NCBI GenBank assembly: GCA_029990205.1
Contig: JAPEKQ010000002.1
Location: 96,845 to 160,844 of the forward strand
Direction of reading: 5' to 3'
DNA length: 64,000 bases
Source of the DNA: a bacterium
GTDB lineage: Bacteria > Joyebacterota > Joyebacteria > Joyebacterales > Joyebacteraceae
The notes beneath the pieces are model-generated. The model searched no databases. It had not been told where the DNA came from and saw nothing but the letters and a program-made list of their open reading frames with translations. The translations under genes were made by a program, and so were the position numbers. Positions 1 through 64,000 of the stretch are shown here, one piece after another (within the stretch, counting starts at the first letter, position 1; each line of letters starts with the position of its first letter).

Positions 1-810
1 CTTGGCCTCGACGATGAGTCCGAGATGTTCGATGGCGAGGCGGAGTCGCTCGGCGAGCGTGGGTTCGGGCGGCACCTTCCCCGTGGCGATGAGGGCGGCT
101 GCGCGCGAGAAGAGCCACGGGTTCCCGACCGCGCCGCGTCCGATCATCACACCGTCGACTCCGGTCTCCTCGAGCATGCGGAGCGCGTCCTCGGGCGTCT
201 TCACGTCACCGCTCCCGATGACGGGGACCGAGCACGACCGCTTGACCTCCGGCAGGAGGCTCCAGTCGGACACGCCCTTGAACCCCTGCGAGCGCGTCCT
301 CGGATGGACCGTGATCGCGGCAACGCCAAGCTCGCCGAGCATTCCCGCGGCCTCGGGCGCGTTGATCGAGCACTCGTCCCACCCGCTCCGGATCTTGACG
401 GTGACCGGGAGCGTCGTCGACTCGATGACGGCCTGGACGACGTCGCGAAGAAGCTCGAGATCCTTCATGAGCGCGGCGCCCGACGTCGACTTAACGACCT
501 TCTTGACCGGACAGCCCGCGTTGACGTCGATGGCGTCGGGTTTCAGCGCCGCGGCGCGGCGCGTCGCCTCGGCCATCGACTCCGGGCGGCTCCCGAAGAG
601 CTGGAACGCGATCGGCCGCTCCTCCTCGTGGAACGCGAGAAGCTCGAACGTCTTCCAGCTGTTCCGGATGGCGCCCTCGGCGCTGACCATCTCGGTCCAG
701 ACCATGGACGCGCCGTTGCGCCGGCAGAGCCTGCGCATGGCGCTGTCGGTCAACCCGGCCAGGGGCGCGAGGACGAGCGGAGGATCGACGGAGATGTCTC
801 GAATCAGCAT
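1..810 (-). CDS. dusB: tRNA-dihydrouridine synthase (DusB-like), C-terminus runs off the window
   Basis: Reverse-strand translation from the ATG at 808-810 reads MLIRDISVDPPLVLAPLAGLTDSAMRRLCRRNG...DVNAGCPVKKV...VKIRSGWD...HPRTRSQGF, the TIM-barrel Dus signature with the catalytic Cys in NAGCP. No stop is reached before position 1. The six-frame track only shows spurious plus-strand ORFs here. Confidence 0.8.
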   Translation of the reverse strand, partial: MLIRDISVDPPLVLAPLAGLTDSAMRRLCRRNGASMVWTEMVSAEGAIRNSWKTFELLAFHEEERPIAFQLFGSRPESMAEATRRAAALKPDAIDVNAGCPVKKVVKSTSGAALMKDLELLRDVVQAVIESTTLPVTVKIRSGWDECSINAPEAAGMLGELGVAAITVHPRTRSQGFKGVSDWSLLPEVKRSCSVPVIGSGDVKTPEDALRMLEETGVDGVMIGRGAVGNPWLFSRAAALIATGKVPPEPTLAERLRLAIEHLGLIVEAK

Positions 811-956
811 AAGTGGAGTATGGCGGGTCGTTTCGCGGCAGTCAAGAGAGCGGGGCGGAAGCCTCCGGCCTCCGCCCCGAATATCGTTCATTCCGCCACT
901 TCTGCGCCCTGGTGCTGACCGGGCGGTGGTTCGTCGATCTACTGCTCGCCGAGCGG

Positions 957-2567
957 CTACTCGTCGACCTGCTCGCCCTCGGCCGCAACGTAGTCCTCGG
1001 CCAGCGTGAAGAGATCGTCCAGGTCGGTCGCCTGCATGGTCAGGGCGACGGTCCGGCTGAGCTGCGTGTCACCGGCGATGGCGACCTCGTAGGCGCGCTC
1101 GCGACCCCAGAGCTTCCGCGCCAGGTCCCGTCGCATCGAGAGCTCGATCTCGTCGCGAACCCCCGAGAGCTCGTCGCGCGTGAATTCGAACTCATCCTCC
1201 TCGAGAAACGTGAGGAACTCATCCCACATCTCATCGGTGACCTCGATGTCCGGCCCGGCGATCTCGTGGTCGCTCAGGTACTGGATGGCGAACTCGAAGA
1301 ACTCCTCCCGACGTTCGAGGTCGACCGTGACATCGGACCGGCGACCGCCCTCGATGGTGACATCGGGGTTCACGCCGCCGCCGCCATAGACGATCCGGCC
1401 GCCGGCCGTGCGGAACTCCGGCTTGGCCTCTTCGACCTCCACGTCCTCACCGTCGGTCCCCTCGGCATCAGCGAGCTCTTCGGTCTCCCAGCGTTCGGGC
1501 TTCTCGATCAGACGGCCGCTCGACGTATACCACTTCGCGGTCGTCAGCTTGACCGCGCACTCCTTCGTGAGCGGTCTCAGCCGCATCAGCGTCTGCACCG
1601 AGCCCTTGCCGAAACTCGTCGTCCCGGCAACGATGCCGCGGTCCCAGTCCTGGATGGCTCCCGCGAGGATCTCGGACGCGCTGGCGCTGCCGCCGTTGAC
1701 AAGCACCACGATCGGGAAGTCGCGCGAGTATCTGGCCGGCGTGCTCGCGTAGAACCCCTTGTTCTGCTCCTTGACCCGGCCGCGCGTGCTCACCACGAGC
1801 TCACCGGTGTCGAGGAACACGTTGCTGACATCGACCGCCTCGGACAGAAGACCGCCGGGATTGCTCCTCAGGTCGACGACGAGACCGCGCATGCCCTGCG
1901 CGTCGAGCTCATCGAGCTGGTCCTCGAGCTCCGTGGCCGTCGTCCGCGAGAACCGGGAGATCCTGACGTAGCCGATATCGTCGTCCATGAGGAATGCGTA
2001 CGGGACGCTGTCGATGCGGATGATGTCGCGGGTGACCGTGTACTCGAGGTTCTCATCAAGACCCTCGCGGTAGATGGTGATGTTGACCTTCGTGCCGGGC
2101 TCGCCCCGCAGCTTCAGGATGGCCTGGTCGGTCGTGATGCCGCGCGTCGTCTCGCCCTCAATGGCGATGATGCGGTCACCGGACTGGATGCCGAGATCGT
2201 ACGCCGGCGTTCCCTCGATGGGACTGACAACCGTCAGGACACCGTCGCGCGCCGTGATCTGGATCCCCAGCCCGCCGAACTCACCCTCGGTCTGCACCTG
2301 GAAATCGGTGAACGACTCCTCGTCGAGGAACACCGAGTAGGGGTCGAGACTGCTGAGCATGCCCCGGATGGCCCCGTACATCAGTTCCTTCGCGTCCGGC
2401 TCCTCGACGTAGACGTGCTCGACCTTCGCGAGCGCGTCATTGAAGAGATCGAGATAGGTGTAGAGGTCGTTCCGCGCGCTGACGCGTTCAACGACGAATC
2501 CGCCGAGCAGCGCGCCGACGACCAGCGCCGTGACAATGGGTGTGAGCCTTCTGAATCGTCTGGTCAT
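957..2567 (-). CDS. ctpA: Carboxyl-terminal processing protease, S41 family, with N-terminal membrane anchor and PDZ domain
   Basis: 536 aa. It has an N-terminal TM helix, a PDZ region (GLGIQI...GDRIIAIEG) and the S41 catalytic region (LVVDLRSNPGG...GGSASASEILAGAIQD...FGKGSVQT). An SD GAGGAAGG sits 5 nt upstream of the ATG. Confidence 0.85.
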   Translation of the reverse strand: MTRRFRRLTPIVTALVVGALLGGFVVERVSARNDLYTYLDLFNDALAKVEHVYVEEPDAKELMYGAIRGMLSSLDPYSVFLDEESFTDFQVQTEGEFGGLGIQITARDGVLTVVSPIEGTPAYDLGIQSGDRIIAIEGETTRGITTDQAILKLRGEPGTKVNITIYREGLDENLEYTVTRDIIRIDSVPYAFLMDDDIGYVRISRFSRTTATELEDQLDELDAQGMRGLVVDLRSNPGGLLSEAVDVSNVFLDTGELVVSTRGRVKEQNKGFYASTPARYSRDFPIVVLVNGGSASASEILAGAIQDWDRGIVAGTTSFGKGSVQTLMRLRPLTKECAVKLTTAKWYTSSGRLIEKPERWETEELADAEGTDGEDVEVEEAKPEFRTAGGRIVYGGGGVNPDVTIEGGRRSDVTVDLERREEFFEFAIQYLSDHEIAGPDIEVTDEMWDEFLTFLEEDEFEFTRDELSGVRDEIELSMRRDLARKLWGRERAYEVAIAGDTQLSRTVALTMQATDLDDLFTLAEDYVAAEGEQVDE

Positions 2568-2578
2568 GGGTGCCTTCC

Positions 2579-3232
2579 TCAGTTGTCGTCGCCGGAGGAC
2601 GTCAGTCGCTCCTCGAGGATCACCGGGATCTTCCTGGCGATCGTCTCGACGTCCTCGCCGGCGTCGATGACCACGAACCGCTCGGGCTCGCGCTCCGCTT
2701 CGGCGAGGTATGCTTCGCGGACCCTCTGATGGAACTCGATGGTCTCGCGTTCTATGCGGTCGCGCGTCCCTCCGCTTGCTCTTCCGTCGAGACGCGTGAG
2801 ACCCTCCTCGGGATCCAGGTCCATCAGGAAGGTCACATCTGGTTTGACGCTCCTGGTGGCCACTTGGTTCAACGAGCGGACGAGATCGGCCCCAAGGCGC
2901 CTGCCGCCACCCTGATATGCCACGCTCGCGTCGGCATAGCGGTCCGATATCACAACCGAGCCGCGCTCAATCGCCGGCACGATGACCTCGGCCGTGTGTT
3001 CGGCTCGCGACGCGAGATAGAGGAAGAGCTCGGTCTCGGCGACCATCGAACCGCCGACATCGAGCAGCGCGTCGCGGAGACGCTCCCCGAGCAGTGTCCC
3101 GCCCGGCTCACGGGTCAGAACGACCTCGTACCCTCGCTCTCGAAGCCACGTCACGAGGCGTTCAGCCTGCGTCGACTTCCCGCAGCCTTCAACACCCTCG
3201 AACGTGATGAAGAGTCCCCGGTTCGAGCTCAC
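2579..3232 (-). CDS. tmk: Thymidylate kinase
   Basis: Contains FITFEGVEGCGKSTQ (P-loop), DRY and the lid region. The ORF track begins at 3271, but GAGGAGG-N5-GTG at 3232 gives the typical N-terminus (M)SSNRGLFITFEG, so the GTG start is preferred. The stop is TGA, showing that TGA is a normal stop here. Confidence 0.8.
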   Translation of the reverse strand: MSSNRGLFITFEGVEGCGKSTQAERLVTWLRERGYEVVLTREPGGTLLGERLRDALLDVGGSMVAETELFLYLASRAEHTAEVIVPAIERGSVVISDRYADASVAYQGGGRRLGADLVRSLNQVATRSVKPDVTFLMDLDPEEGLTRLDGRASGGTRDRIERETIEFHQRVREAYLAEAEREPERFVVIDAGEDVETIARKIPVILEERLTSSGDDN

Positions 3233-3340
3233 TCGTTCCTCCTCGGGTGAAGCAACGCAGGCCGGGGTCACCCCCGGCCCGCGGTCGGTTCATGGTCTCT
3301 GCGCCGAGATGCGCGCCTGCAACAGCTCAGTCCGGCGCGC

Positions 3341-4444
3341 CTACTTCTTCGGCTTCGCGGGCTTCTGCGCGTGCTTCCGGATGTACGTCTCGGTCTTCTC
3401 CCGCGCCTCGTAATCCGTGTACTGGTTGGGCGGCGACTTGAAGAAGTACGAGGACGGCGCGTCGACCGCTCCGGAGAGCCCGTGGTCGAGCGCGAGCTTG
3501 CAGCAGCGCACGGCGTCGATCATCACGCCGGCCGAGTTCGGCGAGTCCCAGACCTCGAGCTTGAGCTCGGCGTTCAGCGGCACGTCGCCGAACGTACGAC
3601 CTTCCATCCGGACGTACGCCCACTTGCGGTCCGTCAGCCATGCGACGTAGTCCGACGGTCCGATGTGGACGTTGTCGGCGCCGATGTCGTAGTCGAGCTG
3701 CGAGGTGACGGCGTTGGTCTTCGAGATCTTCTTCGACTCGAGCCTCGAACGCTCGAGCATGTTGAGGAAGTCCGTGTTGCCTCCGACGTTGAGCTGGCTG
3801 GTCCGCTCGAGCCTGACACCGCGCTCGCGGAAGAGCGTCGTGAGAACGCGGTGAACGATGGTCGCGCCGACCTGCGACTTGATGTCGTCACCCATCACCG
3901 GCAGCCCCTTCTTCTCAAACCGCTGCTGCCAGTAGCGCTCACGCGCGATGAAGACGGGGATGCCGTTGACGAACCCGCAGCCCGCCTCGAGGATCTGCTC
4001 GACGTACCACTTGGTCGCCTCTTCGCTGCCCACCGGCAGGAAGCTCAGAACGACGTCGGTCTTCGTCTCCTTGAGGAGCCCGACGATGTCGTCCGTCGGC
4101 CCGGGCGCCTTCTCAATGACCTCGCTGAGGTACTTGCCCAGCCCGTCGTGCGTCATGCCGCGCGCCACCTTGACCCCGAGCTTCGGAACATCGGAGAACT
4201 TGTAGGTGTTGTTCGGCTTCGTGAAGATGGCCTCGGAGATGTCCTTCCCCACCTTGTTCTTGTCGATGTCGATCGCGGCGGAGATCTCCACGTCGCTGAT
4301 GTGGTAGCCACCGAGATTGACGTGCATCAGACCCGGCACGAACTCGTCGTCCGACGCGTTCTTGTAGAACTCGAGGCCCTGCACGAGCGACGAGCAGCAG
4401 TTGCCGATGCCGATGATAGCTACTCTGACCTTCTTCTTCCCCAT
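3341..4444 (-). CDS. ino1: myo-Inositol-1-phosphate synthase (inositol-3-phosphate synthase, bacterial/archaeal short type)
   Basis: 367 aa starting [23 protein letters not shown] (NAD-binding Rossmann fold), with ...[11 protein letters not shown]...NGIPVFIA...[12 protein letters not shown]... It is collinear with the MIPS family. Confidence 0.8.
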
Positions 4445-4450
4445 CGAAGG

Positions 4451-5074
4451 TTACCCCCGGAAGTTGTCCCGCGGAGGATTGCCGTGCGACAGTGTGCGCA
4501 CGACGTGATGAATCCTCTGCGCGGCTGTGATGTGAGACAGTATCGCCAGAATCCAGAGCACGATCCTGAACACCGCCGGGCCAAGAAGCGTTCCGATGAT
4601 GATCAGGATGAGCCGTTCGGGGCGCTCGGCGATGCCGACCTGGCATTCGACTCCGATGGCCTCCGCGCGGGCTCGCGTGTAGCTCACGAGGAGCGAGCCG
4701 CCAAGAGCGATGAAGATGACCGCCGCGGTCACCGGCTCCGGCACGACACCGGGACCGGCAAGGTAATACACGAGCGCTCCGAGAAGCACGGCGAGTTCCG
4801 AGTACCGGTCGAGCGTCGAGTCGAGGAACGCGCCGGTGCGCGTCCCGCCCTCGCCCGCCCGGGCCACGGCCCCGTCGGTCATGTCGCAGAGCCCGCCAAG
4901 GAGCACCAGAACCCCCGCCGCGAAGAAGTGTCCTCGCGCCAGCGCGACGCCGGCGATCATCGAGATGCCAAGACCGACGACCGTGATGGCCGTCGGCGAT
5001 ATCCCGAGGTCCGCCGCGAACCGCGCGACAGGATCCAGAAGCTCCCGAGCCTTCGTCTTCAGACCAACCGTCAT
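4451..5074 (-). CDS. CDP-alcohol phosphatidyltransferase (likely phosphatidylinositol-phosphate synthase)
   Basis: Has the CDP-OH_P_transf motif D-x2-DG-x2-AR-x8-G-x3-D-x3-D (CDMTDGAVARAGEGGTRTGAFLDSTLDRYSE) and multiple TM helices. It lies immediately upstream of, and co-oriented with, the MIPS gene. The start at 5074 (MTVGLKT, SD GAAGGA) is preferred over the track start at 5110. Confidence 0.75.
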   Translation of the reverse strand: MTVGLKTKARELLDPVARFAADLGISPTAITVVGLGISMIAGVALARGHFFAAGVLVLLGGLCDMTDGAVARAGEGGTRTGAFLDSTLDRYSELAVLLGALVYYLAGPGVVPEPVTAAVIFIALGGSLLVSYTRARAEAIGVECQVGIAERPERLILIIIGTLLGPAVFRIVLWILAILSHITAAQRIHHVVRTLSHGNPPRDNFRG

Positions 5075-5221
5075 GGTTCCTTCACCGTTCCCGCGGTCAC
5101 GATGCTGCATCCTCCCCGCGAAACAGGGCAGTTTAGCACCGGGCGCTCGGTGGTGTCAATGGCTCGGAGCGCGGTCGTCCGGGTGTCGGCCGGGGATTCC
5201 CGGTCCCGGCGGCGGAGGGTC

Positions 5222-7063
5222 TCATCGCCCCCGAACTCTCCTGCGGTTGGCAAGAAGCACGGTGTCGCGCAGCGCCTGTTCGCTCGTCGCCGCCATCCAG
5301 CGCTCGCTGAAGTCGGCGCCGCTGACGACCTGCGCGATTGCCGAGAGCGCCCACAGGTGAAGACTCCGCTCGTCCCCCGAACCGACCAGGACGAACGCGA
5401 TGTGAACGGGAGACGACTCCTCGGACAACGTGATGCCTTCACGGGATCGAGCCAGAAGGATGCCGAAGGCCCTCTCGCCGTCGATGACCACGTGCGGAAT
5501 GGCCAGTCCCGGAGCCAGCACCGTGGTGCTCTCCCGCTCCCTCGCGCGGAGCGCGTCCGCCAGAGCCGACGCGCTCACTCCCACCTGCGGCGCCAGCGCG
5601 CTGGAAACGGTGTCGAAGAACTCCTCTGATGACATCGTGCCCTCGATATCGAGGACGAGGCAGTCCTCGATGAGCCGGTCGAAACGATCCCGGACGATCC
5701 CGTCCCGCTCACGGATAATGTCCTTGAGTTCCGCATCGAGCGATCCGGTCACGAGTTCTTTGGCCGCGATCCTGTGGATCACGTGGAGCAGGGCGGACTC
5801 CTTGCCCGGTACTGACCTTCCGTAGAACCAGTACACGCAGAACCCGGCGAAGACCAGCGCGGCGACCGTGGCGAACGACCCCTCGCCCATCTCCAGCATG
5901 ACGAACAGGATACCCACCAGTCCGATCACCTGCACCCACGGGTAGCCGGGGGCGCGGAACTTCGGGCGGTAGTTATGGAGACCGCTCTCCCTCAGAACGA
6001 TGACGGCCGCGTTCGCGAGAACATACGTCATCAGGAACACGACCGAGGCGGCCTGAACCAGGGCGTCCAGCCTCACGAGGAGCGCTGCGGCCACGAGTCC
6101 TCCGGTGACCAGAAGCGAAACGTGCGGGGTCTGGAATCTCGCACCGACCCGTCCGAGCGGCTGCGGCACCAGCCCGTCGCGCCCGAGGGCGAGCAGGTAC
6201 CTGGAGGCCGCCATGATCCCCCCGTTCGCCGTGGTCAGGAAGGCGAGGAGCGCGGCGATACTGAGCGCCATCCTCCCCCCGGCCCCCATGAACGCCGCCG
6301 CCCCGTCGGAGATCGGCGTGAGTGATCCGTCGAGCAGCTCAGAACTCAACACCCCGCTGGTGATGAGCACGATGAGAACGTAGGCGACGCCTGTCACCGC
6401 GAGCGACGCGATCATGGCGCGCGGGATGACGCGCCCCGGGTCCTCAACCTCCTCCGCGATGCTCGCGACCTTGAGAAGCCCTCCGTACGATACGAACACG
6501 AAGCCGGACGTCGCGAGGACGGCCCGGAGCCCTCCCGGCGCGAACGGCCGCAGATTCGCCATCTCGATCGCCGGAAGCCCTCGGAAGACATAGGCCGCCA
6601 TCAGCGCGAGCAGCGCACAGACGAGGACGACCTGGAGCCTCGCGGCCTCTCTGGCGCCGAGCAGGTTCATCCCGACGAAGAACACACAGAACGCCCCACC
6701 GACGAGGCGCGGATCGATCGGAACGACGAGTTGGGCGAATGCGGCCAGGCCGACGAGCGCGAACGCGCTCTTGAGGGAGAGAGAGAACCAGGTCAGCAGT
6801 CCGGCGATGGTCCCGGCGGCCGCCCCCATGCTTCGCGACACGAAGAAGTAGTCGGCTCCGGCCTTCGGCATGGCGGTCGTGAGCTCGGCCATGCTGAGAA
6901 GACCGGTCGCGGCAAGGAGCCCGGCGAGAAGGTAGGATACGATGACGGCGGGACCCGCTCGTGCGTGCGCCAGGCCGGGCAGCACGAACACACCCGAGCT
7001 GATCATGGCTCCCGTCGCTATGCTGAAGACGTGGACGAAGCGGAGGTTCTTCTTGAGTCTCAT
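5222..7063 (-). CDS. APC-family amino-acid/polyamine permease with C-terminal PTS EIIA type-2 (EIIA-Ntr/PtsN-like) domain
   Basis: The N-terminal ~440 aa form a 12-TM APC permease (MRLKKNLRFVHVFSIATGAMISSGVFVLPG...). The C-terminal ~150 aa match PTS_EIIA_2, with the phosphorylatable His in LAPGLAIPHVVIDGERAFGILLARSREGI...PVHIAFVLVGS. The start at 7063 has SD GGGAGGAG; the ORF track begins 75 nt upstream in a low-complexity region. Confidence 0.75.
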   Translation of the reverse strand: MRLKKNLRFVHVFSIATGAMISSGVFVLPGLAHARAGPAVIVSYLLAGLLAATGLLSMAELTTAMPKAGADYFFVSRSMGAAAGTIAGLLTWFSLSLKSAFALVGLAAFAQLVVPIDPRLVGGAFCVFFVGMNLLGAREAARLQVVLVCALLALMAAYVFRGLPAIEMANLRPFAPGGLRAVLATSGFVFVSYGGLLKVASIAEEVEDPGRVIPRAMIASLAVTGVAYVLIVLITSGVLSSELLDGSLTPISDGAAAFMGAGGRMALSIAALLAFLTTANGGIMAASRYLLALGRDGLVPQPLGRVGARFQTPHVSLLVTGGLVAAALLVRLDALVQAASVVFLMTYVLANAAVIVLRESGLHNYRPKFRAPGYPWVQVIGLVGILFVMLEMGEGSFATVAALVFAGFCVYWFYGRSVPGKESALLHVIHRIAAKELVTGSLDAELKDIIRERDGIVRDRFDRLIEDCLVLDIEGTMSSEEFFDTVSSALAPQVGVSASALADALRARERESTTVLAPGLAIPHVVIDGERAFGILLARSREGITLSEESSPVHIAFVLVGSGDERSLHLWALSAIAQVVSGADFSERWMAATSEQALRDTVLLANRRRVRGR

Positions 7064-7103
7064 GGCTCCTCCCGCGTTCCTCCAGACATCAGGCCGCTCT
7101 CGC

Positions 7104-7799
7104 TCAGGACGCGCCCGCGACCAGAACGACGATCTCACCCTTCGGCTTGCTCTCGGCGTACCGGGCGGCCAGTTCGGACAGCGACCCGCGGACGAACTCC
7201 TCGTGGACCTTGGTCAGCTCCCTCGCCACGACGGCCTGCCGGTCTCCGAGGACGTCGGCCATGGCGGCCAGCGTCTTCGCGAGCCTGTGGGGCGACTCGT
7301 AGAAGACAAGCGTGCACTCGAGGGTCGAGAGCTCCGTGAGACGCGTTCGCCTCGCTCCGTCCTTCCGGGACAGGAAACCGGCGAAGTGGAACGGCTGAGG
7401 CGGCAGCCCGGCGGCGGAGAGCGCCGCCGTCACGGCGGACGGTCCCGGGACGGGCACGACGCGGATGCCCTCGCGCACGGCGAGCTCGACAAGCCGATAC
7501 CCCGGGTCGGAGACCAGCGGCGTCCCGGCGTCGGAGACCAGCGCGATCGTGTCCCCGGCGAGGAGACGTTCGACGAGCCGCGAGGCCGCACGCTCCTCGT
7601 TGTGCTCGTGGTACGCGATGAGTGGTCGCCTGATGTCGTAGCGCTTCACGAGGGTGCGCGTGCGCCGCGTGTCCTCCGACGCGATGGCGTCAACGGCCTT
7701 CAGCGTCTCGATCGCGCGGAACGTCACGTCATCGAGATTCCCGAGCGGCGTCGCGATGACGTAGAGCGTCCCCGGCTCATGTCCGCCGGTCTCGCTCAT
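7104..7799 (-). CDS. rsmI: 16S rRNA (cytidine1402-2'-O)-methyltransferase
   Basis: GTLYVIATPLGNLDDVTFRAIETLKAVDAIASEDTRRT...GTPLVSDPG... is a tetrapyrrole-methylase-fold RsmI. The start MSETGGHEPG at 7799 lies 1 nt after the recJ stop. Confidence 0.8.
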   Translation of the reverse strand: MSETGGHEPGTLYVIATPLGNLDDVTFRAIETLKAVDAIASEDTRRTRTLVKRYDIRRPLIAYHEHNEERAASRLVERLLAGDTIALVSDAGTPLVSDPGYRLVELAVREGIRVVPVPGPSAVTAALSAAGLPPQPFHFAGFLSRKDGARRTRLTELSTLECTLVFYESPHRLAKTLAAMADVLGDRQAVVARELTKVHEEFVRGSLSELAARYAESKPKGEIVVLVAGAS

Positions 7800-7800
7800 C

Positions 7801-9498
7801 TCATGCCTCCCCCGGAGCGGCGTCTGCAGCATGTCCGGCGCCGGTCGGCGCACGGTCGACCTCGCTCGCGAAGAGGACGTCGTCCGCGACGCTCAGGCGG
7901 TAGAACAGGTCCACTGGACCATCGGCGACACGCATCGGTGTCCGGAACCTCAGGCCGTTCTGCTCGGCCGCGGCCACGGTCTCGCGGGTCACGCCCCTCG
8001 AGAGCAGCACGGGACGACCCCACCCCTGACCGAACGGCGCGAACGCGGCCAGCTCGGCGGCCGTCTTCACGTTCGCGTCGGTCAACGCGAGCTCGGCATC
8101 GACGCCGCGGGGAACCGGGACCGGCGGGTGCTCGGTCGCGTGCGCCACCATACGGGCGCGGAACTCGTCCAGACGGTCGCTCTCGATCGAGAACCCGGCC
8201 GCGCGGGGATGCCCTCCGTAGCCGAGGAACAGCTCCCCCATCGACTGGAACGCCACGACGAAGTTGTACCCGGCGGGGCCGCGAGCCTCCGCGTGCGCCT
8301 CGCCGTTCTTCTTCATGATGAGAAGACACGGCTTGCCGGTCTTCTCCGCGAGTCTCGAGGTCGCGCTCCCCATCACCTCGATGGGAACTCCGGCCTCGAC
8401 GATCAGCACGGGGCTGTCGGCGGGAAGCTCGCTCGCCGCCCGCTCGACGATCTTCCACGCGCGGTTCGCCGTGCTCCGCCACTCCTGCCGCGCTCCGGCC
8501 AGCTCGCGCGCGATCGAGGCGGCCTCCTCGGGATCCTCCGCCGCGAGCATCTCGTAGGCGCGGTTGGTTCCCATCCCGTCGGAGACCCGTCCGAAGATCG
8601 AGCCCATGTTCTCCTGGACGTCGTCGTAGCTGACCGCGCGCCCGGCGAGATTCGACGCCTCGAGCAGCGCCCTCAGCCCCGGACGCACCGTGTCAGGGAG
8701 TACGCGGAGCCCTTCGACAATGAGAATCCGGTTGACGCCGGTCACCGGCACCCGGTCCGCGATGGAACCGATGGCCGCGAGCGCAAGCGCCTCGTCCGCC
8801 CAGCGCTCTCCGCCCCACGGCGGAGCGGCAGCGGCCCGGAGATCGGCCAGTTCCTCGAGCAGGTGTCCCGCCAGAAGCCACGCGAGACCGGCGCCGGCCA
8901 GATACCGGTACGGGTACTTCGAGTCCGGAAGCTTCGCGTTGATGATGGCGACCGCCGCCGGGAGTCGGGGCGGTATCTCATGATGGTCGGTGACGATGAC
9001 GTCCATGCCGAGCGACGCCGCGTGCGCGATGTTGTCGACCTCGCTCACGCAGGAATCGACCGTGATGAGGAGCGTCGTCCCCGACGCCGCCAGCCCGTCG
9101 AGCTCCACGGTGTTCAGACCGTGTCCCTCGGTCCGCCGGTCGGGTATGTAGACGCCGACCTCTCCACCAAGCTCCCTGAGCGCATCGACCATCGCGATCG
9201 CGGCCGTCACACCGTCGGCGTCGTCGTGCCCGTGGACGGTCATGCGTTCGCCGCCCTCGAGCGCCCGCCTGACCCGAGCGACCATCCTGTCCACGTCCGG
9301 GAGCAACCGGACGTCCGGCAGGTCGCGGAGGTCCGGGTCGAGAAGCTCCCGCGCCTCGTCGGCCGAGCCGACACCCCGGCGCGCGAGGGCCTCCGCGGTG
9401 GCCTCAGTGAGGTCGGCCGACCTCTGGATCCCATTGACGAGATCAGGGTCGGCCGGCTCAATGCTCCATCGGTAGCGAGCACCATCAATGAGCATCAA
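7801..9498 (-). CDS. recJ: Single-stranded-DNA-specific exonuclease RecJ
   Basis: 565 aa with DHH motifs ([16 protein letters not shown]..., ITVDSC, IVTDHH) and DHHA1 ([10 protein letters not shown]). Confidence 0.85.
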
Positions 9499-10247
9499 GA
9501 GCCCTTTCCGAACATGTCAATGAGCCCCTTCATGAGATCGATCGGGACCGGGAAGATGATCGTCGAGTTCTTCTCGACCGAGATCTCCGTCAGTGTCTGG
9601 AGATACCTCAGCTGGAGCGATGCGGGCTCGCTGGCGAGCACCCTGGCCGCTCCGGAGAGCTTCTCCGAGGCCTGCATCTCGCCCTCGGCGTGGATGATCT
9701 TGGCGCGACGCTCACGCTCGGCCTCGGCCTGACGCGCGATCGCACGCTGCATCGTGTCCGGAAGGTCGACGTGCTTGACCTCGACCGCCGAGACCTTGAT
9801 GCCCCAGCTGTCGGTCTGCTTGTCGAGGATGGACTGGAGCTCCTGGTTGATCTTCTCACGCGCAGAGAGCAGCTCATCGAGCTCCGCGCCACCGATGACG
9901 CTCCGCAGTGTCGTCTGCGCGAGCTGTGACGTGGCGTAGTGGTAGTCCTGAACCTCGACGATGGCCTTGTTGGGGTCGAACACGCGGTAGTAGACGACCG
10001 CGTTGACCTTCACCGAGACGTTGTCCTTCGTCACGACGTCCTGCGATGGTACGTCCATCGCGATGATCCGCAGGCTCACGCGCATCAGCCGGTCGATGAA
10101 CGGGATGATGAGGATGAGACCCGGACCGCGTGAGTCGACCAGACGGCCGAGGCGGAAGACCACACCGCGCTCGTATTCCTTGAGGATGTAGACCGCTTTC
10201 GCGACGAGCACGAGAGCGACCAGGATGATCACTATGACTCCGCTCAT
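9495..10247 (-). CDS. SPFH/band-7 (stomatin-like) membrane protein
   Basis: N-terminal TM helix followed by an SPFH domain ([23 protein letters not shown]...[17 protein letters not shown]...). It overlaps the recJ start by 4 nt (ATGA). Confidence 0.8.
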
Positions 10248-10262
10248 GGTGAAGCCTCCCTG

Positions 10263-10598
10263 CTAGAGGGGTTCTACCGTAAGGACCATGCCCTCGACCG
10301 AGACAACGCGAACCCGGCTTCCCGCCGCTACGTCCACGGCTGCCTCGGCGTTCCAGTACTCGCTGTGCACGTAGACCTTGCCCGTCGGCGCGACGTCGGT
10401 GATCGCCAGCCCCTTCTCACCGACGATGCCGGCCTGACCGGTCACCACCCGCCGCGACTGCGCCATGATCCCCACGGGCACGGCCACGATGAAGAACACG
10501 ATGAGAAGCGCGATGGCCGGGAAGATGGCGCTCTCCCCAAGACCGAAGAGCCGGAGCAGCGCCACGAGCAGGTCGATCAGACTCGTGTACTCGCCCAT
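10263..10598 (-). CDS. NfeD-like membrane protein (stomatin operon partner)
   Basis: Two TM helices followed by a C-terminal OB-fold-like beta region (GKVYVHSEYWNAEAAVDVAAGSRVRVVSVEGMVLTVEP). This is the typical NfeD-stomatin gene pair. The start MGEYTS has SD AAGGGAGG; the track start at 10649 is probably upstream junk. Confidence 0.65.
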   Translation of the reverse strand: MGEYTSLIDLLVALLRLFGLGESAIFPAIALLIVFFIVAVPVGIMAQSRRVVTGQAGIVGEKGLAITDVAPTGKVYVHSEYWNAEAAVDVAAGSRVRVVSVEGMVLTVEPL

Positions 10599-10775
10599 GT
10601 CTGCCTCCCTTGACACCCCCATCCTGCGACAGGCGCGGCATACTGTCAATGGGTTTGCCGTGCCGCTTCACCGGGAGGAGTCTCCTGGTCACGCGCAGCC
10701 ACGGCACCGCAGCGCAAGCAAACGGGGGACCCGATGCGTCGGATCCCCCGTCGAATGCTGCTTGATCGTCCTGAA

Positions 10776-11060
10776 CTACTTCACGAAGTCCTTGAGCGAC
10801 TTGCCAGCCTTGAACTTCGGGTAGTAGTGAGCGCCGACGTGCTTGGTCTTGTCGGTGCCCGGGATCCGCCAGTCGCGGGCCGGACGATGATCGGCGCTGA
10901 AGGTACCGAAACCGGTGATCTGGATCTTGCCGTGAGCCTTGAGCTCGTCGGACAGCACACCACCACCGATGCCGAACAGAGCGTCGATGACGTCCTTCGC
11001 GGCGCGGTTGGAAAGACCGGTCTTGTCAGCCAGCTTCTCGATCAGCTCAGCCTTGTTCAT
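10776..11060 (-). CDS. hup: HU-family nucleoid-associated DNA-binding protein
   Basis: MNKAELIEKLADKTGLSNRAAKDVIDALF...ITGFGTF...PKFKAGKSLKDFV matches the HU/IHF fold, with a short insertion in the beta-arm. SD AAGGGGGAG. Confidence 0.8.
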   Translation of the reverse strand: MNKAELIEKLADKTGLSNRAAKDVIDALFGIGGGVLSDELKAHGKIQITGFGTFSADHRPARDWRIPGTDKTKHVGAHYYPKFKAGKSLKDFVK

Positions 11061-11319
11061 CTGCCACTCCCCCTTCGGCTACGGACCGGATACTCCGATC
11101 CGACCTTCGGCCCAGTGCTCCCACAAACCTCGATATCACAACACATCGAATGTGCGGACAAGCTACACCACGCCCCCAAATCTTGTCAATAGCAAAGCCC
11201 CTAGAAAGTGGGGCTTTCAGAGGGAGGGTTCACGCAGGGCGGGCATGTTCTCTATGGCGTTGTAGTGCCGGTATAAGTGCGGTCCGGAAGAAGGGATTCA
11301 GGACCCCCCGGAACAGGCC

Positions 11320-14300
11320 CTAGCGGACCGAGCGGCTGATGCTCTTCACGCCCGACTCCGCCTGTATGTCGGGCAGGGCCTTGACGTTAATACGGAAGTA
11401 GTACTGCCACTCCTCGTCGTAGTAGCGGCCCACGAACCGGGCCTCCCAGCAGTGCATGTCACGGTAGACGGCGTATTCCTGACTCGCGATCTCGGTTTCC
11501 GAGAGATCGTAGTGGAGGCTGTAGTTCACGCGCCAGTTCTCGGTCAGCGAGAGCGCAAGCTGCCCGTCGACCCAGTAGTTGGCCTCTCCCGGGTCCTCCC
11601 CACGCGAGTACCGGAAGGTCCCCGAGGCGCTCCACGGGCGTGATGTCGTGAGGTCCGCGGTCGAGCGCTCGGCCAGCTCGGCGCGAAGCTGGTCGGCCGG
11701 CGAGTGGCTCCCCTCGATGACCCGGTCCTCCCAGCTCAGATCGGACACGAGCGGCGGCCTCCCCGTCATGTTCATGCTCACGGTGATGTCCTGCCGCTCA
11801 AGATCCCAGTCGTAGGGATCGTGGGTGGTGTTGACGCGGACCGACGAGTTGTCGAACGGCTTGAGGTCGAGCCGCGAGACCAGGTTCGACCACGGTTCGT
11901 CATCTTCAGTGAAGTCGTGCGACGAGGTCATCGTGACGCTGAGGAAATCGTCCTTCTTGGTGACGGTCTCCCCGTCGCCCAACTTGAGCTGGAACTTGTT
12001 GATGAGCGAGAGCGACACGGACTGCCGCTCGCTCGGCGTGCTGCCGAACCCCGAGAAGCTGTAGAAGCGGTCAGTGTCGTCCTCATCGAAGTAGTCCGAG
12101 AACTCCGGGGTCCAGTTGTACGAGACCGATGGCTGGACGATGTGACGGACGCCCTCGAGCCCCGCGACACCGGGATAGAACGTGCCGTAGACCGTCGTAC
12201 CGGTCGAGACGCTCGCGTTGTAGGTGAATCTGGACGGGTACTCGTTGCCGTCCTTGTCGAGGTCGTACCAGTTCTGCTCGAGATTCACGCGGGGTGAGAG
12301 ATTCAGCCAGCCGAAGAGCTTCTCCGAGTAACGGACGGTCCCCTTGGCGCCGATGCCCTGGTGGATCTCGGTCCCGTCGTCCGATCGCTCGCGGTCGTTG
12401 ACACCTCGGGCGCTCCAGCTGTACGAGACCTTGGAGAGCCAGGACGCCAGTCCCGTCGCATCGTCGTCGGCGGTCACCAGCGGCTTCTGCGACGCGGACA
12501 CCTCGATCTTCGGCAGCAGCTCATCGATCGAACCCTCGTCGAGCTGCTCCTGCCGGTCGAGCGTGATGCCGGTCGAAAGACCGCTCCAGCTCCCGCGCAG
12601 CCAGAGCTGTGAGTGGAGGCTTCGGTTAACGCTCTCCTGGATCGACTGGTTCGCGTCGGTGGCGTAGGCCTGGTCGCTCCGGAAGTCCCCGGAGATACCG
12701 GCCGTCCACGTCCGTCCGAACTCCTGTCTGTGGTCGATCTGGAGGTCCCAGCGGCGCTTGTCGTAGAGAAGCTCCTGCATGAAGGAGGTCTGGACCGAAC
12801 CCGAGAGCTGATAGCGCACCTTGTACCGGGCCTCGAGGTTCGCGATCCACTGGGTCTGCTCGTAGTAGTCGAACCAGCCGGCGAGGTCCCAGTAGTCGCT
12901 CGGCGCCCAGTAGTAGCCGAAGTTCTTGACGAACCGACCGCTGCTGCCGGAGAACCCGACCTCGATCTGCGGGATGAGGAACCCCGAATGGCGGTCCTTC
13001 TTGATCGGGAAGACGTAGAACGGGAGCGCGAACACGGGAATCTCGCCGACATAGAGGACCACCGGCTTGGCGACGACCTTGTCGTCGAGATAGACCTTCA
13101 TGCGGCCCGCCTCAACACGATAGTGCGGCGTCGGCGCCCAGCAGGTCGTGTAGATGCCGCCCCACGCCCGGAGCGTGCCGTCCTCCTCACGAACGATCCG
13201 GTCACCGTAGTAGATTCCGTCCTCGAACCGCGTCACACCATCGATGACCGACCCGGCCCGTGCGTCCATGTCGTAGCCGAGCGCCTCACCGACGAGCCGT
13301 TCGTCCCTCTCCCGGAGATCGGGATTGCCCTCCGCTGTGAGAAGGTCCCTGTCCGGATCGAACTCCACGCGGTCGGCCGTGAGAACGGTCTCCTTGTACT
13401 CTGCGCTCGCTGAGCCGCTCAGGAGCATCCGGTTACGCGCGACGTAGTAGTCGAGCTGGTCGGCCGAGTACCCGACGCGCTCGAGCCGTACCGTGTCCGC
13501 GGCCGACGCGCTCACGTCGGCCTGGGCGACGGAGGACGGGTCCGCCGCCGCGAGGGTGTCGACGACCGCGAAGATGCTGTCGCCCAGCGACGCCTCGAAC
13601 TCGGGTGATTCGAGCACCGCGGCGTCATCGTCTGCGCCGCGCTCGTCGTCGTCGGGGCCGGCCGCCTGCTCCTCCGCGACCATCCAGTACTCGCCGGATG
13701 CGCCCTGCCGGAAGGTCGCGCGGCTGATGCGGCCATCGGTGAACCGGACGTCCACCTCGGGCGCCGAGACGGTGTTCCTCTCACCCTCGGTCCCGATAGC
13801 GTGCCCGCTCTCCGCGCTTCCCCGCACGGTCAGCAGATCCGGCTGCTCATCGGCGAAGAACAGGGTGAGCGTGTCTCCCAGAACATACCCGGACTCGGGC
13901 GGCTTGCCCTCCGAAGCTTCGAGTTCGTACGCGAGTCTGGCGTCCCCGGCCGAGACGAGTCGCGAGATCTGCTCGTCCTGCGCGTAGATGGTGATCTCGC
14001 GGCCGGAGAGCCGCTCGGTGGCGCGGTCCACGACCGGGTCTCCGGTCAGAAGGATGCTCTCCTCCGTCCCATCGATGAGGATAATGCGGCCGCTGCCGCG
14101 CACCTCGCCCCGTATGACGACGGCGTCACCGAGCGCGGTCACCGTGTCCTCCCTGGGTCGCAGTTCGATGACGCTTGCGGTGAGCACGGCGACGTCCGGG
14201 TCGGGCGTCGAGACCGTGTCCGGCGCGGCTGTCTCCCCCGCATCGATCGGGTCGACCGCATCGGGCGTATCGGACGGTTCCTCGACGAACCGTGTCTTGA

Positions 14301-15066
14301 GCACGGGGGCCTGTGACGCACGGGCCTCCCGCCTGCCGAAATCGTAGACGATCAAGCCCGCCGTGAGGTCCGAGCCGCTCTCCTCGTCGACCGCACGCGC
14401 GTTCCCGCGCGCCACGGCGATGTCATCTCTCCGGTGGATCTCGATCCGGGAGGCGGTGAGCACGCTGGCCGAATCCGCGAACGAGGCGTTCCCGGTGAGG
14501 ATCGCGAGGTCCTGCGCGCGGAAGTACTCGAGGACGTCGCACGCGATCTGCGATCCCCGGTCCTCGCCGTGCACGTTCCCACGGATGATCGCGATCTGGT
14601 CCTCTTCCCAGTAGATACCGTTGTCGCCGACGAGCGTGGCGCCGTCCTTCGTGATGGTCACGTTCCGGTCGAATCGCAGCCACCGGCGCCCATCGTCCTC
14701 GCCCGATTCCACCTGCTCGGCCGTGATGAGGAACCCGTCTCCCGACGCGGCCGCCGACTGCATCACGGGGTCCGTGATCTCCGGAACGGAGACCGGACCG
14801 GTGTCCCGACGCGGGTCGTACGAAACAGGCGCGCCGGTTCCGCTGACGCCCCCTGCGGCTCGGTCGGTGTCGGTGTCGGCCGATGCCGCGGTCGTGTCGC
14901 TCGTCGCGGCGGCCTCATCCGACTCATCCGGAGGCACATCGGGGATGTACCCCGTCCTGACCTCCTCGGCGGGACGCTGAGGCATGTCCGGGATCTGTCC
15001 GAAGGCAACCGACGCCGGGACGGCGGCGATGAGAAGCACAAGGAATGTCAGGCGTATGCTCTGCAT
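11320..15066 (-). CDS. lptD: LPS-assembly outer-membrane protein LptD/OstA family (unusually long, 1248 aa)
   Basis: A signal peptide (MQSIRLTFLVLLIAAVPASVAFGQ) is followed by repeated OstA-like N-terminal beta-jellyroll segments (LLTGNASFAD..., ILLTGDPVV..., LLSGSASAEYKETVLTADRVEF...) interspersed with acidic low-complexity linkers. The C-terminal ~650 aa form an LptD-type beta-barrel (FLIPQIEVGFSGSSGRF...GYYWAPSDYWD...). Confidence 0.75.
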   Translation of the reverse strand: MQSIRLTFLVLLIAAVPASVAFGQIPDMPQRPAEEVRTGYIPDVPPDESDEAAATSDTTAASADTDTDRAAGGVSGTGAPVSYDPRRDTGPVSVPEITDPVMQSAAASGDGFLITAEQVESGEDDGRRWLRFDRNVTITKDGATLVGDNGIYWEEDQIAIIRGNVHGEDRGSQIACDVLEYFRAQDLAILTGNASFADSASVLTASRIEIHRRDDIAVARGNARAVDEESGSDLTAGLIVYDFGRREARASQAPVLKTRFVEEPSDTPDAVDPIDAGETAAPDTVSTPDPDVAVLTASVIELRPREDTVTALGDAVVIRGEVRGSGRIILIDGTEESILLTGDPVVDRATERLSGREITIYAQDEQISRLVSAGDARLAYELEASEGKPPESGYVLGDTLTLFFADEQPDLLTVRGSAESGHAIGTEGERNTVSAPEVDVRFTDGRISRATFRQGASGEYWMVAEEQAAGPDDDERGADDDAAVLESPEFEASLGDSIFAVVDTLAAADPSSVAQADVSASAADTVRLERVGYSADQLDYYVARNRMLLSGSASAEYKETVLTADRVEFDPDRDLLTAEGNPDLRERDERLVGEALGYDMDARAGSVIDGVTRFEDGIYYGDRIVREEDGTLRAWGGIYTTCWAPTPHYRVEAGRMKVYLDDKVVAKPVVLYVGEIPVFALPFYVFPIKKDRHSGFLIPQIEVGFSGSSGRFVKNFGYYWAPSDYWDLAGWFDYYEQTQWIANLEARYKVRYQLSGSVQTSFMQELLYDKRRWDLQIDHRQEFGRTWTAGISGDFRSDQAYATDANQSIQESVNRSLHSQLWLRGSWSGLSTGITLDRQEQLDEGSIDELLPKIEVSASQKPLVTADDDATGLASWLSKVSYSWSARGVNDRERSDDGTEIHQGIGAKGTVRYSEKLFGWLNLSPRVNLEQNWYDLDKDGNEYPSRFTYNASVSTGTTVYGTFYPGVAGLEGVRHIVQPSVSYNWTPEFSDYFDEDDTDRFYSFSGFGSTPSERQSVSLSLINKFQLKLGDGETVTKKDDFLSVTMTSSHDFTEDDEPWSNLVSRLDLKPFDNSSVRVNTTHDPYDWDLERQDITVSMNMTGRPPLVSDLSWEDRVIEGSHSPADQLRAELAERSTADLTTSRPWSASGTFRYSRGEDPGEANYWVDGQLALSLTENWRVNYSLHYDLSETEIASQEYAVYRDMHCWEARFVGRYYDEEWQYYFRINVKALPDIQAESGVKSISRSVR

Positions 15067-15132
15067 GTGGACCGTGGGTCCTCGTGAGGTTGCGGGAGCG
15101 AGTGCGCGCGAGGCGCGCGCTGGCGGACCGGG

Positions 15133-16074
15133 CTACGGACGCGCGGATGCGGCCAGGAGCGCTGCGCCGACGACGCCGGCCTTGCGACCGAGTTCGGCCA
15201 TCACGATGCGGGTGGCCATGCCCTGGTAGATGGAGGTCCGCGCCGCGAACTCCCCGCGCGCGGTGTCCATCAGACTCGACCCGGCTGCGGCGACGCCGCC
15301 GCCGATGACGATGACATCCGGATCGAGGTAGGCGACGATGTTGGACAGGAGCACGCCGAGGGTGCGGCCGACATCGGCGGTGACGCTCCGGGCCAGCTGG
15401 TCGCCCGCGGCCGCGGCCTCACCGACGGCGCGTGCTGTGAGCGGCCCCGCGAGTTCCGCGAGCGCCGACTCCGCGCCTTCGTCCATCCGCTGCTTCGTCT
15501 GCACGACGAGCGACGCCGCGTTGACGAGCGGTTCGACACATCCGGTCGAGCCGCATCCGCATTGCACCCCGCCTGTCAGATCGATGACCGAGTGCCCGAT
15601 CTCGGCGGCGAATCCGTGGCTGCCGCGGTAGATGGAACCGCCCAGGACGATCCCGCCGCCGATGCCGGTGCCGATCGTGACCATGACGGCATTCGTAGCG
15701 CCCCGCGCCGCGCCTGCGGCGTACTCGCCGTAGGCGGCCGCGTTCGCGTCGTTCTCGAGAAGGACGGGAACGCCGAGCCGTCCGGCGAGCTCTTCGGCAA
15801 GTCTGACGTCGTGCCACTGTGGAAGATTCGGAGAGCGATGGACAACGCCGGCCTCGTGATCGACGAGGCCCGCACATCCACACCCGCAGATATCGAAGGA
15901 AAGCCCTGAGGAACTCCCGACCTCGGCGGCGAGACGCTCGACGGTCTCGAGGGCGTCGATCACGGCGCCGCCAGACCACGCGCTTGTCTCGAATGCGGCG
16001 ACGCGGCCGTCCTCGTGGACGACCGCCGCCTTGATGTTCGTTCCGCCGATGTCGATACCGAGACTGGTTGACAC
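15133..16074 (-). CDS. ROK-family sugar kinase (glucokinase-like)
   Basis: LGIDIGGTNIKAAVV...LENDANAAAYGE...GTGIGGGIV...HGFAAEIGHSVIDLTGGVQCGCGSTGCVE carries the ROK signature with Zn-binding cysteines. Confidence 0.75.
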   Translation of the reverse strand: MSTSLGIDIGGTNIKAAVVHEDGRVAAFETSAWSGGAVIDALETVERLAAEVGSSSGLSFDICGCGCAGLVDHEAGVVHRSPNLPQWHDVRLAEELAGRLGVPVLLENDANAAAYGEYAAGAARGATNAVMVTIGTGIGGGIVLGGSIYRGSHGFAAEIGHSVIDLTGGVQCGCGSTGCVEPLVNAASLVVQTKQRMDEGAESALAELAGPLTARAVGEAAAAGDQLARSVTADVGRTLGVLLSNIVAYLDPDVIVIGGGVAAAGSSLMDTARGEFAARTSIYQGMATRIVMAELGRKAGVVGAALLAASARP

Positions 16075-16077
16075 GCG

Positions 16078-17196
<1,119 letters not shown>

Positions 17197-17215
17197 CTAC
17201 GCCTCCCGGGCTCGC

Positions 17216-18562
17216 TCAGCCTTCGGAAGCCTCTCCGAAGCCGAGGCTCTTCATGATATCGCCTACAGTGTAGTGGGAACCGGTGATCAAGACAAGGTCT
17301 CCTTCGGCGGCGTCCGACACCGCCCGGGCGATCGCGGCGCCCGGCGAGGGGACGGCCACGGCCTCGACGTTGTGCTCCCGGGCCACCAGCGCAAGATCCT
17401 CCGCGCGGGCCGCCCTGGGGGTTCCCGGCTCCGTCAGAACGAACTGATCCGTCACATCGGCCAGAGCCCCTATGAACCCGGTTACGTCCTTGTCGGCCAT
17501 GAGCCCGAGAACGACGATCAGCCGGTCGTACTCGAATACCTCATCCAGAGCCGCCGCGAGCGAGTGGGCGGCCTCGGTGTTGTGAGCCACATCGACCAGC
17601 ACGGTCGGACGCCGGTCGAGGATCTGGAGCCTCCCGGTCGACATCGCCTCGGAGAGCCCGCTGCGGAGCCCCGGCTCGGTCAGCGTGAACAGCCCCTCCC
17701 GCGAGAGTTCGTGAACGGCGACGACGGCGTTGACCGCGTTGCTGACCTGGTGCCTCCCGAGCATCGACGTGCTCAGGTTGCGGTAGGCGTACTCGCCGTA
17801 CTCGAAGTTGAAGATGCTGCCGGTCGAGACGATCGAGACGCGTGTGAGTTCGGACTCCTCGCGAGTCGCGATGAACCGCGCCTCGAGCGCCGACGCCACG
17901 CCGCGGATGATCTCGAGCGCGTCACCCGTCGCGCCGCAGACGACCACGCCCTCGGGGCGGATGATCCCCGCCTTCTCCGACGCGATACGCCTCACGTCGT
18001 TGCCGAGCACCTCGACGTGGTCGAGCGCGATCCCCGTGATGACGGAGAGCATCGAATCGAGCGCGTTGGTGGCGTCGAGGCGGCCGCCGAGCCCGACCTC
18101 CGCGACGGCCACGTCCACCTTCTCATCTGAGAAGTAGAGCGCGGCGATCGCCGTGGCGATCTCGAAGAAGGTCGCGCCGATGTCGTCGGACGCGGGCTTC
18201 AGACGCTCGACGTAGTCGAGCACCCGGTCCCGCGCGATGCGCGCACCGTCGATGACGTACCGTTCCGTGAAATCCATGACGTGAGGCGACGTGAAGAGTC
18301 CCGTCCGGAGCCCGTGCTCCGAAAGGATGGACGCGATCAGATTGGACGTGGAGCCCTTGCCGTTGGTCCCGGCGACGTGGACGACGCGGAAGTCGTGATG
18401 GGGGTTCCCGACCGAGCCGAGCAGGTACTCCACCCGCTCGAGGCCGGGCTTCATAACGAAGCGGTGGCGTGCGAAGAGCCACTCCAGGCAGTCGCGGTAG
18501 TCCCTAAAGGCCCTGCCGTCGCGCCTGTCCAAGCGTGTCCTCCGCCTTGTCGCGCCCGTCAT
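17216..18562 (-). CDS. folC: Bifunctional folylpolyglutamate synthase / dihydrofolate synthase
   Basis: Mur-ligase family motifs VAGTNGKGST and the FolC-specific N-terminus (...LEWLFARHRF..GLERV). It sits in the accD-folC arrangement seen in E. coli. Confidence 0.85.
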   Translation of the reverse strand: MTGATRRRTRLDRRDGRAFRDYRDCLEWLFARHRFVMKPGLERVEYLLGSVGNPHHDFRVVHVAGTNGKGSTSNLIASILSEHGLRTGLFTSPHVMDFTERYVIDGARIARDRVLDYVERLKPASDDIGATFFEIATAIAALYFSDEKVDVAVAEVGLGGRLDATNALDSMLSVITGIALDHVEVLGNDVRRIASEKAGIIRPEGVVVCGATGDALEIIRGVASALEARFIATREESELTRVSIVSTGSIFNFEYGEYAYRNLSTSMLGRHQVSNAVNAVVAVHELSREGLFTLTEPGLRSGLSEAMSTGRLQILDRRPTVLVDVAHNTEAAHSLAAALDEVFEYDRLIVVLGLMADKDVTGFIGALADVTDQFVLTEPGTPRAARAEDLALVAREHNVEAVAVPSPGAAIARAVSDAAEGDLVLITGSHYTVGDIMKSLGFGEASEG

Positions 18563-19406
18563 CGGTGAAGAAATCCAGGAGCTTCGCGAGCGCGCTCTTC
18601 AGCTCCTTGCGGTGCACGACGTGGTCGACCATGCCGTGCTCGAGGAGAAACTCCGAGGTCTGGAACCCCTCCGGGAGATCCTGCTTGATGGTCTGCTGGA
18701 TGACTCGCGGTCCCGCGAACCCGATCAGCGCCCCGGGCTCGGCCAGAATGACGTCGCCCAGCGAAGCGAAGCTGGCCGTCACGCCGCCGGTCGTCGGATG
18801 CGCCTGGATGGCGATGTGCGGAAGACCCTCGTCACGGAGCTTCGCGAGCATGGCGCTCGTCTTCGCCATCTGCATCAGCGAGAGGATGCCCTCCTGCATG
18901 CGGGCTCCGCCCGAGCTGGCGAGCGTCACGAGCGGCACGCGCTCCTCGATGGCCATACGGGTCAGGCGCGCGATCTTCTCCCCCATCACCGAGCCCATGC
19001 TCCCGCCCATGAAGGAGAAGTCGAGGACGGCGACCATGGCGAGATGCCCTTCGAGGCGCCCGCTCCCGGTGATCACGGCCGAGCTGTGCCCCGTCTTCTT
19101 CCTGGCGGCCGTGATTCGCTCCGAGTAGCGCTTCGAGTCCACGAACCCGAGCGGATCGGTCGATTCGAGACCCGTCAGAAGTTCGACGAACGACCCCTCG
19201 TCGATGAGGATCTCGACGTACTGGTCGCCCGAGATGCGGAAGTGATGACCGCACGACGGGCAGGTCCAGAGGTGCTTCTCGAGTTCCTTGTGATAGATGA
19301 TCTCGCCGCAGCCATCACACTTCTTCCAGAGTCCGTCCGGTACATCGCGCTTGGACGACTCCTTGATGCCCTGCCTGCGGCGCTTCAGCCACGAAGTCTC
19401 ATTCAT
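18504..19406 (-). CDS. accD: Acetyl-CoA carboxylase carboxyltransferase beta subunit
   Basis: Zn-ribbon CDGCGEIIYHKELEKHLWTCPSCGHH followed by a crotonase-fold CT domain (FSFMGGSMGSVMGEKI...). The start MNETSWLKRRRQ at 19406 has SD GGGAGA. The 3' end overlaps the folC start by about 59 nt. Confidence 0.85.
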   Translation of the reverse strand: MNETSWLKRRRQGIKESSKRDVPDGLWKKCDGCGEIIYHKELEKHLWTCPSCGHHFRISGDQYVEILIDEGSFVELLTGLESTDPLGFVDSKRYSERITAARKKTGHSSAVITGSGRLEGHLAMVAVLDFSFMGGSMGSVMGEKIARLTRMAIEERVPLVTLASSGGARMQEGILSLMQMAKTSAMLAKLRDEGLPHIAIQAHPTTGGVTASFASLGDVILAEPGALIGFAGPRVIQQTIKQDLPEGFQTSEFLLEHGMVDHVVHRKELKSALAKLLDFFTDDGRDKAEDTLGQARRQGL

Positions 19407-19476
19407 GCCGGTCTCCCGGTGTGAGATGGTGTCGTGCGGGCGATCGGGTGTCGCACGTGCGCTCATCATGGCACGA

Positions 19477-20307
19477 TTAGAGGCGCTCGGCAACCCCTGA
19501 GACCAGGCTCAGAAGGGCCTGTCCGCCGAGCCGCCCCGCGTCGAGGACCTCGCGGTGCGTGGTAGGCCCCGGCCCGCCGGGGATGTTGGTGATCAGGGCG
19601 ACACCGAGCGAGTCGAGCCCGAGAGCGGTCGCCGTCTGGATCTCGATGACCGTCGACATGCCGATGGCCGATGCGCCGATGCGGCGGAGCATCCGGATCT
19701 CGGCGGGGGTCTCGTAGGTCGGTCCGAGCGCGCCGGCGTAGACGCCGCGGCGGAGCTGGATGCGGCGCTCGCGCGCGACCTCTGTGGCAAGCTCCCGCAG
19801 GCGAGGCGTGTAGGCGTCCGCCATCCGGAACGGAAGCGCCGGGAGACGACGGGGACCCGTGACGAGCGCGAGCTGGTCGGTGATCAGCATCAGCTCGCCC
19901 GCGTTGAAATCCGGGTCGAGTCCACCCGAGGCGTTGGTCACAACGAACGTATCGACTCCGAGGGCGGCCATCAACCTGACGGTGAACGTGACCTCGAACG
20001 GCTCATATCCCTCGTAGAGATGGACGCGTCCCGCGAAGACGAGCGCGCGGTGCCCGCCGATGTCCGCCACGAGAAGCGTTCCGCTGTGCCCGGAGACGGT
20101 GGAACGCGGGAACCCGGGGATCTTGTCGTACGACCACGAGTCGAGAACGTCGATGCCGCCGGTGAACGACGTGAGTCCGGAACCGAGCACGATGCCCAGC
20201 TTCGGATCACCCGCGCCGTTCTTCCGAAGCCACGCCGCTGCCCGGCTGAGCCTCTTCTCCTCGGCCGGCGTCGTTCTGAGTTCACCCCGTTCGCGCTCTG
20301 CCGTCAT
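19477..20307 (-). CDS. Purine nucleoside phosphorylase (PNP/MTAP family, PNP_UDP_1 fold)
   Basis: GIVLGSGL...GTLLVADIGGHRALVFAGRVHLYEGY...ITNASGGL...GPTYETPAEIRMLRRIGASAIGMSTVIE matches the family. The ATG at 20307 (MTAERE) overlaps the rimI stop (ATGA). The ORF track's first 137 aa are an Arg-rich artefact. Confidence 0.8.
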   Translation of the reverse strand: MTAERERGELRTTPAEEKRLSRAAAWLRKNGAGDPKLGIVLGSGLTSFTGGIDVLDSWSYDKIPGFPRSTVSGHSGTLLVADIGGHRALVFAGRVHLYEGYEPFEVTFTVRLMAALGVDTFVVTNASGGLDPDFNAGELMLITDQLALVTGPRRLPALPFRMADAYTPRLRELATEVARERRIQLRRGVYAGALGPTYETPAEIRMLRRIGASAIGMSTVIEIQTATALGLDSLGVALITNIPGGPGPTTHREVLDAGRLGGQALLSLVSGVAERL

Positions 20308-20744
20308 GCGCCATCGTCTCCTCTGAGGTCGGCGAGCATCACAACCGCATCCTCGCCGTTGTCGGCGTAGTATCCCTTGCGCACCGCGACGGGCCGGAAC
20401 CCGTGCCGCTCGTAGAGCGCTATCGCCCGCGCGTTCGACGCCCGAACCTCGAGCGTCGCGATGGCCGCTCCGCCGTCGACGGCCTCCTCGAGAGCGGTCC
20501 GGAGCAGCTCGGTGCCGACCCCCCGGTCCCAGCACCCGGCCGCGACGGCGAGATTGCCGATGTGGAGTTCGTCGGCGACGGGCCAGGAGATGAGAAACCC
20601 GAGGATCTCGCCGCGCTCCTCCGCCACCAGGCAGAGCGAGCGGTGACCCTTGTCGATGTCGCTCGCGAACGACTCGCGCGGCCACGGAGCGGGAAAAGTC
20701 TCCTCCTCGATTCCGCACACGCCGTCAAGGTCGCCGTGTGTCAT
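20304..20744 (-). CDS. rimI: GNAT N-acetyltransferase, ribosomal-protein-alanine acetyltransferase-like
   Basis: GNAT motif A (LAVAAGCWDRGVGTELLRTALEEA) is present, in the classic tsaE-tsaB-rimI arrangement. The start is probably MTHGDLDGV. Confidence 0.7.
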   Translation of the reverse strand: MTHGDLDGVCGIEEETFPAPWPRESFASDIDKGHRSLCLVAEERGEILGFLISWPVADELHIGNLAVAAGCWDRGVGTELLRTALEEAVDGGAAIATLEVRASNARAIALYERHGFRPVAVRKGYYADNGEDAVVMLADLRGDDGA

Positions 20745-20782
20745 GTTCCGTATGCGGACGTTTCTCCGCCCCACGCTGCCTC

Positions 20783-21517
20783 CTACCCCACCGCCCCGCG
20801 AATGTATATGGGCTCGAGCGCGCCCGCGTCGGCCGCGCCGGCGACCCCCGACCGCTCCGCAAGCTCCGCAAGCACGAGCGTCGTGCGTGCTTCCGGACCA
20901 TGCGCTGCGAACGACGCGGACGGCCCGACCGCGCCGACGATGTCATCACGATAGGCCGCGGCACCCGTGCCGCCGAAGAGAACGCGCTCGCCGCCCGCCT
21001 GCTCCACGGCCCACCGGGCCGCCTCGCCCGGCGGGAGCGCGGTGTCGTCGGTCGCCCGCCGCAGCGATCCGTCTCCGGCGCGCTCGAAGAGCGCCCCGTA
21101 GACCTCGCCGCGCCGCGCGTCGGTGGCCGCGAAGATCCACCGGACTTCGCCGGCGGTATCGGTCGCGTCGTCCGCGACGCCCGCGTCTCCCTCGTCCGTT
21201 CCCGACGCGAGTGCGTTGGCGAGCGCCTCCAGCGCGGAGATGCCCCAGACCGGACGTCCACCGGTCGCCGCGAGCCCCTTCGCGGTCGCGAGACCCACGC
21301 GGAGCCCGCTGAACCGCCCCGGACCGATGGAGACCGCGATGCCGTCCAGATCCGTGAGTTCGGTCCCAGAATCCGCCAACACCTCATCGACGGCCGCGAG
21401 CACCGTCTTCGACTGGCCTCGTCCCGCCGGGGTGGCGGTCGATGCCAGCACGTGTCCGGCGTCCACGACGCCGACGAACTCGGTCTGGCCCGATGTGTCG
21501 ATGGTCAGGATGCGCAC
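20783..21517 (-). CDS. tsaB: tRNA threonylcarbamoyladenosine biosynthesis protein TsaB (YeaZ-like)
   Basis: MRILTIDTSGQTEFVGVVD...GIAVSIGPGRFSGLRVGLATAKGLA matches the inactive Kae1/YgjD paralog fold. Confidence 0.75.
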   Translation of the reverse strand: MRILTIDTSGQTEFVGVVDAGHVLASTATPAGRGQSKTVLAAVDEVLADSGTELTDLDGIAVSIGPGRFSGLRVGLATAKGLAATGGRPVWGISALEALANALASGTDEGDAGVADDATDTAGEVRWIFAATDARRGEVYGALFERAGDGSLRRATDDTALPPGEAARWAVEQAGGERVLFGGTGAAAYRDDIVGAVGPSASFAAHGPEARTTLVLAELAERSGVAGAADAGALEPIYIRGAVG

Positions 21518-21546
21518 GTCCCGACTCCTTCAGATACTCGTCTGCA

Positions 21547-22041
21547 TCAGATGCTCGTCGCCTCAGACGTCGTCTGCGACGCCTCGAGGCCCCGGACGAT
21601 CACCTCACTCCGTGGGCCGCTCGCGGTGATCGTGAAGATCCGTCGCTCGCGCCCCGCCGAGTCGATGTGGACGTCGACCCGGTCGTCCGGGAGAAAACTC
21701 GAACCTCGTCCGGCCCACTCGACGAGCGCCACTCCGTCGCCGAAGAAGAGCTCGCGGTAGCCGAGGTCGTCGATCTCGGCCTCGTCGGATATCCGGTAGA
21801 GGTCCACGTGATGGATGTCCACGAGACCGCGGTACTCATTGACGATGACGAACGTGGGGCTGGAGACATATCCGTCGAACCCGAGCGCGACGGCGATCCC
21901 CTGAGCGAGCACGGTCTTGCCCGCGCCCAGTTCGCCCCGGAGCGCCACGACGTCGCCGGCCCCGAGCAGCGCGCCAAGCGCTCCGCCCAGCTCACGGGTC
22001 TCGTCTGCCGACGCCGTCCCGATCACGATCGATGCGCTCAT
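21547..22041 (-). CDS. tsaE: tRNA threonylcarbamoyladenosine biosynthesis ATPase TsaE (YjeE-like)
   Basis: The P-loop GELGAGKTVLAQGIAVALG together with SPTFVIVNEY is the TsaE signature. Confidence 0.75.
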   Translation of the reverse strand: MSASIVIGTASADETRELGGALGALLGAGDVVALRGELGAGKTVLAQGIAVALGFDGYVSSPTFVIVNEYRGLVDIHHVDLYRISDEAEIDDLGYRELFFGDGVALVEWAGRGSSFLPDDRVDVHIDSAGRERRIFTITASGPRSEVIVRGLEASQTTSEATSI

Positions 22042-23610
22042 CTACGTCCTCGGCGTCAGCACGGCGCACGGGAGGATCATCTCCTCGGTCGATATGCCGC
22101 CGTGCTGGAAGCTGCCGCGATACTGCCGCTCGTAGCGATGGAACTCCGTCGGGTAGACGAAGTAGTAGTCCTCCTTCGCGATGGCGTACTGCTTGCTCGC
22201 GCCGTCGCTCGGAAGCTTGAAGCGGGCAGGATCGCCGATGAGGAAGGTCTCCTTCTCGTTGTAACCCAGGTTGCTGCCGAACTTGTACCGGAGATTGGTC
22301 GACGTCTCCTTGTTCCCGCGCACGAGCGCCGCCCGCTTTCCGAGCACGGCGCCGTGGTCGGTCGTGAGAACGACCGTCGCCTTCTGCCGCGCCATCTCTG
22401 CGATGATGTGATAGAGCGCGGAGTGATTGAACCACGACCGCACGAGCGAACGGAACGCCGGCTCGTCGGGCGCGATCTCCTGGAGGATCTCCGACTCGGA
22501 CCGCGAGTGCGAAAGGATGTCGACGAAGTTGTAGACGAGCGACACGAACGGATAGTCGTGGTACGAGGTCATCTGCCGCTGCACGTTGTCGGCCTCGTCC
22601 TTCTCGTAGATCTTGATGTACTTGTGCTCGGGCGACAGACGGATGCCCATCCGCTGAAGCTGGAGGTCCATCAGCTGACGCTCGTACCGGTTCTTGCTGT
22701 ACTCGTCACGCGAGTGTGTGTCCCACAGTCCCGGGTAGTGATCGGTCAGCTTGACGGGCCACTCCCCGCTAAAGAGCGAGTTGCGCGAGAACGGCGTCGC
22801 CGTGGGCAGGATCGAGTAGTAGTAGTGGTTCTCGATGGAGAACATCGGTTCGAGACTCGGGATAAGACTCATCCAATGGTCGAGTCGCATGCAATCGAGC
22901 ACGACGAAGTAGACCTTCTTCTTGGCCTTGAGCAGCGGGCCGGCGAACGTATTGAACACGTCCGGCGACAGCAGCGGCCGGTCGGTCTCGTCGTTGACCC
23001 ACCCCTCGTACTCGCGCTCGACGTAGCGACTGAACTCGGCGTTCGCCATGTGCTGGAGGTCGGCGTGCGCCTGTCTGAGCCCGGGGTCACGGACACGGTC
23101 GAGGTCGAGGTCCCACTGGACGAGGCGCGTGTAGGTCTGGATCCAGTCGCGCCAGTCCATCGGACCCATGATGCGCTGGCGGAGCTGGTTGCTCTCCGCC
23201 GCGTAGGTCTGCGCCATCTGGTCCTGCGCCATCTTGCGGCCGTCGAGCAGACGCTTGATCGCCAGAAGCACCTGCGTCGGTTTGACGGGCTTGATGAGGA
23301 AGTCATCGATGCGCCTTCCGAGCGCATCGTTCATCAGCTCCTCTTCCTCGCTCTTCGTCACCATGACGACGGGGACCGACGGGTCGATCTCCTTGAGCTC
23401 CTCGAGCGTCGAGAGACCGTCGAGACCCACCATCATCTCATCGAGCAGGATGAGATCGTAGCTTCCGCCGCCCTTCACATCCTCGAGCGCCGCCTCGCCG
23501 CTCGTCGCCGTGTTCACCGCATAGCCGCGCTGCTCGAGGAAGATGATGTGCGGCTTGAGCATGTCTATCTCATCGTCGACCCAGAGGATCTTGCGTTCCG
23601 TTGCGTTCAT
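22042..23610 (-). CDS. PorX-like response regulator: CheY-like receiver fused to PglZ (alkaline-phosphatase-superfamily) domain
   Basis: N-terminal receiver (KILWVDDEIDML...DLILLDEMMVGLDG...IKPVKP) followed by a ~380-aa PglZ-type domain (VVLDCMRLDHW..., TTDHGAVLG, SFQHGGISTEEMILP). The same architecture and length (~520 aa) are found in PorX, the T9SS regulator of Porphyromonas gingivalis. Confidence 0.7.
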   Translation of the reverse strand: MNATERKILWVDDEIDMLKPHIIFLEQRGYAVNTATSGEAALEDVKGGGSYDLILLDEMMVGLDGLSTLEELKEIDPSVPVVMVTKSEEEELMNDALGRRIDDFLIKPVKPTQVLLAIKRLLDGRKMAQDQMAQTYAAESNQLRQRIMGPMDWRDWIQTYTRLVQWDLDLDRVRDPGLRQAHADLQHMANAEFSRYVEREYEGWVNDETDRPLLSPDVFNTFAGPLLKAKKKVYFVVLDCMRLDHWMSLIPSLEPMFSIENHYYYSILPTATPFSRNSLFSGEWPVKLTDHYPGLWDTHSRDEYSKNRYERQLMDLQLQRMGIRLSPEHKYIKIYEKDEADNVQRQMTSYHDYPFVSLVYNFVDILSHSRSESEILQEIAPDEPAFRSLVRSWFNHSALYHIIAEMARQKATVVLTTDHGAVLGKRAALVRGNKETSTNLRYKFGSNLGYNEKETFLIGDPARFKLPSDGASKQYAIAKEDYYFVYPTEFHRYERQYRGSFQHGGISTEEMILPCAVLTPRT

Positions 23611-23629
23611 GTGTTGTCAGACCTTCTCT

Positions 23630-24910
23630 CTACGTCGTCGGCAGGCAGATGACGAACGTCGTCCCCTTCCCTACCTCGGACCACCCCACGTACAGACGTC
23701 CCTTGTGGTACTCCTCGACGATCCTTCGCGCGAGCGCGAGACCGAGTCCCCACCCCTTTCGCTTGGTGGAGAAGCCCGGAAGGAACACGCGCCGGCGATC
23801 GGCCTGGGTCATCCCCTTGCCGTCGTCGGTGACGAGCACGCGCACGAATCCGTCCTTGGGCGAGTGCTCGGTCGTGATCTCGATTCGTCCGCCCTCCGGC
23901 GGGAGCGCTTCCAGTGAGTTCTTCACGAGATTCTCGATGACCCACTCGACAAGCTCGCGATTGACGTCGACCAGCGGCACATCATCGTACTGCTCGACGA
24001 TCTCGACGTGCTGCGTCAGCGACGGCAGCCGCCGCCTCAGATAGTCGACCGAGTCCCGGAGAACCACGACGAGATCCTGCCGCTGCGTCTTCGGGATCGA
24101 CCCGATCTGGTTGAACCTGAGCGAGATCTTCTCGAGCCGGGCGAGATCGGTCTGCATCTCGGCGGCGTAACGGTCCGCCTCGACGCACGAGCCGCATCCC
24201 TCACACGCGTTCTCCCGCAGGAGCTCCGTCCACCCCATCAGCGACGAGATCGGCGTCCCGAGCTGGTGAGCCGTCTCCTTGGCAAGCCCGACCCAGATGG
24301 AGCGGAGCTCGGCGATCTTCGCGTTTCGGAACCCGAGGAGCCCAAGCACCAGAAGCACGCCGAACGCCGCGATCTCGATGGCGGGGACGAACCGCATCTC
24401 GCGGATCATGTTCGACTCGCCGTAGTGGATGTACCCCAGCACGGTGTCGTCGCCGAGGTGCGTCATCTGCATCGCGGAGCGTCTCCGGTCGAGCTCCGCC
24501 CCGAACCGCATGACGTCCCCGAGGGGCGTGTCTGGCGGATCCAGCGGGTCGGCCGTGATGTAGTCCTCGTGCGTCGCGTCCTCCGGGTCGGCTTCGAACG
24601 GGAGGTTTCGCCACGTGATCGGAACGCCCCGGACATCAGAGATGATGATCGGGAAGTTGATCGACTCGATCAGCTCGCCGAAGACGACGGAGAGCTCCTC
24701 GTCCTCACGGGCGGCGTACGTGGCCGTCGCGCAGAGTCCGGCGATCGAGCGCGAGAGCGTCGCCGACTGGTCCTCGAGCCTGCGGATGATGCTGTTGGTG
24801 TAGAGGAAGATGAAGACGGCGAGCACCGAGACGGCCACGAAGACCCATCCCCGGGTCCTCATTCCCGCGATGTGCTCGGCATCCACTCTGGAGCGGCGTA
24901 TCGGACCCAC
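23630..24910 (-). CDS. Sensor histidine kinase (PorY-like partner of the adjacent PorX-like regulator)
   Basis: Two TM helices flank a ~150-aa extracytoplasmic region. The H-box is AHQLGTPISSLMGWTELL, followed by an HATPase_c domain (N box ENLVKNSLEA, G boxes DDGKGM, GWGLGLA). The stop lies 20 nt upstream of the response-regulator start. GTG start with SD GGGGG. Confidence 0.75.
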   Translation of the reverse strand: MGPIRRSRVDAEHIAGMRTRGWVFVAVSVLAVFIFLYTNSIIRRLEDQSATLSRSIAGLCATATYAAREDEELSVVFGELIESINFPIIISDVRGVPITWRNLPFEADPEDATHEDYITADPLDPPDTPLGDVMRFGAELDRRRSAMQMTHLGDDTVLGYIHYGESNMIREMRFVPAIEIAAFGVLLVLGLLGFRNAKIAELRSIWVGLAKETAHQLGTPISSLMGWTELLRENACEGCGSCVEADRYAAEMQTDLARLEKISLRFNQIGSIPKTQRQDLVVVLRDSVDYLRRRLPSLTQHVEIVEQYDDVPLVDVNRELVEWVIENLVKNSLEALPPEGGRIEITTEHSPKDGFVRVLVTDDGKGMTQADRRRVFLPGFSTKRKGWGLGLALARRIVEEYHKGRLYVGWSEVGKGTTFVICLPTT

Positions 24911-25095
24911 GGCGAAGCCCCCGTAAGTTGAGGCGTGTTCGTCTACTTCGACAGTCTAGACCCGCCCCCTGGACGAGTCAAGCGAGCCGGAAGGTACCAC
25001 ACGTGCAAGAGAGAGGCCGGGACGAGCCCGGCCTCGGTGTCTCCGACCTGTTCGTCCGGTCATCCGGCCGCGCGCAGCGCCGCCGTCCGTGCGGT

Positions 25096-26373
25096 CTACC
25101 CGGCGCCGATCTCCTCGCGACCGTCCATGTAGGGCCGCAGGGCCTCCGGGATGACCACGGTTCCGCGTTCGGTCTGGTAGTTCTCGAGGATGGCGACCAT
25201 CGTGCGCGGCAGCGCGACCCCCGAACCGTTGAGCGTGTGAACGAACGTGGACTTGCCACCACCCGCGGGCTTGTACCGGATGCCGGAACGCCGCGCCTGG
25301 AAGTCGCCGAAGTTGCTGCACGACGACGCCTCGAGCCACTTGCCGATACCGGCGGCCCAGACGTCGATGTCGTAGCACTTGGCCGCGGCGAACGAGAGGT
25401 CGCCGGTGCAGAGCTCCTTCACCTGGTACGGGATGCCGAGTCGCTGGAGGATGTCCTCGGCGTTCGCGGTGAGCGTCTCGAGTTCATCGTACGATGTCTC
25501 CGGTACGACGAACTTCACCATCTCGACCTTGTCGAACTGGTGGATTCGCATCAGCCCGCGCGTGTCCTTGCCGTACGAGCCGGCCTCGCGACGGAAGCAC
25601 GGCGTGTACGCGGTCCGCATCACCGGGAGGTCCGACTCCGGCAGCGTGTCGTCGCGGTAGAGGTTCGTCACGGGAACCTCGCCCGTCGGGATCAGGAAGA
25701 GGTCGTCGCCCTCGCACCGGTACATGTCGTCCTCGAGCTTCGGCAGCTGGCCGGTCCCGAGCATCGAATCGCGGTTCGCCACGAACGGCGGCGACACCTC
25801 GGTGTAGCCGTGCTCCTTCGTGTGGACGTCGAGCATGAACGCGATCATCGCGCGTGCGAGCCTCGCGCCGTCACCGATGAACACCGGGAAGTTCGACCCG
25901 GCGATCTTCGTGCCGCGCGCGAAATCCAGCAACCCCAGCTCCTCACCGATCTCCCAATGCGGCACCGGGCTCTCGATGAGCGACCCGGGCTCCCCCCACG
26001 TCCGGACGACGACATTCTCGTCTTCGGTCCGTCCGACGGGGACCGACTCGTGCGGGATGTTCGGGAGCGTGATGAGCTGCGCGTGGATGTTCGCGCGGAG
26101 TTCGGAGATCTCCTCGTCGAAGCTCCCGATCTCGGCGGAGACGGCGCGCATCTTCTCGATGATCTCGCTGGCGTCCTCGCCCGCCTTCTTGAGCTTCGCG
26201 ACGCGCTCGCTCTCGGTGTTCCTGATCGCCTTGAGCTCCTCGGCTTTGCCGAGCAGGGCACGGAGCTCCTCGTCGAGCCGGAGAAGCGTATCGAGCTCCG
26301 CCTTCTCGCCCTTGTTCGCGATCGCCGTCTTCACAACGTCGGGGTTCGATCTCACATATCTCAGGTCCAGCAT
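25096..26373 (-). CDS. serS: Seryl-tRNA synthetase
   Basis: N-terminal coiled-coil arm followed by class II aaRS motifs (FRREAGSYGKDTRGLMRIHQFDKVE, GSGVALPRTMVAILE). Confidence 0.9.
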   Translation of the reverse strand: MLDLRYVRSNPDVVKTAIANKGEKAELDTLLRLDEELRALLGKAEELKAIRNTESERVAKLKKAGEDASEIIEKMRAVSAEIGSFDEEISELRANIHAQLITLPNIPHESVPVGRTEDENVVVRTWGEPGSLIESPVPHWEIGEELGLLDFARGTKIAGSNFPVFIGDGARLARAMIAFMLDVHTKEHGYTEVSPPFVANRDSMLGTGQLPKLEDDMYRCEGDDLFLIPTGEVPVTNLYRDDTLPESDLPVMRTAYTPCFRREAGSYGKDTRGLMRIHQFDKVEMVKFVVPETSYDELETLTANAEDILQRLGIPYQVKELCTGDLSFAAAKCYDIDVWAAGIGKWLEASSCSNFGDFQARRSGIRYKPAGGGKSTFVHTLNGSGVALPRTMVAILENYQTERGTVVIPEALRPYMDGREEIGAG

Positions 26374-26412
26374 AGGCTTACCCCTCGGGGCGCACGCTCA
26401 CGCGCGGCGCTC

Positions 26413-27567
26413 CTAGCGTACTTCGATGGTCTCACGGGAATGACGTTCCGCCGCTTCGTCGTCGGTCTCCGCGGCTCCGCCCGACTCGACGGCCGCCGCT
26501 GCCAGGAGCTCGATCTCCTCCTCGGTCGGACGCACGACGCGGGAGCCCGCGGGCTCCGTCGTCGGCACGCGGAACAGCCGGTGTCCGAGAAGCAGAAGAC
26601 CGCCGGTCACGGCCAGCGTTGCGAGCGCCAGGATCTCGAGCCGTTCACGCTGGAAGAGCGACAGATAGACGGCGACGCCGGTGAGCGACGCCGAGATCAG
26701 GTAGATACTGGCGGCAGTCTGCCGCGCTGAGAGACCGAGCCGCGCCATACGGTGCGAGCTGTGGTCCTTGCCTCCCATGGCAACGTCACGGCCCTCGGCG
26801 AGACGCGAGACGGTCACGAGCGTCGCGTCGAAGACCGGATATCCGAGCATCAGCACGGGGATGAGAAGCGCCGTCGGTTCGGCGCCGGCATAGGAGACGG
26901 CTCTCAGAGACAATCCGCCCACGACATAGCCGAGGAACAGGCTCCCCGCGTCCCCGAGGAAGATCGAGGCCGGATTGAAGTTGTACCGGAGGAACCCGAG
27001 CGCGCCGCCGGCGACCGAGATGGCCGCGATGGCGGTCAGCATCTGTCCGTGCCCGAGCGCGAGCGTGAAGATACCGAAGGTCGCAATCGCCGCGAGCCCC
27101 GACGTGATGCCGTCCATGTTGTCGAGGAAGTTGAACGCGTTCATTAGACCGACCATCCAGACGAGGGCCAGACAGAACCCGAGCACCGGATGGAGCGGCA
27201 GTCCCTGGACGCCGCCGGAGAGCAGCATCACCGATGCCGCGGCCGCCTGCCCCATGAGCTTGACCGAAGGCCGCATGCCGTTGGCATCGTCGGCAAGCCC
27301 GAGGATGACAACGATGAGACCGCCCGACATGAACCCCACGATCCGCGCGCTGTACGGATACTCGATGAGCGCGAGCGCGGCGGCGGCCGAGGCCATGCTG
27401 GCAAGCGCAACAGCGATACCGCCCATCAGCGGCGTCGGGTTCGTGTGGACCTTGATCCGATTGGGATGGTCAAGAAAACGGAGGCGGGTGGCCAGACTCC
27501 GAAGGGCCGGAGTCAGGGCCAGTACCGACAGCATCGAGAGTGCGAATGCGCCCAGGAAGATCATCAT
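26413..27567 (-). CDS. Glycosyltransferase family 4 polyprenyl-phosphate sugar-1-phosphate transferase (WecA/MraY-like), initiating enzyme of the polysaccharide locus
   Basis: Polytopic membrane protein with the MraY/WecA family motifs (ADDANGM, NAFNFLDNMDG) and an extended acidic C-terminal tail. Confidence 0.75.
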   Translation of the reverse strand: MMIFLGAFALSMLSVLALTPALRSLATRLRFLDHPNRIKVHTNPTPLMGGIAVALASMASAAAALALIEYPYSARIVGFMSGGLIVVILGLADDANGMRPSVKLMGQAAAASVMLLSGGVQGLPLHPVLGFCLALVWMVGLMNAFNFLDNMDGITSGLAAIATFGIFTLALGHGQMLTAIAAISVAGGALGFLRYNFNPASIFLGDAGSLFLGYVVGGLSLRAVSYAGAEPTALLIPVLMLGYPVFDATLVTVSRLAEGRDVAMGGKDHSSHRMARLGLSARQTAASIYLISASLTGVAVYLSLFQRERLEILALATLAVTGGLLLLGHRLFRVPTTEPAGSRVVRPTEEEIELLAAAAVESGGAAETDDEAAERHSRETIEVR

Positions 27568-27770
27568 GGTCTCGTGTGGTACCCGTCTTCGTATCGCCCG
27601 GCATTGAACCGAGCTGGCCGACTGCTGTCAAGCCGATTCTCCCGCAACCGCGCGGGTACTGCTATCGGATGCTCCACCACATAGCTAGCAGTCTTCGGAC
27701 GCGTACCTCCTCCTGCGTGATCTCCGTGCAGTTCTGCGCGGCGCTCTGCGCCTCTTCCCGAATCGACCGG

Positions 27771-28730
27771 CTACTTCCTGAAGTGTTCGACGACGCGCTC
27801 GAGCAGTTCCTGCAGAGTCACCTGCGGCTCGTAGCCCACGAACTCCTTGATCTTCTCAAGGTCCGGGACGCGCTCGCGCATGTCCTCGAAGCCCTCTTCA
27901 TACGCCTTGTCGTACGGTATGTATTCTATCTGAGAATGACTTCCTGTCAACTCTTTGATTCGGGTCGCCAGTTCCTCGATAGAGATCGGTACGTTGCTGC
28001 CTACATTGAACACCTCACCGACGGCCTTCGGCTCGTCCATGAGAGCCAGCACGGCGCGGACGACGTCGGAGACCTCGCAGAAGCATCGGGTCTGCTTGCC
28101 GTCCCCGTAGACCGTGATCGGGTGGTCGAGGAGCGCCTGCTTCACGAAACGAGGGATGACCATCCCGTACTGCCCGGTCTGCCTTGGACCGCAGGTGTTG
28201 AAACACCTGACGATGACGACCGGGAGCTGCTTCTCCCGGTGGTAGGCCAGCGAGAGGAACTCGTCGATGGCCTTCGCCGACGAGTATCCCCAGCGGGCGA
28301 TCGTCGTCGTTCCCAGGATCCGATCGTCCGTCTCCTTGCACGGCTGGTGGTTGGCCTTGCCGTAGATCTCCGAGGTCGAGAAGATCATGACCTTCTTCTT
28401 TCCCTCGTTCGCTGCCTGTAGGACGTACTCCGTGCCCTTGATATTCGTCTCGAGCGACTGGAGCGGGTTCTCGATGATGTACGCCACGCCGACGGCGGCC
28501 GCCAGATGGAAGACGGCGTCGACCTTCGCGACGTGCTCGTTGAGCACACGCACGTCGAGGATCGTATCGATTGTGTAGTGGAACTTCGGGTTGTCCTCAA
28601 GGTGGGCGATGTTCTCAAACCTGCCGGTCGAGAGGTCGTCCATCACCCAGACCTCATCTCCCCTGTCGAGCAGAGCCTCAACCAGATGTGAACCGATGAA
28701 ACCGGCGCCGCCGGTGACGAGGATCTTCAT
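27771..28730 (-). CDS. NAD-dependent epimerase/dehydratase (UDP-sugar 4-epimerase / UDP-glucuronate decarboxylase-like SDR)
   Basis: MKILVTGGAGFIGSHL...FHLAA...YSSAK (YxxxK catalytic motif). The ORF track's first 82 aa are artefactual; the ATG is at 28730. Confidence 0.8.
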   Translation of the reverse strand: MKILVTGGAGFIGSHLVEALLDRGDEVWVMDDLSTGRFENIAHLEDNPKFHYTIDTILDVRVLNEHVAKVDAVFHLAAAVGVAYIIENPLQSLETNIKGTEYVLQAANEGKKKVMIFSTSEIYGKANHQPCKETDDRILGTTTIARWGYSSAKAIDEFLSLAYHREKQLPVVIVRCFNTCGPRQTGQYGMVIPRFVKQALLDHPITVYGDGKQTRCFCEVSDVVRAVLALMDEPKAVGEVFNVGSNVPISIEELATRIKELTGSHSQIEYIPYDKAYEEGFEDMRERVPDLEKIKEFVGYEPQVTLQELLERVVEHFRK

Positions 28731-29002
28731 GAACAGGAACCTTTCCGAAGCCCGTGGGCCTGTATGCAGTCGGTGCCCCGCAGGGCACGGTGATGGTCGC
28801 AACTTACCGTAACATTGGAGTATACAGCCACCAGCCCACCCGGGCAAGCCGTTTGGCGCCGCTCCGGGCGCTTCACCTCTCCCCATCTCCTCCTGCAAAC
28901 CCCATGCCCCGGGCTTGAACACGGTACGTGACAGGCAGTTACGCCGCGCGCCTTGAGCTTGCCGATTGACCTTCACCGGCGGCTGCGGTACGGTTTCCCG
29001 CT

Positions 29003-30196
29003 ATGAAGGTCCTCTACATCACACAGGGCTTCCCGGCCAACAGCATGGTCGGCGGTCAGATATCAAGCTACTATCGTATCGTCCAGCTTGTCCGGGCCGG
29101 GCACGACGTCACGGCGCTCTGCCTCGTCCCGAAGGGGAACGCGCTGACCAACTCGTTGGAGCTCGAGGAGCTCTGCCGCGTCGTTCCCGTGCGTGACGTC
29201 CCGAGGACGACGGCTCTCCGGCTGGCGCTCGGACTCTTCGACCGGCTCCCGTGGCCGATCCGGCGATACAGCTCGCGGGCGGCCGCGCGGACGGCGGCCG
29301 AACTCGCCGGCTCGTTCTCCCCCGATCTCGTCGTCTTCAACAGCCTCCACAGCGCGCCCCTGCTCCCGGCCGTCAGAGCGGCATCCCGCGCCCCGTGCCT
29401 GCTCTTCTCACCGAACGTCCAGTCGACCATCATGCGGCTCTTCGCCGCTCATCAGAGCGGACCGCTGGCGCGACTCTACGCCTGGGACCAGGCGCAGAAG
29501 ACGCGCGAGTATGAGAGCGCGCACGCTGGTCGATTCGATGCGGTCTGCGTCTACTCGCGCACGGACGCAGACGGACTCTCCGAGCTCGCTCCGGACGCGG
29601 CGATCGAGATCGTGCCGATGGCGCTCGACATCGACGCCATGGGCAAACCGGCCGCGCCGGACTTCGATCTGCTCCTGACAGGCAGCTTCGAGTGGCGCCC
29701 GAACGTTGACTCGCTCACCTGGTTCATTCGCGAGATCCATCCGCGCATCCTCGAGCGGCGTCCGGGAACGACCGTGCGGGTCGTCGGGCCCGGGTCGGAC
29801 AAGCTCCGCGACCAACTGGCGTCACCGGGCGTGATGTTCGAGGGACGCGTGGACGACATTGCCCCGTACTTCAGGAGCACCCGGCTTCTTCTCGTTCCGC
29901 TGAGGATCGGGAGCGGGATCCGTGTGAAGATCGTCCAGGCCTTCGGAGCGCGGGTGCCCGTGGTGAGCACGGCGAAGGGATGCGAGGGGCTCGAGGTCGA
30001 TACGGGGAAGCACCTGATGGTCGCCGACGAGCCGACGGAGTTCGCGGCGATGGTCGCCGAGCTGCTCGACGACACCGACATGAGAAACAGGCTCGCGCGC
30101 GAGGGACGCGCGCTCGCCGAGCGGATGCACGATGCGCTCGCGACCGACCGACCCTTCGTCCGCGTGTGTGAGAAGCTCGGAGGATCCCCGGACTGA
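29003..30196 (+). CDS. Glycosyltransferase family 4 (GT-B, Glycos_transf_1)
   Basis: This is the only long plus-strand CDS in the locus. The C-terminal half carries the GT4 EX7E-type region (GSGIRVKIVQAFGARVPVVSTAKGCEGLE). Confidence 0.7.
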   Translation: MKVLYITQGFPANSMVGGQISSYYRIVQLVRAGHDVTALCLVPKGNALTNSLELEELCRVVPVRDVPRTTALRLALGLFDRLPWPIRRYSSRAAARTAAELAGSFSPDLVVFNSLHSAPLLPAVRAASRAPCLLFSPNVQSTIMRLFAAHQSGPLARLYAWDQAQKTREYESAHAGRFDAVCVYSRTDADGLSELAPDAAIEIVPMALDIDAMGKPAAPDFDLLLTGSFEWRPNVDSLTWFIREIHPRILERRPGTTVRVVGPGSDKLRDQLASPGVMFEGRVDDIAPYFRSTRLLLVPLRIGSGIRVKIVQAFGARVPVVSTAKGCEGLEVDTGKHLMVADEPTEFAAMVAELLDDTDMRNRLAREGRALAERMHDALATDRPFVRVCEKLGGSPD

Positions 30197-30224
30197 AGGC
30201 GTATGGGAACGTAGAAGGGAGCGC

Positions 30225-31454
30225 CTACCCGCGCTCGGCGAGTTCCTCGAGCCTTGCGGGAAGCGCGTCCCAGGAGTAGCGGGACCTCACGAAGCTCCGT
30301 CCGGCCAGCCCGATCCTCTCGCGAAGCCCCGCGTCGTTGAGAAGCCGCACGATCTCCGCGGCGACCATCTCCGGCGCGTCCCGAACGATGATCTCGGATC
30401 CATCGTCCGCCTCGATACCGCGATTGACGATCTCCGTTACGACCGACGGTATCCCTGCCGCCATTGCCTCGAGCACCTTGTTCTGGACGCCCGCCGCGTA
30501 GCGCAGAGGCGCGGCGAAGACCTCGCCCGTGCGATAGACCTCCGTGAGCGATTCGACATACCCGGCGACATCGACCCACCCGAGATCCCCCAGCGAGGCG
30601 ACCGCGGGTGTGAGGGAGTGACCGACGACGCGCAGGCGGGCCTGCGGCTGCCGCGTGATCACGAGGGGCATGATGTCCCGGGCGAGATGGGTCACGGCAT
30701 CGATGTTGTGTGGGATGCTCAGATTGCCGACGAACAGCACGGTCCTGGCAGCCGCTGAGTCGATTCCCGCCCGGCTCTGCTTGAGGTCGGCGTGCGGCGC
30801 GAGATCGAACAACGCACTCTCGACACCGTTCGTCACGACACGCACCGGAGCGCCCGGCGCCAGGCCCAGAATCGCATCCCTGTCAGACGCCGAGACCACC
30901 CAGCTTTCGTCGAACGCCCGGGTGATCCTCGCTTCGTACGCCGCGATCTTCCTGGCCTCCCACGCGTAGGCCGGACGAATCGGCGCGGGACGATGCGGCA
31001 ATGACGCCAGGAGTTCTGCTGAGATGGCGTCGGTGAGATCCATCACGTGAACCTGACCGGGATGCTGCTTCATCACGCTCCCGTCAGGTCCCAGGACGAA
31101 CTGCGCCATCCGGAAGAGATGTACGAAGACGACATCGTACTCCCGCTCGCGCAGCGCGCGCTGTACGGCCGCCCGCATTGCAGACGACTGATAGTAGCTT
31201 GCCTGAAACGGCGCCGGGCTCAGCAGGCGCGCAGCCATGTTGATGTACGACGCTCGCCGCGACAGAGGCACGGTCGTCACGTCGGCGCGCTCCCGCAGCG
31301 CGGCCACGTTCGTGTCGTGATCCCCGTCATCGGTGAACGTGATCAGGTCGACTTCGTGACGTTCCGAGACGCTCCGGAGCGTGTTCCACGTGCGCAGACG
31401 GTCGCCCCTCAGCGGTGGGTAGGGCAGTCGAGACGTCAGCATCAGGACACGCAC
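30225..31454 (-). CDS. GT4 sugar transferase resembling the PEP-CTERM/EpsH1-system-associated transferase family (TIGR03087-like)
   Basis: The N-terminus MRVLMLTSRLPYPPLRGDRLRTWNTLRSVSERHEV follows the family-typical M-R-I/V-L-x-L-T-x-R-x-P-Y-P-P-x-x-G-D-x-x-R-x-x-N pattern. The C-terminal part is a GT-B domain. Confidence 0.65.
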   Translation of the reverse strand: MRVLMLTSRLPYPPLRGDRLRTWNTLRSVSERHEVDLITFTDDGDHDTNVAALRERADVTTVPLSRRASYINMAARLLSPAPFQASYYQSSAMRAAVQRALREREYDVVFVHLFRMAQFVLGPDGSVMKQHPGQVHVMDLTDAISAELLASLPHRPAPIRPAYAWEARKIAAYEARITRAFDESWVVSASDRDAILGLAPGAPVRVVTNGVESALFDLAPHADLKQSRAGIDSAAARTVLFVGNLSIPHNIDAVTHLARDIMPLVITRQPQARLRVVGHSLTPAVASLGDLGWVDVAGYVESLTEVYRTGEVFAAPLRYAAGVQNKVLEAMAAGIPSVVTEIVNRGIEADDGSEIIVRDAPEMVAAEIVRLLNDAGLRERIGLAGRSFVRSRYSWDALPARLEELAERG

Positions 31455-32923
31455 GAGCCCTCCCCCACGGAGTTCTCACACGCGGAGTCCTGACGCGTGG
31501 AGGCGACTGCCTGCGCGACGCCGAGCACGAGGACGATCACAAGACCGGCGTTCTTCGAGTAGAACTGCGGCGACGTGACGGAGAGCGCGAGGAAGGCGAT
31601 GAGCACACCGAAGCCGGCGAACAACGCCGCTCGCATCCACACCGAGTCCGCCGAGCGAGCGCTTCGGAAGACCTGCGCCACACCCCGGAGATAGAGCACG
31701 AGGTACGATACGAGCCCGACGATGCCAAGCTTGAAAACCAGGAAGAGATAGGCGTTGTGACCGTAGTTGGTCTCACGGAAGAAGCTGCGGATCGGCGACA
31801 TGTAGCTGAACGTCGCGCCAAGACCGTGTCCGATGATCGGGTTCCGTGCGATGAGTTCGATCTGCGCACGCGCTTCCTCGAGGCGCTCGTAGACCGTGAT
31901 CGACGCGAGTGGTGAGGAGAGCGTGGAGAACCGACTGGCGAGGCTCCCAAGCACGCCGAAGATCCGCCAACCGAAGACGGCGTAGGCGCCGGCCAGGGCG
32001 GCGCCGGCAAGGATGAGCGCGAAGCCGGCCACGCGAGCGGGCCGCGCCCGACACGCGAGCGCGGAGACGGCGACCGCGATGACTCCGCCCAGCCAGAATC
32101 CCCGGGAAAGCGAGACGGCCAGCGCGAGCGTGCTCACGAGCCCGAGCACGATCGCGGCGGCGAACTCGCTCCGCCGACGCGCGAGGAAGAACAGCGTGGC
32201 CGCGCCGACGAGTGCGACCATCGGGAGGACCTCGTTGACCGGCGCTCGCTGCCACTGCATCTCCGACGCGAAGGCAGCGACGCTCAGCATCTGGTTGTAG
32301 GTCAGCAAGGCATTGACGGCGAAGAAGACGACGACGGCAAGAAACGCGATGCCGAGTGCGGCCGCGCTCTTCCGGGACCGGGCGACCGTCGCGATCGGGA
32401 AGAACAGGACCAGCGGCGAGAACCGGACGAGGTCACGGAACCACCAGAGAACGCTCCCCCCGTAAAGAAGCGCCGGGAGAAGCGAGGCCGCGGCGATGAT
32501 GAAGAACACGCTGATGGCCCGACCGACCGGCGACGCGACAGCGCGAGCGCCCTCGGGCGACCGGGCATGGCGCACAAGCCACCCGAGAAGCGTCAGGCCG
32601 AACAGCGCGGCGTACGCGAGTTCGACCACGTCGATCTCGACGTTGCTCTGGAGTGTCCGCATCTGGAGGAGGACAATGAGCAGAAGGCCGGCGAAGGTGT
32701 TCGAGTAGGCCAGGACCGCCACGGCCGCGAAGAGCGCCGCGCCCACGAGAAGCAGCGGCTCCCGCATGCCGACCCAGGCGAGCAGCGCCTGCGGGACCGC
32801 CAGAATGAGCAGGAGCGTGATGAGCCTGCCATCGATCCGGTACGAGTGATCGGTCAGGACGTCTCCGGCTGCCTCATGCGGCGTCACGGTCGCCACCCCG
32901 CCCGCTGAGACGCGCCACATCAC
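31442..32923 (-). CDS. O-antigen ligase / Wzy-like polysaccharide polymerase family membrane protein
   Basis: About 12 predicted TM helices with a large periplasmic loop near the C-terminus, typical of the Wzy_C/O-antigen ligase fold. Confidence 0.55.
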   Translation of the reverse strand: MMWRVSAGGVATVTPHEAAGDVLTDHSYRIDGRLITLLLILAVPQALLAWVGMREPLLLVGAALFAAVAVLAYSNTFAGLLLIVLLQMRTLQSNVEIDVVELAYAALFGLTLLGWLVRHARSPEGARAVASPVGRAISVFFIIAAASLLPALLYGGSVLWWFRDLVRFSPLVLFFPIATVARSRKSAAALGIAFLAVVVFFAVNALLTYNQMLSVAAFASEMQWQRAPVNEVLPMVALVGAATLFFLARRRSEFAAAIVLGLVSTLALAVSLSRGFWLGGVIAVAVSALACRARPARVAGFALILAGAALAGAYAVFGWRIFGVLGSLASRFSTLSSPLASITVYERLEEARAQIELIARNPIIGHGLGATFSYMSPIRSFFRETNYGHNAYLFLVFKLGIVGLVSYLVLYLRGVAQVFRSARSADSVWMRAALFAGFGVLIAFLALSVTSPQFYSKNAGLVIVLVLGVAQAVASTRQDSACENSVGEGSCVS

Positions 32924-34100
32924 TCCGCAGCATGCCTGCGATCGCGTCGAGGTTGCGTCTGGTCGGGCTGCTGGCGTCGGTCGTGCGCAGGAACTCGAGC
33001 CACAACGCCATCAGAATCCCGGTCACGAGACCGATGAGCGCGCCGATGATGACCATCACGGTCCGTCGGGGCCTCGTCCGGATCTCGGGGGCGCGCGGGA
33101 TGTCGAGGAGCTGGAGCGTCGGGGTGTCCCGCTGCTCCTGTATCCGCGCCGCCTCGTACTCCTGCACGAGGTAGAAGTAGACCTGATTGAGCACCTCGGT
33201 CTCGCGCATGAGCCCGCCCAGCTCGATAGCGAGCTCGGGCATCTCCGCGAGCGGGATCGTGGAGCCTCCCGATGTTCCGCCCGTGCGCAGCTCGGCCAGC
33301 TGGCGCCGGTACTCGCGAAGCTCGGACTCGAGCCTCACGACCTCGGGGTGGTCCTCGCTGGCGTAGCCGCGCAGGAGTCCCATCTGGATCTCGGTCATCG
33401 CGACCTGAGCCTCAAGGCTCGCGAGAGCCGTGATCGTCGCCCGCGCCTGTTCCGTCATCTCGATGCTCGCGTGTTCGCGCTGGAAGTCGACGAGCTCCTG
33501 CTCGGCCGCGCTCAGGCGCTCGCGCGTGTCCTCGAGGCGCCCCTTCACGAACTCGCGGACCCGGCGTCCTGAGGTCGACCGGACCTCGGAGTTGTACGTC
33601 TCGAGTTCCGAAAGGAAGGTCCCGGCGACGTCGCGCGCGCGAACCGGGTCTCGCGCTTCAACGGAGACGCGGACCACGCCGTTCTCGTCAAGCACGACGT
33701 CGGTCCGGTCGCGAAGCGTCAGCATTGCCTCGTCGATCGTGTCCGAGCGGTAGACGTCCATGAGCCCGTTCTGACGGACGACGGCCTCGCGAACGCGACG
33801 GCTCTCCATGACCGCAAGCAGCACCTGCCCCGGTGATGCGGTCCCCGGCATATCGAAGATGGGCAGCGAGGCCTCGACGTAGCTCAGCAGTCCCGGCTCG
33901 CGCCCGGACTGCTCCGTCGGAATGACGCTCCCGTTCGACGTGTACCACTTCGGGATGACGAGTGAGATCACCGCCGTCACGGCTGCAACGACGAGGATGT
34001 TGAGCACGATGACCTTGCGCCACTTCAGTAGAACGACCAGATAGTCGGTCAGCGATCCGCTGCCGCGGGCCTGCTCGGCCATGTCCCCTCCAGGGATCAC
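32874..34100 (-). CDS. Polysaccharide chain-length determinant (Wzz/GumC-like, no kinase domain)
   Basis: N-terminal TM helix after LTDYLVVLLKWRKVIVLNILVVAAV, a long periplasmic coiled-coil region, and a C-terminal TM helix (TVMVIIGALIGLVTGILMALW). This is the GumC/Wzz topology. Confidence 0.6.
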   Translation of the reverse strand: MIPGGDMAEQARGSGSLTDYLVVLLKWRKVIVLNILVVAAVTAVISLVIPKWYTSNGSVIPTEQSGREPGLLSYVEASLPIFDMPGTASPGQVLLAVMESRRVREAVVRQNGLMDVYRSDTIDEAMLTLRDRTDVVLDENGVVRVSVEARDPVRARDVAGTFLSELETYNSEVRSTSGRRVREFVKGRLEDTRERLSAAEQELVDFQREHASIEMTEQARATITALASLEAQVAMTEIQMGLLRGYASEDHPEVVRLESELREYRRQLAELRTGGTSGGSTIPLAEMPELAIELGGLMRETEVLNQVYFYLVQEYEAARIQEQRDTPTLQLLDIPRAPEIRTRPRRTVMVIIGALIGLVTGILMALWLEFLRTTDASSPTRRNLDAIAGMLRSDVARLSGRGGDRDAA

Positions 34101-35689
34101 TACTGCGAGATATTGTCTATGACGATGTAGATCGTGGCGACCTGACCGGCGATCGATAGCACGTCCTTGGTCACCTGGAGCCAGTCGGTCGCCTCGCGCC
34201 GCGGGACGAAGACGGTGTCACCGGACCGCACCGGGGTTCGCGTCGTAGCCCGCACGCGCTGTCCCGTGATAGAGCGCACGACGCTCACGCGCCGACGGCT
34301 CGCCAGCGGCGCATACCCGCCGGCCGCGTCGACGTAGTCGCGGATCGAGCCTCCGTCCACGAAATCGACATACCCGGGGGTCGCCACCGCGCCGCTGACC
34401 CGTACGGCGTCCATGCGTCTCGGGACATCAATGACATCGCCGCCCCGAAGGAGCGGGTCATCTCCCTCTCCATGCTCGAAGAGAGCTCGGAAGTCGACGG
34501 AAACGAGCACCGAGGGCTCGACCGTGGTGGCGTGGAGGAACGACGCCTCCTCTGTCGTGAGCGACCCGCGGTCGCTCTCCATGAGAAACGCCAGCTCGCG
34601 CTCGCCCGCGGTCTCGCCCGCCGACGGTGAACGCCGCGTGAGCGATGCCCGGTCGAGGTCCGCCCAATCGGTGAAGCCTCCGGCTCGCTCGATGACATCG
34701 GTCAGCCGGTCCTCACCCTCGATGATCGCGAAGTGTCCGGCGTTCGTGGCCTCGCCGCTCACCTCGACCCGGTATGCAACATGCCAGAGATCGTCGCGCC
34801 GCACGTAGATGCGGTCTCCATCCGTCAGAACCCGGTTGAGGTCGCTCTGCTCCCACGCGGCCTCGGAGAGGTCCAGCATCTCGCTCTCGTACGCCCGCGG
34901 ATCATCCGGGGAGAATCGGACGAATTCCACGGATGCCATCATGGCATCGCGGCGCGCGCCGCCGGCGACGCTGATGGCATCGGACAGACGGTCACCCGGA
35001 AGCAACCCGTACATTCCAGGCACGTTCACGGCTCCGACGATCTCGAATACCCGGCTGCGGAACGGGACGTGAACGATGTTCCCCCGGGCCGCCATCGGGT
35101 TGCCTTCGAGATCTCCGGCATTGGCGTAGCTCGCGAGGTCGGCACGCACAACCCCTCCGTCGTCGCCCCGAAGCTCCACCCCCCTGAGCGACGCTCTCGG
35201 CAGGGGACCGCCGGCCATCTCGATGACGCGTGAGATCCTCGTCGTCGCGAGCACCTCGTAGCTCCCCGGTCGCTCGACGGCTCCCGTTACGTGCAGCGTG
35301 GTGCTCCTCGGTGAAACGAGTGTCAGGAGCAGTTCGACGTGGTGGTAGTAGTCCTCGAGCGCGTCCCGGACGGCGACCTCCACCTCCGCGATGGTCATAT
35401 CACGCACATCGACGACGCCCCCCTCAGGGAGAACGATCGATCCCGCCGGCCCCACGCGCAGTTGGACGGCGAGATTCTGCTCGCCGAGAATGCTCAGAAG
35501 GAACCCGTCGCCGGGCCCGACGACGTACTCGTCCGCCGCAACCGGACCGTCCGGCGCCATCGCCCGCGTGTCCTTGACCTCCCAGGCCGGCGTCGCCTCG
35601 ACGACGGCGGTCGGCGAACCCGCCTGAGGTGGGACCTCCGGCACCTGCGCCGTCAGCAACGACGCTACCATGAGAGTATGAAGAAGCAT
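34100..35689 (-). CDS. Polysaccharide export protein (Wza-like; Poly_export + SLBB domains)
   Basis: A signal peptide is followed by the Poly_export motif (YVVGPGDGFLLSILGE...) and repeated SLBB-like units (GNIVHVPF..., GDRIYVRR..., GDVIDVPR..., GDTVFVPR). Confidence 0.65.
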   Translation of the reverse strand: MLLHTLMVASLLTAQVPEVPPQAGSPTAVVEATPAWEVKDTRAMAPDGPVAADEYVVGPGDGFLLSILGEQNLAVQLRVGPAGSIVLPEGGVVDVRDMTIAEVEVAVRDALEDYYHHVELLLTLVSPRSTTLHVTGAVERPGSYEVLATTRISRVIEMAGGPLPRASLRGVELRGDDGGVVRADLASYANAGDLEGNPMAARGNIVHVPFRSRVFEIVGAVNVPGMYGLLPGDRLSDAISVAGGARRDAMMASVEFVRFSPDDPRAYESEMLDLSEAAWEQSDLNRVLTDGDRIYVRRDDLWHVAYRVEVSGEATNAGHFAIIEGEDRLTDVIERAGGFTDWADLDRASLTRRSPSAGETAGERELAFLMESDRGSLTTEEASFLHATTVEPSVLVSVDFRALFEHGEGDDPLLRGGDVIDVPRRMDAVRVSGAVATPGYVDFVDGGSIRDYVDAAGGYAPLASRRRVSVVRSITGQRVRATTRTPVRSGDTVFVPRREATDWLQVTKDVLSIAGQVATIYIVIDNISQ

Positions 35690-35799
35690 GCCCCTGCGCC
35701 TCCTGGGCTCGGGTCAGCGTGTGCAACATGGTCAATAATGTGATGGTATGGGAATGATGAGACGTGTGTCAATACGGCTGTGTTCGATGCGCCGGCCGC

Positions 35800-37398
35800 C
35801 TAGAGATAGCCGAGGTCTTCGAGGCGCTTCCTGATGGCCTCGTCGTCGGGACCGTCCTCGAGGTCGGGCGCCGCGCCCTGTCCCTCCGCGACCGAGCGGA
35901 CAGCGTGACTCAGCAGAAAGTCGGGGTCGAGTATCTCGGTCAGCACGCGCCCCTCCATGCTCTCGGGGAGGCCTTCATCAAGGAGATGGAGGATCGTCGG
36001 GGCAACATCGACGACGGACGGCCCGCCACCGCGGCCGCGACCGCTCGTTCCGATCCGCGCGCCGGCGGCGAGCAGCACTCCGTTCATGCGGTGCGAGCCG
36101 CTGTGTCTTGGCGAGAACGTCCGTTCCTCCCATAGCGGCGCATCGAGTTCGTCCTTGAGCATCACGCACGACCAGTCGTTCGCCGACACGAGCAGGTCAG
36201 GGAGCACAACGCCATCAGGGCTCGGTCCTTTCTCCCCCGGCAGGACAGCCTCGAACGCGATCCCCCGCTCCGCACCCCATCCCAGGAGTCGCTCCCGGAT
36301 GTCGCGCGCCAGATCGAGCCTCGCGCCGGGATCCGGACGAAGCATCCGGTTGACGTAGATGCCGCCGAAAGGAATGGTGTGACCGGGATCGAACGCGGCG
36401 CTGCGCTCGAAGTCCACCGTCCCGCGTACACCCAGGACCGACTCGCCGCGCCGGCGGCGGCCGCGATCGTAGAGCCGGGGCGCGACCTTGTGGACCCCGA
36501 TGACCCGTGCCGCTCCCCGCACCGCGCTCCACGCGGCCCGTCGTGCCCGATCGGCGACGGCATCGCTCTGCCCGCCGGGAACGAGGAGCCCCTGCTCCAT
36601 GAGCCACGCGTTCAACCGGAAGACGGCCGTGTTCGCCCCGAATCCATGGTCCGAGACGATGAGGACGCTCGTGTCGTCATCCGCAGCGTCGAGGAGACGC
36701 GCGACCGCGTCGTCGACACGCGACCAGAAGGCCGGATCCGCCGCCGCGCCGCCGTCGGTCCCGCTCCACAGGCGGTGCTGGTACCAGTCGGTCGCAGCCA
36801 GCACGACCCAGGCGAGGTCCCACTCCTGTTCGCGCAGCACGGCCGAGGCGACACGGGCCTGGACGTCCAGAACGGACTCCGTCTCCCGTTTGAACCTCAC
36901 GGCGTCGTCGTACTCGGCGTCGTGGTACGGGACCACGAGATCGTAGCGCCCGCCGGCCAGTTCGTTGAGTCTGGCTCGCATCTCCGGCGGGTACGTGTAG
37001 TCATCATCCGGCGTCGCACCGACGCCGGCCGTCATGGCTCCGTTCAGCGGATACGGAGGGAGCAGCATCGGGAAGTTGAGGACCACGGACCGCCTGTCTC
37101 GGGCGGTGAGCACGTCCCAGACGGCGCGTCCCGCGTAGTCACGCGAACCGATCGGCCTGAGGCGCATGTCCTCGCCGGTCGGCGTGACGAAGTCGAACAC
37201 GCCCGTTGTCTCCGGGCGAAGCCCTGTGGCCATTGTCAGCCAGGACGGCCCGGTCGCGGGAGGCACTGTGCTCTCGAGCGTCGCGGAGGTCCCCCGACGT
37301 TCAAGAGCGGACAGGGTCGGCATGGTGCCGTCGTCCATACGCGCGCCCATCACGTCGAACGTGGCGCCGTCCAGACCGATAACCAGAACTCGTGTCAT
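35800..37398 (-). CDS. Alkaline-phosphatase-superfamily protein (type I phosphodiesterase / nucleotide pyrophosphatase-like)
   Basis: MTRVLVIGLDGATFDVM..., LATGLRPETTG, IVSDHGF, SGSHRMNGVLLAAG carry the metal-binding residues of the AlkP/PglZ-type fold. The ATG at 37398 overlaps the wzx stop (ATGA). The ORF track's first 138 aa are Arg-rich junk. Confidence 0.6.
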   Translation of the reverse strand: MTRVLVIGLDGATFDVMGARMDDGTMPTLSALERRGTSATLESTVPPATGPSWLTMATGLRPETTGVFDFVTPTGEDMRLRPIGSRDYAGRAVWDVLTARDRRSVVLNFPMLLPPYPLNGAMTAGVGATPDDDYTYPPEMRARLNELAGGRYDLVVPYHDAEYDDAVRFKRETESVLDVQARVASAVLREQEWDLAWVVLAATDWYQHRLWSGTDGGAAADPAFWSRVDDAVARLLDAADDDTSVLIVSDHGFGANTAVFRLNAWLMEQGLLVPGGQSDAVADRARRAAWSAVRGAARVIGVHKVAPRLYDRGRRRRGESVLGVRGTVDFERSAAFDPGHTIPFGGIYVNRMLRPDPGARLDLARDIRERLLGWGAERGIAFEAVLPGEKGPSPDGVVLPDLLVSANDWSCVMLKDELDAPLWEERTFSPRHSGSHRMNGVLLAAGARIGTSGRGRGGGPSVVDVAPTILHLLDEGLPESMEGRVLTEILDPDFLLSHAVRSVAEGQGAAPDLEDGPDDEAIRKRLEDLGYL

Positions 37399-38906
37399 TC
37401 GCCCACCCTCCTCAGGTCGAGCCTGCGAAGGAATCGCCGGGCGACCTCGCGATCGATGTCGTCGAAGGAGCGCGAGAGCGCGAAGCCCACGATACACAGC
37501 GCCGCAAGGACCGCTCCGAAGAGGATGACCAGCCAGCCGCCGGGTCGTCCGAACGCGACGTGGATACCGCGGACAGCGAACCCCACGACCACGAGTACAG
37601 CGACGGGGCGCGCGTGCTCGACCGAGAACGGCCACATCCCGTGAAGGACGCGAATCTCGAGAACACCCGCCAGGCCGCCCGCCGCGAGACCGCACGCCCC
37701 GGCGATAGCAGCGCCGACGACACCGTGCGACGGGATCAGGACTATGTCGAGAACCACGTTCACAACGACCATGACGAGCGCGTTGACGAATGAGAGTCGC
37801 GTGTGCCCCCACGCTTCGAGCGTCATGCCCTCGGGCCCGAGGATCGTCTTGAAGAACCGTCCCGCCGCGAGGATCACGAGCGCCAGGCCTCCGGCCGCAT
37901 AGCGTTGCGTGAACAGGAGCTGCACGACCTCATCGCCGAACAGCACGAGCGCGAGAAAGAGGATGCCATTGACCATGAAGACCCACTTGACGATCCGGTG
38001 GTAGAGCGAACCGATCTCCCCGGGATCATCCATGGCGATCCGCTCGCTGATGACAGGCTTGTACACGCGGGCGAACGACGCGAGAACGAGCGTGAGCGGC
38101 ATCACAAGACTCACGATGACCCGGTAGAGACCCGCGTCCGCCGCGGGCCGCATCCAGCCGAGAAAGAGGATGTCGAGCTGGCCGCGGAAGGTCACGACGA
38201 TGGTCGCCAGTGAAAGCGGCCACGAGTACGCGATGATCTGCCGCATGGACACGCGCGCCTGCGGACCCGAGAAGAAGAGCGGCCGCAGCCGGAATGCGAG
38301 GAACCACGTCGCCGCGAGTGCGGTTCCCAGCACGGCGAGCGCGTATCCGGACGCCCATCCGAGGAGCCCTGCGCCGGTGCCGAACAGGGCGACCGCCGCC
38401 GCGATCTTGAGGATCGGGAGCGTCAGGTACTGTATGTAGACCTCGTAGCGGACCTCCTGGCAGCCCACGAACGCGCTTGAGACCAGACGGATGAGAGCCA
38501 TGAACGGGATGCTCAACGCGACCAGCCGGAGCACGGGGGCGAGTTCGGCCTTGCCGAAGAGGCCCTCCGCGATCGGTACGGAGAAGACGGCCAGGACGAC
38601 CAGAACGACGGCTGAGGCCGTGAGCGAGAAGGTGAGGGAGCGCATGAGCAGGACGCCTGCCCTGCCGCGCTCGCCACGGGCCAGGTACTCCGGGATGAAA
38701 CGATCGAGTGCGTTCGGAAGGCCGAGAAGGACGACGAGCAGCGCGACGTTCGCGATGGCCTGAGCGAGCACGAATGTGCCGAACCGGTCCGGCCCGAGCC
38801 AACGCGTGAGAATGGCGAGCAGAACGTAGTTGAGCACGAGCGCCGCCACCGAACCGGTCAGCCCGATGCCAGCCTCCTTGAAGACCTTGAAGACCCTGCC
38901 CCTCAC
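37395..38906 (-). CDS. wzx: Polysaccharide biosynthesis flippase (Wzx; MOP/MATE-like superfamily)
   Basis: 503 aa with about 14 TM helices in the Polysacc_synt family arrangement. Confidence 0.7.
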   Translation of the reverse strand: MRGRVFKVFKEAGIGLTGSVAALVLNYVLLAILTRWLGPDRFGTFVLAQAIANVALLVVLLGLPNALDRFIPEYLARGERGRAGVLLMRSLTFSLTASAVVLVVLAVFSVPIAEGLFGKAELAPVLRLVALSIPFMALIRLVSSAFVGCQEVRYEVYIQYLTLPILKIAAAVALFGTGAGLLGWASGYALAVLGTALAATWFLAFRLRPLFFSGPQARVSMRQIIAYSWPLSLATIVVTFRGQLDILFLGWMRPAADAGLYRVIVSLVMPLTLVLASFARVYKPVISERIAMDDPGEIGSLYHRIVKWVFMVNGILFLALVLFGDEVVQLLFTQRYAAGGLALVILAAGRFFKTILGPEGMTLEAWGHTRLSFVNALVMVVVNVVLDIVLIPSHGVVGAAIAGACGLAAGGLAGVLEIRVLHGMWPFSVEHARPVAVLVVVGFAVRGIHVAFGRPGGWLVILFGAVLAALCIVGFALSRSFDDIDREVARRFLRRLDLRRVGE

Positions 38907-39058
38907 ATGTCCCCCTGCTCCTGACGCGCATCCGTCTCGCGCAACGTGCGCCCGGTGATGTTGAACCGCTATCCTACAGAGTGTAAGATACTGCGTCCGC
39001 GATTGCGAGACGCGTGCAACGCGACGAGTCCAGGCAGACCACCCCGATCGGAGGCATC

Positions 39059-40004
39059 AGTGAGCGGAGTCAGCGGCATTGTGGTGCAGTACGGTCCGCC
39101 CGACCTGCTTCTCTCGCTCATCGACTCTCTCACGCATCACGAGAATGTAGCACTCATCTCGGAGCTCGTCATTGTCGACAACGGCGGCGGTCTGGGCGAC
39201 ACCGGCCGGCGCCGCGTCGAGGCGGCAGCGGAATCGCTGAACGTCCGGTTCGTCGAGACGCAGGGAACGAGCTACTCCGGCGGTGTGAATGCCGGCGTGA
39301 GGGCCTGCTCCGGCGACCTCGTCCTCGTCATGAACAACGATCTCATGTGGGCGCCGGACCTCAGCGTGCGTCCCCTCGAGGACGCGATGCTCGACGAGAC
39401 GGTGGGCATCGCCGGCCCGCAGCTCCTCAACGAAGACGGCTCGTGGCAGAGGAGCTTCGGACGATTCCCTTCGGTATCCTCGGCTCTCGAGTCGCTGTTC
39501 TTCATCGACACACTTCGAAACGCGCGCGCCGCCGGTCGAATGGCGGAAGCGCGCACCGGCAGACCGAAGGCGGTGCACTACGTCGACGGAGCGATGATGT
39601 GTGTCCGAAGGCGCTGCTTCGATGAGATTGGTGGATTGGACGAGTCGCTCCCGTTCTACGGTGAGGACACGGACTTCTGCCGTCGGGCGGCAATACGCGG
39701 ATGGACGGTGGCGTTCGTCCCGGCGGCCGGCGTCGTGCACGTCCGCGGCGCGACATCGACGCGGGAAGATCCCGCGGGCTACGAACGGAAGCTCTACTCC
39801 TCGAAGATCCGGTTCGTGAGGCGAACGGGAGGCGCAGCACGGGCGAGCTGGTACGCGCGGATCCTCAAGGCCGCGCTGGCTGTTCGAGCGGGGCTCTATC
39901 CGATCGCAGCCGCCGCGGCCGGGACCGAGTCGGCCCGCGCCAGAGCGGCGGCTGCTCAGAAACGATACGCGGCGGTCCGGGATCTCCCCGCCACCGGCGT
40001 CTAG
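39059..40004 (+). CDS. Glycosyltransferase family 2
   Basis: GT-A fold motifs: VSGIVVQYG..., ELVIVDNGG, NAGV, a DxD-like motif (MNNDLM), YGEDTDF. GTG start preceded by GGAGGC. Confidence 0.7.
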
Positions 40005-40017
40005 CTACCCTCTCTAC

Positions 40018-40515
40018 CTACCCGTCCTGTCGTCCCCAATCGTACGGCACGGTGCCGTCGTGCGGGTCGACGCGGAACTCATCCGGCTCGTCGTAGCGGT
40101 AGACCTCGGTCGGGCAGTTCACGAGCAGCCCCGGCTTGTCGCCGATGGCCTTCATGCCGTGGAGCACGCCCGGCGGGATGACGATGAGAATGCGGTTCTG
40201 CTCACCCATGAAGAACTCGTTGATCTCGCCATGGGTCGGCGAGTCCTCTCGACCGTCGTAGAGGACGACCTTCATCATCCCGCTGACGATCGTGAAGTAA
40301 TCCGTCTGCACCTTATGGTAGTGCCATCCCTTCACAACACCGGGGTAGGCGGCGGAGAGGTAGACCTGCCCGAACTTCTGGAAGATCCCGTCGTCCGCGC
40401 GGAGCATCTCCATAAGATAGCCACGCTCGTCGGGAATGAGCCGAAGCTGCTTGATCTCGACCCCGTCGATGAGGCGCTTCGCCTTCACGCCCGGCGGGAC
40501 TGCCTTCGTAGACAT
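40018..40515 (-). CDS. rfbC: dTDP-4-dehydrorhamnose 3,5-epimerase (cupin)
   Basis: VEIKQLRLIPDERGYLMEMLR...SAAYPGVVKGWHYHKVQTDYF...PPGVLHG matches the family. Confidence 0.75.
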   Translation of the reverse strand: MSTKAVPPGVKAKRLIDGVEIKQLRLIPDERGYLMEMLRADDGIFQKFGQVYLSAAYPGVVKGWHYHKVQTDYFTIVSGMMKVVLYDGREDSPTHGEINEFFMGEQNRILIVIPPGVLHGMKAIGDKPGLLVNCPTEVYRYDEPDEFRVDPHDGTVPYDWGRQDG

Positions 40516-40576
40516 CCTGTCCCCCTCGTGTTCGTCAATCGGAGCACGCAGGCCCCGTGGTGAGAGACCTGACCCT

Positions 40577-41896
40577 CTACTGCCGGGCCCGGCCGCGTCC
40601 AACACCGTCGTATGTGAACCCGTGCTTCTCGAAGTCAGCGGGCTGGTATATGTTGCGGCAGTCGACGACCGCGCGCCCCGGCATCACCTTCATGAGACGC
40701 TCGATATCGAGCTGTCTGAACTCGTTCCACTCGGTGACGAGGACGAGAACGTCCGCTCCTTCCGCCGCCGAGTATGCGTCCTCGGTGAACGTCACGAACG
40801 GCATGAGGGTGCGCGCATTGTCCATCGCGACCGGGTCGAACCCGCGGACGCTGGCGCCGAGTTCGTTCAGCCCCTCGGCGAGGATGATCGACGCCGCGTA
40901 CCTCATATCGTCGGTGTTCGGCTTGAACGCCAGCCCGAGAAGCGCGACCGTCTTCCCGGAGACATCGCCACCGGCCGCCGCGACGACCTTGTCGACCATG
41001 CGCAGCTTCTGCTCGATGTTGACCCGGACCGACGAGCTGACGATGCTGCACTCCACGCCGGCCGCCTCGGCGATCTTGGTGAGCGCCTTGGTGTCCTTCG
41101 GGAAGCAGGAACCGCCGTATCCGGCGCCCGCGTGCAGGAACTTCGGGCCGATCCGCTTGTCGAGACCCATGGCGTACGCGACGGTCTGAACATCGGCGCC
41201 GACGCACTCGCAGAGATTCGCGACCTCGTTGATGAAACTGATCTTCGTGGCGAGGAACGAGTTCGACGCGTACTTGATCAGCTCTGCGCTCTCCGGCGTC
41301 GTCTCGACGATCGGCGTCCTGATGAGATAGAGCGGCGAGTAGATGCTCCGCAGCGCCTGGAACGCCTTCTCACTGTCCGCGCCCACGACCACGCGGTCGG
41401 GCCGCATGAAGTCTCCGACGGCGGAACCCTCACGGAGGAACTCGGGGTTCGACACAACATCGAACTCGTGCGGCTCGGACTGCTCATCCCGGATGATCCT
41501 GCTGATGCGGCGCGCAGTCCCGACCGGGACCGTGCTCTTCTGAACGATGATGCGATAGCCGTCCATGTGCCTGCCGATGTCTCGAGCGACCGCGTCGACC
41601 TGAGACAGATCGACCGCTCCGTCCTCCCCCTCCGGCGTACCGACGGCGCAGAAGATGACGTCGCACTCCTTCACCGCGCGGCCGAAGTCGGTCGTGAACT
41701 CGAGACGTCCCTCCTGCACGTTCCGCAGCACCACCTCCGAAAGCCCGGGCTCGTAGAACGGGATCTCCCCCGCCTTCAGCTTCTTGATCTTCTCCTCGAG
41801 CAGGTCCACGCAGATGACGGTGTTGCCGAAGTCGGCGAGACCGGCCCCTCCTACGAGTCCGACGTAACCCGTTCCGATGACCGCGATCTTGTGCAT
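40577..41896 (-). CDS. ugd: UDP-glucose 6-dehydrogenase
   Basis: MHKIAVIGTGYVGLV..., the catalytic region GGSCFPKD, and the UDPG_MGDP_dh C-terminal domain. Confidence 0.85.
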   Translation of the reverse strand: MHKIAVIGTGYVGLVGGAGLADFGNTVICVDLLEEKIKKLKAGEIPFYEPGLSEVVLRNVQEGRLEFTTDFGRAVKECDVIFCAVGTPEGEDGAVDLSQVDAVARDIGRHMDGYRIIVQKSTVPVGTARRISRIIRDEQSEPHEFDVVSNPEFLREGSAVGDFMRPDRVVVGADSEKAFQALRSIYSPLYLIRTPIVETTPESAELIKYASNSFLATKISFINEVANLCECVGADVQTVAYAMGLDKRIGPKFLHAGAGYGGSCFPKDTKALTKIAEAAGVECSIVSSSVRVNIEQKLRMVDKVVAAAGGDVSGKTVALLGLAFKPNTDDMRYAASIILAEGLNELGASVRGFDPVAMDNARTLMPFVTFTEDAYSAAEGADVLVLVTEWNEFRQLDIERLMKVMPGRAVVDCRNIYQPADFEKHGFTYDGVGRGRARQ

Positions 41897-42687
41897 TTCC
41901 TGTCGCTCCTCCCTGTGATCTCAATCGGCCCCAGCGGCTCCTTCTGGCTCGCCAGGAGGACCGCGACGTCCGGCCGGCCGGCCGCTTCGAGCGCGGCGGC
42001 GGCGGCCTCGTAGGCCAGACGCGGCTTGTTGTTCTCTTCCGATAGGTGCGCGAGGACCACCGTTGAGACCGGGTGGTCCGCCGCGCGCGCGAGCTCCCGG
42101 GCAGCCGTCTCGTTGGACAGATGTCCGACGTTGCTCATGATCCGCTGCTTCAACGGCCACGGGTACGGGCCGTCGACGAGCATTCGTTCGTCATGGTTGA
42201 ACTCGAGCACGACGCAGTCCGCGCGCGCCATCTGGTCGCGAACCGCCGACCCCACGACACCGAGGTCGGTCGCGAGGACGAGCCGCGCCGCATCCGCCTC
42301 GAATGCGTACCCGACCGGGTCCGCGCAGTCGTGGCTGGTCGAGAACGGCGAGACGGTGATATCGCCGACCGAGAGCGGCTCTCCGGGCGCGATGGGAACC
42401 CTCGTGAAACCGTCACCGGCCCGCCGGTTGATCGCGCGGAGCGTACCGCGTGTCGCGTGGACGGGCAGATTGAAGCGGCGGGCGACGGGACCGACCCCAC
42501 TGATGTGATCGGAGTGCTCGTGCGTCACGAACACGGCGGCGAGGTCGGACGCATCCTCGCCGGCATCGGTGATGGCGCATGCGACCCGCTTCGCCGAAAT
42601 GCCGGCGTCCACAAGGATGCTCGTCGTGCTGGTAGAGACAAGGAAGGCATTCCCGGAGCTTCCGCTCGCGAGGACCGTGAGCCTCAT
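41851..42687 (-). CDS. MBL-fold metallo-hydrolase
   Basis: VFVTHEHSDHISG (HxHxDH), ...HD..., ...H... The exact C-terminus is uncertain because it overlaps the ugd start in another frame. Confidence 0.7.
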   Translation of the reverse strand: MRLTVLASGSSGNAFLVSTSTTSILVDAGISAKRVACAITDAGEDASDLAAVFVTHEHSDHISGVGPVARRFNLPVHATRGTLRAINRRAGDGFTRVPIAPGEPLSVGDITVSPFSTSHDCADPVGYAFEADAARLVLATDLGVVGSAVRDQMARADCVVLEFNHDERMLVDGPYPWPLKQRIMSNVGHLSNETAARELARAADHPVSTVVLAHLSEENNKPRLAYEAAAAALEAAGRPDVAVLLASQKEPLGPIEITGRSDRKCTRSRSSERVTSDS

Positions 42688-42762
42688 CTGGACCTCTCTG
42701 GGCAGTGTGGCCTCGGTCGCGGGAAGCGGCGTGATCCTGACGCGTCTCGTGACCGCGGTCGC

Positions 42763-43044
42763 CTATCCGGCGTCTTTGGCGGAGGCCCGGGCCGACACGT
42801 ATTGCGAGATCAGCCGCTCGAACCTGCTCTGGTAGATGAGATCGAACTGGTCCATCATGTCCGGAATGATCTGTGCAGCCTGTCGGCGCACGCGCTGAGC
42901 CATCACTGTTGCTTCGGAGACGTCGAGCCGGCCTCCCATGATCTCCTCACACGCGCCGTCAACGAGTTCTCGGAGCTGGGCAAGCTTCTCGTTCTCCTCG
43001 GCCAGCAGTTGTGCCATCTCGCTGTCATCGAACTGATCGGTCAT
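42763..43044 (-). CDS. Small acidic hypothetical protein (93 aa), predicted helical
   Basis: MTDQFDDSEMAQLLAEENEKLAQLRELVDGACEEIMGG..., with SD GGGGAG 8 nt upstream. No recognisable family. Confidence 0.4.
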   Translation of the reverse strand: MTDQFDDSEMAQLLAEENEKLAQLRELVDGACEEIMGGRLDVSEATVMAQRVRRQAAQIIPDMMDQFDLIYQSRFERLISQYVSARASAKDAG

Positions 43045-43262
43045 CGCTGTACTCCCCTGGCCGGGGTCTGCGAACAGGCCCGCTCCCCGGTGCATATGGT
43101 GTCTCGGCAATCGCCCATAGTCTTTCGGATTCTATCGGTCGGAGCGCCCCCTGGTCAAGCTGTTTGGGCCATTCGGGGTGGCTGCTTGACACCCTAGAGC
43201 GCGCAAGCGTAAGCTCTTAGAGACGAATACCTAACCGGTTCACACGAGGAGGCCTCCAACTG

Positions 43263-45725
43263 ATGAAGCGCGGACCTAGAGAACGTCTCACGGGACTCAT
43301 CGACACCGTCGAGAACATGCCGATCACGCTCGGTCGCTGGCTGCTGATCCTCGCCGCGATCATCGTGGTCCGACACTTTCTCGAGCAGGTCTCGGGACAG
43401 CTGAAGACCATCTACTTCCTCTCCTATTTCATCCACTACCCGCTGGCCTACATCGCGCCGATGCTCGGACTCTCGGTCGTCCTCTCGCTCATGTCCAGGG
43501 AGCGGATCGAGCGGGTCACCAAGCTGATGCTGTTCGCGTGGCTGCTGACGCTCCTGCCGCCGCTCCTCGACCTCCTGCTCGCAAGCGGCGGCGAGAACCC
43601 TGAGCTGATCGGGTATCTCATCCCCGATCACACGGGTCTCGGGACAGCCTTCGTAAACCTCCTCAACCCGTTCTACCACGGCTTCCAGGGCACGACGGCC
43701 GGCATCCGGCTCGAGGCCGCAGTCGGCTGCGTCCTGGCCGCCGTCTACGCGCACATCAAGACGAAGAGTCTCGGGCGTGCGATCCTGACATTCATCGTGG
43801 TCTACCCCACGATGTTCCTCTTCTTCGCGCTCCCGCCGCTCACGGTCGCCATCACGAGGCTCTTCGGCGCCCAGATCGACAACGTCTATCAGCTCTTCTT
43901 CGCGCGGGCGAACGTCTACCGGGCGTTCGTGAACGTGACACCGTTCGCGCTCTCGGACCTTTCGAACTCGCTCGTCGACCTCATCGTCCTCGTGCCGATC
44001 CTGAAGATCTGGTACTGGCTCTACGACCGTGAGGGTTTCTGGCGGTTCGCCCGACGGATCGACGTACCGACGGCCGGTCTGCACCTGGTCGCGACCATCG
44101 CCGGCATCGTGCTCGGCGCGCGGCTCCTGCTCGGTTCGACCGGAGTCGTCTCGGTCGCTCATCCGTTCGACGTCATCTCTCTCATCGGGCTCGTGATCGC
44201 GTCGTTCTTCACGGCTCAGACGGCGACGTACATGCGGCTCTGGTTCGCGCCTGACGAGGAGACCGCCTCGACCGAGGACAGGGCGCGGATCATACAGCTC
44301 GGTCTCATCATGATGGGGTTCGCCGTCCTCTTCTCGCTCTCTGTCAGCTACGTGGCGCTGACGTACGTCCTCGCCGCGCTCGCTGTCTACACGCTCTACT
44401 ACGCTCCCCCGTTCCGGCTCGGGCGCTATACGCCGCTCGCCGGTCTGATGATCGGCGGGATCGCGCTCTTCGCCCTGGGTCTCGGGTACTGCGCGTATGC
44501 GGGCGAGCAGGCAGCACTCTGGCTCCCGAAGAGCATCGTGGCCATGACGGTCATCTCCTCGACGCTCGCCTTCCTCGCCCGGGACGTGTGGGATCCGACC
44601 GCGGGCGACGCGCCGTTCTCGCTCTCGGTCTCCAGACTCTCGGGAGAAGCAACAGCGCGTACCGTCGCGGGTGTGGGCATCCTTCTGGCGGCGCTCGTCC
44701 CGGCGGCCGTGCTGCGGGAACCGCTCTACGCGGTCCCCGGTCTCATCCTCGGCGTCATCGGCCTCATCGGGGTTCTCCGAGCGCGCCCCGCGGTCGTCCC
44801 GGGCGTGGTCGGTGGTGTCGGCGCCGCGCTGCTCATTGTTCTGGCGGTGATGGGAATCACTTCGGCACCGCAGCTCGCGACCGACCTCTCGGGCACGAGC
44901 TTCGCCACCACGACGCGGCGCGCGGGCTCGTTCGAGTTCATGGAGAAGGCGGATGCGACCGAACAGCAGACCCTCGTCAACGAGGGCATCGTCATGATGA
45001 GAAACGGAGATGTGGCCGGCGCCGTATCGAGCTTCCGGAGGGCCATCGAGATCGACCCGCAGTACGTGCAGGCGTACGTCAGCCTGGGCTCGGCCCAGCT
45101 GAGGATGGAGGATCTCGAAGGCGCCGAGCGTTCGTTCCGCCGGGCCATCGAGATGGAGGGTGAGAACGTCCTTGCGCTGGTCGGTCTCGGACAGACGTAC
45201 AAGCTCTTCGACCAGACCGAAGAGGCCATCGCCTATCTGGAGCGCGCCCTCGAAATCGATCCTGAGAGCGTGGACGCCACCTACACGCTGGCGCTGATCC
45301 ACATGGCCGACAGTGAGATCGAGAAGGAGGTCGAGGCGCTCATCCGCACGATCGAGATCGATGACCGCCATACTCCTGCACTGTCGCGCCTCGCCGACAT
45401 CTACCTCGCGAACGGGCGCTACGAGCAGGCCATCTCGGCGCTCAACGCGGCCCAGGCGGGACGCACGCCGGTCGATCACATCCACACGCGTCTCGCGGAC
45501 GCCCACTATCAGATGGGTAATCTGTCGGCCGCGGAGGAGGAGCTTCGTCGTGAGATCATGTTGAGACCGAGAACCGCGGCGCCACGGGCCAACCTCGCGC
45601 GGCTTCTCTCGGAACAGGGACGAATGGATGAGGCGAAGGCGGAACTCAGGCAGGCCATCGAAGTCGCGCAGGACGAGCAGCTCAAGTCACTCCTGGAGCA
45701 GGAACTCGCGCGCATCGGAGGCTAG
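43263..45725 (+). CDS. Polytopic membrane protein (~570 aa, >=12 TM helices) with C-terminal TPR-repeat domain
   Basis: The TPR motifs occupy residues ~575-820 (AIEIDPQYVQAYVSLGSAQLRMEDLEGAERSFRRAIE..., ALEIDPESVDATYTLA...). SD GAGGAGG lies 10 nt upstream of the ATG. The opposite-strand 770-aa ORF is an artefact. Confidence 0.6.
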   Translation: MKRGPRERLTGLIDTVENMPITLGRWLLILAAIIVVRHFLEQVSGQLKTIYFLSYFIHYPLAYIAPMLGLSVVLSLMSRERIERVTKLMLFAWLLTLLPPLLDLLLASGGENPELIGYLIPDHTGLGTAFVNLLNPFYHGFQGTTAGIRLEAAVGCVLAAVYAHIKTKSLGRAILTFIVVYPTMFLFFALPPLTVAITRLFGAQIDNVYQLFFARANVYRAFVNVTPFALSDLSNSLVDLIVLVPILKIWYWLYDREGFWRFARRIDVPTAGLHLVATIAGIVLGARLLLGSTGVVSVAHPFDVISLIGLVIASFFTAQTATYMRLWFAPDEETASTEDRARIIQLGLIMMGFAVLFSLSVSYVALTYVLAALAVYTLYYAPPFRLGRYTPLAGLMIGGIALFALGLGYCAYAGEQAALWLPKSIVAMTVISSTLAFLARDVWDPTAGDAPFSLSVSRLSGEATARTVAGVGILLAALVPAAVLREPLYAVPGLILGVIGLIGVLRARPAVVPGVVGGVGAALLIVLAVMGITSAPQLATDLSGTSFATTTRRAGSFEFMEKADATEQQTLVNEGIVMMRNGDVAGAVSSFRRAIEIDPQYVQAYVSLGSAQLRMEDLEGAERSFRRAIEMEGENVLALVGLGQTYKLFDQTEEAIAYLERALEIDPESVDATYTLALIHMADSEIEKEVEALIRTIEIDDRHTPALSRLADIYLANGRYEQAISALNAAQAGRTPVDHIHTRLADAHYQMGNLSAAEEELRREIMLRPRTAAPRANLARLLSEQGRMDEAKAELRQAIEVAQDEQLKSLLEQELARIGG

Positions 45726-45770
45726 CGCGCGAAGCGAAGGCAGGACGAAGAAAGTGAAGCGGTGATTCCT

Positions 45771-45796
45771 GACGCCCGGCACTCGTGCCGGGCGTC
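45771..45796. terminator. GC-rich hairpin between convergent genes (10-bp perfect stem, 6-nt loop)
   Basis: gacgcccggc-actcgt-gccgggcgtc. It sits between the end of the TPR gene (45725) and the end of uspA (45823). There is no clean U-tract. Confidence 0.4.
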
Positions 45797-45822
45797 GTGC
45801 ATGTGTGCGGCAGGCGTTGGGC

Positions 45823-46332
45823 TCACGCACCCCTGTTACCGCCCTCGCCACCTCCCGCGTCACGCTCACCGGCGCGATACACGTTCACGTCGCAGCTCGC
45901 ATCCCGCGCAAGCCGTTTCACGTCAGAGCCGATGACGAGCCGGGAGAGCGCCGGCCGGTCCTGTCGCGCCACGAATATCTCAGACGGCGCGATACGCTCG
46001 GCGGCAGCGAGCGACAGGCGGAGGAACTCGCCCTCGACCAGTTCGACGGCAAGCGATACCCCGCGTTCCTCCGCCAGCCCGGCGATGCGCCCGAGTTCCG
46101 CCTCCCCCCTCCTCCTGTGCTCCTCCCTCACCGCATCGAGGAAGCGCGCGCTCGGCACGTCGCCGACGAACCCGAAGTCCTGGATGCGCTCCTGGACGTC
46201 GTCGGCGAGCGTCGCGTCGAGGATGTAGACGACGACCAGTTCGCCGTCGGCACGCTTGGCAGATGCCAGCGCCCGTTCGACACAGGTTGAGGAGACCCGC
46301 GACGGAGACATTATGAGAAGCGTCCGCTTCAA
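45823..46332 (-). CDS. Universal stress protein (UspA family)
   Basis: Usp fold: LLIMSP...ELVVVYILD...SEIFVARQDRPALSRLVIGSDV.. Confidence 0.75.
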   Translation of the reverse strand: MKRTLLIMSPSRVSSTCVERALASAKRADGELVVVYILDATLADDVQERIQDFGFVGDVPSARFLDAVREEHRRRGEAELGRIAGLAEERGVSLAVELVEGEFLRLSLAAAERIAPSEIFVARQDRPALSRLVIGSDVKRLARDASCDVNVYRAGERDAGGGEGGNRGA

Positions 46333-46368
46333 GAGGTCACCTCCAGAAACAGCCGGCTGCCGGGCGGG

Positions 46369-47754
46369 TCAGACGACCAGACCGAGAGCGGGCCAGTAGA
46401 ACAACGCTGCCGCCGCGAAGAGTGCGAGCGCCACGATCTTCAGAAGCGCCCCCACACTCACGGAGTGCTTGAGTCGGAAGTACCCGGCCGAGTACGCGAT
46501 GGCGTTCGGCGGCGATCCCATCGGAAGCGCGAACGCGAGACCCGCCGGCACCGCCACGGCGTAGACGACGAGGACGGGGGGTATGCCGGCTCCCTCCGCG
46601 ATGCCGAAGCAGATCGGCAGGAGGAGCGCTACCGCGGCCACGTTGCTGATGGCTTCCGTCAGGAAGGTCGCCACGAGCGCGAACGTCATCAGCATCCAGA
46701 ACGGTGGCATCGCTCCGATGCGCGCCATCCCGGCCTCCGCGATCCACCGCGCCGCGCCGGTCTCGTGCAGAGCGGCCGCGATCGCGATCGCGCCGCCGTA
46801 CATCAGAATGACACCCCAGTTCACGTACTCCTCGACACTCTTCCAATCGATGAGATTGAACGCGAACATAGAGACCGCCGCCAGGAGCGATATCGAGGCG
46901 AGATCGAACCCGCGCCCCGCGACGATCCAGCAGACGATCGTGACGATCACGATGGCCGCGATCCCCTTCTCTCGACGCCCCATCGGACCCAGCGCGTTCG
47001 CCTTCTCACGAAGCACAAGGCTGGCCCCGGAGACGTCCGTGACGTTCGATGGGAACGACCTCGAGAGCAACAGGAAGATGGCGCCCATGAGAACGATGGA
47101 CAGCGGGGCCACGGCCACCATCCAATCAAGGAATCCGATCGACAGGTTGTAGTGCTCCTTGAGGATCCCCAGGGCCAGAGGGTTCCTGGCGCCTCCGAGG
47201 AACGTTGCGACGCCCCCGACGACGGTTCCCCATGCGAGCGCGAGGAAGAGGGCGCGCCCGTACCGGCTCCGGCCGGGCTCGAGTTCAAGTGCGCGAGCGA
47301 TCTCGAGCACGATGGGGAACATCAGCGCGGCGACCGCGTGCTCAGGCATCCAGAACGCGAGGAACCCGCCGGCGAGGATCACGCCCGCGAGGAGCGTCCG
47401 GGGCCCGGAGTCGAAACGCCGGAGGAACACCAGCGCGAGACGCGTCGACAGCCCCGACTTCATCATCGCCGCGGCCATGATGAACGCACCGAGAATGAAG
47501 AAGACCGCCGAACTGCCGAAGAGCGAGAACGATCTGGACGCCGGGATGACGCGCAGTGTGGGAAGCATGACGATGGCGAGGATGCTGGTCACGGCAAGGG
47601 GCAGCGCGCCCGTGACCCAGAGCACGAAGCAGAGCGAGAAGATAGCCAGCGCGCTCTGCGCCTCACGCGCGAGTCCATCGGGTGTCGGCGCGATGAGAAT
47701 CGCCAGACACAAGATGACCCCGCCGATGAGACCCAGCAGCCTGAAGCGCTTCAC
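46369..47754 (-). CDS. DASS-family (SLC13-like) divalent anion:sodium symporter
   Basis: About 460 aa, polytopic, with repeated hairpin motifs typical of the CitMHS/DASS ArsB superfamily (GGxATxxGxxxN, SPPNAIAYS). The start is uncertain between GTG 47754 and 47823. Confidence 0.7.
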   Translation of the reverse strand: MKRFRLLGLIGGVILCLAILIAPTPDGLAREAQSALAIFSLCFVLWVTGALPLAVTSILAIVMLPTLRVIPASRSFSLFGSSAVFFILGAFIMAAAMMKSGLSTRLALVFLRRFDSGPRTLLAGVILAGGFLAFWMPEHAVAALMFPIVLEIARALELEPGRSRYGRALFLALAWGTVVGGVATFLGGARNPLALGILKEHYNLSIGFLDWMVAVAPLSIVLMGAIFLLLSRSFPSNVTDVSGASLVLREKANALGPMGRREKGIAAIVIVTIVCWIVAGRGFDLASISLLAAVSMFAFNLIDWKSVEEYVNWGVILMYGGAIAIAAALHETGAARWIAEAGMARIGAMPPFWMLMTFALVATFLTEAISNVAAVALLLPICFGIAEGAGIPPVLVVYAVAVPAGLAFALPMGSPPNAIAYSAGYFRLKHSVSVGALLKIVALALFAAAALFYWPALGLVV

Positions 47755-47964
47755 GCATCCTCCCGTTCGCCTCGACAAGGGGTCAGGATCGGCCTGACTC
47801 CCGCTCGGTCGTGATTCTTGCACCGTGGCTCGAAGAGTGTCAAGCGCGTTCGGGTGGTCGGGGAACTCCGACGGGCCGTGAACGGGTCCGGCCGTGTCCC
47901 CTCAGACAACGAAAGCGGGGCGGCCATCAGGCCGCCCCGCTCCGGTCATGGTCGTACGCTGCAC

Positions 47965-50289
47965 CTACTTCAGAAGCACCATCTTCGCCGATGCCTCGCG
48001 GCCCCCGGCGATGATCCGCGAGAAGTACACGCCCGCGGCGACACCGCGCCCGGCATCATCTCTGCCGTCCCAGACAACCTGGTGGCTGCCGGCGTCGCGC
48101 TCATCGCCCGCGAGCAGCGTCCGCACGAGCCTGCCGGCCGCGTCATAGACGCGGACGTCGGCGGTCCCACTCGAAGGCATCTGGAAGCTCACGCTCGTGT
48201 GCGGGTTGAACGGGTTCGGGAAGTTGGAGATGGCCAGCTCCCGCGGCACGAAGTCGTCCACGCCCGTCTCGGGCCCCTCGATCGAGATGAGTACGTCATC
48301 GACGTACCAGCCGTCGCGCTCGATGTACCCGTCGGAGTCGAGCAGGAACCGGATCTTGAACTGCGACGTGCCGACGTAGCTCGTCAGGTCGATCGTCTCC
48401 TCGGTCCAGGTCGACTGGCTCCCGTCGTACGTCGCGACGTCGGTCCAGGACGAGCCGTTGTTCGTGCTCACCTCGACGTAGCAGTAGTCGTAGCCGGACT
48501 CGGTGTCGTAGCGGTGCCAGAACGAGAGCTCGGCGCCATCGGCAGAACTGAGATCGATGGCGTTCGCGAGCGTCATCGTCTCGTAGTCGTTGCTCCCGTA
48601 GTTGCCACCCGGACTGTCGGTCATGCAGGTGCTCGGGCTGTACGACGTGGTCGTCGTCGTGCCCCAGCTCCCGGTCCACTCGGCGAGACCCGACTCGATA
48701 TCATCGAAGAAGTCGGGCGCCGCGAGGACGAAATCGACCGAAGCGATCGTGCCGTCGCCGACGCTGACATCGAGTTCCTCTCCCGACGAGTATCCGCTGC
48801 GCGACGCGCGGACATCATAGGTTCCGACAGGGATGTACTCGATCTCGTAGTAGCCGGTCGCATCGCTCTCGTCGGAGTAGCCGGTGGCGTCGGTCAGTTC
48901 GACCAGCGCTCCCTCGAGCGGCAACATCGACTCGTCACGAACGTAGCCTGCGATCGAACCGCGCGGCGGCGGCTCGAGCGCGAAGTTCACGACAACGAAC
49001 GTGTCGAGACTCGCGGAAACGTTGTAGACGGTCTGCGTCGGGTAGTCATCGGCCGAACAGACCACCGTGTAGGTGCCGGTCTCGACCATCCGGTGGTAGT
49101 CACCCACGTCCGGATCGGTGTAGATGTCCTTGCCGATCTCGGGGATGCTGATCGTCGCGTCGATGGGGTCGCCCGTCTCGGCGTCGGTCACCATCCCGCG
49201 AATCCCGCGGCCGGACATTCTGGCCTGATACAGCATCGCCGGGATGTTGTCGTCGACGATCCCGTCGATCGAAGACTCCGGCGGATCCTTCGTGACCGAC
49301 ACCTCGATCGTCGTGTCGATCTCGCCCCTCGTCTCGTAGCACCAGTCCTGGCAGGTGCCATCCGCGACGTACCAGTCGGCGCCGTTGGTCACCGGAAGAC
49401 CGCTCAGCGCGCCGTACTCGTCCGAGATCGTGATGATCATCGGTTCGTCGGGGGTCGGGTTGTACGTGTAGTCCCAGAGGTAGTTGACGTAGACCGCGCC
49501 CGAATGGAACGTGAGCGACGTCACCGGCCGCTTGTCCAGGTCGAAGTCACGGAGCGCCTGCGTCTCGGGCTCGGAGAACGCGGAACCGGCGTTGCTTCCG
49601 TCCGGACAGAGGTAGTTCCGGTTGAGATCGGTCCCGTTCCCGTTGTAGCGGGAGCCGTTCTCGTAGCCGTCCGGATTGAACATCGGGATGATCGTGATCT
49701 CGCGCTCGTTGACGAGCCACGTCACCTGGGGATCGGTCCCGTAGTTCTCGAGGAGGTACTCGATCATGTAGTAGCAGACGGCCATACTGATGGTCTCGTC
49801 GCCGTGGTGCGCGCCGATCCACTGGATCTCGGCCTCGAACTCCTCGACCGTCGGGTTGTCCGTGATCTTCAGCGCCCACATCTCCCGGCCGTACACGCTC
49901 TGACCGATCGAGACGAGTTCCGTGATGTTCGAATAGGTCGACGCCCACGCCTGCATGTCAGCCGTGAGCTCCGCGTAGCTGACGTACACGCCGCGGTCGG
50001 GCACCTTGAGCGACGCCACGGCGTCGATCATGTTCTCGACCGTGATGGCGGGGCGGAACCCGTTCGCCCACAGCGTCTCGATCTCCTCGGGGATGGCGGC
50101 GATCTGCGCCTTCCCGTCGGTCACGGACATGATGTCCATGTGGAGCTCGTTGAGACGATGGATATCGGCCCGCGAGAAGATGTCCACTTCAACAACGGCC
50201 GCGTCATCGCGCGGATAGGCAAGGACGGTCCCGGGGAGCGTCAGCAGGATGAGGAGGACGCCTGCCAGCGCGAGCTGAGCGACCCTCAT
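47965..50289 (-). CDS. Secreted M14 zinc carboxypeptidase with CarboxypepD_reg-like and beta-sandwich domains and a type IX secretion C-terminal sorting domain
   Basis: Signal peptide MRVAQLALAGVLLILLTLPG (SD AGGAGA). M14 zinc ligands HHGDE...H (TFHSGA) and substrate site DLNRNY. Two Ig-like regulatory domains (GMVTDAETGDPIDATISI, GYVRDESMLPLEGALVE). The C-terminus NFPNPFNPHTSVSFQMPSSGTADVRVYDAAGRLVRTLL...GVYFSRIIAGGREASAKMVLLK is a Por_Secre_tail / T9SS CTD. Confidence 0.75.
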   Translation of the reverse strand: MRVAQLALAGVLLILLTLPGTVLAYPRDDAAVVEVDIFSRADIHRLNELHMDIMSVTDGKAQIAAIPEEIETLWANGFRPAITVENMIDAVASLKVPDRGVYVSYAELTADMQAWASTYSNITELVSIGQSVYGREMWALKITDNPTVEEFEAEIQWIGAHHGDETISMAVCYYMIEYLLENYGTDPQVTWLVNEREITIIPMFNPDGYENGSRYNGNGTDLNRNYLCPDGSNAGSAFSEPETQALRDFDLDKRPVTSLTFHSGAVYVNYLWDYTYNPTPDEPMIITISDEYGALSGLPVTNGADWYVADGTCQDWCYETRGEIDTTIEVSVTKDPPESSIDGIVDDNIPAMLYQARMSGRGIRGMVTDAETGDPIDATISIPEIGKDIYTDPDVGDYHRMVETGTYTVVCSADDYPTQTVYNVSASLDTFVVVNFALEPPPRGSIAGYVRDESMLPLEGALVELTDATGYSDESDATGYYEIEYIPVGTYDVRASRSGYSSGEELDVSVGDGTIASVDFVLAAPDFFDDIESGLAEWTGSWGTTTTTSYSPSTCMTDSPGGNYGSNDYETMTLANAIDLSSADGAELSFWHRYDTESGYDYCYVEVSTNNGSSWTDVATYDGSQSTWTEETIDLTSYVGTSQFKIRFLLDSDGYIERDGWYVDDVLISIEGPETGVDDFVPRELAISNFPNPFNPHTSVSFQMPSSGTADVRVYDAAGRLVRTLLAGDERDAGSHQVVWDGRDDAGRGVAAGVYFSRIIAGGREASAKMVLLK

Positions 50290-50348
50290 GGAACATCTCC
50301 TTTCACAGGGTTCTGACACGAGGACAGGTGGCCGGCACGCCGGCCACC

Positions 50349-50370
50349 CGCCCCCACGGATGAACTGTGC
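50349..50370. other. Perfect GC inverted repeat (ggtggccggc-ac-gccggccacc) between the selenoprotein candidate and the carboxypeptidase gene
   Basis: A 10+10 nt palindrome lies 45 nt downstream of the stop at 50415 and about 60 nt upstream of the carboxypeptidase ATG. It could be a terminator/attenuator hairpin or an operator. Confidence 0.35.
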
Positions 50371-50414
50371 GCCTATCTCCGGGCTGCGGAGTCAGGCTCT
50401 TGATCTGCGCTCCC

Positions 50415-52460
50415 CTACTTCAGAAGCGCCATCTTGATGACATCGGTCTCCTCCGCGGTCACGAGCCTCGCGAAGTAGACACCGGTGGCCACGCTTCTGC
50501 CGCCCTCGTCACGACCGTTCCACACCACCGAGTGCGGTCCAGCCTCGATCTCGGAGTCCACGAGCGTCCGGACGAGCTGTCCGTTGACATTGTAGACACT
50601 GAGTTCCACCGCGCCCGCGTTGGCCGGGACGCTGAACTGGATGTTCGTGACGGGGTTGAACGGATTCGGCGTGTTCTGACGGAGAGCGAGCTTCGTGAAG
50701 TCCGTCTCGGGCTCCTCGACCCCGGTCTCGTCGAAGTCGAACCAGTCCATGATCTTCCCGGCAACCGTCATCTGGTTGTTCGGATCCGGATCATCGGTCT
50801 TGATGTCCTCGAACGGGAAGGCGAAGAAGACGATCTTGTGCCCGTTCTCGGAGATCTTGAGCGCCTTGTTTCCGCTGCCCGTCGTGAAGATCACGTCGGA
50901 CGTCGTCTCGAACGAGTCGCTCTCGGAGTACGGGATCGGTCCACCGAGCAGACCGAGCGACATGCCGTCGGAGATGAAGTCGGAAGCAACGCCGGTCATG
51001 ATGAACCCGGATGTGTCGTTCGTCCACGACGTGACGTGGAGGTAGTCCTCGATGAACGTGTTGGTCGACCGGCTCGAGAGGTAGTTCATGCTCAGCAGCG
51101 CGAGGTTGCCGCCCGCATCAAGATACCCCATCATCGCGTCCTCAGCAGCGGCCGTGATCGTCAGCGCATCGCGGCTCGCCGTCGTCCAGAAGACCGCGTA
51201 GTAGTCGGTGAGCTGCGGCAGACCCGGCGTGCCGTCGGTGTACGGACTCAGCGTGTACGGGTAGTACCCGTTGTCGGTGAGCGCGTCCTGGATGTAGGTC
51301 TCGTACATCATCGGACCGTCGTCGTCGACGATGAGGATCGCCGGTGTCTCGCAGAAGGCCACGAATTCGGAAACCTGCTCCATCGCGTTCGCCGCACTGG
51401 TCATGCTGAGCGACGTCACACCCTTGTCCACGAGCGTTCCGTTGTAGTCGATGATGTGCACGGTGAGCGTCTCGGTATCGCCGGCCGCGACGAAAATGTC
51501 GGTCGCGCCCATGTAGCAGATGCCGTCGGTCGTGCAGTAGTTGGAGACCCAGTTGTACGGATCGCCGGGGAAGTCGGTCGTGAAGTCAAACGTGTACGTG
51601 TCGTCGGCGGTACCCGTGTTCGTGCAGTAGACGGTGTACACGGCCTCGCCGAAGAAGTCGATCTCCTCGGCGTGGTGCGTCGCGACCATCTCGAACGAAT
51701 ACGGATCGGGCATGATCGCCGCGTTGATGACCTGCTGCGGCGACTGATCCTCGATGAAGACAACGACGTGCATGTTGAGCGGGTTGTCCGTCGAGTTCGT
51801 CACACCCGTGAACGTCTTGTTGAACGTGACGTGCTCGCCGACCTCGAGATCGGCTTCGAGGATGGTCTCGGCCATGAGCATGTCGCGGACCGTGTACGGG
51901 TACGAAGCGTTCACGTCCTCGTAGATGACGAACTGCGCGACCAGGTCGCCCGCGCCGATGACATCCGTCGCTGTGAACGTGACATCGATCGTCCCGCCGA
52001 CGGTCCCGCGAGTCCCCTCGGCCACGATCGTGCCGGACACATCGATCTCGACCGGTGACGCGACAGCGAGACGAGACTCGACGATCGGGCCGAAGGTGTT
52101 CCCCACCGTCGTGCCCGCGCCAACGACATTCTGCGCACCATCGAACACCGTGTGCGGAATGCCGCCGACACTGTAGTAGCTCGCGCGCTGATAGGTGTCA
52201 CCAGTCGCGTAGATGTCGCTCACGTGGTAATAGAGCACCACGAGATCATCACCGTACGGGCCATACTGCACGCCGGTACTCGTGTGCACATAGCCGTTGT
52301 CCTGAAGGTCTACCAACGCCGCACGGGCGTTTGGGCAGTAGCCTCAGCCAGTTGATCCAAAGAGCTCCGCCAGGACCGCCCTGTCCGACGCGAGGGCGGA
52401 GACGGCGGACATCAGCAGGACTGCCGTCACGAGGGCAAAGATCGCCGTACGCTTCACCAT
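50415..52460 (-). CDS. Candidate selenoprotein: secreted thioredoxin-fold protein with UxxC motif (in-frame TGA at 52344-52346) and T9SS C-terminal sorting domain
   Basis: AAGGAG-N6-ATG at 52460 opens the signal peptide MVKRTAIFALVTAVLLMSAVSALASDRAVLAELFGSTG, followed by TGA, then the same frame continues for 643 codons. The region around the TGA aligns without gaps to the CxxC of the adjacent paralog: RAVLAELFGSTG-U-GYCPNARAALVDL versus RNVLVEFMTDFA-C-VNCPNGEAALENL. The C-terminus TPNPFNPVTNIQFSVPANAGAVELSVYNVNGQLVRTL...GVYFARLVTAEETDVIKMALLK is a T9SS CTD. The ORF track only reports the part after the TGA, starting at 52316. Confidence 0.55.
52344..52346 (-). other. In-frame UGA codon, candidate selenocysteine recoding site
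   Basis: This is codon 39 of the ORF above. It aligns to the first Cys of the CVNC motif in the paralog at 52618-53706. An imperfect hairpin (roughly nt +4 to +35 after the UGA, with a GU-containing apical loop CGUGC) is present where a bacterial SECIS would be expected. It was folded by eye only. Confidence 0.45.
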
Positions 52461-52617
52461 GCTGCTCTCCTTTCGCGGCGATGCCGCGCTGCTCTCAGGA
52501 TCCTTTCGCCCAGCCCAATGTGGCGACAGTGTTCCTGCTCTCGTGCTGTCGTTTCATGCTTCCTGTCGTCATCCGCTGCTGTTATGTCCTTCTCCCTGCA
52601 CCTGTGGTTCATCTATC

Positions 52618-53706
52618 TCAAGGACGCTGCGAGGTCGAGAGCCTCGCCGACTGAATGATCTCCAGCGTGTCATCGTTCTGAATGAACGCGATCGCGTCCA
52701 GATTCGCTGCGTTCCAACCGGGGTCGAGCGTCACGTCGTAGATGACCTCGGTGGACTCTCCGACTGCGGCCAGTGTGAACTGCTCGTCGTCGAGGATGTC
52801 GCGCGCGACGAACGGGAACAGATGCTGCGCGAAGGCAACATCCTCCTCCATCACGACGGTTCTCAGTACGTAGTCGCCCGCCGGCAACGCGTCTTCGACC
52901 CACACCTTCGCCGTCAACGAAGCGCGCGCCGAGAGGTCGCCGGTCAGCTCCATCGTGAGCGGTGACCCCACCGCCCGTCTGAGCTCGATCTCGAACTCGT
53001 ACTCGTCCTCGGCCTCCGCTACCGACGCGGCGCCGACGATCAGGCGCCCACCGTCGAAGATGGCCATCGGATGACCGCTACCGCCCGGGAACTCGGGATG
53101 GTTCAGATACCAGGTCTCCCGGGCCGCGGTCTCCGCCGTCCCGACCGGCTGGAGTGTGTGCCAGGCGACGACACAGAGCCTGTCCCTGCCGTACGCGTCC
53201 ATGAGGTTCTCGAGCGCCGCCTCGCCGTTGGGGCAGTTGACGCACGCGAAGTCGGTCATGAACTCGACGAGCACGTTCCGGTCGACCAGCCCCCCGGCCG
53301 GCCCGGCCGAGAACGAACAGGTCGCCGCTGTTCCCTCATCACCGGCGTCATCGACGGCCGCGACGGTGAAGACGTGATCGCCCTCCTCTACACTCTCAAT
53401 GAGAAGCGTGTCCGCCGTCGTCGATCCCGTGACGGTGTCGTCGTACGTCCACTCGTAGCTCGCCACATCACCATCGATGTCCGTGCCGACCCACCGGATG
53501 ATCGTGTCCTCGCCGGCGAGAAGCGTGCCCGCCTGGGGACAATCGGTGATCGTCACGCTCGGCAGGAAGTTCGCCGCGATCGGATCTGTGAACCAGTCAC
53601 ATCCTCCCTGTGCCGCGATCCAGACGACCAGGAGGATGAGCGCGAACAGCGGCCTGGCGGCGCGCGGCCGACCAACGCTGCTCGTATGATGCGTTCCGTT
53701 CGTCAC
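52618..53706 (-). CDS. Secreted/lipoprotein-like thioredoxin-fold protein with CxxC (CVNC), Cys-containing paralog of the selenoprotein candidate
   Basis: Signal peptide with a lipobox-like WIAAQGGC, an Ig-like beta-sandwich domain, then VLVEFMTDFACVNCPNGEAAL...LCVVAWH...GHPMAIFDGG. This is a thioredoxin-like beta-strand/CxxC/helix arrangement followed by a cis-Pro loop. It has no T9SS CTD. Confidence 0.6.
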   Translation of the reverse strand: MTNGTHHTSSVGRPRAARPLFALILLVVWIAAQGGCDWFTDPIAANFLPSVTITDCPQAGTLLAGEDTIIRWVGTDIDGDVASYEWTYDDTVTGSTTADTLLIESVEEGDHVFTVAAVDDAGDEGTAATCSFSAGPAGGLVDRNVLVEFMTDFACVNCPNGEAALENLMDAYGRDRLCVVAWHTLQPVGTAETAARETWYLNHPEFPGGSGHPMAIFDGGRLIVGAASVAEAEDEYEFEIELRRAVGSPLTMELTGDLSARASLTAKVWVEDALPAGDYVLRTVVMEEDVAFAQHLFPFVARDILDDEQFTLAAVGESTEVIYDVTLDPGWNAANLDAIAFIQNDDTLEIIQSARLSTSQRP

Positions 53707-53718
53707 GAAACCATCCTC

Positions 53719-55197
53719 CTAGAAGTAGGTCGTCAGTCTGACGCGCGCACCCGAGAACTCCGGCTCGACGCGGCAGACGCCGCCCGAGCACTTGAGACCG
53801 CCGCGCTCGCTTCCGATCGACACGCCAAGCTCGAGGTCATCTCTGAGAATGCTCTTCACCTCGAACATCGCCCAGACACTCCGGTCCTCGGACTCGTCAT
53901 CCGTTCCCTCGACAACCGACGCGAAGGTGATGCCGGACGACGTGTAGACGGTCATCGCGACGAGGTAGTCGAGCGATACCGTCTCGGCGATGTCGGTCGT
54001 CTCACCGGCCTGCACCTGGAGCTCCATCGGCTGACCCGACGGCAGCGGCAGGATCACTTCCGCTCCGGCCGTCTTGTGCTCGATGAACTTGCCGAGTTCG
54101 TACTCGCGGGACCAGGCGGCTCCGGCAGAGAGTGACGTGTCACCGATCCACGCGTCGGCCTGCCCGAACATCTCCCAGTGCGCCAGGTCGGCGTCGTGGT
54201 TCCTCGCCTCCGACGCCCCGCCGAGGACGGTGACGCTCTCTCCGAGCGGCACGGTCGCCTCGACAAGATACCCGCGCTCGTCGTTGAGCTTCGGCTCGTA
54301 GGTCGCGCGGTTCATCAGCGTCCAGAGATGCTCGCGTACGGCCGTCGGCGGATTGACCAGGAAGTGCTGGAACCGGTCGTAATCCTTGTACTCACCGAAC
54401 AGCGTTGCCCACGGCAGCTCGACCGTCGCCGTGACATAGGTGGCATGACCCTCCATGTCATCGATCTCGAGTTCTCCGTCGTCGCCCTGACGCCCGACAT
54501 ACTCGCCCGCCAGCGACACCGGACCGAGCCACGCATTCACCTCACCGCCCAGAAGCAGGTCCTCGGAGCGCCCGAGTGACTCGGTAACGATCGGATCGTC
54601 GTCTTCCTTGTTCGACGCCCGCTCAACGACGCTTCCCGCGATGTCGAGCCAGCTCGCGACCGAGCGGGTCGCGCGAACAGCGCGAACGTTGTGCCTGCGA
54701 TACCTCGTCTCGGACAGCGGCTCGTCCACGGAACCCGCCAGCACGGTCACATCGGCGGCCGAGAACGAATACTCACCGAGCAGGCCGTCGAGCACGGTGT
54801 CGTGCTCAAGATCAACATCCTCGAAGCTCCTCAGAGCCAGCCCGCGACCGAACGTCGAGTAGAAGTGTCCCACCCGCAGGTGGAGATTCTCACGGTCGAG
54901 CGCGGCGTACCGGTGCTTGATCTCGGACTCCGGGATGTTCACGCCAGCCGGGTTGTATGTCGGCAGCGAGAGCTGGTAAGCGCGGTAGACGGCGCCCACG
55001 GTCAGCGGACCTATGCCGGCATCGACTTCGAGTCTGGCGTCGAAGGCGGACGCCTCCTCCCCCGTATCGAAGAGATACTCGCCGGTCACCGCGCCGCTCG
55101 ACCAGGCTCCGTCATCGGCCGAGGCTATCGCCGGCGCGACGGACATGAGTCCCGCAACGGCGATGCAAAGGAGGACTCGTCTAGTCAACGGCTCCAT
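53719..55197 (-). CDS. Predicted outer-membrane beta-barrel protein (uncharacterised)
   Basis: Signal peptide MEPLTRRVLLCIAVAGLMSVAPAIASADD, alternating amphipathic beta-strands throughout, and a C-terminus ...RVRLTTYF (terminal aromatic residue typical of OMPs). A CSGGVC pair lies near the C-terminus. The ORF track's first 47 aa are artefact. Confidence 0.5.
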   Translation of the reverse strand: MEPLTRRVLLCIAVAGLMSVAPAIASADDGAWSSGAVTGEYLFDTGEEASAFDARLEVDAGIGPLTVGAVYRAYQLSLPTYNPAGVNIPESEIKHRYAALDRENLHLRVGHFYSTFGRGLALRSFEDVDLEHDTVLDGLLGEYSFSAADVTVLAGSVDEPLSETRYRRHNVRAVRATRSVASWLDIAGSVVERASNKEDDDPIVTESLGRSEDLLLGGEVNAWLGPVSLAGEYVGRQGDDGELEIDDMEGHATYVTATVELPWATLFGEYKDYDRFQHFLVNPPTAVREHLWTLMNRATYEPKLNDERGYLVEATVPLGESVTVLGGASEARNHDADLAHWEMFGQADAWIGDTSLSAGAAWSREYELGKFIEHKTAGAEVILPLPSGQPMELQVQAGETTDIAETVSLDYLVAMTVYTSSGITFASVVEGTDDESEDRSVWAMFEVKSILRDDLELGVSIGSERGGLKCSGGVCRVEPEFSGARVRLTTYF

Positions 55198-55762
55198 CCT
55201 CGTTGACGGCCGCTTCCTCGGTCTCAGCCTCGTCGCCCTCGTCCGGACAGTCCTCGGGGATGAGCGCCGCGACGGCGGCGTCCAGTTCCGCGTGGTTCGT
55301 CGGCCGGTACCCGGTGACCGCCCACGCGACCGTCCCATCCTGCCTCACGAGAACCGTGCGCGGGACCGACGTCACGTGGTACTTCTTCGCGACGGCCATA
55401 CTCGGGTCGAGCAGCACCTCAAAGGTGTTGCCCTTCGAGGCGATGAACGGCTTCACCTTCGAGGTCGAACGAGGTCCGTCGATCGAGATCGCAACGACCG
55501 TCAGACCGCAGTCTTCGTATTTGTCAAAGAGCTCCTGCAGATCCGGAAAGGCCTTGATGCACGGCTTGCACCACGTGGCCCAGAAATCAAGGACAACCGG
55601 TCCATCCTTCAGCAACTCAGAGAGCGTCACATCTTCGCCGTCGATGTTCTTCAGCGTGAACTCGGGCGCCTTCGCATTGGCGCCGTATGACATAGTCGTC
55701 CCCATCAACACGAGGACGGCCGCGCACAGAAGTGCGAGTCCGGTTCGTCTCCTGCCGGTCAT
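55181..55762 (-). CDS. TlpA/ResA-like periplasmic thiol-disulfide oxidoreductase
   Basis: Signal peptide, then VVLDFWATWCKPCIKAFPDLQEL...VVAISID..., the redoxin fold with WCxPC. Confidence 0.8.
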   Translation of the reverse strand: MTGRRRTGLALLCAAVLVLMGTTMSYGANAKAPEFTLKNIDGEDVTLSELLKDGPVVLDFWATWCKPCIKAFPDLQELFDKYEDCGLTVVAISIDGPRSTSKVKPFIASKGNTFEVLLDPSMAVAKKYHVTSVPRTVLVRQDGTVAWAVTGYRPTNHAELDAAVAALIPEDCPDEGDEAETEEAAVNEDGAVD

Positions 55763-55788
55763 GAGTCCCCCAATAGTTGGCCTAACTT

Positions 55789-55817
55789 ATTATACCACCA
55801 TCATTACCAATGGTCAA
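55789..55817 (-). promoter_or_regulatory. Near-consensus sigma70-type promoter (TTGACC-N17-TATAAT) driving the TlpA-led operon
   Basis: The minus strand reads TTGACC attggtaatgatggtgg TATAAT in a local AT-rich patch. The TlpA start codon is about 27 nt downstream, with SD GGGGGA. Confidence 0.4.
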
Positions 55818-56046
55818 GGCATCATCAGAGCGGCCCTGTTCGACCGATCTGGCGCCTGTCCCCCTCACCATGAGCGGAAGTCCGCGTACAGGGCCTTCCA
55901 CGGCTCCGACGTACGCGCCCCCGACCATCGTCTGCTTCGATGCAGACGTCAGCCGGGGGGATTCGACGCTCTTGTGCCGGTCATCATTCGTTGCCGGCGC
56001 AACTGCTTTGCACACAGTAATATAGCGGGTCATCGCGGTATCCGGT

Positions 56047-56721
56047 CTATCCCGCGAGCGCTCCCGCTTCAACTCCCAGTGTATGAACGGGCTCGGTGTC
56101 CGGCCCCAGGTGCCCGAGGATGCATCCAAGCGCCTCATGGATGGCGTCCTCGTCGGTGACCAAGTTCATCGAGTCGGTCTCGAGCGTCAGGACCGTCGTC
56201 TCTGCCCTGGCCCGGTCGCTCCAATCCTCGTACGCGTCGTTGAGCGCCTCGAGATAGGCCGGGTCGATGTCACGTTCGCAGTCGCGCCCGCGACATCCGA
56301 TACGGTCGAGCAGCGTGCCGACTCGCGCCCGCAGATAGACGATGAGATCCGGCGTCCTCAGGAAGCTCGTCATCGCATCGAAGAGCGCGGTGTAATTCTC
56401 GTAGTCGCGCTCGGGCATGTTGCCCTGACGGTAGAGGGTCGTCGCGAAGATCTCCTTGTCCTCGTAGATGGTCCTGTCCTGAATGCACGACTCGTCCGAG
56501 CCGACCATCTCGCGGTGGATCTCAAAACGCTTCGAAAGGAAGTAGACCTGAAGGTGGAACGACCACCGGTCCATGTCGGAGTAGAAGTCGTTGAGGTAGG
56601 GGTTGTTGATGACCGGTTCGTAGTACGCGCGCCATCCAAGCTGGTTCGCGAGCAGCGTCGTGAGGTGCGTCTTGCCGACACCGATGTTTCCCGCGACCGC
56701 GACAAACTGTCCGGGCTTCAT
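56047..56721 (-). CDS. Deoxynucleoside kinase (dNK/dGK family)
   Basis: P-loop VAVAGNIGVGKTHL, the ERS-like region YEPVINNPYL, and a DRY-like lid region. The start is probably MKPGQF at 56721 (SD GGAG); the track ORF extends to 56829. Confidence 0.7.
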   Translation of the reverse strand: MKPGQFVAVAGNIGVGKTHLTTLLANQLGWRAYYEPVINNPYLNDFYSDMDRWSFHLQVYFLSKRFEIHREMVGSDESCIQDRTIYEDKEIFATTLYRQGNMPERDYENYTALFDAMTSFLRTPDLIVYLRARVGTLLDRIGCRGRDCERDIDPAYLEALNDAYEDWSDRARAETTVLTLETDSMNLVTDEDAIHEALGCILGHLGPDTEPVHTLGVEAGALAG

Positions 56722-56900
56722 GAGCGACTCCAGGGCTGTTTCGGCTGACCGCCGGCGGAGGAACGCCGGCTCGAGGCGGTCGCAGTATAGGATGTTCGGC
56801 TCGCGAGTGTCAACGGCAATCGGGGCCATCCAGAGGATGACCCCGACAGAATCTCAGATGGCCACAACGCTGCGTTCCTGCGCCGGCCCGCGGCGTCCGC

Positions 56901-57293
56901 TCAGGCCACGATGACGACTTCGGTCCCGACCTCGACGGCCGCAGCGAGACGCGTGAGTTCCTCGTTCCGCATCCGTATGCAGCCGCGGCTCGACTTCGTC
57001 CCGATCGAATCGGGCTCGTCCGTCCCGTGGATGCCTATCCCCTCCCACGGCGGGCAGTCCAGCCGCAGGAAGAGTGGGCCGTACGAAAGCCTGCCCGCAT
57101 GCTCCCAGTCGCCTGAGTCCTCGATGGACACGATTCGGAACGTCCCCTCGGGAGTCCGACAGTCCCCGACCGCCAGCTTGTCCCCCGCATCGGGGTTCGA
57201 GCCGATGCCGATCGTGAATCGCTCGGTCCCCGCGTCGGTGACAAGCTCGAGCGCGAACTCGGACTTCCTCACGATGATGCGCGAGGCGCTCAT
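56901..57293 (-). CDS. L,D-transpeptidase catalytic domain protein (YkuD fold)
   Basis: GIHGTDEPDSIGTKSSRGCIRMRNEEL is the His/Cys catalytic motif of L,D-transpeptidases. Confidence 0.7.
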   Translation of the reverse strand: MSASRIIVRKSEFALELVTDAGTERFTIGIGSNPDAGDKLAVGDCRTPEGTFRIVSIEDSGDWEHAGRLSYGPLFLRLDCPPWEGIGIHGTDEPDSIGTKSSRGCIRMRNEELTRLAAAVEVGTEVVIVA

Positions 57294-57591
57294 CGATCAG
57301 TCTCCGGGCTCTGCTCGCTGCGGCTCTGCTGCGTCGTCTCGTGCGTGCTCTTCTGCGTCGCCTCCTCTGCTCCCTGTTCTGTGGTGTTCACCCGCTCCGC
57401 GGGTTCGCATGAACCGCGGAGTCAGGTCGACACCCCCAGACGGGGCAGGATCACAAGCTGCAGCAGAAGCCAGACCGCCACGAACGCGATCGGCAGCGCC
57501 AGTTCGCCCATCCTCATCGTCCACCCGCTCCTTGATCGAACCGTGTGTCGCCCGGACACTCTCCGGGCTACCTGGATGCTCTCCGGTCTAT

Positions 57592-58176
57592 CTAGATGTT
57601 CTCCGCGCCGCCCAGGAGCATCTCGATCTCGGACCGCATCTCGGGACGCATCTCGTTGGAGAAACCGATGTGCTTGGCTGCGATGCGACCGTCGCGCCCG
57701 ATGATGAACGTCGTCGGAATACCGCTGACCTTGTACGCCTCACCGACGGTACGGTTGCCAACGAGAATCGTGTAGTCGATGCCGTTGCTGTCGACGAACG
57801 GAGCGAGATCCGTCGCGCCACCCTGGTCGAGGCCGACGATCTCGAGCCCCTGCTCTTCGAACTCATCGTAGAGCTCTATGAGGAACGGGATCTCCTCGCG
57901 GCACGGCGGACACCACGTCGCCCAGAGGTCGAGCACGACGACCTTGCCATCGAAATCGCTCAGCGAGACTTCCTCGCCGTCGAGATTCGGAAGCACGAAC
58001 GCCGGCGGGAACTCACCCACGTTGACGCCGGTCTCCTCGGAGGTTTCGGGGCTGTCCATCGCGACGGTCTCGTCCGCCGTCGTCGCGGCCTCGTCCGTCG
58101 AGCCGCTGCACCCGCCGAGGATGCCGACGGCGAACAGGGCGATCAGCGCGAAGGCCACTGCGTTTCTCATCTTCAT
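57592..58176 (-). CDS. TlpA-like thiol-disulfide oxidoreductase lipoprotein
   Basis: Lipobox ILGGCSG, then VVLDLWATWCPPCREEIPFL in a redoxin fold. Confidence 0.8.
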   Translation of the reverse strand: MKMRNAVAFALIALFAVGILGGCSGSTDEAATTADETVAMDSPETSEETGVNVGEFPPAFVLPNLDGEEVSLSDFDGKVVVLDLWATWCPPCREEIPFLIELYDEFEEQGLEIVGLDQGGATDLAPFVDSNGIDYTILVGNRTVGEAYKVSGIPTTFIIGRDGRIAAKHIGFSNEMRPEMRSEIEMLLGGAENI

Positions 58177-58240
58177 AGTCTCACTCCCTGAGCTGTGTCC
58201 GCGCCGGGCGCCGTGCGCCGCGCGGAAGCTGTGTCCGTGC

Positions 58241-58573
58241 CTATGCGAGATGCTGGTCGATGCGCTCCTGGATGCTCTGCTTCGAGGCGGCGCCGACGAT
58301 CATGTCGACCTGCTGTCCGGCCTTGAAGAACAGAAGCGCGGGGATGCCGCGGATGCCGTACTGCTGCGCGAGCGTCGGGTTCTCATCGACGTTCACCTTC
58401 GCGACCTTCATCTTGCCTGCGTTGTCGACGGCGATCTCGTCCACGACGGGACCGACGAGCCTGCACGGGGCACACCAGGGCGCCCAAAAGTCCACGAGGA
58501 CCAGTCCGCTGTCACCAGCTACTTCCGTCGCGAAGTTGTCGACCGTTGCTGTGATCACGCCTTCTCCAGCCAT
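58241..58573 (-). CDS. trxA: Thioredoxin
   Basis: 110 aa with LVDFWAPWCAPCR and a cis-Pro region GIRGIPALLFF. Confidence 0.85.
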   Translation of the reverse strand: MAGEGVITATVDNFATEVAGDSGLVLVDFWAPWCAPCRLVGPVVDEIAVDNAGKMKVAKVNVDENPTLAQQYGIRGIPALLFFKAGQQVDMIVGAASKQSIQERIDQHLA

Positions 58574-58643
58574 TGTACTCCCCCTGTTGCCCCGCCGTCA
58601 TGCGGCGGGTGTTTCGGGTCCGCTGCCACTGTTGTCGATCGTT

Positions 58644-58985
58644 CTAGTTCCGCTTCCCGCTCGCGCGCCCGTGTGCCGGGGGCACAAGCACCTTCAACAC
58701 CGCCGCCGCAGACTCATCCCGCAGCCGGTAGCAGACGAGGTGCCCCTTTCTCTCCGACTCGATGAGCCCCGCGTACCGAAGCCGCTGCAGATGCTGGGAA
58801 ACCGACGGCTGCGGCACCCCCAGAAGCTCCTCAAGCCTGCTGACACACAGCTCCCCCTCCCGAAGCAGATGCACGATTCTGAGCCTGGTCGGGTGAGACA
58901 TCGCTTTGAGGACCTCGGCAGCGCGGCCGAAGGTCTCTTCGATGTTCCCGCTGCCTGGTGAGGTCATGGTCACGCTCCTTGTCAC
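58644..58985 (-). CDS. ArsR/SmtB-family metal/redox-responsive transcriptional regulator
   Basis: Winged HTH: LKAMSHPTRLRIVHLLREGELCVSRLEELLGVPQPSVSQHLQRLRYAGLI. Confidence 0.75.
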   Translation of the reverse strand: MTRSVTMTSPGSGNIEETFGRAAEVLKAMSHPTRLRIVHLLREGELCVSRLEELLGVPQPSVSQHLQRLRYAGLIESERKGHLVCYRLRDESAAAVLKVLVPPAHGRASGKRN

Positions 58986-59175
58986 ATGGAATATGCAAAT
59001 GTCATGATACTATATAATCACGATATCAGGCGGTGTCAAGCGCAAAAGAACGCCCCCGACCTCGGAGGTCGGGGGCGCATGTCTCTATATAGATAGTGTG
59101 AGGCCCGCCTGGTGAGCGTGGCCGCCGGTGACACCGCCACCGCCGCCGGCCGCCCCGGCGACAGCTACTCTGCAG

Positions 59176-59886
59176 CTACTCTATGGAGAACTCAAGCCGG
59201 TAGAGCAGGAACTCCGACGCATCGACGATATCGACGTGCCACTCACCCTTCCACTCGTCCAGCACCTGCTTCCGGCTCCAGGTCCTCCAGCGAGCGCTCT
59301 TCACCTCAAGCCCCACCCGTCCCATCTCGCGATCCCCCCAATACCAGACGTGCCAGATGCTGTCGGGGCTGGCCGACCCGGTGATCTCACTGAAGCAGCA
59401 GAGTCGGTTGAGACCATCCTCCTTCGGGAGGAAACTCCTGCCCGCGTCAGTCGGCTCGCTCTCCTCGATGCCTCGGCAGATGTAAGCCCGTGTGACGCTC
59501 AGGCCTGCCGGCGAGGTCCGCTGGAGGTAGGTCTCGTCGAGCGATGGGTCTTCGTAGGACGCCTCGGCGCTCTGCTGGAGCGGGGTAGCGAAGGTCAGGG
59601 CATCCGTATCGCTCGTCGCGCCCGCCATCGTCTGCTCCGGAGCCTCCGTCTCTTCCACGGCGCCACCCGATGCTGCCCCGGCGTCGGTGTCCGCCGGGAT
59701 GTCACCCTCGGTCCCCGACACGACGGGAACCGCTTCCTCGTCACCGCTCTCCACCTCAGCGGCCGCGGTCGTGACAGCGTGCGAGGAGGACTCCTCCTGG
59801 ACTGTCTCGTTCGACCCGCACCCGCCAACGACGAGCACGCATACAGTGAAGAGGACCCCTGTGAGGACCCGTGACGTCCTGGGCAT
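59176..59886 (-). CDS. Hypothetical lipoprotein (Trp-rich C-terminal domain)
   Basis: Lipobox VVGGCGS, an acidic linker, then a C-terminal domain with WHVWYWGD...RWRTWSRKQV...GEWHVDIVD. The ORF track's first 191 aa are artefactual. Confidence 0.45.
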   Translation of the reverse strand: MPRTSRVLTGVLFTVCVLVVGGCGSNETVQEESSSHAVTTAAAEVESGDEEAVPVVSGTEGDIPADTDAGAASGGAVEETEAPEQTMAGATSDTDALTFATPLQQSAEASYEDPSLDETYLQRTSPAGLSVTRAYICRGIEESEPTDAGRSFLPKEDGLNRLCCFSEITGSASPDSIWHVWYWGDREMGRVGLEVKSARWRTWSRKQVLDEWKGEWHVDIVDASEFLLYRLEFSIE

Positions 59887-60034
59887 GTCACTCCCTCCGT
59901 TCGATGGGACGCCCGCCCGAGCTCTCGTCGGCCGTTTGCCTCCGGTGAGTCTGCGATAGATGAGTTGACCCGAGGTCGCAGGCCCCGTCTGGAGAGGACC
60001 GACTGTGGCGGCGCGGTGCTGCAGCAGCATCAGC

Positions 60035-60895
60035 CTATCCCTCGTCCCCTGGTCTGTCAAGCTCCCGTAGAGGCTCCCGCCGGCCTCCCTGCGGGGCCTC
60101 CCGCCGGGGCTCCGGCCCCGCCCCATCCCCGTTTCCGCCCGCGCCATCGGCGTTTTCCAACCTTGCGAGTCTCTCTTCAAGAGCCCCGAGCTGTCTGAGC
60201 ACGGGATCCGGAATCGCGCCGTGAGCCAAAGGCGCATCGATGACACGTCGTCCGGACTCGCGAACGACCCGCCCCGGGACGCCGACGACTGTGCAGTCGT
60301 CCGGTACGGACTGAACCACCACCGAACCGGCTCCGATCCGCACATCGCTGCCGATGGTGATATTCCCGAGCACGCGTGCTCCGCACCCCACGACAACATC
60401 GTTGCCGAGCGTCGGATGCCGCTTCCCGGTCTCCTTCCCTGCGCCGCCGAGCGTGACACCCTGGTAGAGGGTCACGTTGTCACCGATGACGGTCGTCTCG
60501 CCGATCACGACTCCCATGCCGTGATCGATGAAGAACCTGCGGCCGATGACGGCGCCGGGATGGATCTCCACTCCCGTGAAGAACCTCGAGGTCTGAGACA
60601 TCAGACGCGGAAGCAGCGGGACGCCCAGCCGCCAGAGGGCATGGGCGACCCTGTGCGTCGCGACCGCGTGCACGCCCGGGTACGTCAGAAGTACCTCGAA
60701 CGCGCCACCCCAGCCACGCGCCGCAGGATCACGCGCGAGCGCCGCTCTGATGAGGTCGAACATCGCTCCTCCCACCGCCCGGGTCTCCCGGGCACACTGA
60801 ACCGGTACGTAGACCCGCAAGTCCCGTGCCAGAGGTCCCAGGGCAGCCATCTTGACATGCCTCTCGAGGAGGGCTATAGTACCCACGTTCCCCAA
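60035..60895 (-). CDS. cysE: Serine O-acetyltransferase
   Basis: N-terminal SATase helical domain followed by left-handed beta-helix hexapeptide repeats ([44 protein letters not shown]...), with a long Gly/Arg-rich C-terminal extension. Confidence 0.8.
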
Positions 60896-60973
60896 GCGGC
60901 CTTGCCAAGGGCCGCTTTCTCAGGTCGCCGGGCCGCGCGTCGGACCGGACATCTCCTTGACGAGAGAACTAAC

Positions 60974-62452
60974 ATGAGCGCTACAAGAGTGCGATTCGCG
61001 CCAAGCCCGACCGGCTACCTCCATCTGGGGGGAGCACGGACGGCCCTGTTCAACTGGCTTCTCGCTCGTGGAGCCGGTGGGAAGTATGTCCTGCGCATCG
61101 AGGACACCGACCGGGAACGGTCGACCGATGAGTTCCTCCAGGCGATCCTCGAGGACCACCGCTGGCTCGGACTCGTCTGGGACGAGGGACCCGAGGTCGG
61201 CGGAGACGCGGGCCCGTACTTCCAGTCGGAGCGAACCGGGACCTACGGGCCGCTGCTCGAGAAGATGCTCGAGGAGGGCAAGGCGTACCGGTGCTACTGC
61301 TCGCCGGAGGAGCTGGAGGAGAGACGCAGCGCCGCGGCCGAGGGCGGTCGCGAATGGCGCTACGACCGGCGCTGCCTGTCACTGGGCGACGACGAGCGAG
61401 CCGCCCTCGAGGCGGAAGGTCGCCCGTCGGTCATCCGCTTCCGCGTACCCGATGGGAAGACGCGGTTCGATGACATGGTGCTCGGACCCGTCGAGGTCGA
61501 CCACGCGGAGCTTGATGACCTCGTACTGGCGCGGTCGGACGGTTCGCCTACATACAACTTCGTGGTCGTCGTTGACGACCTCTCGATGGGTGTCACGCAC
61601 GTCGTCCGCGGGAGCGATCACACGTCGAACACACCCAAGCAGATCCTCATCGCGAAGGCGCTCGGGGGGACGCCACCGACGTTCGGACATCTCCCGCTCG
61701 TCCTCGGACCGGACAAGCAGGTGCTCTCGAAGCGCCGCGGAGCCCTCGCCGTCGGCGAATACCGAAGGCAGGGCTATCTTCCGGAGGCGGTCGTCAACTA
61801 CATAGCGCTTCTCGGCTGGTCGTACGATGGCGAGTCGGAGTTCTTCGCGCTCGATGAGCTCATCGAGCGGTTTGACCTCTCGCGCGTCAGCGGGAAGGCC
61901 GCGGCGTTCGACCCGGAGAAGCTCCTCTGGATGAACGCCCAGTGGCTCAAACGTCTCCCGGTGCCCGAGCGGACCGACCGGATGCTCCCGTTCCTCAGGA
62001 GAGCCGGCCTGGTCGGCGAGCAGCTCAGCGACGAGGAGCGGGCGCGGCTGGAGGCCATTGTGGAACTCGTCGACGACCGTGCGAAGACGCTCGCCGACAT
62101 TGTGGAGCAGGCCGGGTACTTCCTGTCCGACGATATCGAGTACGAGGAGAAGGCAGTCAACAAGGTGTTGACGAAGCCGGGTGTCATTACTATAATAGAT
62201 GGTCTGTATACACGGCTGACCGAGGTTCAGGGCTTCGAACCCGGTGCGATTGAGGGCCTGATTCGCAGCTTCGCTGAGGAGCAGGAACTCGGTGTCGGCA
62301 AGGTCGTGCAGCCCATCCGCGTCGCGGTGACAGGCGGAACCGCCAGCCCGGGGATGTTCGAGACTCTGTCTCTCCTCGGTCGCGAGACGGTTCTTGAGCG
62401 ACTGACCAGGGCGCGGAAGATCGCGACCGAGCGGCAGGGCGCTGACAGCTGA
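60974..62452 (+). CDS. gltX: Glutamyl-tRNA synthetase
   Basis: MSATRVRFAPSPTGYLHLGGARTALFN (HIGH-type motif), VLSKRRG (KMSKS-type) and the anticodon-binding domain. The ORF track's N-terminal 250 aa are artefactual read-through. Confidence 0.9.
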   Translation: MSATRVRFAPSPTGYLHLGGARTALFNWLLARGAGGKYVLRIEDTDRERSTDEFLQAILEDHRWLGLVWDEGPEVGGDAGPYFQSERTGTYGPLLEKMLEEGKAYRCYCSPEELEERRSAAAEGGREWRYDRRCLSLGDDERAALEAEGRPSVIRFRVPDGKTRFDDMVLGPVEVDHAELDDLVLARSDGSPTYNFVVVVDDLSMGVTHVVRGSDHTSNTPKQILIAKALGGTPPTFGHLPLVLGPDKQVLSKRRGALAVGEYRRQGYLPEAVVNYIALLGWSYDGESEFFALDELIERFDLSRVSGKAAAFDPEKLLWMNAQWLKRLPVPERTDRMLPFLRRAGLVGEQLSDEERARLEAIVELVDDRAKTLADIVEQAGYFLSDDIEYEEKAVNKVLTKPGVITIIDGLYTRLTEVQGFEPGAIEGLIRSFAEEQELGVGKVVQPIRVAVTGGTASPGMFETLSLLGRETVLERLTRARKIATERQGADS

Positions 62453-62458
62453 ACATGC

Positions 62459-62532
62459 AGGGGAGTCGTCTAGTGGCAGGACAGCGGACTCTGGATCCGC
62501 CGGCGGAGGTTCGACCCCTCCCTCCCCTACCA
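62459..62532 (+). tRNA. tRNA-Gln (anticodon CUG)
   Basis: The cloverleaf was folded by hand: acceptor AGGGGAG/CTCCCCT, D-stem GTCT/GGAC, anticodon stem GCGGA/TCCGC with loop CTCTGGA, T-arm GGAGG-TTCGACC-CCTCC, A73 and an encoded CCA. It starts 7 nt after the gltX stop. Confidence 0.65.
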
Positions 62533-62540
62533 CGACATAA

Positions 62541-62615
62541 GGCGCCATCGTCTAGCGGTTAGGACGCCGGCCTCTCAAGCCGGTAACACGGGTTCGATCC
62601 CCGTTGGCGCTACCA
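62541..62615 (+). tRNA. tRNA-Glu (anticodon CUC)
   Basis: GGCGCCATCGTCTAGCGGTTAGGACGCCGGCCTCTCAAGCCGGTAACACGGGTTCGATCCCCGTTGGCGCTACCA. It closely parallels canonical bacterial tRNA-Glu (TCGTCTAG..GG...AGGAC, CGGTAACA, GGGTTCGA), with anticodon loop CUCUCAA. Confidence 0.8.
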
Positions 62616-62624
62616 CCAGGAGAA

Positions 62625-62658
62625 AGCGGAACGTTCGAAAGAACGCTCCGCTTTTTCT
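62625..62658 (+). terminator. Rho-independent terminator after the gltX-tRNA-tRNA unit
   Basis: agcggaacgttc-gaaa-gaacgctccgct (11 of 12 bp paired) followed by TTTTTCT. Confidence 0.6.
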
Positions 62659-62777
62659 ATGCACCCGGGACGTGGTGCGAACCGTCGACGACGATCTCGG
62701 TCATGTTGATCCCGGGTACAAAGAACGTGGCGGGCGCAGTGCGCCCGCCACGTCATGTGCATCTATGAACGTCGTCG

Positions 62778-63401
62778 CTACTTCTTCTTCCTTCTGACGA
62801 CCTTCTTCTTCGCCGGCTTGCGCTTGGCGACCTTTCTCTTCACGACCTTCTTCTTCACAACCTTCTTCTTCGCAGGCTTGCGCTTCGCGGTCGTCTTCTT
62901 CTTCACGACCTTCTTCTTGCGCACGACCTTCTTCTTCGCAGGCTTGCGCTTCGCGGTCGTCTTCTTCTTCACGACCTTCTTCTTGCGCACAACCTTCTTC
63001 TTCGCGGGCTTGCGCTTGGTCGTCTTCTTCTTCACGACCTTCTTCTTGCGCACAACCTTCTTCTTCGCCGGCTTGCGCTTGGTCGTCTTCTTCTTCACGA
63101 CCTTCTTCTTGGTCGTCTTCTTCTTGACGACCTTCTTCTTCGCGACCTTCTTCTTCGCGACCTTCTTCTTGGTCGTCTTCTTCTTGACGACCTTCTTCTT
63201 CGCGACCTTCTTCTTCGCCGGCTTGCGCTTCGCAGTCGTCTTCTTCTTGACGACCTTCTTCTTCGCAACCTTCTTCTTCGCCGGCTTCTTCTTGGCGACG
63301 GTCTTCTTCTTGACGACCTTCTTCTTCACAACCTTCTTCTTCTTCGGCGCAGCCTTCTTCTTGGCGGGCGCCTTCTTCTTCTTCTTCTTCGTCTCCGCCA
63401 C
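62778..63401 (-). CDS. Lysine-rich (about 40-45% Lys) histone-H1-like repetitive basic protein
   Basis: AAGGAGG-N8-GTG start gives (M)AETKKKKKKAPAKKKAAPKKKKVVKKK..., followed by about 8 tandem copies of a ~20-aa unit KKKTTAKRKPAKKKVVRKKKVV. It runs to a stop at 62778. The plus-strand poly-F ORF is its antisense artefact. Confidence 0.6.
   Translation of the reverse strand: MAETKKKKKKAPAKKKAAPKKKKVVKKKVVKKKTVAKKKPAKKKVAKKKVVKKKTTAKRKPAKKKVAKKKVVKKKTTKKKVAKKKVAKKKVVKKKTTKKKVVKKKTTKRKPAKKKVVRKKKVVKKKTTKRKPAKKKVVRKKKVVKKKTTAKRKPAKKKVVRKKKVVKKKTTAKRKPAKKKVVKKKVVKRKVAKRKPAKKKVVRRKKK
62800..63390. repeat. Coding tandem repeat of about 60 bp, >=8 imperfect copies, within the Lys-rich gene
   Basis: The unit cttcttcttcacgaccttcttcttgcgcacRaccttcttcttcgcSggcttgcgcttSg recurs head-to-tail with point variants and occasional 9-18 bp indels. 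Confidence 0.6.
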
Positions 63402-63763
63402 AGCCTTCACCTCCTTATGTCCCGATCGCGCCCATTCGCGACAGGACTCTGGCCGACCTGGCTTCCCCTCTCGGCGCTCACGGCTCCACCCCGGAGCGGG
63501 CGCCACCAACATCATTGGTCCGCGGCTCGTGCGCGTTCTCGAAGTCGCTCGGTCGCGAACTTCGCACGGGCATCACACGAACACTGTGTTGTGAAAGACC
63601 CCGACGCGCATCGTTCAGCGCGTTCGCGTCACATTTAGAATCCTGCGCGGTGAAGTGTCAAGCGAAAAGTGCACGCGTCGTCGTCGAAACGAACGCGACG
63701 ACTCGTTCCCACTCGCGTTGAGAACACGCAGACACGATCCGCGTTCGCGCGCGACAGGACGGA

Positions 63764-64000
63764 TCACAGCTCGATCGTTTCGCCGTCGAGCGGAACACTC
63801 ACACGCGGGAACCCGTTCTTCGTCAGCAGTCGACCGAACGCGAGTGACGCGTCTTCGTTGCCGTGGACGACGATCGTTCGCTGCGGCGGGCGACGGATGT
63901 TCTTCGCAAACGCGAGCAGCTCATCGCGGTCGGCGTGCGCGCTGAATTCGTTGAAGACCGCGACCCGAGCACGAAGCGGGTACGGCTGACCGAAGATCCG
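63764..64000 (-). CDS. C-terminus of an MBL-fold / beta-CASP-type hydrolase (RNA-processing nuclease-like), N-terminus outside the window
   Basis: The reverse-strand frame reads ...RIFGQPYPLRARVAVFNEFSAHADRDELLAFAKNIRRPPQRTIVVHGNEDASLAFGRLLTKNGFPRVSVPLDGETIEL*, the conserved C-terminal His motif region of beta-CASP nucleases. Confidence 0.5.
   Translation of the reverse strand, partial: RIFGQPYPLRARVAVFNEFSAHADRDELLAFAKNIRRPPQRTIVVHGNEDASLAFGRLLTKNGFPRVSVPLDGETIEL

Follow-up and report, generated by a model that had tools for sequence, protein, structure and literature searches.

The minus-strand locus described here is likely to be a single gene for a predicted secreted selenoprotein of 681 residues. 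Within the 64,000-nucleotide stretch of DNA that was analyzed (the window), it runs from an ATG at 52460 to a TAG at 50417–50415 in one frame that is interrupted by a TGA at codon 39, and its product is very probably a predicted cell-surface thioredoxin-like protein in which an active-site Cys has been replaced by selenocysteine (Sec) through the in-frame UGA. An earlier note on this DNA had suggested a UxxC selenoprotein, and this reading is supported by conservation of the TGA, by Cys homologs, by a SECIS-like hairpin, by use of the standard genetic code and by the thioredoxin (Trx) fold of the protein. The coordinates of the features are given in Table 1.

Table 1. Features of the locus and its neighbors, with window coordinates.
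Feature	Coordinates	Strand	Basis or remark
RBS AAGGAG	52467..52472	-	6 nt 5' of the ATG; direct reading of sequence
Start codon and Sec-type signal peptide, residues 1–24, MVKRTAIFALVTAVLLMSAVSALA followed by S	52389..52460	-	tripartite, by inspection
Thioredoxin-fold domain, residues about 29–131, UxxC at the N-terminus of helix 1	52068..52376	-	AF2, Foldseek, profile matches
In-frame UGA, codon 39, predicted Sec, first residue of the U-G-Y-C redox motif	52344..52346	-	conserved TGA column
SECIS-like hairpin; lower stem includes the UGA (UGAGG pairs with CUUCA)	52303..52346	-	fold, MFE -18.1 kcal/mol
Upper stem-loop AACGCC-CGUGC-GGCGUU	52331-52315	-	starts 12 nt past the UGA
Two Ig-like beta-sandwich domains, residues about 137–249 and 256–370	51351..52052	-	AF2 secondary structure
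Alpha/beta domain, residues about 375–590, motifs ILxVDDDG...WTTA...GGNL	50691..51338	-	model and alignment conservation
T9SS type A C-terminal sorting domain, residues 598–681, and TAG	50415..50669	-	curated cut-offs passed
Upstream Cys paralog, 362 aa, PKD/Ig-like and Omp28-like Trx unit with CVNC	52618..53706	-	BLASTP
DUF6029 predicted outer-membrane beta-barrel	53719..55338	-	PF19494, E 1.5e-27
M14 carboxypeptidase with T9SS CTD, downstream	47965..50319	-	PF00246, E 2.4e-51, and FlgD_ig CTD

The reading frame and its UGA codon

The ribosome binding site, the ATG and the signal peptide described in the earlier note are all present. The signal peptide, assigned by inspection, consists of MVKR, a hydrophobic core and ALA followed by S, and this pattern is retained in 17 related sequences; in an AF2 model of an ortholog, residues 1–19 have a pLDDT below 50. 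Past the TGA, a further 642 sense codons remain open in frame up to the TAG, and the frame ends, as had been claimed, in a type IX secretion (T9SS) C-terminal sorting domain (CTD) that scores above curated cut-offs. A scan of the locus for promoters and terminators gave no match.

The TGA reported at codon 39 (52346–52344) is unlikely to be there by chance because the column is kept in 16 of the 17 distinct ortholog and paralog sequences, the remaining one (L100) having TGC. Every related sequence that carries the TGA has it at codon 39 or 40. The encoded peptide is conserved on either side of the TGA (…VLAELFGATW-U-GYCPNARAAL…), and synonymous variation is free upstream of it while the flanking residues are conserved. 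Cys homologs are abundant at this position, with CxxC at the TGA column in 130 of 149 representatives of the wider family. The column aligns with Cys48 of Porphyromonas gingivalis HBP35 and, as the earlier note had proposed, with the first Cys of the CVNC motif in the adjacent paralog.

Since TGA and TGC are one base apart, and TGC does occur in one MAG, we considered whether the premature stop could mark a pseudogene or come from an error in sequencing or assembly. Such an explanation is highly improbable and effectively refuted, because the 16 sequences with TGA are independent and divergent (40–100 % identity, 43–66 % GC), come from several sources (NCBI, JGI, ENA and Logan assemblies) and have frames that are intact at about 670 codons.

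Public annotation divides the locus into a 38-aa ORF and a truncated 624-aa protein, and gene callers cut nearly all orthologs shortly past the TGA column, giving truncated products of 611–634 aa and, in several contigs, a separate upstream ORF of 35–38 aa. These calls are exactly the split expected if there were two genes, a 38-aa ORF ending at the TGA and an independently started protein of about 624–633 aa. We regard this arrangement as quite unlikely. Its downstream product would have no signal peptide despite carrying a T9SS CTD, and the called starts vary among orthologs (GTG, TTG and ATG, at different codons), with no conserved RBS seen. Between the TGA and the called starts, the protein sequence (GYCPNARAAL...) is conserved, and without it neither CxxC nor helix 1 of the Trx domain would be complete. 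The beta1 strand of the paralog's Trx domain, in turn, has its homolog in the upstream ORF. With a single gene as the preferred reading, all of the public gene calls seen for the ortholog group are wrong, and they miss the signal peptide as well as the redox motif.

That UGA has been reassigned throughout the genome (genetic code 4 or 25) has nothing in its favor besides the in-frame TGA itself, and we judge this reading refuted and of negligible probability. TGA is the stop codon of 17 of the 50 predicted genes in the window, which have products of normal length and include tmk with a full-length Pfam match, so the code is the standard one, as the earlier note had argued from tmk. When the window was scanned for further in-frame TGA codons in a coding-like context, one case came up, the stop of a symporter gene followed in the same frame by a Usp gene, and this was judged coincidental.

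The hairpin downstream of the UGA

Folding of the RNA downstream of the UGA, a check that the earlier note had set for its selenoprotein reading, gives a stable hairpin whose apical loop contains G-U and lies 18 nt past the UGA, within the bacterial SECIS (bSECIS) model. Its upper stem is 6 bp long and is closed by a 5-nt loop of the form CGUGN, with G-U at loop positions 2–3. The published constraints are a loop of 3–9 nt, an upper stem of 4–16 bp, a G in the first two loop positions and a distance of 16–37 nt from the UGA to the loop (PMC13188914), and the hairpin falls within all four; its MFE of -18.1 kcal/mol is also below the -7.5 kcal/mol that the same source gives as the upper limit.

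Across the 17 sequences the upper stem does not vary at all, and the loop does so only at position 5. Normalized synonymous entropy drops to 0.02 at codons 44–53, the minimum for the whole gene, compared with a gene mean of 0.47. Codon choice in the hairpin is similarly fixed: Arg is encoded by CGT in 17/17 sequences vs 12 % of Arg codons among the window genes, and Leu by TTG in 16/17 vs 2.6 % of Leu codons among the same genes, with GCC and GCG each used for Ala in 17/17 across the hairpin region. The core ACGCC-CGUGC-GGCGU is also found 3' of the TGA in a relative with 43 % GC (L104), and a contig with 48 % GC has two further TGA-containing paralogs, each with its own hairpin 11–17 nt past the UGA.

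Because the stem is invariant, it has no compensatory covariation by RNAalifold or by explicit pair counting, and shuffle controls were not exceeded. The argument for a SECIS element therefore rests on conservation, on constraint at synonymous sites and on the fit to the published model. Part of the conservation lies at the protein level, since the conserved stretch N-A-R-A-A-L is encoded by the same nucleotides. The z-scores from folding were modest, at -1.9 (46 nt) and -0.7 (91 nt), and a search of Rfam, using gathering and E-value thresholds, gave no match at E ≤10 other than a chance hit to a Neisseria frameshift element (E 8.4).

A hairpin directly 3' of a stop codon can promote read-through in general. 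The hairpin seen here lies directly 3' of the UGA and could thus stimulate decoding of the codon as a standard amino acid (e.g. Trp, Cys or Gly) by a near-cognate or suppressor tRNA, with no involvement of Sec. The TGC codon in one ortholog fits such read-through, as does the lack of Sec machinery in the sequences at hand: selA, selB, selD and tRNA-Sec are found neither in the 64-kb window, which is part of the genome, nor in 21 related loci. ARAGORN likewise reports no tRNA-Sec in the window or the related loci, and tblastn with E. coli SelD as the query finds no match in them. Since only about 64 kb of the genome is visible, we take the absence of Sec genes to be uninformative rather than negative. 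Against read-through by a standard amino acid, the column is that of the nucleophilic Cys of CxxC, the classic position for Sec/Cys exchange, and Trp or Gly there would destroy a redox motif that is nonetheless conserved. The spacing and G-U loop of the hairpin match the bSECIS model, and the homologous GOS_C/NF045500 family is a recognized family of UxxC selenoproteins. Read-through of this kind is therefore unlikely, although less so than the other alternatives, and insertion of Sec remains the preferred reading.

Protein domains and gene neighborhood

The Trx fold and the T9SS sorting domain that had been assigned to the protein in the earlier note both hold. AF2 models of the Cys-containing ortholog (pLDDT 90 and 96) have the topology beta-alpha-beta-alpha-beta-beta-alpha; the elements of the pLDDT 96 model are E4-10, H17-31, E36-42, H50-58, E66-69, E73-76 and H82-94, with Cys at 14 and 17. 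Foldseek searches with a whole model were dominated by matches to tandem Ig-like domains (e.g. transglutaminases), so a domain-only model was needed, and this model matched thioredoxins with an RMSD of 2.1–3.0 Å and TMt of 0.65–0.82. Profile matches to solved structures were obtained for 2axo (1.1e-8), 1fo5 (5.7e-8), 5y1a (2.1e-7) and 2r2c (7.4e-4).

The Trx domain and the first Ig-like sandwich together form an Omp28/HBP35-like unit, and the profile alignment with HBP35 extends through this first sandwich. The Pfam Omp28 family (PF11551) matches residues 93–248 weakly, at 26.6 bits, below its gathering score of 34.9. The alpha/beta domain has no sequence match in Pfam, NCBIfam or the PDB; strands and helices alternate from residue 365 of the ortholog model, and the domain is strongly conserved in the alignment. 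The CTD scores 50.6 bits with PF13860 FlgD_ig (cut-off 27), 28.4 with PF18962 Por_Secre_tail (27) and 31.7 with TIGR04183 (23). When the full-length alignment was used as a profile to search genome contigs, the generic CTD motif NxPNPFNPxT pulled in 80 irrelevant loci, which were set aside.

The Cys paralog directly upstream matches the Sec protein by BLASTP with an E value of 2e-18 and 26 % identity over 238 aa. Its orthologs are all full length and thus carry Cys. It occupies the directly upstream position in 9 of the 10 contigs that have gene calls there, with a 671-aa CTD-bearing paralog in its place in the 48 % GC locus (L103). In every orthologous contig, L103 included, the DUF6029 gene is located upstream of the Omp28-like genes, and the M14 peptidase gene is found downstream in high-GC orthologous contigs but is absent from one contig. 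The locus may belong to a conserved surface module of candidate phyla in the FCB group, made up of a DUF6029 beta-barrel, the Cys paralog, one to three tandem Sec paralogs and a CTD-bearing peptidase. Components of the T9SS machinery (PorK/L/M/N, Sov and PorU/V) are not among the annotated genes of the window.

Relation to known proteins and predicted function

The closest characterized counterpart is HBP35 of P. gingivalis, a T9SS cargo on the cell surface whose thioredoxin activity requires C48 and C51 (PMC2907840, PMC3120885), both residues being needed for the reduction of insulin (PMC2907840). HBP35 (PDB 5y1a) has a signal peptide, an N-terminal Trx-like domain, a beta-sandwich and a T9SS CTD in the same order as the protein described here, and its profile match (E 2e-7) spans both the Trx and the sandwich domains. 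Its motif is WCGYCP, compared with W/G-U-G-Y-C-P, so that U stands in place of the first C. HBP35 differs in having Cys instead of Sec, in its length of 344 aa and in its origin from Bacteroidota, and it has neither the second beta-sandwich nor the alpha/beta domain of about 215 aa. Omp28 of P. gingivalis (PF11551, 2r2c) and DUF1223 (2axo) belong to the same superfamily of Trx-plus-beta-sandwich proteins, but these contain Cys, and Omp28 is a lipoprotein rather than a CTD cargo; the Pfam match to DUF1223 is weak (18.1 bits, gathering score 30.7).

Among selenoproteins, the nearest family is GOS_C, predicted by Zhang and Gladyshev in 2008 (PMC2398784), listed in Table 1 of PMC13188914 and represented by NF045500, 'Omp28-related selenoprotein'. 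This family too has the Trx-like fold, a UxxC motif containing a single Sec, numerous Cys homologs and a bacterial SECIS right after the UGA. The Sec protein matches NF045500 with an E value of 2e-10 and 40.5 bits, below the curated cut-off of 200, and the Cys paralog scores the same (42.5 bits), which indicates similarity at the level of the superfamily only. For nine truncated relatives the scores with this model reach 85 bits at most, and one of the nine has no match. The NF045500 model also covers 377 positions, in contrast to the 681 aa of the Trx-Ig-Ig-alpha/beta-CTD protein, and GOS_C was described from marine reads with no statement there on secretion or T9SS (PMC2398784). The predicted Sec protein, wrongly annotated at present, is distantly related to a selenoprotein family that had been predicted before, and is not wholly new.

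Other UxxC families, namely Sec-containing thioredoxin and the DsbA-like, DsbG-like and thiol:disulfide interchange proteins (PMC13188914), are likewise thioredoxin-fold oxidoreductases with Sec in place of the N-terminal Cys of CxxC, but no specific sequence relationship to the protein described here is detectable. The literature searched describes none of them as cargo of the T9SS. Some carry a signal peptide and work outside the cytoplasm. The earlier note had held that an extracellular Sec protein would be unusual; the T9SS CTD behind that statement stands, but the claim of novelty was overstated because predicted outer-membrane and secreted selenoproteins are already recorded in a 2026 review (PMC13188914). 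A literature search on Omp28 selenoproteins, on selenocysteine in Eisenbacteria and on selenoproteins in type IX secretion found nothing relevant.

We propose that translation would begin at the ATG at 52460 and that the hairpin would recruit SelB carrying Sec-tRNA(Sec) to the UGA at codon 39, where Sec would be inserted instead of termination taking place. Judging from the sorting signals, the N-terminal signal peptide would then direct the product across the inner membrane, and the CTD would direct its passage through the outer membrane by the T9SS, leaving it on the surface or releasing it. At the redox site Sec would act as the attacking nucleophile, and outside the cell it would let the site stay reactive and resist irreversible over-oxidation. 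Because the motif is the same as WCGYCP of HBP35, the most likely function is that of a surface-exposed selenol/thiol-disulfide oxidoreductase.

For a redox site exposed at the surface, the electron donor is not obvious, and we count this against the preferred reading. The substrates of the surface module may be extracellular protein disulfides, or chalcogen, metal or heme. More tentatively, and with some doubt on our part, this could be the first explicitly recognized selenoprotein among T9SS cargo, placing Sec at the exterior of the cell, out of reach of any known supply of reductant, within a conserved module.

A model specific to this family would mend dozens of MAG annotations. The protein would extend the use of Sec to an Eisenbacteria-like lineage, as identified by named homologs at about 40–47 % identity, and to multi-domain T9SS cargo, in which case selenium chemistry would act at the cell surface. 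Since the characterized HBP35 has the identical motif (W-C/U-GYCP), a direct comparison of Cys and Sec in an extracellular thioredoxin-like protein is possible.

Reading frame and the genetic code

The gene for the predicted 681-residue selenoprotein (the Sec protein) begins as the earlier note had described, with an AAGGAG motif and a signal peptide, and its frame continues from the TGA at codon 39 to a C-terminus that scores above the curated thresholds for FlgD_ig, Por_Secre_tail and the NCBIfam T9SS type A sorting domain (CTD). The neighboring upstream gene is a true paralogue (BLASTP E 2e-18), and the proposed pairing of the TGA with the first Cys of its CVNC motif was borne out by alignment. 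Reassignment of TGA to an amino acid would also keep the frame open, but TGA ends 17 of the 50 predicted genes in the window, among them tmk, which matches its domain model over the full length. TGA is therefore an ordinary stop in this genome, as had been argued, and reassignment is effectively excluded. The in-frame-TGA scan also flagged a Na+/sulfate symporter gene followed in the same frame by a Usp gene; recoding was rejected for this case, in which we judged the two neighbors to lie in one frame by chance.

Features of the Sec gene and its surroundings (window coordinates)
Feature	Position	Strand	Remarks
Redox and envelope gene cluster	47965-58985	-	Conserved
AAGGAG	52472-52467	-	6 nt before ATG 52460; read from sequence
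Signal peptide	First 24 codons	-	Classical: MVKR, hydrophobic core, ALA|S
Trp position before active-site residue	52347-52349	-	Gly or Thr in the window and closest relatives
In-frame TGA	52346-52344	-	Codon 39; read from sequence
SECIS-like hairpin	52331-52315	-	AACGCC-CGUGN-GGCGUU; begins 12 nt past UGA
TAG end of Sec gene	50417-50415	-	642 sense codons after TGA, frame unchanged
Split gene calls, equivalents	52344-52460 and 50415-52289	-	Public gene calls
Cys paralogue	52618-53706	-	CVNC motif
31-aa hydrophobic ORF	57422-57517	-	MRMGELALPIAFVAVWLLLQLVILPRLGVST; own AAGGAG; between ResA-like redoxin and YkuD gene
Symporter TGA	46369-46371	-	Usp start 46332; rejected

A protein search returned 28 orthologues, nearly all of 611-634 aa, with gene calls that start just past the TGA column ('MQQLQ…', 'LQQLQ…' or 'MVDLQ…'), the signature of gene callers halting at an in-frame stop. 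We compared 17 distinct sequences at the DNA level, drawn from the window and 13 additional contigs of NCBI, JGI, ENA and Logan assemblies. The column reads TGA in 16 and TGC in one, always at codon 39 or 40, within the context …QR(T/A)VLAE(L/M)FGA(T/S)W-U-GYCPNARAAL(Q/V)…LQ. Invariant residues upstream of the TGA are encoded by mixed synonymous codons (e.g. Arg by CGG, AGG, CGA, CGT or CGC; Val by GTG, GTC, GTT or GTA), indicating that the upstream ORF is under protein-level selection in the same frame. Two split genes, the arrangement found in public gene calls, and a pseudogene interrupted at codon 39 are both effectively excluded.

The hairpin downstream of the UGA

The check for a SECIS-like hairpin past the UGA was positive. 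The UGA itself is paired in the lower stem (UGAGG with CUUCA), and the 46 nt folded have an MFE of -18.1 kcal/mol. In the bacterial SECIS (bSECIS) model, the loop spans 3-9 nt and has a G, in most cases with G or U after it, at one of its first two positions; the upper stem has 4-16 bp, and the UGA-to-loop distance is 16-37 nt, with an MFE <= -7.5 kcal/mol (PMC13188914). The hairpin falls within all four published constraints. Its stem is invariant in 17/17 sequences. Only loop position 5 varies freely: codon +8 is GCG, GAG, GTG or GGG there, which alters the amino acid. The hairpin Arg is CGT in all 17 sequences and the Leu is TTG in 16, compared with 12 % of Arg and 2.6 % of Leu codons in window genes, and the Ala codons GCC and GCG are each fixed (17/17). 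Codons 44-53 have the lowest synonymous entropy in the whole-gene codon alignment (0.02 versus a gene mean of 0.47). This codon usage argues for selection at the RNA level.

In L104, a related locus of 43 % GC, the ACGCC-CGUGC-GGCGU core is retained right after the TGA (222-290) despite the base composition of the organism, which suggests an old SECIS common to the clade. The TGA paralogues of L103, a 48 % GC contig, have different hairpins at the same distance from the UGA, one with z = -3.8. Folding z-scores for the hairpin are modest, its stem has no compensatory covariation among the 17 sequences and does not exceed the shuffle controls, and an Rfam search returned no family. The sole TGC orthologue (L100, 1573-1640 of JAFGPT010000394.1, a Candidatus Eisenbacteria MAG) still carries the complete hairpin sequence; its TGC stems either from a switch of Sec to Cys that happened very recently or from an artefact in the consensus or base calls of the MAG.

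Judged by TGA conservation, Cys homologues and the hairpin, the standard comparative criteria, the UxxC reading proposed in the earlier note is well supported, and the gene product is in all likelihood a selenoprotein. Read-through of the UGA without Sec is a minor alternative.

The wider family and its fold

Searching the full set of 1.84 billion representatives with HMMER identified 1121 related clusters. Of the 149 best, 130 have CxxC at the TGA column and 14, mostly CTD proteins of ~600-627 aa, lack the N-terminus; both of the latter examined at the DNA level (L103 and L104) contain an in-frame TGA, in L104 within 'GYPT*GYCPYARAAL'. Tandem Sec paralogues, each with its own TGA, are present in L095 (1779, 3898), L097 (831, 2953), L101 (1066, 3183) and L103 (2998, 5078). 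The L103 pair ('TATW*VYCP' and 'TSTT*PVCP') is flanked on both sides by Cys paralogues, one of them the adjoining 'TSTTCPPC', indicating that Sec/Cys switching and duplication are active in the family.

The Cys orthologue was modelled with AlphaFold (pLDDT 90 for residues 1-440, 96 for the N-terminal unit). In the models, a beta-alpha-beta-alpha-beta-beta-alpha thioredoxin fold, with both Cys where helix 1 begins, is followed by an Ig-like sandwich, a second sandwich and the beginning of an alpha/beta domain. The superposition of thioredoxins gives RMSD 2.1-3.0 A and TMt 0.65-0.82. The family profile matches DUF1223 (2axo, 1e-8), Methanocaldococcus jannaschii thioredoxin (1fo5, 6e-8), Porphyromonas gingivalis HBP35 (5y1a, 2e-7, both domains covered) and Omp28 (2r2c, 7e-4); no recognizable relatives were found for the alpha/beta domain of ~215 residues before the CTD. 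HBP35 (…FTAEW-C48-GY-C51-P…) shares its motif with the W-U-GYCP of the Sec family, which aligns U with Cys48. HBP35 has a signal peptide, thioredoxin domain and CTD, and is secreted and glycosylated via the Por/T9SS system (PMC2907840; PMC3120885); its C48S/C51S mutant loses insulin-reducing activity (PMC2907840). Whereas thioredoxin (WCGPC) and HBP35 (WCGYCP) have Trp before the active-site Cys, the window and its closest relatives read STG-U or ATT-U in place of the usual TW-U/C-GYCP.

Gene neighborhood, known selenoproteins and annotation

The cluster comprises, in order, an ArsR-type regulator, thioredoxin, ResA/TlpA-like redoxin, conserved 31-aa membrane peptide, YkuD L,D-transpeptidase, deoxynucleoside kinase, second ResA-like redoxin, DUF6029 beta-barrel, Cys paralogue, Sec protein(s) and M14 carboxypeptidase with a CTD. 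This order is constant across the high-GC orthologous contigs, and parts of it, including the pairing of DUF6029 with an Omp28-like protein, recur in the distant L103. Every orthologous contig carries the 31-aa peptide in conserved form, even the divergent L088 and L089, where it has no gene call, and the ORF probably encodes a genuine small membrane protein that belongs to the redox cluster. No Sec machinery genes or tRNA-Sec lie within the 64-kb window.

NCBIfam NF045500, 'Omp28-related selenoprotein', corresponds to 'hypothetical protein GOS_C' according to a 2026 review (PMC13188914), so a homologous selenoprotein family was already predicted in 2008. GOS_C combines a Trx-like fold with a UxxC motif and a single Sec, and the GOS data include 74 Sec and 312 Cys sequences of it (PMC2398784; PMC13188914). 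The Sec protein scores 40.5 bits against NF045500 (cut-off 200), as does the Cys paralogue, which makes it a distant relative rather than a member; its CTD-bearing architecture is also much larger. The expectation that an extracellular selenoprotein would be unusual was too strong. In the literature searched, no paper connects selenoproteins to T9SS, to Omp28 or HBP35, or to Eisenbacteria. Extracytoplasmic Sec is not unheard of, since predicted selenoproteins include an outer-membrane TonB-dependent receptor and MtrB/PioB barrel (PMC13188914) and a secreted trypsin-like protease (PMC2398784).

On JAPEKP010000002.1 and JAPEKT010000004.1 the gene is called as two pieces, a 38-aa ORF plus a 624-aa protein (P0001), and apart from the contig with TGC, every orthologous contig examined has it split or truncated. 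The family would represent HBP35/Omp28-like proteins of several domains that contain Sec and are sorted by the T9SS, and its annotation in MAGs is systematically wrong.

Follow-up and report, generated by a model that had tools for sequence, protein, structure and literature searches.

A conserved TlpA-like/DUF6029/Omp28-like gene module with a selenoprotein candidate and its possible role in envelope thiol redox

Results

Organization of the locus

The window (the whole 64-kb stretch of DNA that was analysed) carries on its minus strand a run of four genes encoding, in order of transcription, a TlpA-like reductase, a DUF6029 outer-membrane barrel, a lipoprotein and a selenoprotein candidate. 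All elements of the originally predicted co-oriented run, with gaps of 12–157 nt and an overlap between the first two genes, are present in the sequence. The gap from barrel to lipoprotein gene measures 12 nt and that from lipoprotein to selenoprotein gene 157 nt, and the overlapping reading frames of tlpA and the barrel gene are probably translationally coupled here. The features of interest are as follows.

55789..55817, minus: sigma-70-type promoter TTGACC-N17-(TG)n-TATAAT, 11/12 match plus TG extended -10
55181..55762, minus: TlpA/ResA-like periplasmic thiol-disulfide oxidoreductase, 193 aa (Pfam AhpC-TSA, Redoxin)
55559..55570, minus: CKPC codons of the TlpA-like protein, Cys65 to Cys68 (direct sequence reading)
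53719..55197, minus: DUF6029 outer-membrane beta-barrel, 492 aa, starting MEPLTRR, 17 nt overlap with the tlpA end
53773..53790, minus: CSGGVC codons, Cys470 to Cys475, in a short hairpin preceding the last barrel strand (alignments)
52618..53706, minus: Omp28/HBP35-like lipoprotein, 362 aa (NCBIfam matches, paralogy to the candidate Sec protein)
53233..53244, minus: CVNC codons of the lipoprotein, Cys155 to Cys158 (direct sequence reading; paralogue alignment places the motif on U39-C42)
50415..52460, minus: selenoprotein candidate with T9SS tail, 681 aa, in-frame UGA, ATG at 52460 after GGAG
52344..52346, minus: in-frame UGA, residue 39, first position of UGYC (TG-U-GYCP) (Sec/Cys alternation)
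52310..52338, minus: SECIS-like hairpin, beginning 6 nt past the UGA, which ends at 52344 (fold and conservation)
50418..50669, minus: T9SS type A sorting domain, residues ~598–681 (TIGR04183, PF18962, FlgD_ig)
50322..50353, no strand assigned: GC-rich palindrome between the selenoprotein and M14 genes, 15-nt arms, 87% complementary, 2-nt spacer
47965..50319, minus: M14 zinc carboxypeptidase with T9SS tail (Pfam Peptidase_M14, 2.4e-51)

The near-consensus promoter predicted ahead of the module lies ~27 nt upstream of the start codon of the tlpA-like gene. By count alone, at a threshold of a 9/12 match, it does not exceed chance expectation (1 site against 1.1 expected from shuffling). Orthologous loci with TlpA identities as low as 59%, ~28 in all, have the motif TTGAC[CG]-17/18-TGnTATAAT 26–30 nt 5' of the tlpA start, and its retention at equal distance in these loci indicates that the promoter is under selection, which bears out the prediction. 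Co-transcription of the four genes is probable. At the other end, the palindrome could possibly act as a transcript-end hairpin devoid of a U-tract; downstream of the module, terminator prediction gave no U-tract-bearing intrinsic terminator. The palindrome and the T9SS M14 carboxypeptidase were both expected and both exist; the latter proved to be a clade-specific neighbour outside the conserved core: within Eisenbacteria only the nearer clade has it downstream, and the distant clade and other phyla lack it. The Eisenbacteria cluster also adjoins genes for a cytoplasmic thioredoxin, a second TlpA-like lipoprotein and an ArsR-type regulator.

Domain analysis of the four proteins

The family-level calls were upheld for all four proteins. 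The first gene product, predicted to be a TlpA-like reductase, agrees with that description: it matched AhpC-TSA (96 bits) and Redoxin (85 bits) of Pfam above cut-off and the NCBIfam ResA and TlpA models below cut-offs, and its active-site motif is WATWCKPC, with WATWCxPC kept across phyla. Beyond its signal peptide, it has an acidic tail at the C-terminus and an additional clade-specific Cys (EDCPDEG).

The second product, described at first as an uncharacterised barrel with a C-terminal CSGGVC pair, belongs to DUF6029 and is not a generic porin. The CSGGVC pair is invariant in DUF6029 alignments, the Cx4C being present in 131 of 132 diverse representatives and in 119/119 Flavobacteriia homologues (250/251 together), and by these alignments it is the defining invariant of the family, within an invariant C-terminal motif ERGGLxCxGGxC. 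Structure prediction, at moderate confidence, returned an usher-like barrel of ~24 strands, whose best structural matches are 24-strand ushers and not the 18-strand Wzi; the model is poor at its three most conserved segments (residues 114–134, 278–303 and 470–475). Strand parity in the model would make the Cys hairpin part of the last loop on the extracellular or lumenal side, and such a lumenal or outer position implies that the periplasmic TlpA could gain access only via the lumen or before barrel assembly. No TonB box or plug-domain family match was found in the barrel by Pfam search.

The lipoprotein comprises a lipobox-like AAQGG|C36, an Ig-like domain (weak Pfam PKD/Big matches at residues 49–136), a thioredoxin-like domain with CVNC and an Omp28-type beta-sandwich. 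The anticipated CVNC, Ig-like domain and thioredoxin fold were thus recovered, with the reservation that the lipobox is non-canonical. NCBIfam models of the Omp28 lipoprotein (5.8e-12) and of Omp28_seleno (5e-11) both matched below cut-off. The candidate selenoprotein runs from a signal peptide through a thioredoxin-like domain (UGYCP), an Omp28-type beta-sandwich, a second beta-sandwich and a GATase1/ThuA-like alpha/beta domain lacking the catalytic triad to a T9SS C-terminal sorting domain. The two proteins are paralogous (26% identity, E 3e-17), with the first Cys of the lipoprotein motif aligned on the UGA. Failure in structure prediction had been named beforehand as grounds for giving up the thioredoxin-fold assignment; the predicted structures do show the fold, and in them helix 1 begins at C/U.

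Evidence for selenocysteine

At the position aligned with the UGA, orthologues carry TGA in ~16 loci and TGC/TGT in ~10 loci; orthologues of the lipoprotein have Cys in every case. The SECIS-like hairpin consists of 11 bp, a 2-nt bulge and a CGUGC loop, and its core (GCC-CGUGN-GGC) is invariant in 14 Sec forms, where even a rare CGU codon and the four third positions that could change synonymously stay as they are; 6 of the 10 Cys forms have lost the core. The Sec/Cys alternation, along with a hairpin that does not vary even at its synonymous sites, makes a strong case from sequence that the UGA is read as selenocysteine. Sec recurs in many independent paralogues, solely at the first motif position, which is typical of catalytic redox sites. 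The original prediction of a selenocysteine-candidate paralogue with a T9SS tail is likewise sustained by the sorting domain, which exceeds the curated cut-offs (TIGR04183, 31.7 against 23 bits; PF18962, 28.4 against 27 bits), with FlgD_ig at 50.6 bits. None of dsbD/ccdA, selA/B/D or tRNA-Sec is visible within the 64-kb window.

Conservation of the module across phyla

Testable loci were drawn from Eisenbacteria, Holophagae, WOR-3, Bacteroidota and further lineages. In 63/64 of them DUF6029 is immediately preceded by a co-oriented TlpA-like gene (gap -1 to 167 nt). Omp28-like C/UxxC genes occur at the locus of this pair in every Eisenbacteria with enough flank, 3/3 Holophagae, 1/1 WOR-3 and 5/6 Bacteroidota, and also accompany TlpA-DUF6029 in cultured Flavobacteriia; Moheibacter sediminis presents an equivalent four-part layout with two Omp28+T9SS genes 3' of the barrel. 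Their placement varies by phylum (downstream, upstream or divergent), which argues that closeness itself is selected, as opposed to an ancestral order being passed down. Seven distinct loci have no Omp28-like gene within 6–8 kb of TlpA+DUF6029; the surface proteins can thus be dispensed with. As judged from this synteny, the obligate pair is TlpA and DUF6029, and its occurrence even where an Omp28-like gene is missing makes the barrel, rather than the surface proteins, the more likely immediate partner of TlpA. In one lineage, selA adjoins the pair.

Discussion

Relation to known systems

The closest solved structure is HBP35 of P. gingivalis (PG0616/PGN_0659; PDB 5y1a), a T9SS-secreted surface thioredoxin with in vitro thioredoxin activity, which also binds hemin and is required under hemin limitation (PMC2907840). 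Its hemin site lies outside the thioredoxin domain, no oxidative-stress phenotype was seen, and its authors suggest a function in keeping the cell-surface redox status (PMC2907840). HBP35 shares with the selenoprotein candidate the order of an N-terminal thioredoxin-like domain with CxYCP, then a beta-sandwich and finally a T9SS C-terminal domain; however, the two have only ~15% identity, and HBP35 carries Cys instead of Sec and has no counterpart of the second beta-sandwich or of the GATase1-like domain. The Omp28 family (PF11551, NF033782) includes an already curated Sec branch, NCBIfam NF045500 "Omp28-related selenoprotein", on which no publication was found in the literature search. Flavobacterial Omp28 lipoproteins beside TlpA-DUF6029 share the layout of lipobox, Ig domain and E(D/E)(Y/F)TG..C..CP, and the window proteins fall far under the curated Omp28 cut-offs (Pfam, 16–27 against 34.9 bits; NCBIfam, 40–45 against 150–200 bits). 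These comparisons place the two paralogues in the Omp28/HBP35 superfamily as distant members that fall outside the curated families. DUF1223 (Atu2684, PDB 2axo) differs in being a proteobacterial family without a T9SS tail or known barrel partner.

Known periplasmic reducing pathways carry electrons from DsbD/CcdA through TlpA, ResA or CcmG to one specific client outside the cytoplasm (ScoI/CoxB, apocytochrome c). The TlpA-like protein resembles their components in being an exported thioredoxin-fold WCxxC protein of AhpC-TSA/Redoxin type, but it falls short of the ResA, TlpA and DsbE model cut-offs, no cytochrome-maturation or Sco genes lie near the module, and its conserved partner is an outer-membrane barrel and no known client class. 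The chaperone-usher pores FimD and PapC resemble DUF6029 by fold only (~9–11% identity); DUF6029 lacks the usher plug and the N-terminal and C-terminal domains, has its own invariant cysteine motif and is not accompanied by pilus genes nearby. The MtrCAB porin-cytochrome conduit of Shewanella offers an analogy only, as the module is devoid of haem motifs; where MtrCAB relies on haem electron hopping, the chemistry here would by analogy be dithiol/selenothiol exchange.

No publication describing a TlpA/DUF6029/Omp28-like module was found in the literature search, and the gene cluster spans several bacterial phyla yet has apparently never been studied. The initial impression of an undescribed combination therefore stands for the module as a whole and not for its parts, which belong to known families (Omp28/HBP35 and the NCBIfam "Omp28-related selenoprotein").

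Proposed function and alternatives

The cross-phylum synteny strongly supports the prediction of one functional module co-conserved in relatives, and its genes clearly work together. We propose, with a probability of about 0.45, that the locus represents the Candidatus Eisenbacteria form of a broadly conserved envelope thiol-redox module that keeps a surface thiol/selenol centre reactive. Its core would be the periplasmic TlpA-like CxxC reductase and the DUF6029 barrel with its Cx4C hairpin on the lumenal or outer side, usually accompanied by Omp28/HBP35-type thioredoxin-fold proteins sent to the outer membrane; here the companions would be the CVNC lipoprotein and a T9SS cargo with selenocysteine (UGYC) as the nucleophilic position. 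A DsbD/CcdA-type transporter encoded outside the window would move cytoplasmic reducing equivalents to TlpA, which would hold the barrel Cys pair and/or the Omp28-like C/UxxC sites in a reduced state. A strongly nucleophilic thiol/selenol centre could thereby be maintained at the outer membrane or surface, where it may act on external substrates, reducing or exchanging their disulfides or other oxidised S/Se/metal species. A dedicated reductase partner would be unexpected for a purely structural disulfide, which counts for a redox role of the Cx4C. The adjacency of TlpA to DUF6029, the Omp28-like companions, the thioredoxin fold and CxYCP motif in common with HBP35, the restriction of Sec to the first motif position and the expression signals (retained promoter, overlapping frames) also favour this reading. 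Against it weigh the outer or lumenal side predicted for the Cys hairpin, which narrows the ways in which TlpA could reach it, the seven loci without Omp28-like genes, the hemin binding of HBP35, the lack of visible dsbD/ccdA, selA/B/D and tRNA-Sec in the window, and the moderate confidence of the barrel model. The trans-outer-membrane electron conduit first hypothesised is plausible; we infer the direction and route of electron flow, the localisation of the proteins, the contact between the parts and the substrate.

A reading centred on the barrel, which we consider doubtful, would make DUF6029 a channel for uptake or anchoring with a surface lipoprotein as its lid, on the model of SusCD, BtuBG or HmuR/HmuY. 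A ligand (haem, metal, S or Se compound) would be captured by the Omp28/HBP35-like proteins, no electrons would pass outward, and TlpA would serve periplasmic ligand release or barrel biogenesis, reducing or isomerising the barrel Cys pair in periplasmic transit as DsbC does for LptD. Bacteroidota commonly pair an outer-membrane barrel with a surface lipoprotein, and the dispensability of the Omp28-like genes in 7 loci beside an obligate pair, the hemin binding and hemin-limitation requirement of HBP35 and the selA neighbour in one lineage all fit. Against uptake stand the missing TonB box and plug match, the hemin site outside the HBP35 thioredoxin domain, the recurrence of Sec at a nucleophilic position, which favours catalysis over binding, and the choice of a reductase, not an oxidase, as dedicated partner, odd for a structural disulfide.

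It is improbable that the Omp28-like Cys/Sec proteins form a sacrificial antioxidant shield, scavenging external oxidants (peroxidase-like or as thiols) after a single reduction by TlpA in the periplasm before T9SS or lipoprotein sorting, with no recycling outside and the barrel as structural neighbour or docking site. Thioredoxin-fold selenoproteins with UxxC or CxxC are frequently peroxide- or disulfide-reactive, and the surface redox role proposed for HBP35 and the thioredoxin, TlpA-like and ArsR-type neighbours in Eisenbacteria are in keeping with such a shield. Yet HBP35 showed no oxidative-stress phenotype, selenocysteine is costly for a one-shot reagent, and the near-absolute TlpA-DUF6029 coupling and invariant barrel Cys pair would be left unexplained.

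DUF6029 has also been suggested to be a Wzi-like polysaccharide-export porin (PMC9603273), to which the adjacent redox genes would be unrelated. This is very unlikely, given the absence of OPX, Wzx/Wzy or glycosyltransferase genes flanking the barrel in the inspected loci, the usher-type structural matches and an adjacency to TlpA beyond coincidence. A chance neighbourhood of four unrelated exported proteins, with which the promoter count taken alone would agree, is refuted by the cross-phylum synteny, along with the overlapping reading frames and the retained promoter.

Organisation of the locus

All the elements named in the original prediction, that is a promoter, four co-oriented genes, a GC palindrome and an M14 peptidase gene, were recovered on the minus strand and are listed below.

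55817-55789, minus strand: promoter TTGACC-N17-TATAAT with a TG-extended -10 (11/12 match, sigma-70 type)
55181-55762, minus strand: gene 1, exported TlpA-like WATWCKPC protein, 193 aa
53719-55197, minus strand: gene 2, DUF6029 barrel, 492 aa, starting MEPLTRR and ending ...ERGGLKCSGGVCRVEPEFSGARVRLTTYF; 17-nt overlap with gene 1
52618-53706, minus strand: gene 3, Omp28/HBP35-like lipoprotein, 362 aa, lipobox-like AAQGG|C and CVNC motif; 12-nt gap
52460 (ATG) to 50415 (stop), minus strand: gene 4, T9SS selenoprotein candidate, 681 aa, motif TG-U-GYCPNA; 157-nt gap, GGAG before the ATG
52346-52344, minus strand: in-frame TGA of gene 4
50322-50353: GC palindrome 3' of gene 4
3' of the palindrome, minus strand: M14 carboxypeptidase gene with a T9SS tail

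Taken in isolation, the promoter carries no weight, one such site being the count that shuffled sequence gives. The motif TTGAC[CG]-17/18-TGnTATAAT recurs, however, in about 28 related loci at 26-30 nt 5' of the orthologue's start codon, even where protein identity falls to 59%, and this constancy of motif and spacing indicates that the promoter is under selection. A consensus scan returned no terminator.

The predicted periplasmic reductase

Gene 1 matches PF00578 with 96.2 bits (cut-off 26) and PF08534 with 84.9 bits (cut-off 26.6), and is, as judged from its sequence, an AhpC-TSA/Redoxin-type thioredoxin-fold protein whose active site is WCxxC; it is TlpA-like at family level only. Its scores remain under the curated cut-offs for ResA (101 bits vs 170), TlpA (53 vs 230) and DsbE (50 vs 123), and it is therefore not regarded as an orthologue of a characterised enzyme. 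Proteins of the TlpA/ResA/CcmG type are reductants supplied by DsbD/CcdA; neither dsbD nor ccdA was recognised in the 64-kb window. A cytochrome-maturation or Sco context for the module was rejected, as genes of that kind are absent.

In TlpA-like proteins of the near clade of Candidatus Eisenbacteria, the lineage to which the window's organism is assigned here from named homologues of the barrel, an additional Cys is conserved within (L/F)PxxC(P/E)E and precedes a long acidic tail with GE or VE as its last residues (window 55181-55260), which could be a flexible arm. The acidic tail is found without the extra Cys in TlpA-like proteins of many other lineages, and Flavobacteriia have neither.

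Conservation across phyla

Altogether 67 loci were gathered around DUF6029 genes (L-numbers below), the metagenome scan returning only 10 loci, and were searched, with TGA read through, by HMMs derived from TlpA-like, Omp28-like and DUF6029 proteins. Of the 64 testable loci, 63 have a TlpA-like gene immediately 5' of the DUF6029 gene and on the same strand, the two genes being -1 to 167 nt apart; among them are loci of Holophagae, WOR-3, Pedobacter, four cultured Flavobacteriia and several further lineages; the sole exception is an Ignavibacteriota locus. Omp28-like companions are widespread as well (table below), so that the expected co-conservation of the module genes in relatives is borne out. 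The six Bacteroidota loci comprise Pedobacter (L053/L054, one locus retrieved twice), the cultured Flavobacteriia L064-L067 and the Flavobacteria-like L055, the last being the one without an Omp28-like gene.

Table. Omp28-like C/UxxC gene in loci around DUF6029 genes
Eisenbacteria: all with enough flank
Holophagae: 3/3, several with TGA
WOR-3: 1/1
Bacteroidota: 5/6
Other distinct loci (L044, L049, L050, L056-L060): none

The position of the Omp28-like gene differs among these groups. It is downstream in Eisenbacteria, mainly upstream of tlpA in WOR-3 and Holophagae (the three Holophagae loci having one downstream of the barrel also), and divergent from tlpA in Flavobacteriia, where the encoded lipoprotein has the layout of gene 3 with lipobox, Ig-like domain and E(D/E)YTGxWCGWCPR. 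Such variation of gene order between phyla speaks for selection that keeps the genes close together, and against synteny by inheritance. Moheibacter sediminis has the full four-part arrangement, two Omp28+T9SS genes following the barrel.

Beside those two genes, the Moheibacter cluster (L066 11347-11671 and 10364-11113) contains genes for an AhpC-TSA domain protein that has a T9SS tail and for a further, small T9SS cargo protein, from which it appears that more than one kind of thioredoxin-fold protein is exported to the surface in this organism. In the distant Eisenbacteria clade, the fourth gene (L030, L037, L043) either has no thioredoxin/Omp28 part, its match being confined to residues 254-681, or forms a fusion with the lipoprotein, and one to three separate Sec-containing Omp28-like T9SS genes with the motifs USGC, ULYC, UGGC, UPGC and UAGC lie upstream of tlpA (L028-L039, L043). 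The domains are thus shuffled in this clade with the parts list retained.

The DUF6029 barrel

Gene 2 scores 97.5 bits against PF19494 (gathering score 27), a family of about 1,250 clusters at 50% identity that was recognised in 120/120 of its homologues among the matches listed. The C-terminal motif (E/Q)RGGLxC[ST]GGxCR followed by a terminal aromatic residue, present in gene 2 as SERGGLKCSGGVCRVEPEFSGARVRLTTYF, is invariant in the DUF6029 alignments A1 and A3. The Cys pair was found in 250/251 homologues, as Cx4C in 131/132 diverse representatives and in 119/119 Flavobacteriia, and across phyla (about 18% overall identity) the only invariant residues are this pair and the surrounding glycines. 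The family-specific Cys motif and the synteny contradict a generic porin, and the view of gene 2 as a distinct barrel belonging with its neighbours is upheld.

Structure prediction points to an outer-membrane beta-barrel fold, the AlphaFold model (pLDDT 76) having about 24 long strands and a short Cys-bearing hairpin (residues 467-478) directly before the last strand. The two most conserved internal segments are TFGRGLxLRSxEDxxLExDT (114-134) and EYKDYxxFxHxLVNPPTxVREHxWTLMNRxT (278-303). By a strand count from the periplasmic N-terminus, we infer that both segments and the Cys hairpin would fall in extracellular or lumenal loops. The two segments are modelled at pLDDT <50 and may be loops within the lumen or a partner-binding surface that a monomer model is unable to place.

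The Omp28/HBP35-like proteins

Genes 3 and 4 are paralogous (26% identity, E 3e-17), and the UGA of gene 4 aligns with the first of the two Cys in CVNC. Against the Omp28 family, gene 3 scores 16.8 bits (PF11551, cut-off 34.9) and 45.4 bits (NF033782, cut-off 150), and gene 4 scores 26.6 and 16.3 bits respectively, both sub-threshold. With NF045500, the 'Omp28-related selenoprotein' model (cut-off 200 bits), gene 4 reaches 40.5 and gene 3 42.5 bits, and on these sequence scores the two genes are a separate, remote branch. The layout is that of Omp28, a thioredoxin-like CxxC region followed by an Omp28 beta-sandwich.

For gene 4, the structure modelled was that of P0123, a Cys orthologue with 74% identity (pLDDT 85). 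The model begins at the N-terminus with a thioredoxin-like domain of b-a-b-a-b-b-a topology, continues with two beta-sandwiches and then an alpha/beta domain, and ends in a sorting domain; its structural matches are given below, and profile searches of PDB sequences were concordant with them. The thioredoxin fold that the original prediction assigned to the paralogues therefore holds in the predicted structure.

Table. Matches of the P0123 model in structure comparison, with score
P. gingivalis HBP35: 22.1
DUF1223 protein Atu2684: 17.9
GATase1/ThuA-like proteins (alpha/beta domain): 15-17
Omp28 domain: 12.1
Plain thioredoxins: about 12

An active class I glutamine amidotransferase was considered for the alpha/beta domain and rejected, since it has no invariant Cys or His and hence no Cys-His-Glu catalytic triad. 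C-terminal domains of the T9SS route cargo to the cell surface, and the type A domain of gene 4 is above both curated cut-offs (TIGR04183, 31.7 bits vs 23; PF18962, 28.4 vs 27); beyond gene 4, the T9SS-related proteins seen were limited to cargo-like ones (the M14 peptidase). HBP35, the best structural match, is carried to the surface by the T9SS; it has a CxYCP motif and acts as a thioredoxin in vitro (PMC2907840).

Predicted selenocysteine in gene 4

Four lines of sequence evidence strongly support the reading of the gene 4 UGA as selenocysteine. The aligned position is TGA in about 16 orthologous loci (Sec forms) and TGC or TGT in about 10 (Cys forms), and it is always Cys in the lipoprotein paralogue, gene 3. 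Coding sequence is conserved on both sides of the UGA: the 38 residues 5' of it comprise a signal peptide and then DRAVLAELFGSTG, and are conserved and continuous with the remaining protein in the Cys forms, and GYCPNARAAL is conserved downstream. A SECIS-like hairpin begins 6 nt past the UGA; it has 11 bp, one bulge of 2 nt and the apical loop CGUGC, which contains G/U. The core GCC-CGUGN-GGC does not vary among 14 Sec forms whose proteins share only 45-86% identity, and the constant bases include four third codon positions at which a change would be synonymous, as well as a CGU codon seldom used in this genome (GC3 0.87). In the 10 Cys forms, the hairpin codons are changed to other amino acids in six, and the core is intact in two and has one mismatch in two; we read these last four as recent Sec-to-Cys conversions. 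More distant Eisenbacteria and Holophagae have additional Omp28-like genes in which TGA occupies the same place in the motif, and each of these has a different hairpin after the TGA.

Support for the SECIS comes from the invariance of synonymous sites, as folding energy alone gives none (z 0.49 for the 71 nt after the UGA, not significant in GC-rich DNA). The upper stem never varies and so offers no covariation to show, and the lower stem is without a consistent register across orthologues. Rfam searches of the hairpin region and the whole window gave no SECIS or other family except two tRNAs. ARAGORN and tblastn detected neither tRNA-Sec nor selA in the 64-kb window or the Eisenbacteria loci, and selB and selD were likewise not found there.

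Public predictions of the gene 4 product, of 624 aa (NCBI/Logan) and 633 aa (Logan), start 3' of the UGA (window 50415-52316 vs 50415-52460) and consequently miss both signal peptide and active site. In annotation, an orthologue appears as an ORF of 37-38 aa plus a separate protein of about 610 aa; truncation at the UGA is a systematic annotation error for this family.

Some Eisenbacteria have the Sec-containing T9SS gene in tandem copies (L004 9840-13972; L026 10653-13088 onward), L026 having the variant motifs USFC and UGSC and, in one copy, the different hairpin CAGCGCA-GGC-UGCGCUG. At L019 10738-10878 and L024 10690-10827, directly 5' of a full-length Cys version, are N-terminal remnants of Sec genes with signal peptide, TGA and then diverged sequence (...AELFGATS*GLPP...), which look like Sec copies decayed after duplication and Sec-to-Cys replacement. 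In one lineage selA (Pfam SelA 6e-146) is directly 3' of the TlpA-DUF6029 pair (L044 9486-10892; L056 7336-8745; L057/L058 7363-8769), with a PEGA+TlpA-like lipoprotein gene and a small T9SS cargo gene upstream and no Omp28-like gene. The placement of selA may hint at a link between the module and selenium metabolism.

Functional interpretation and alternatives

It is very probable that the module genes function together. On our reading, to which a probability of roughly 0.45 is given, the four genes would be co-transcribed and TlpA would pass electrons to the barrel Cys pair and/or the C/UxxC sites of the Omp28-like proteins. This would keep a strongly nucleophilic centre reduced at the outer membrane or the cell surface, where it would act on external disulfides or other oxidised species. 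Since TlpA and DUF6029 are an obligate pair, and a dedicated reductase would be odd for a merely structural disulfide, we think that the barrel Cys pair is redox-active and the proximal client of TlpA.

In the principal alternative, barrel and lipoprotein constitute an uptake or anchoring system and TlpA serves barrel biogenesis only; we hold it to be rather unlikely. The boldest form of the reductive reading is a putative dithiol/selenothiol relay across the outer membrane, made up of TlpA, the DUF6029 barrel and Omp28/HBP35-like proteins. From the periplasm, TlpA would gain access to the invariant Cx4C hairpin via the lumen of about 24 strands, and the hairpin would hand electrons to the surface CxxC lipoprotein and the UxxC T9SS protein. 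The modelled lumen and the predicted outer-side position of the hairpin are compatible with such a relay, which would be an outer-membrane counterpart of DsbD in logic and resemble the MtrCAB porin-cytochrome complex in architecture; we consider it unlikely. The surface proteins could also form a one-shot antioxidant shield, an option that appears distinctly improbable to us. A function of DUF6029 as polysaccharide porin has been suggested (PMC9603273), but no polysaccharide genes stand beside any locus inspected and this is very doubtful. Chance neighbourhood is scarcely credible in view of the cross-phylum synteny.

Novelty and significance

All components are from known families, and a Sec-containing Omp28 branch is curated in NCBIfam already. 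In the open-access literature no paper connecting TlpA, DUF6029 and Omp28/HBP35-like proteins was found, nor anything on a T9SS selenoprotein, selenocysteine in Eisenbacteria, an Omp28 selenoprotein or Omp28 with thioredoxin; DUF6029 was mentioned in one paper. New here are the dedicated outer-membrane barrel partner and the recurrent selenocysteine, in a putative extracytoplasmic thiol-redox pathway joined to an HBP35-type surface thioredoxin.

To our knowledge there is no known route for thiol-based reducing power across the bacterial outer membrane, and how surface thioredoxins such as HBP35 stay active has been a question since 2010. The present data tie surface thioredoxin-fold proteins genetically to a dedicated periplasmic reductase in at least four phyla, and also to a large barrel of which a cysteine pair is the only invariant feature, giving a first functional context for DUF6029. 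Evolution appears to have placed selenocysteine repeatedly at the nucleophilic position of these surface proteins, and a secreted T9SS selenoprotein is added as a candidate. Were the relay true, reducing power that is catalytic and can be recharged would be available outside the cell to diderms of the FCB group and Acidobacteriota. As the trio is present in cultured Flavobacteriia (Nonlabens, Kordia, Psychroserpens, Moheibacter), the servicing of surface thioredoxins is directly testable.

Neighbouring genes

The M14 peptidase was rejected as a core member, being a neighbour in one clade only. On the 5' side of the module, the window has genes for a regulator of ArsR/HTH_5 type (58644-58985) and for a cytoplasmic WCAPC thioredoxin (58241-58573), together with a second gene of the TlpA-like kind, its product a lipoprotein with LGGC and WATWCPPC (57592-58176), followed in the same block by a YkuD L,D-transpeptidase and a deoxynucleoside kinase. 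This block is not syntenic in the distant Eisenbacteria clade or in other phyla, and is so in the nearer clade. The adjacent tRNA-Gln(CTG) and tRNA-Glu(CTC) at window 62459-62615 are the sole RNA genes detected in the window.
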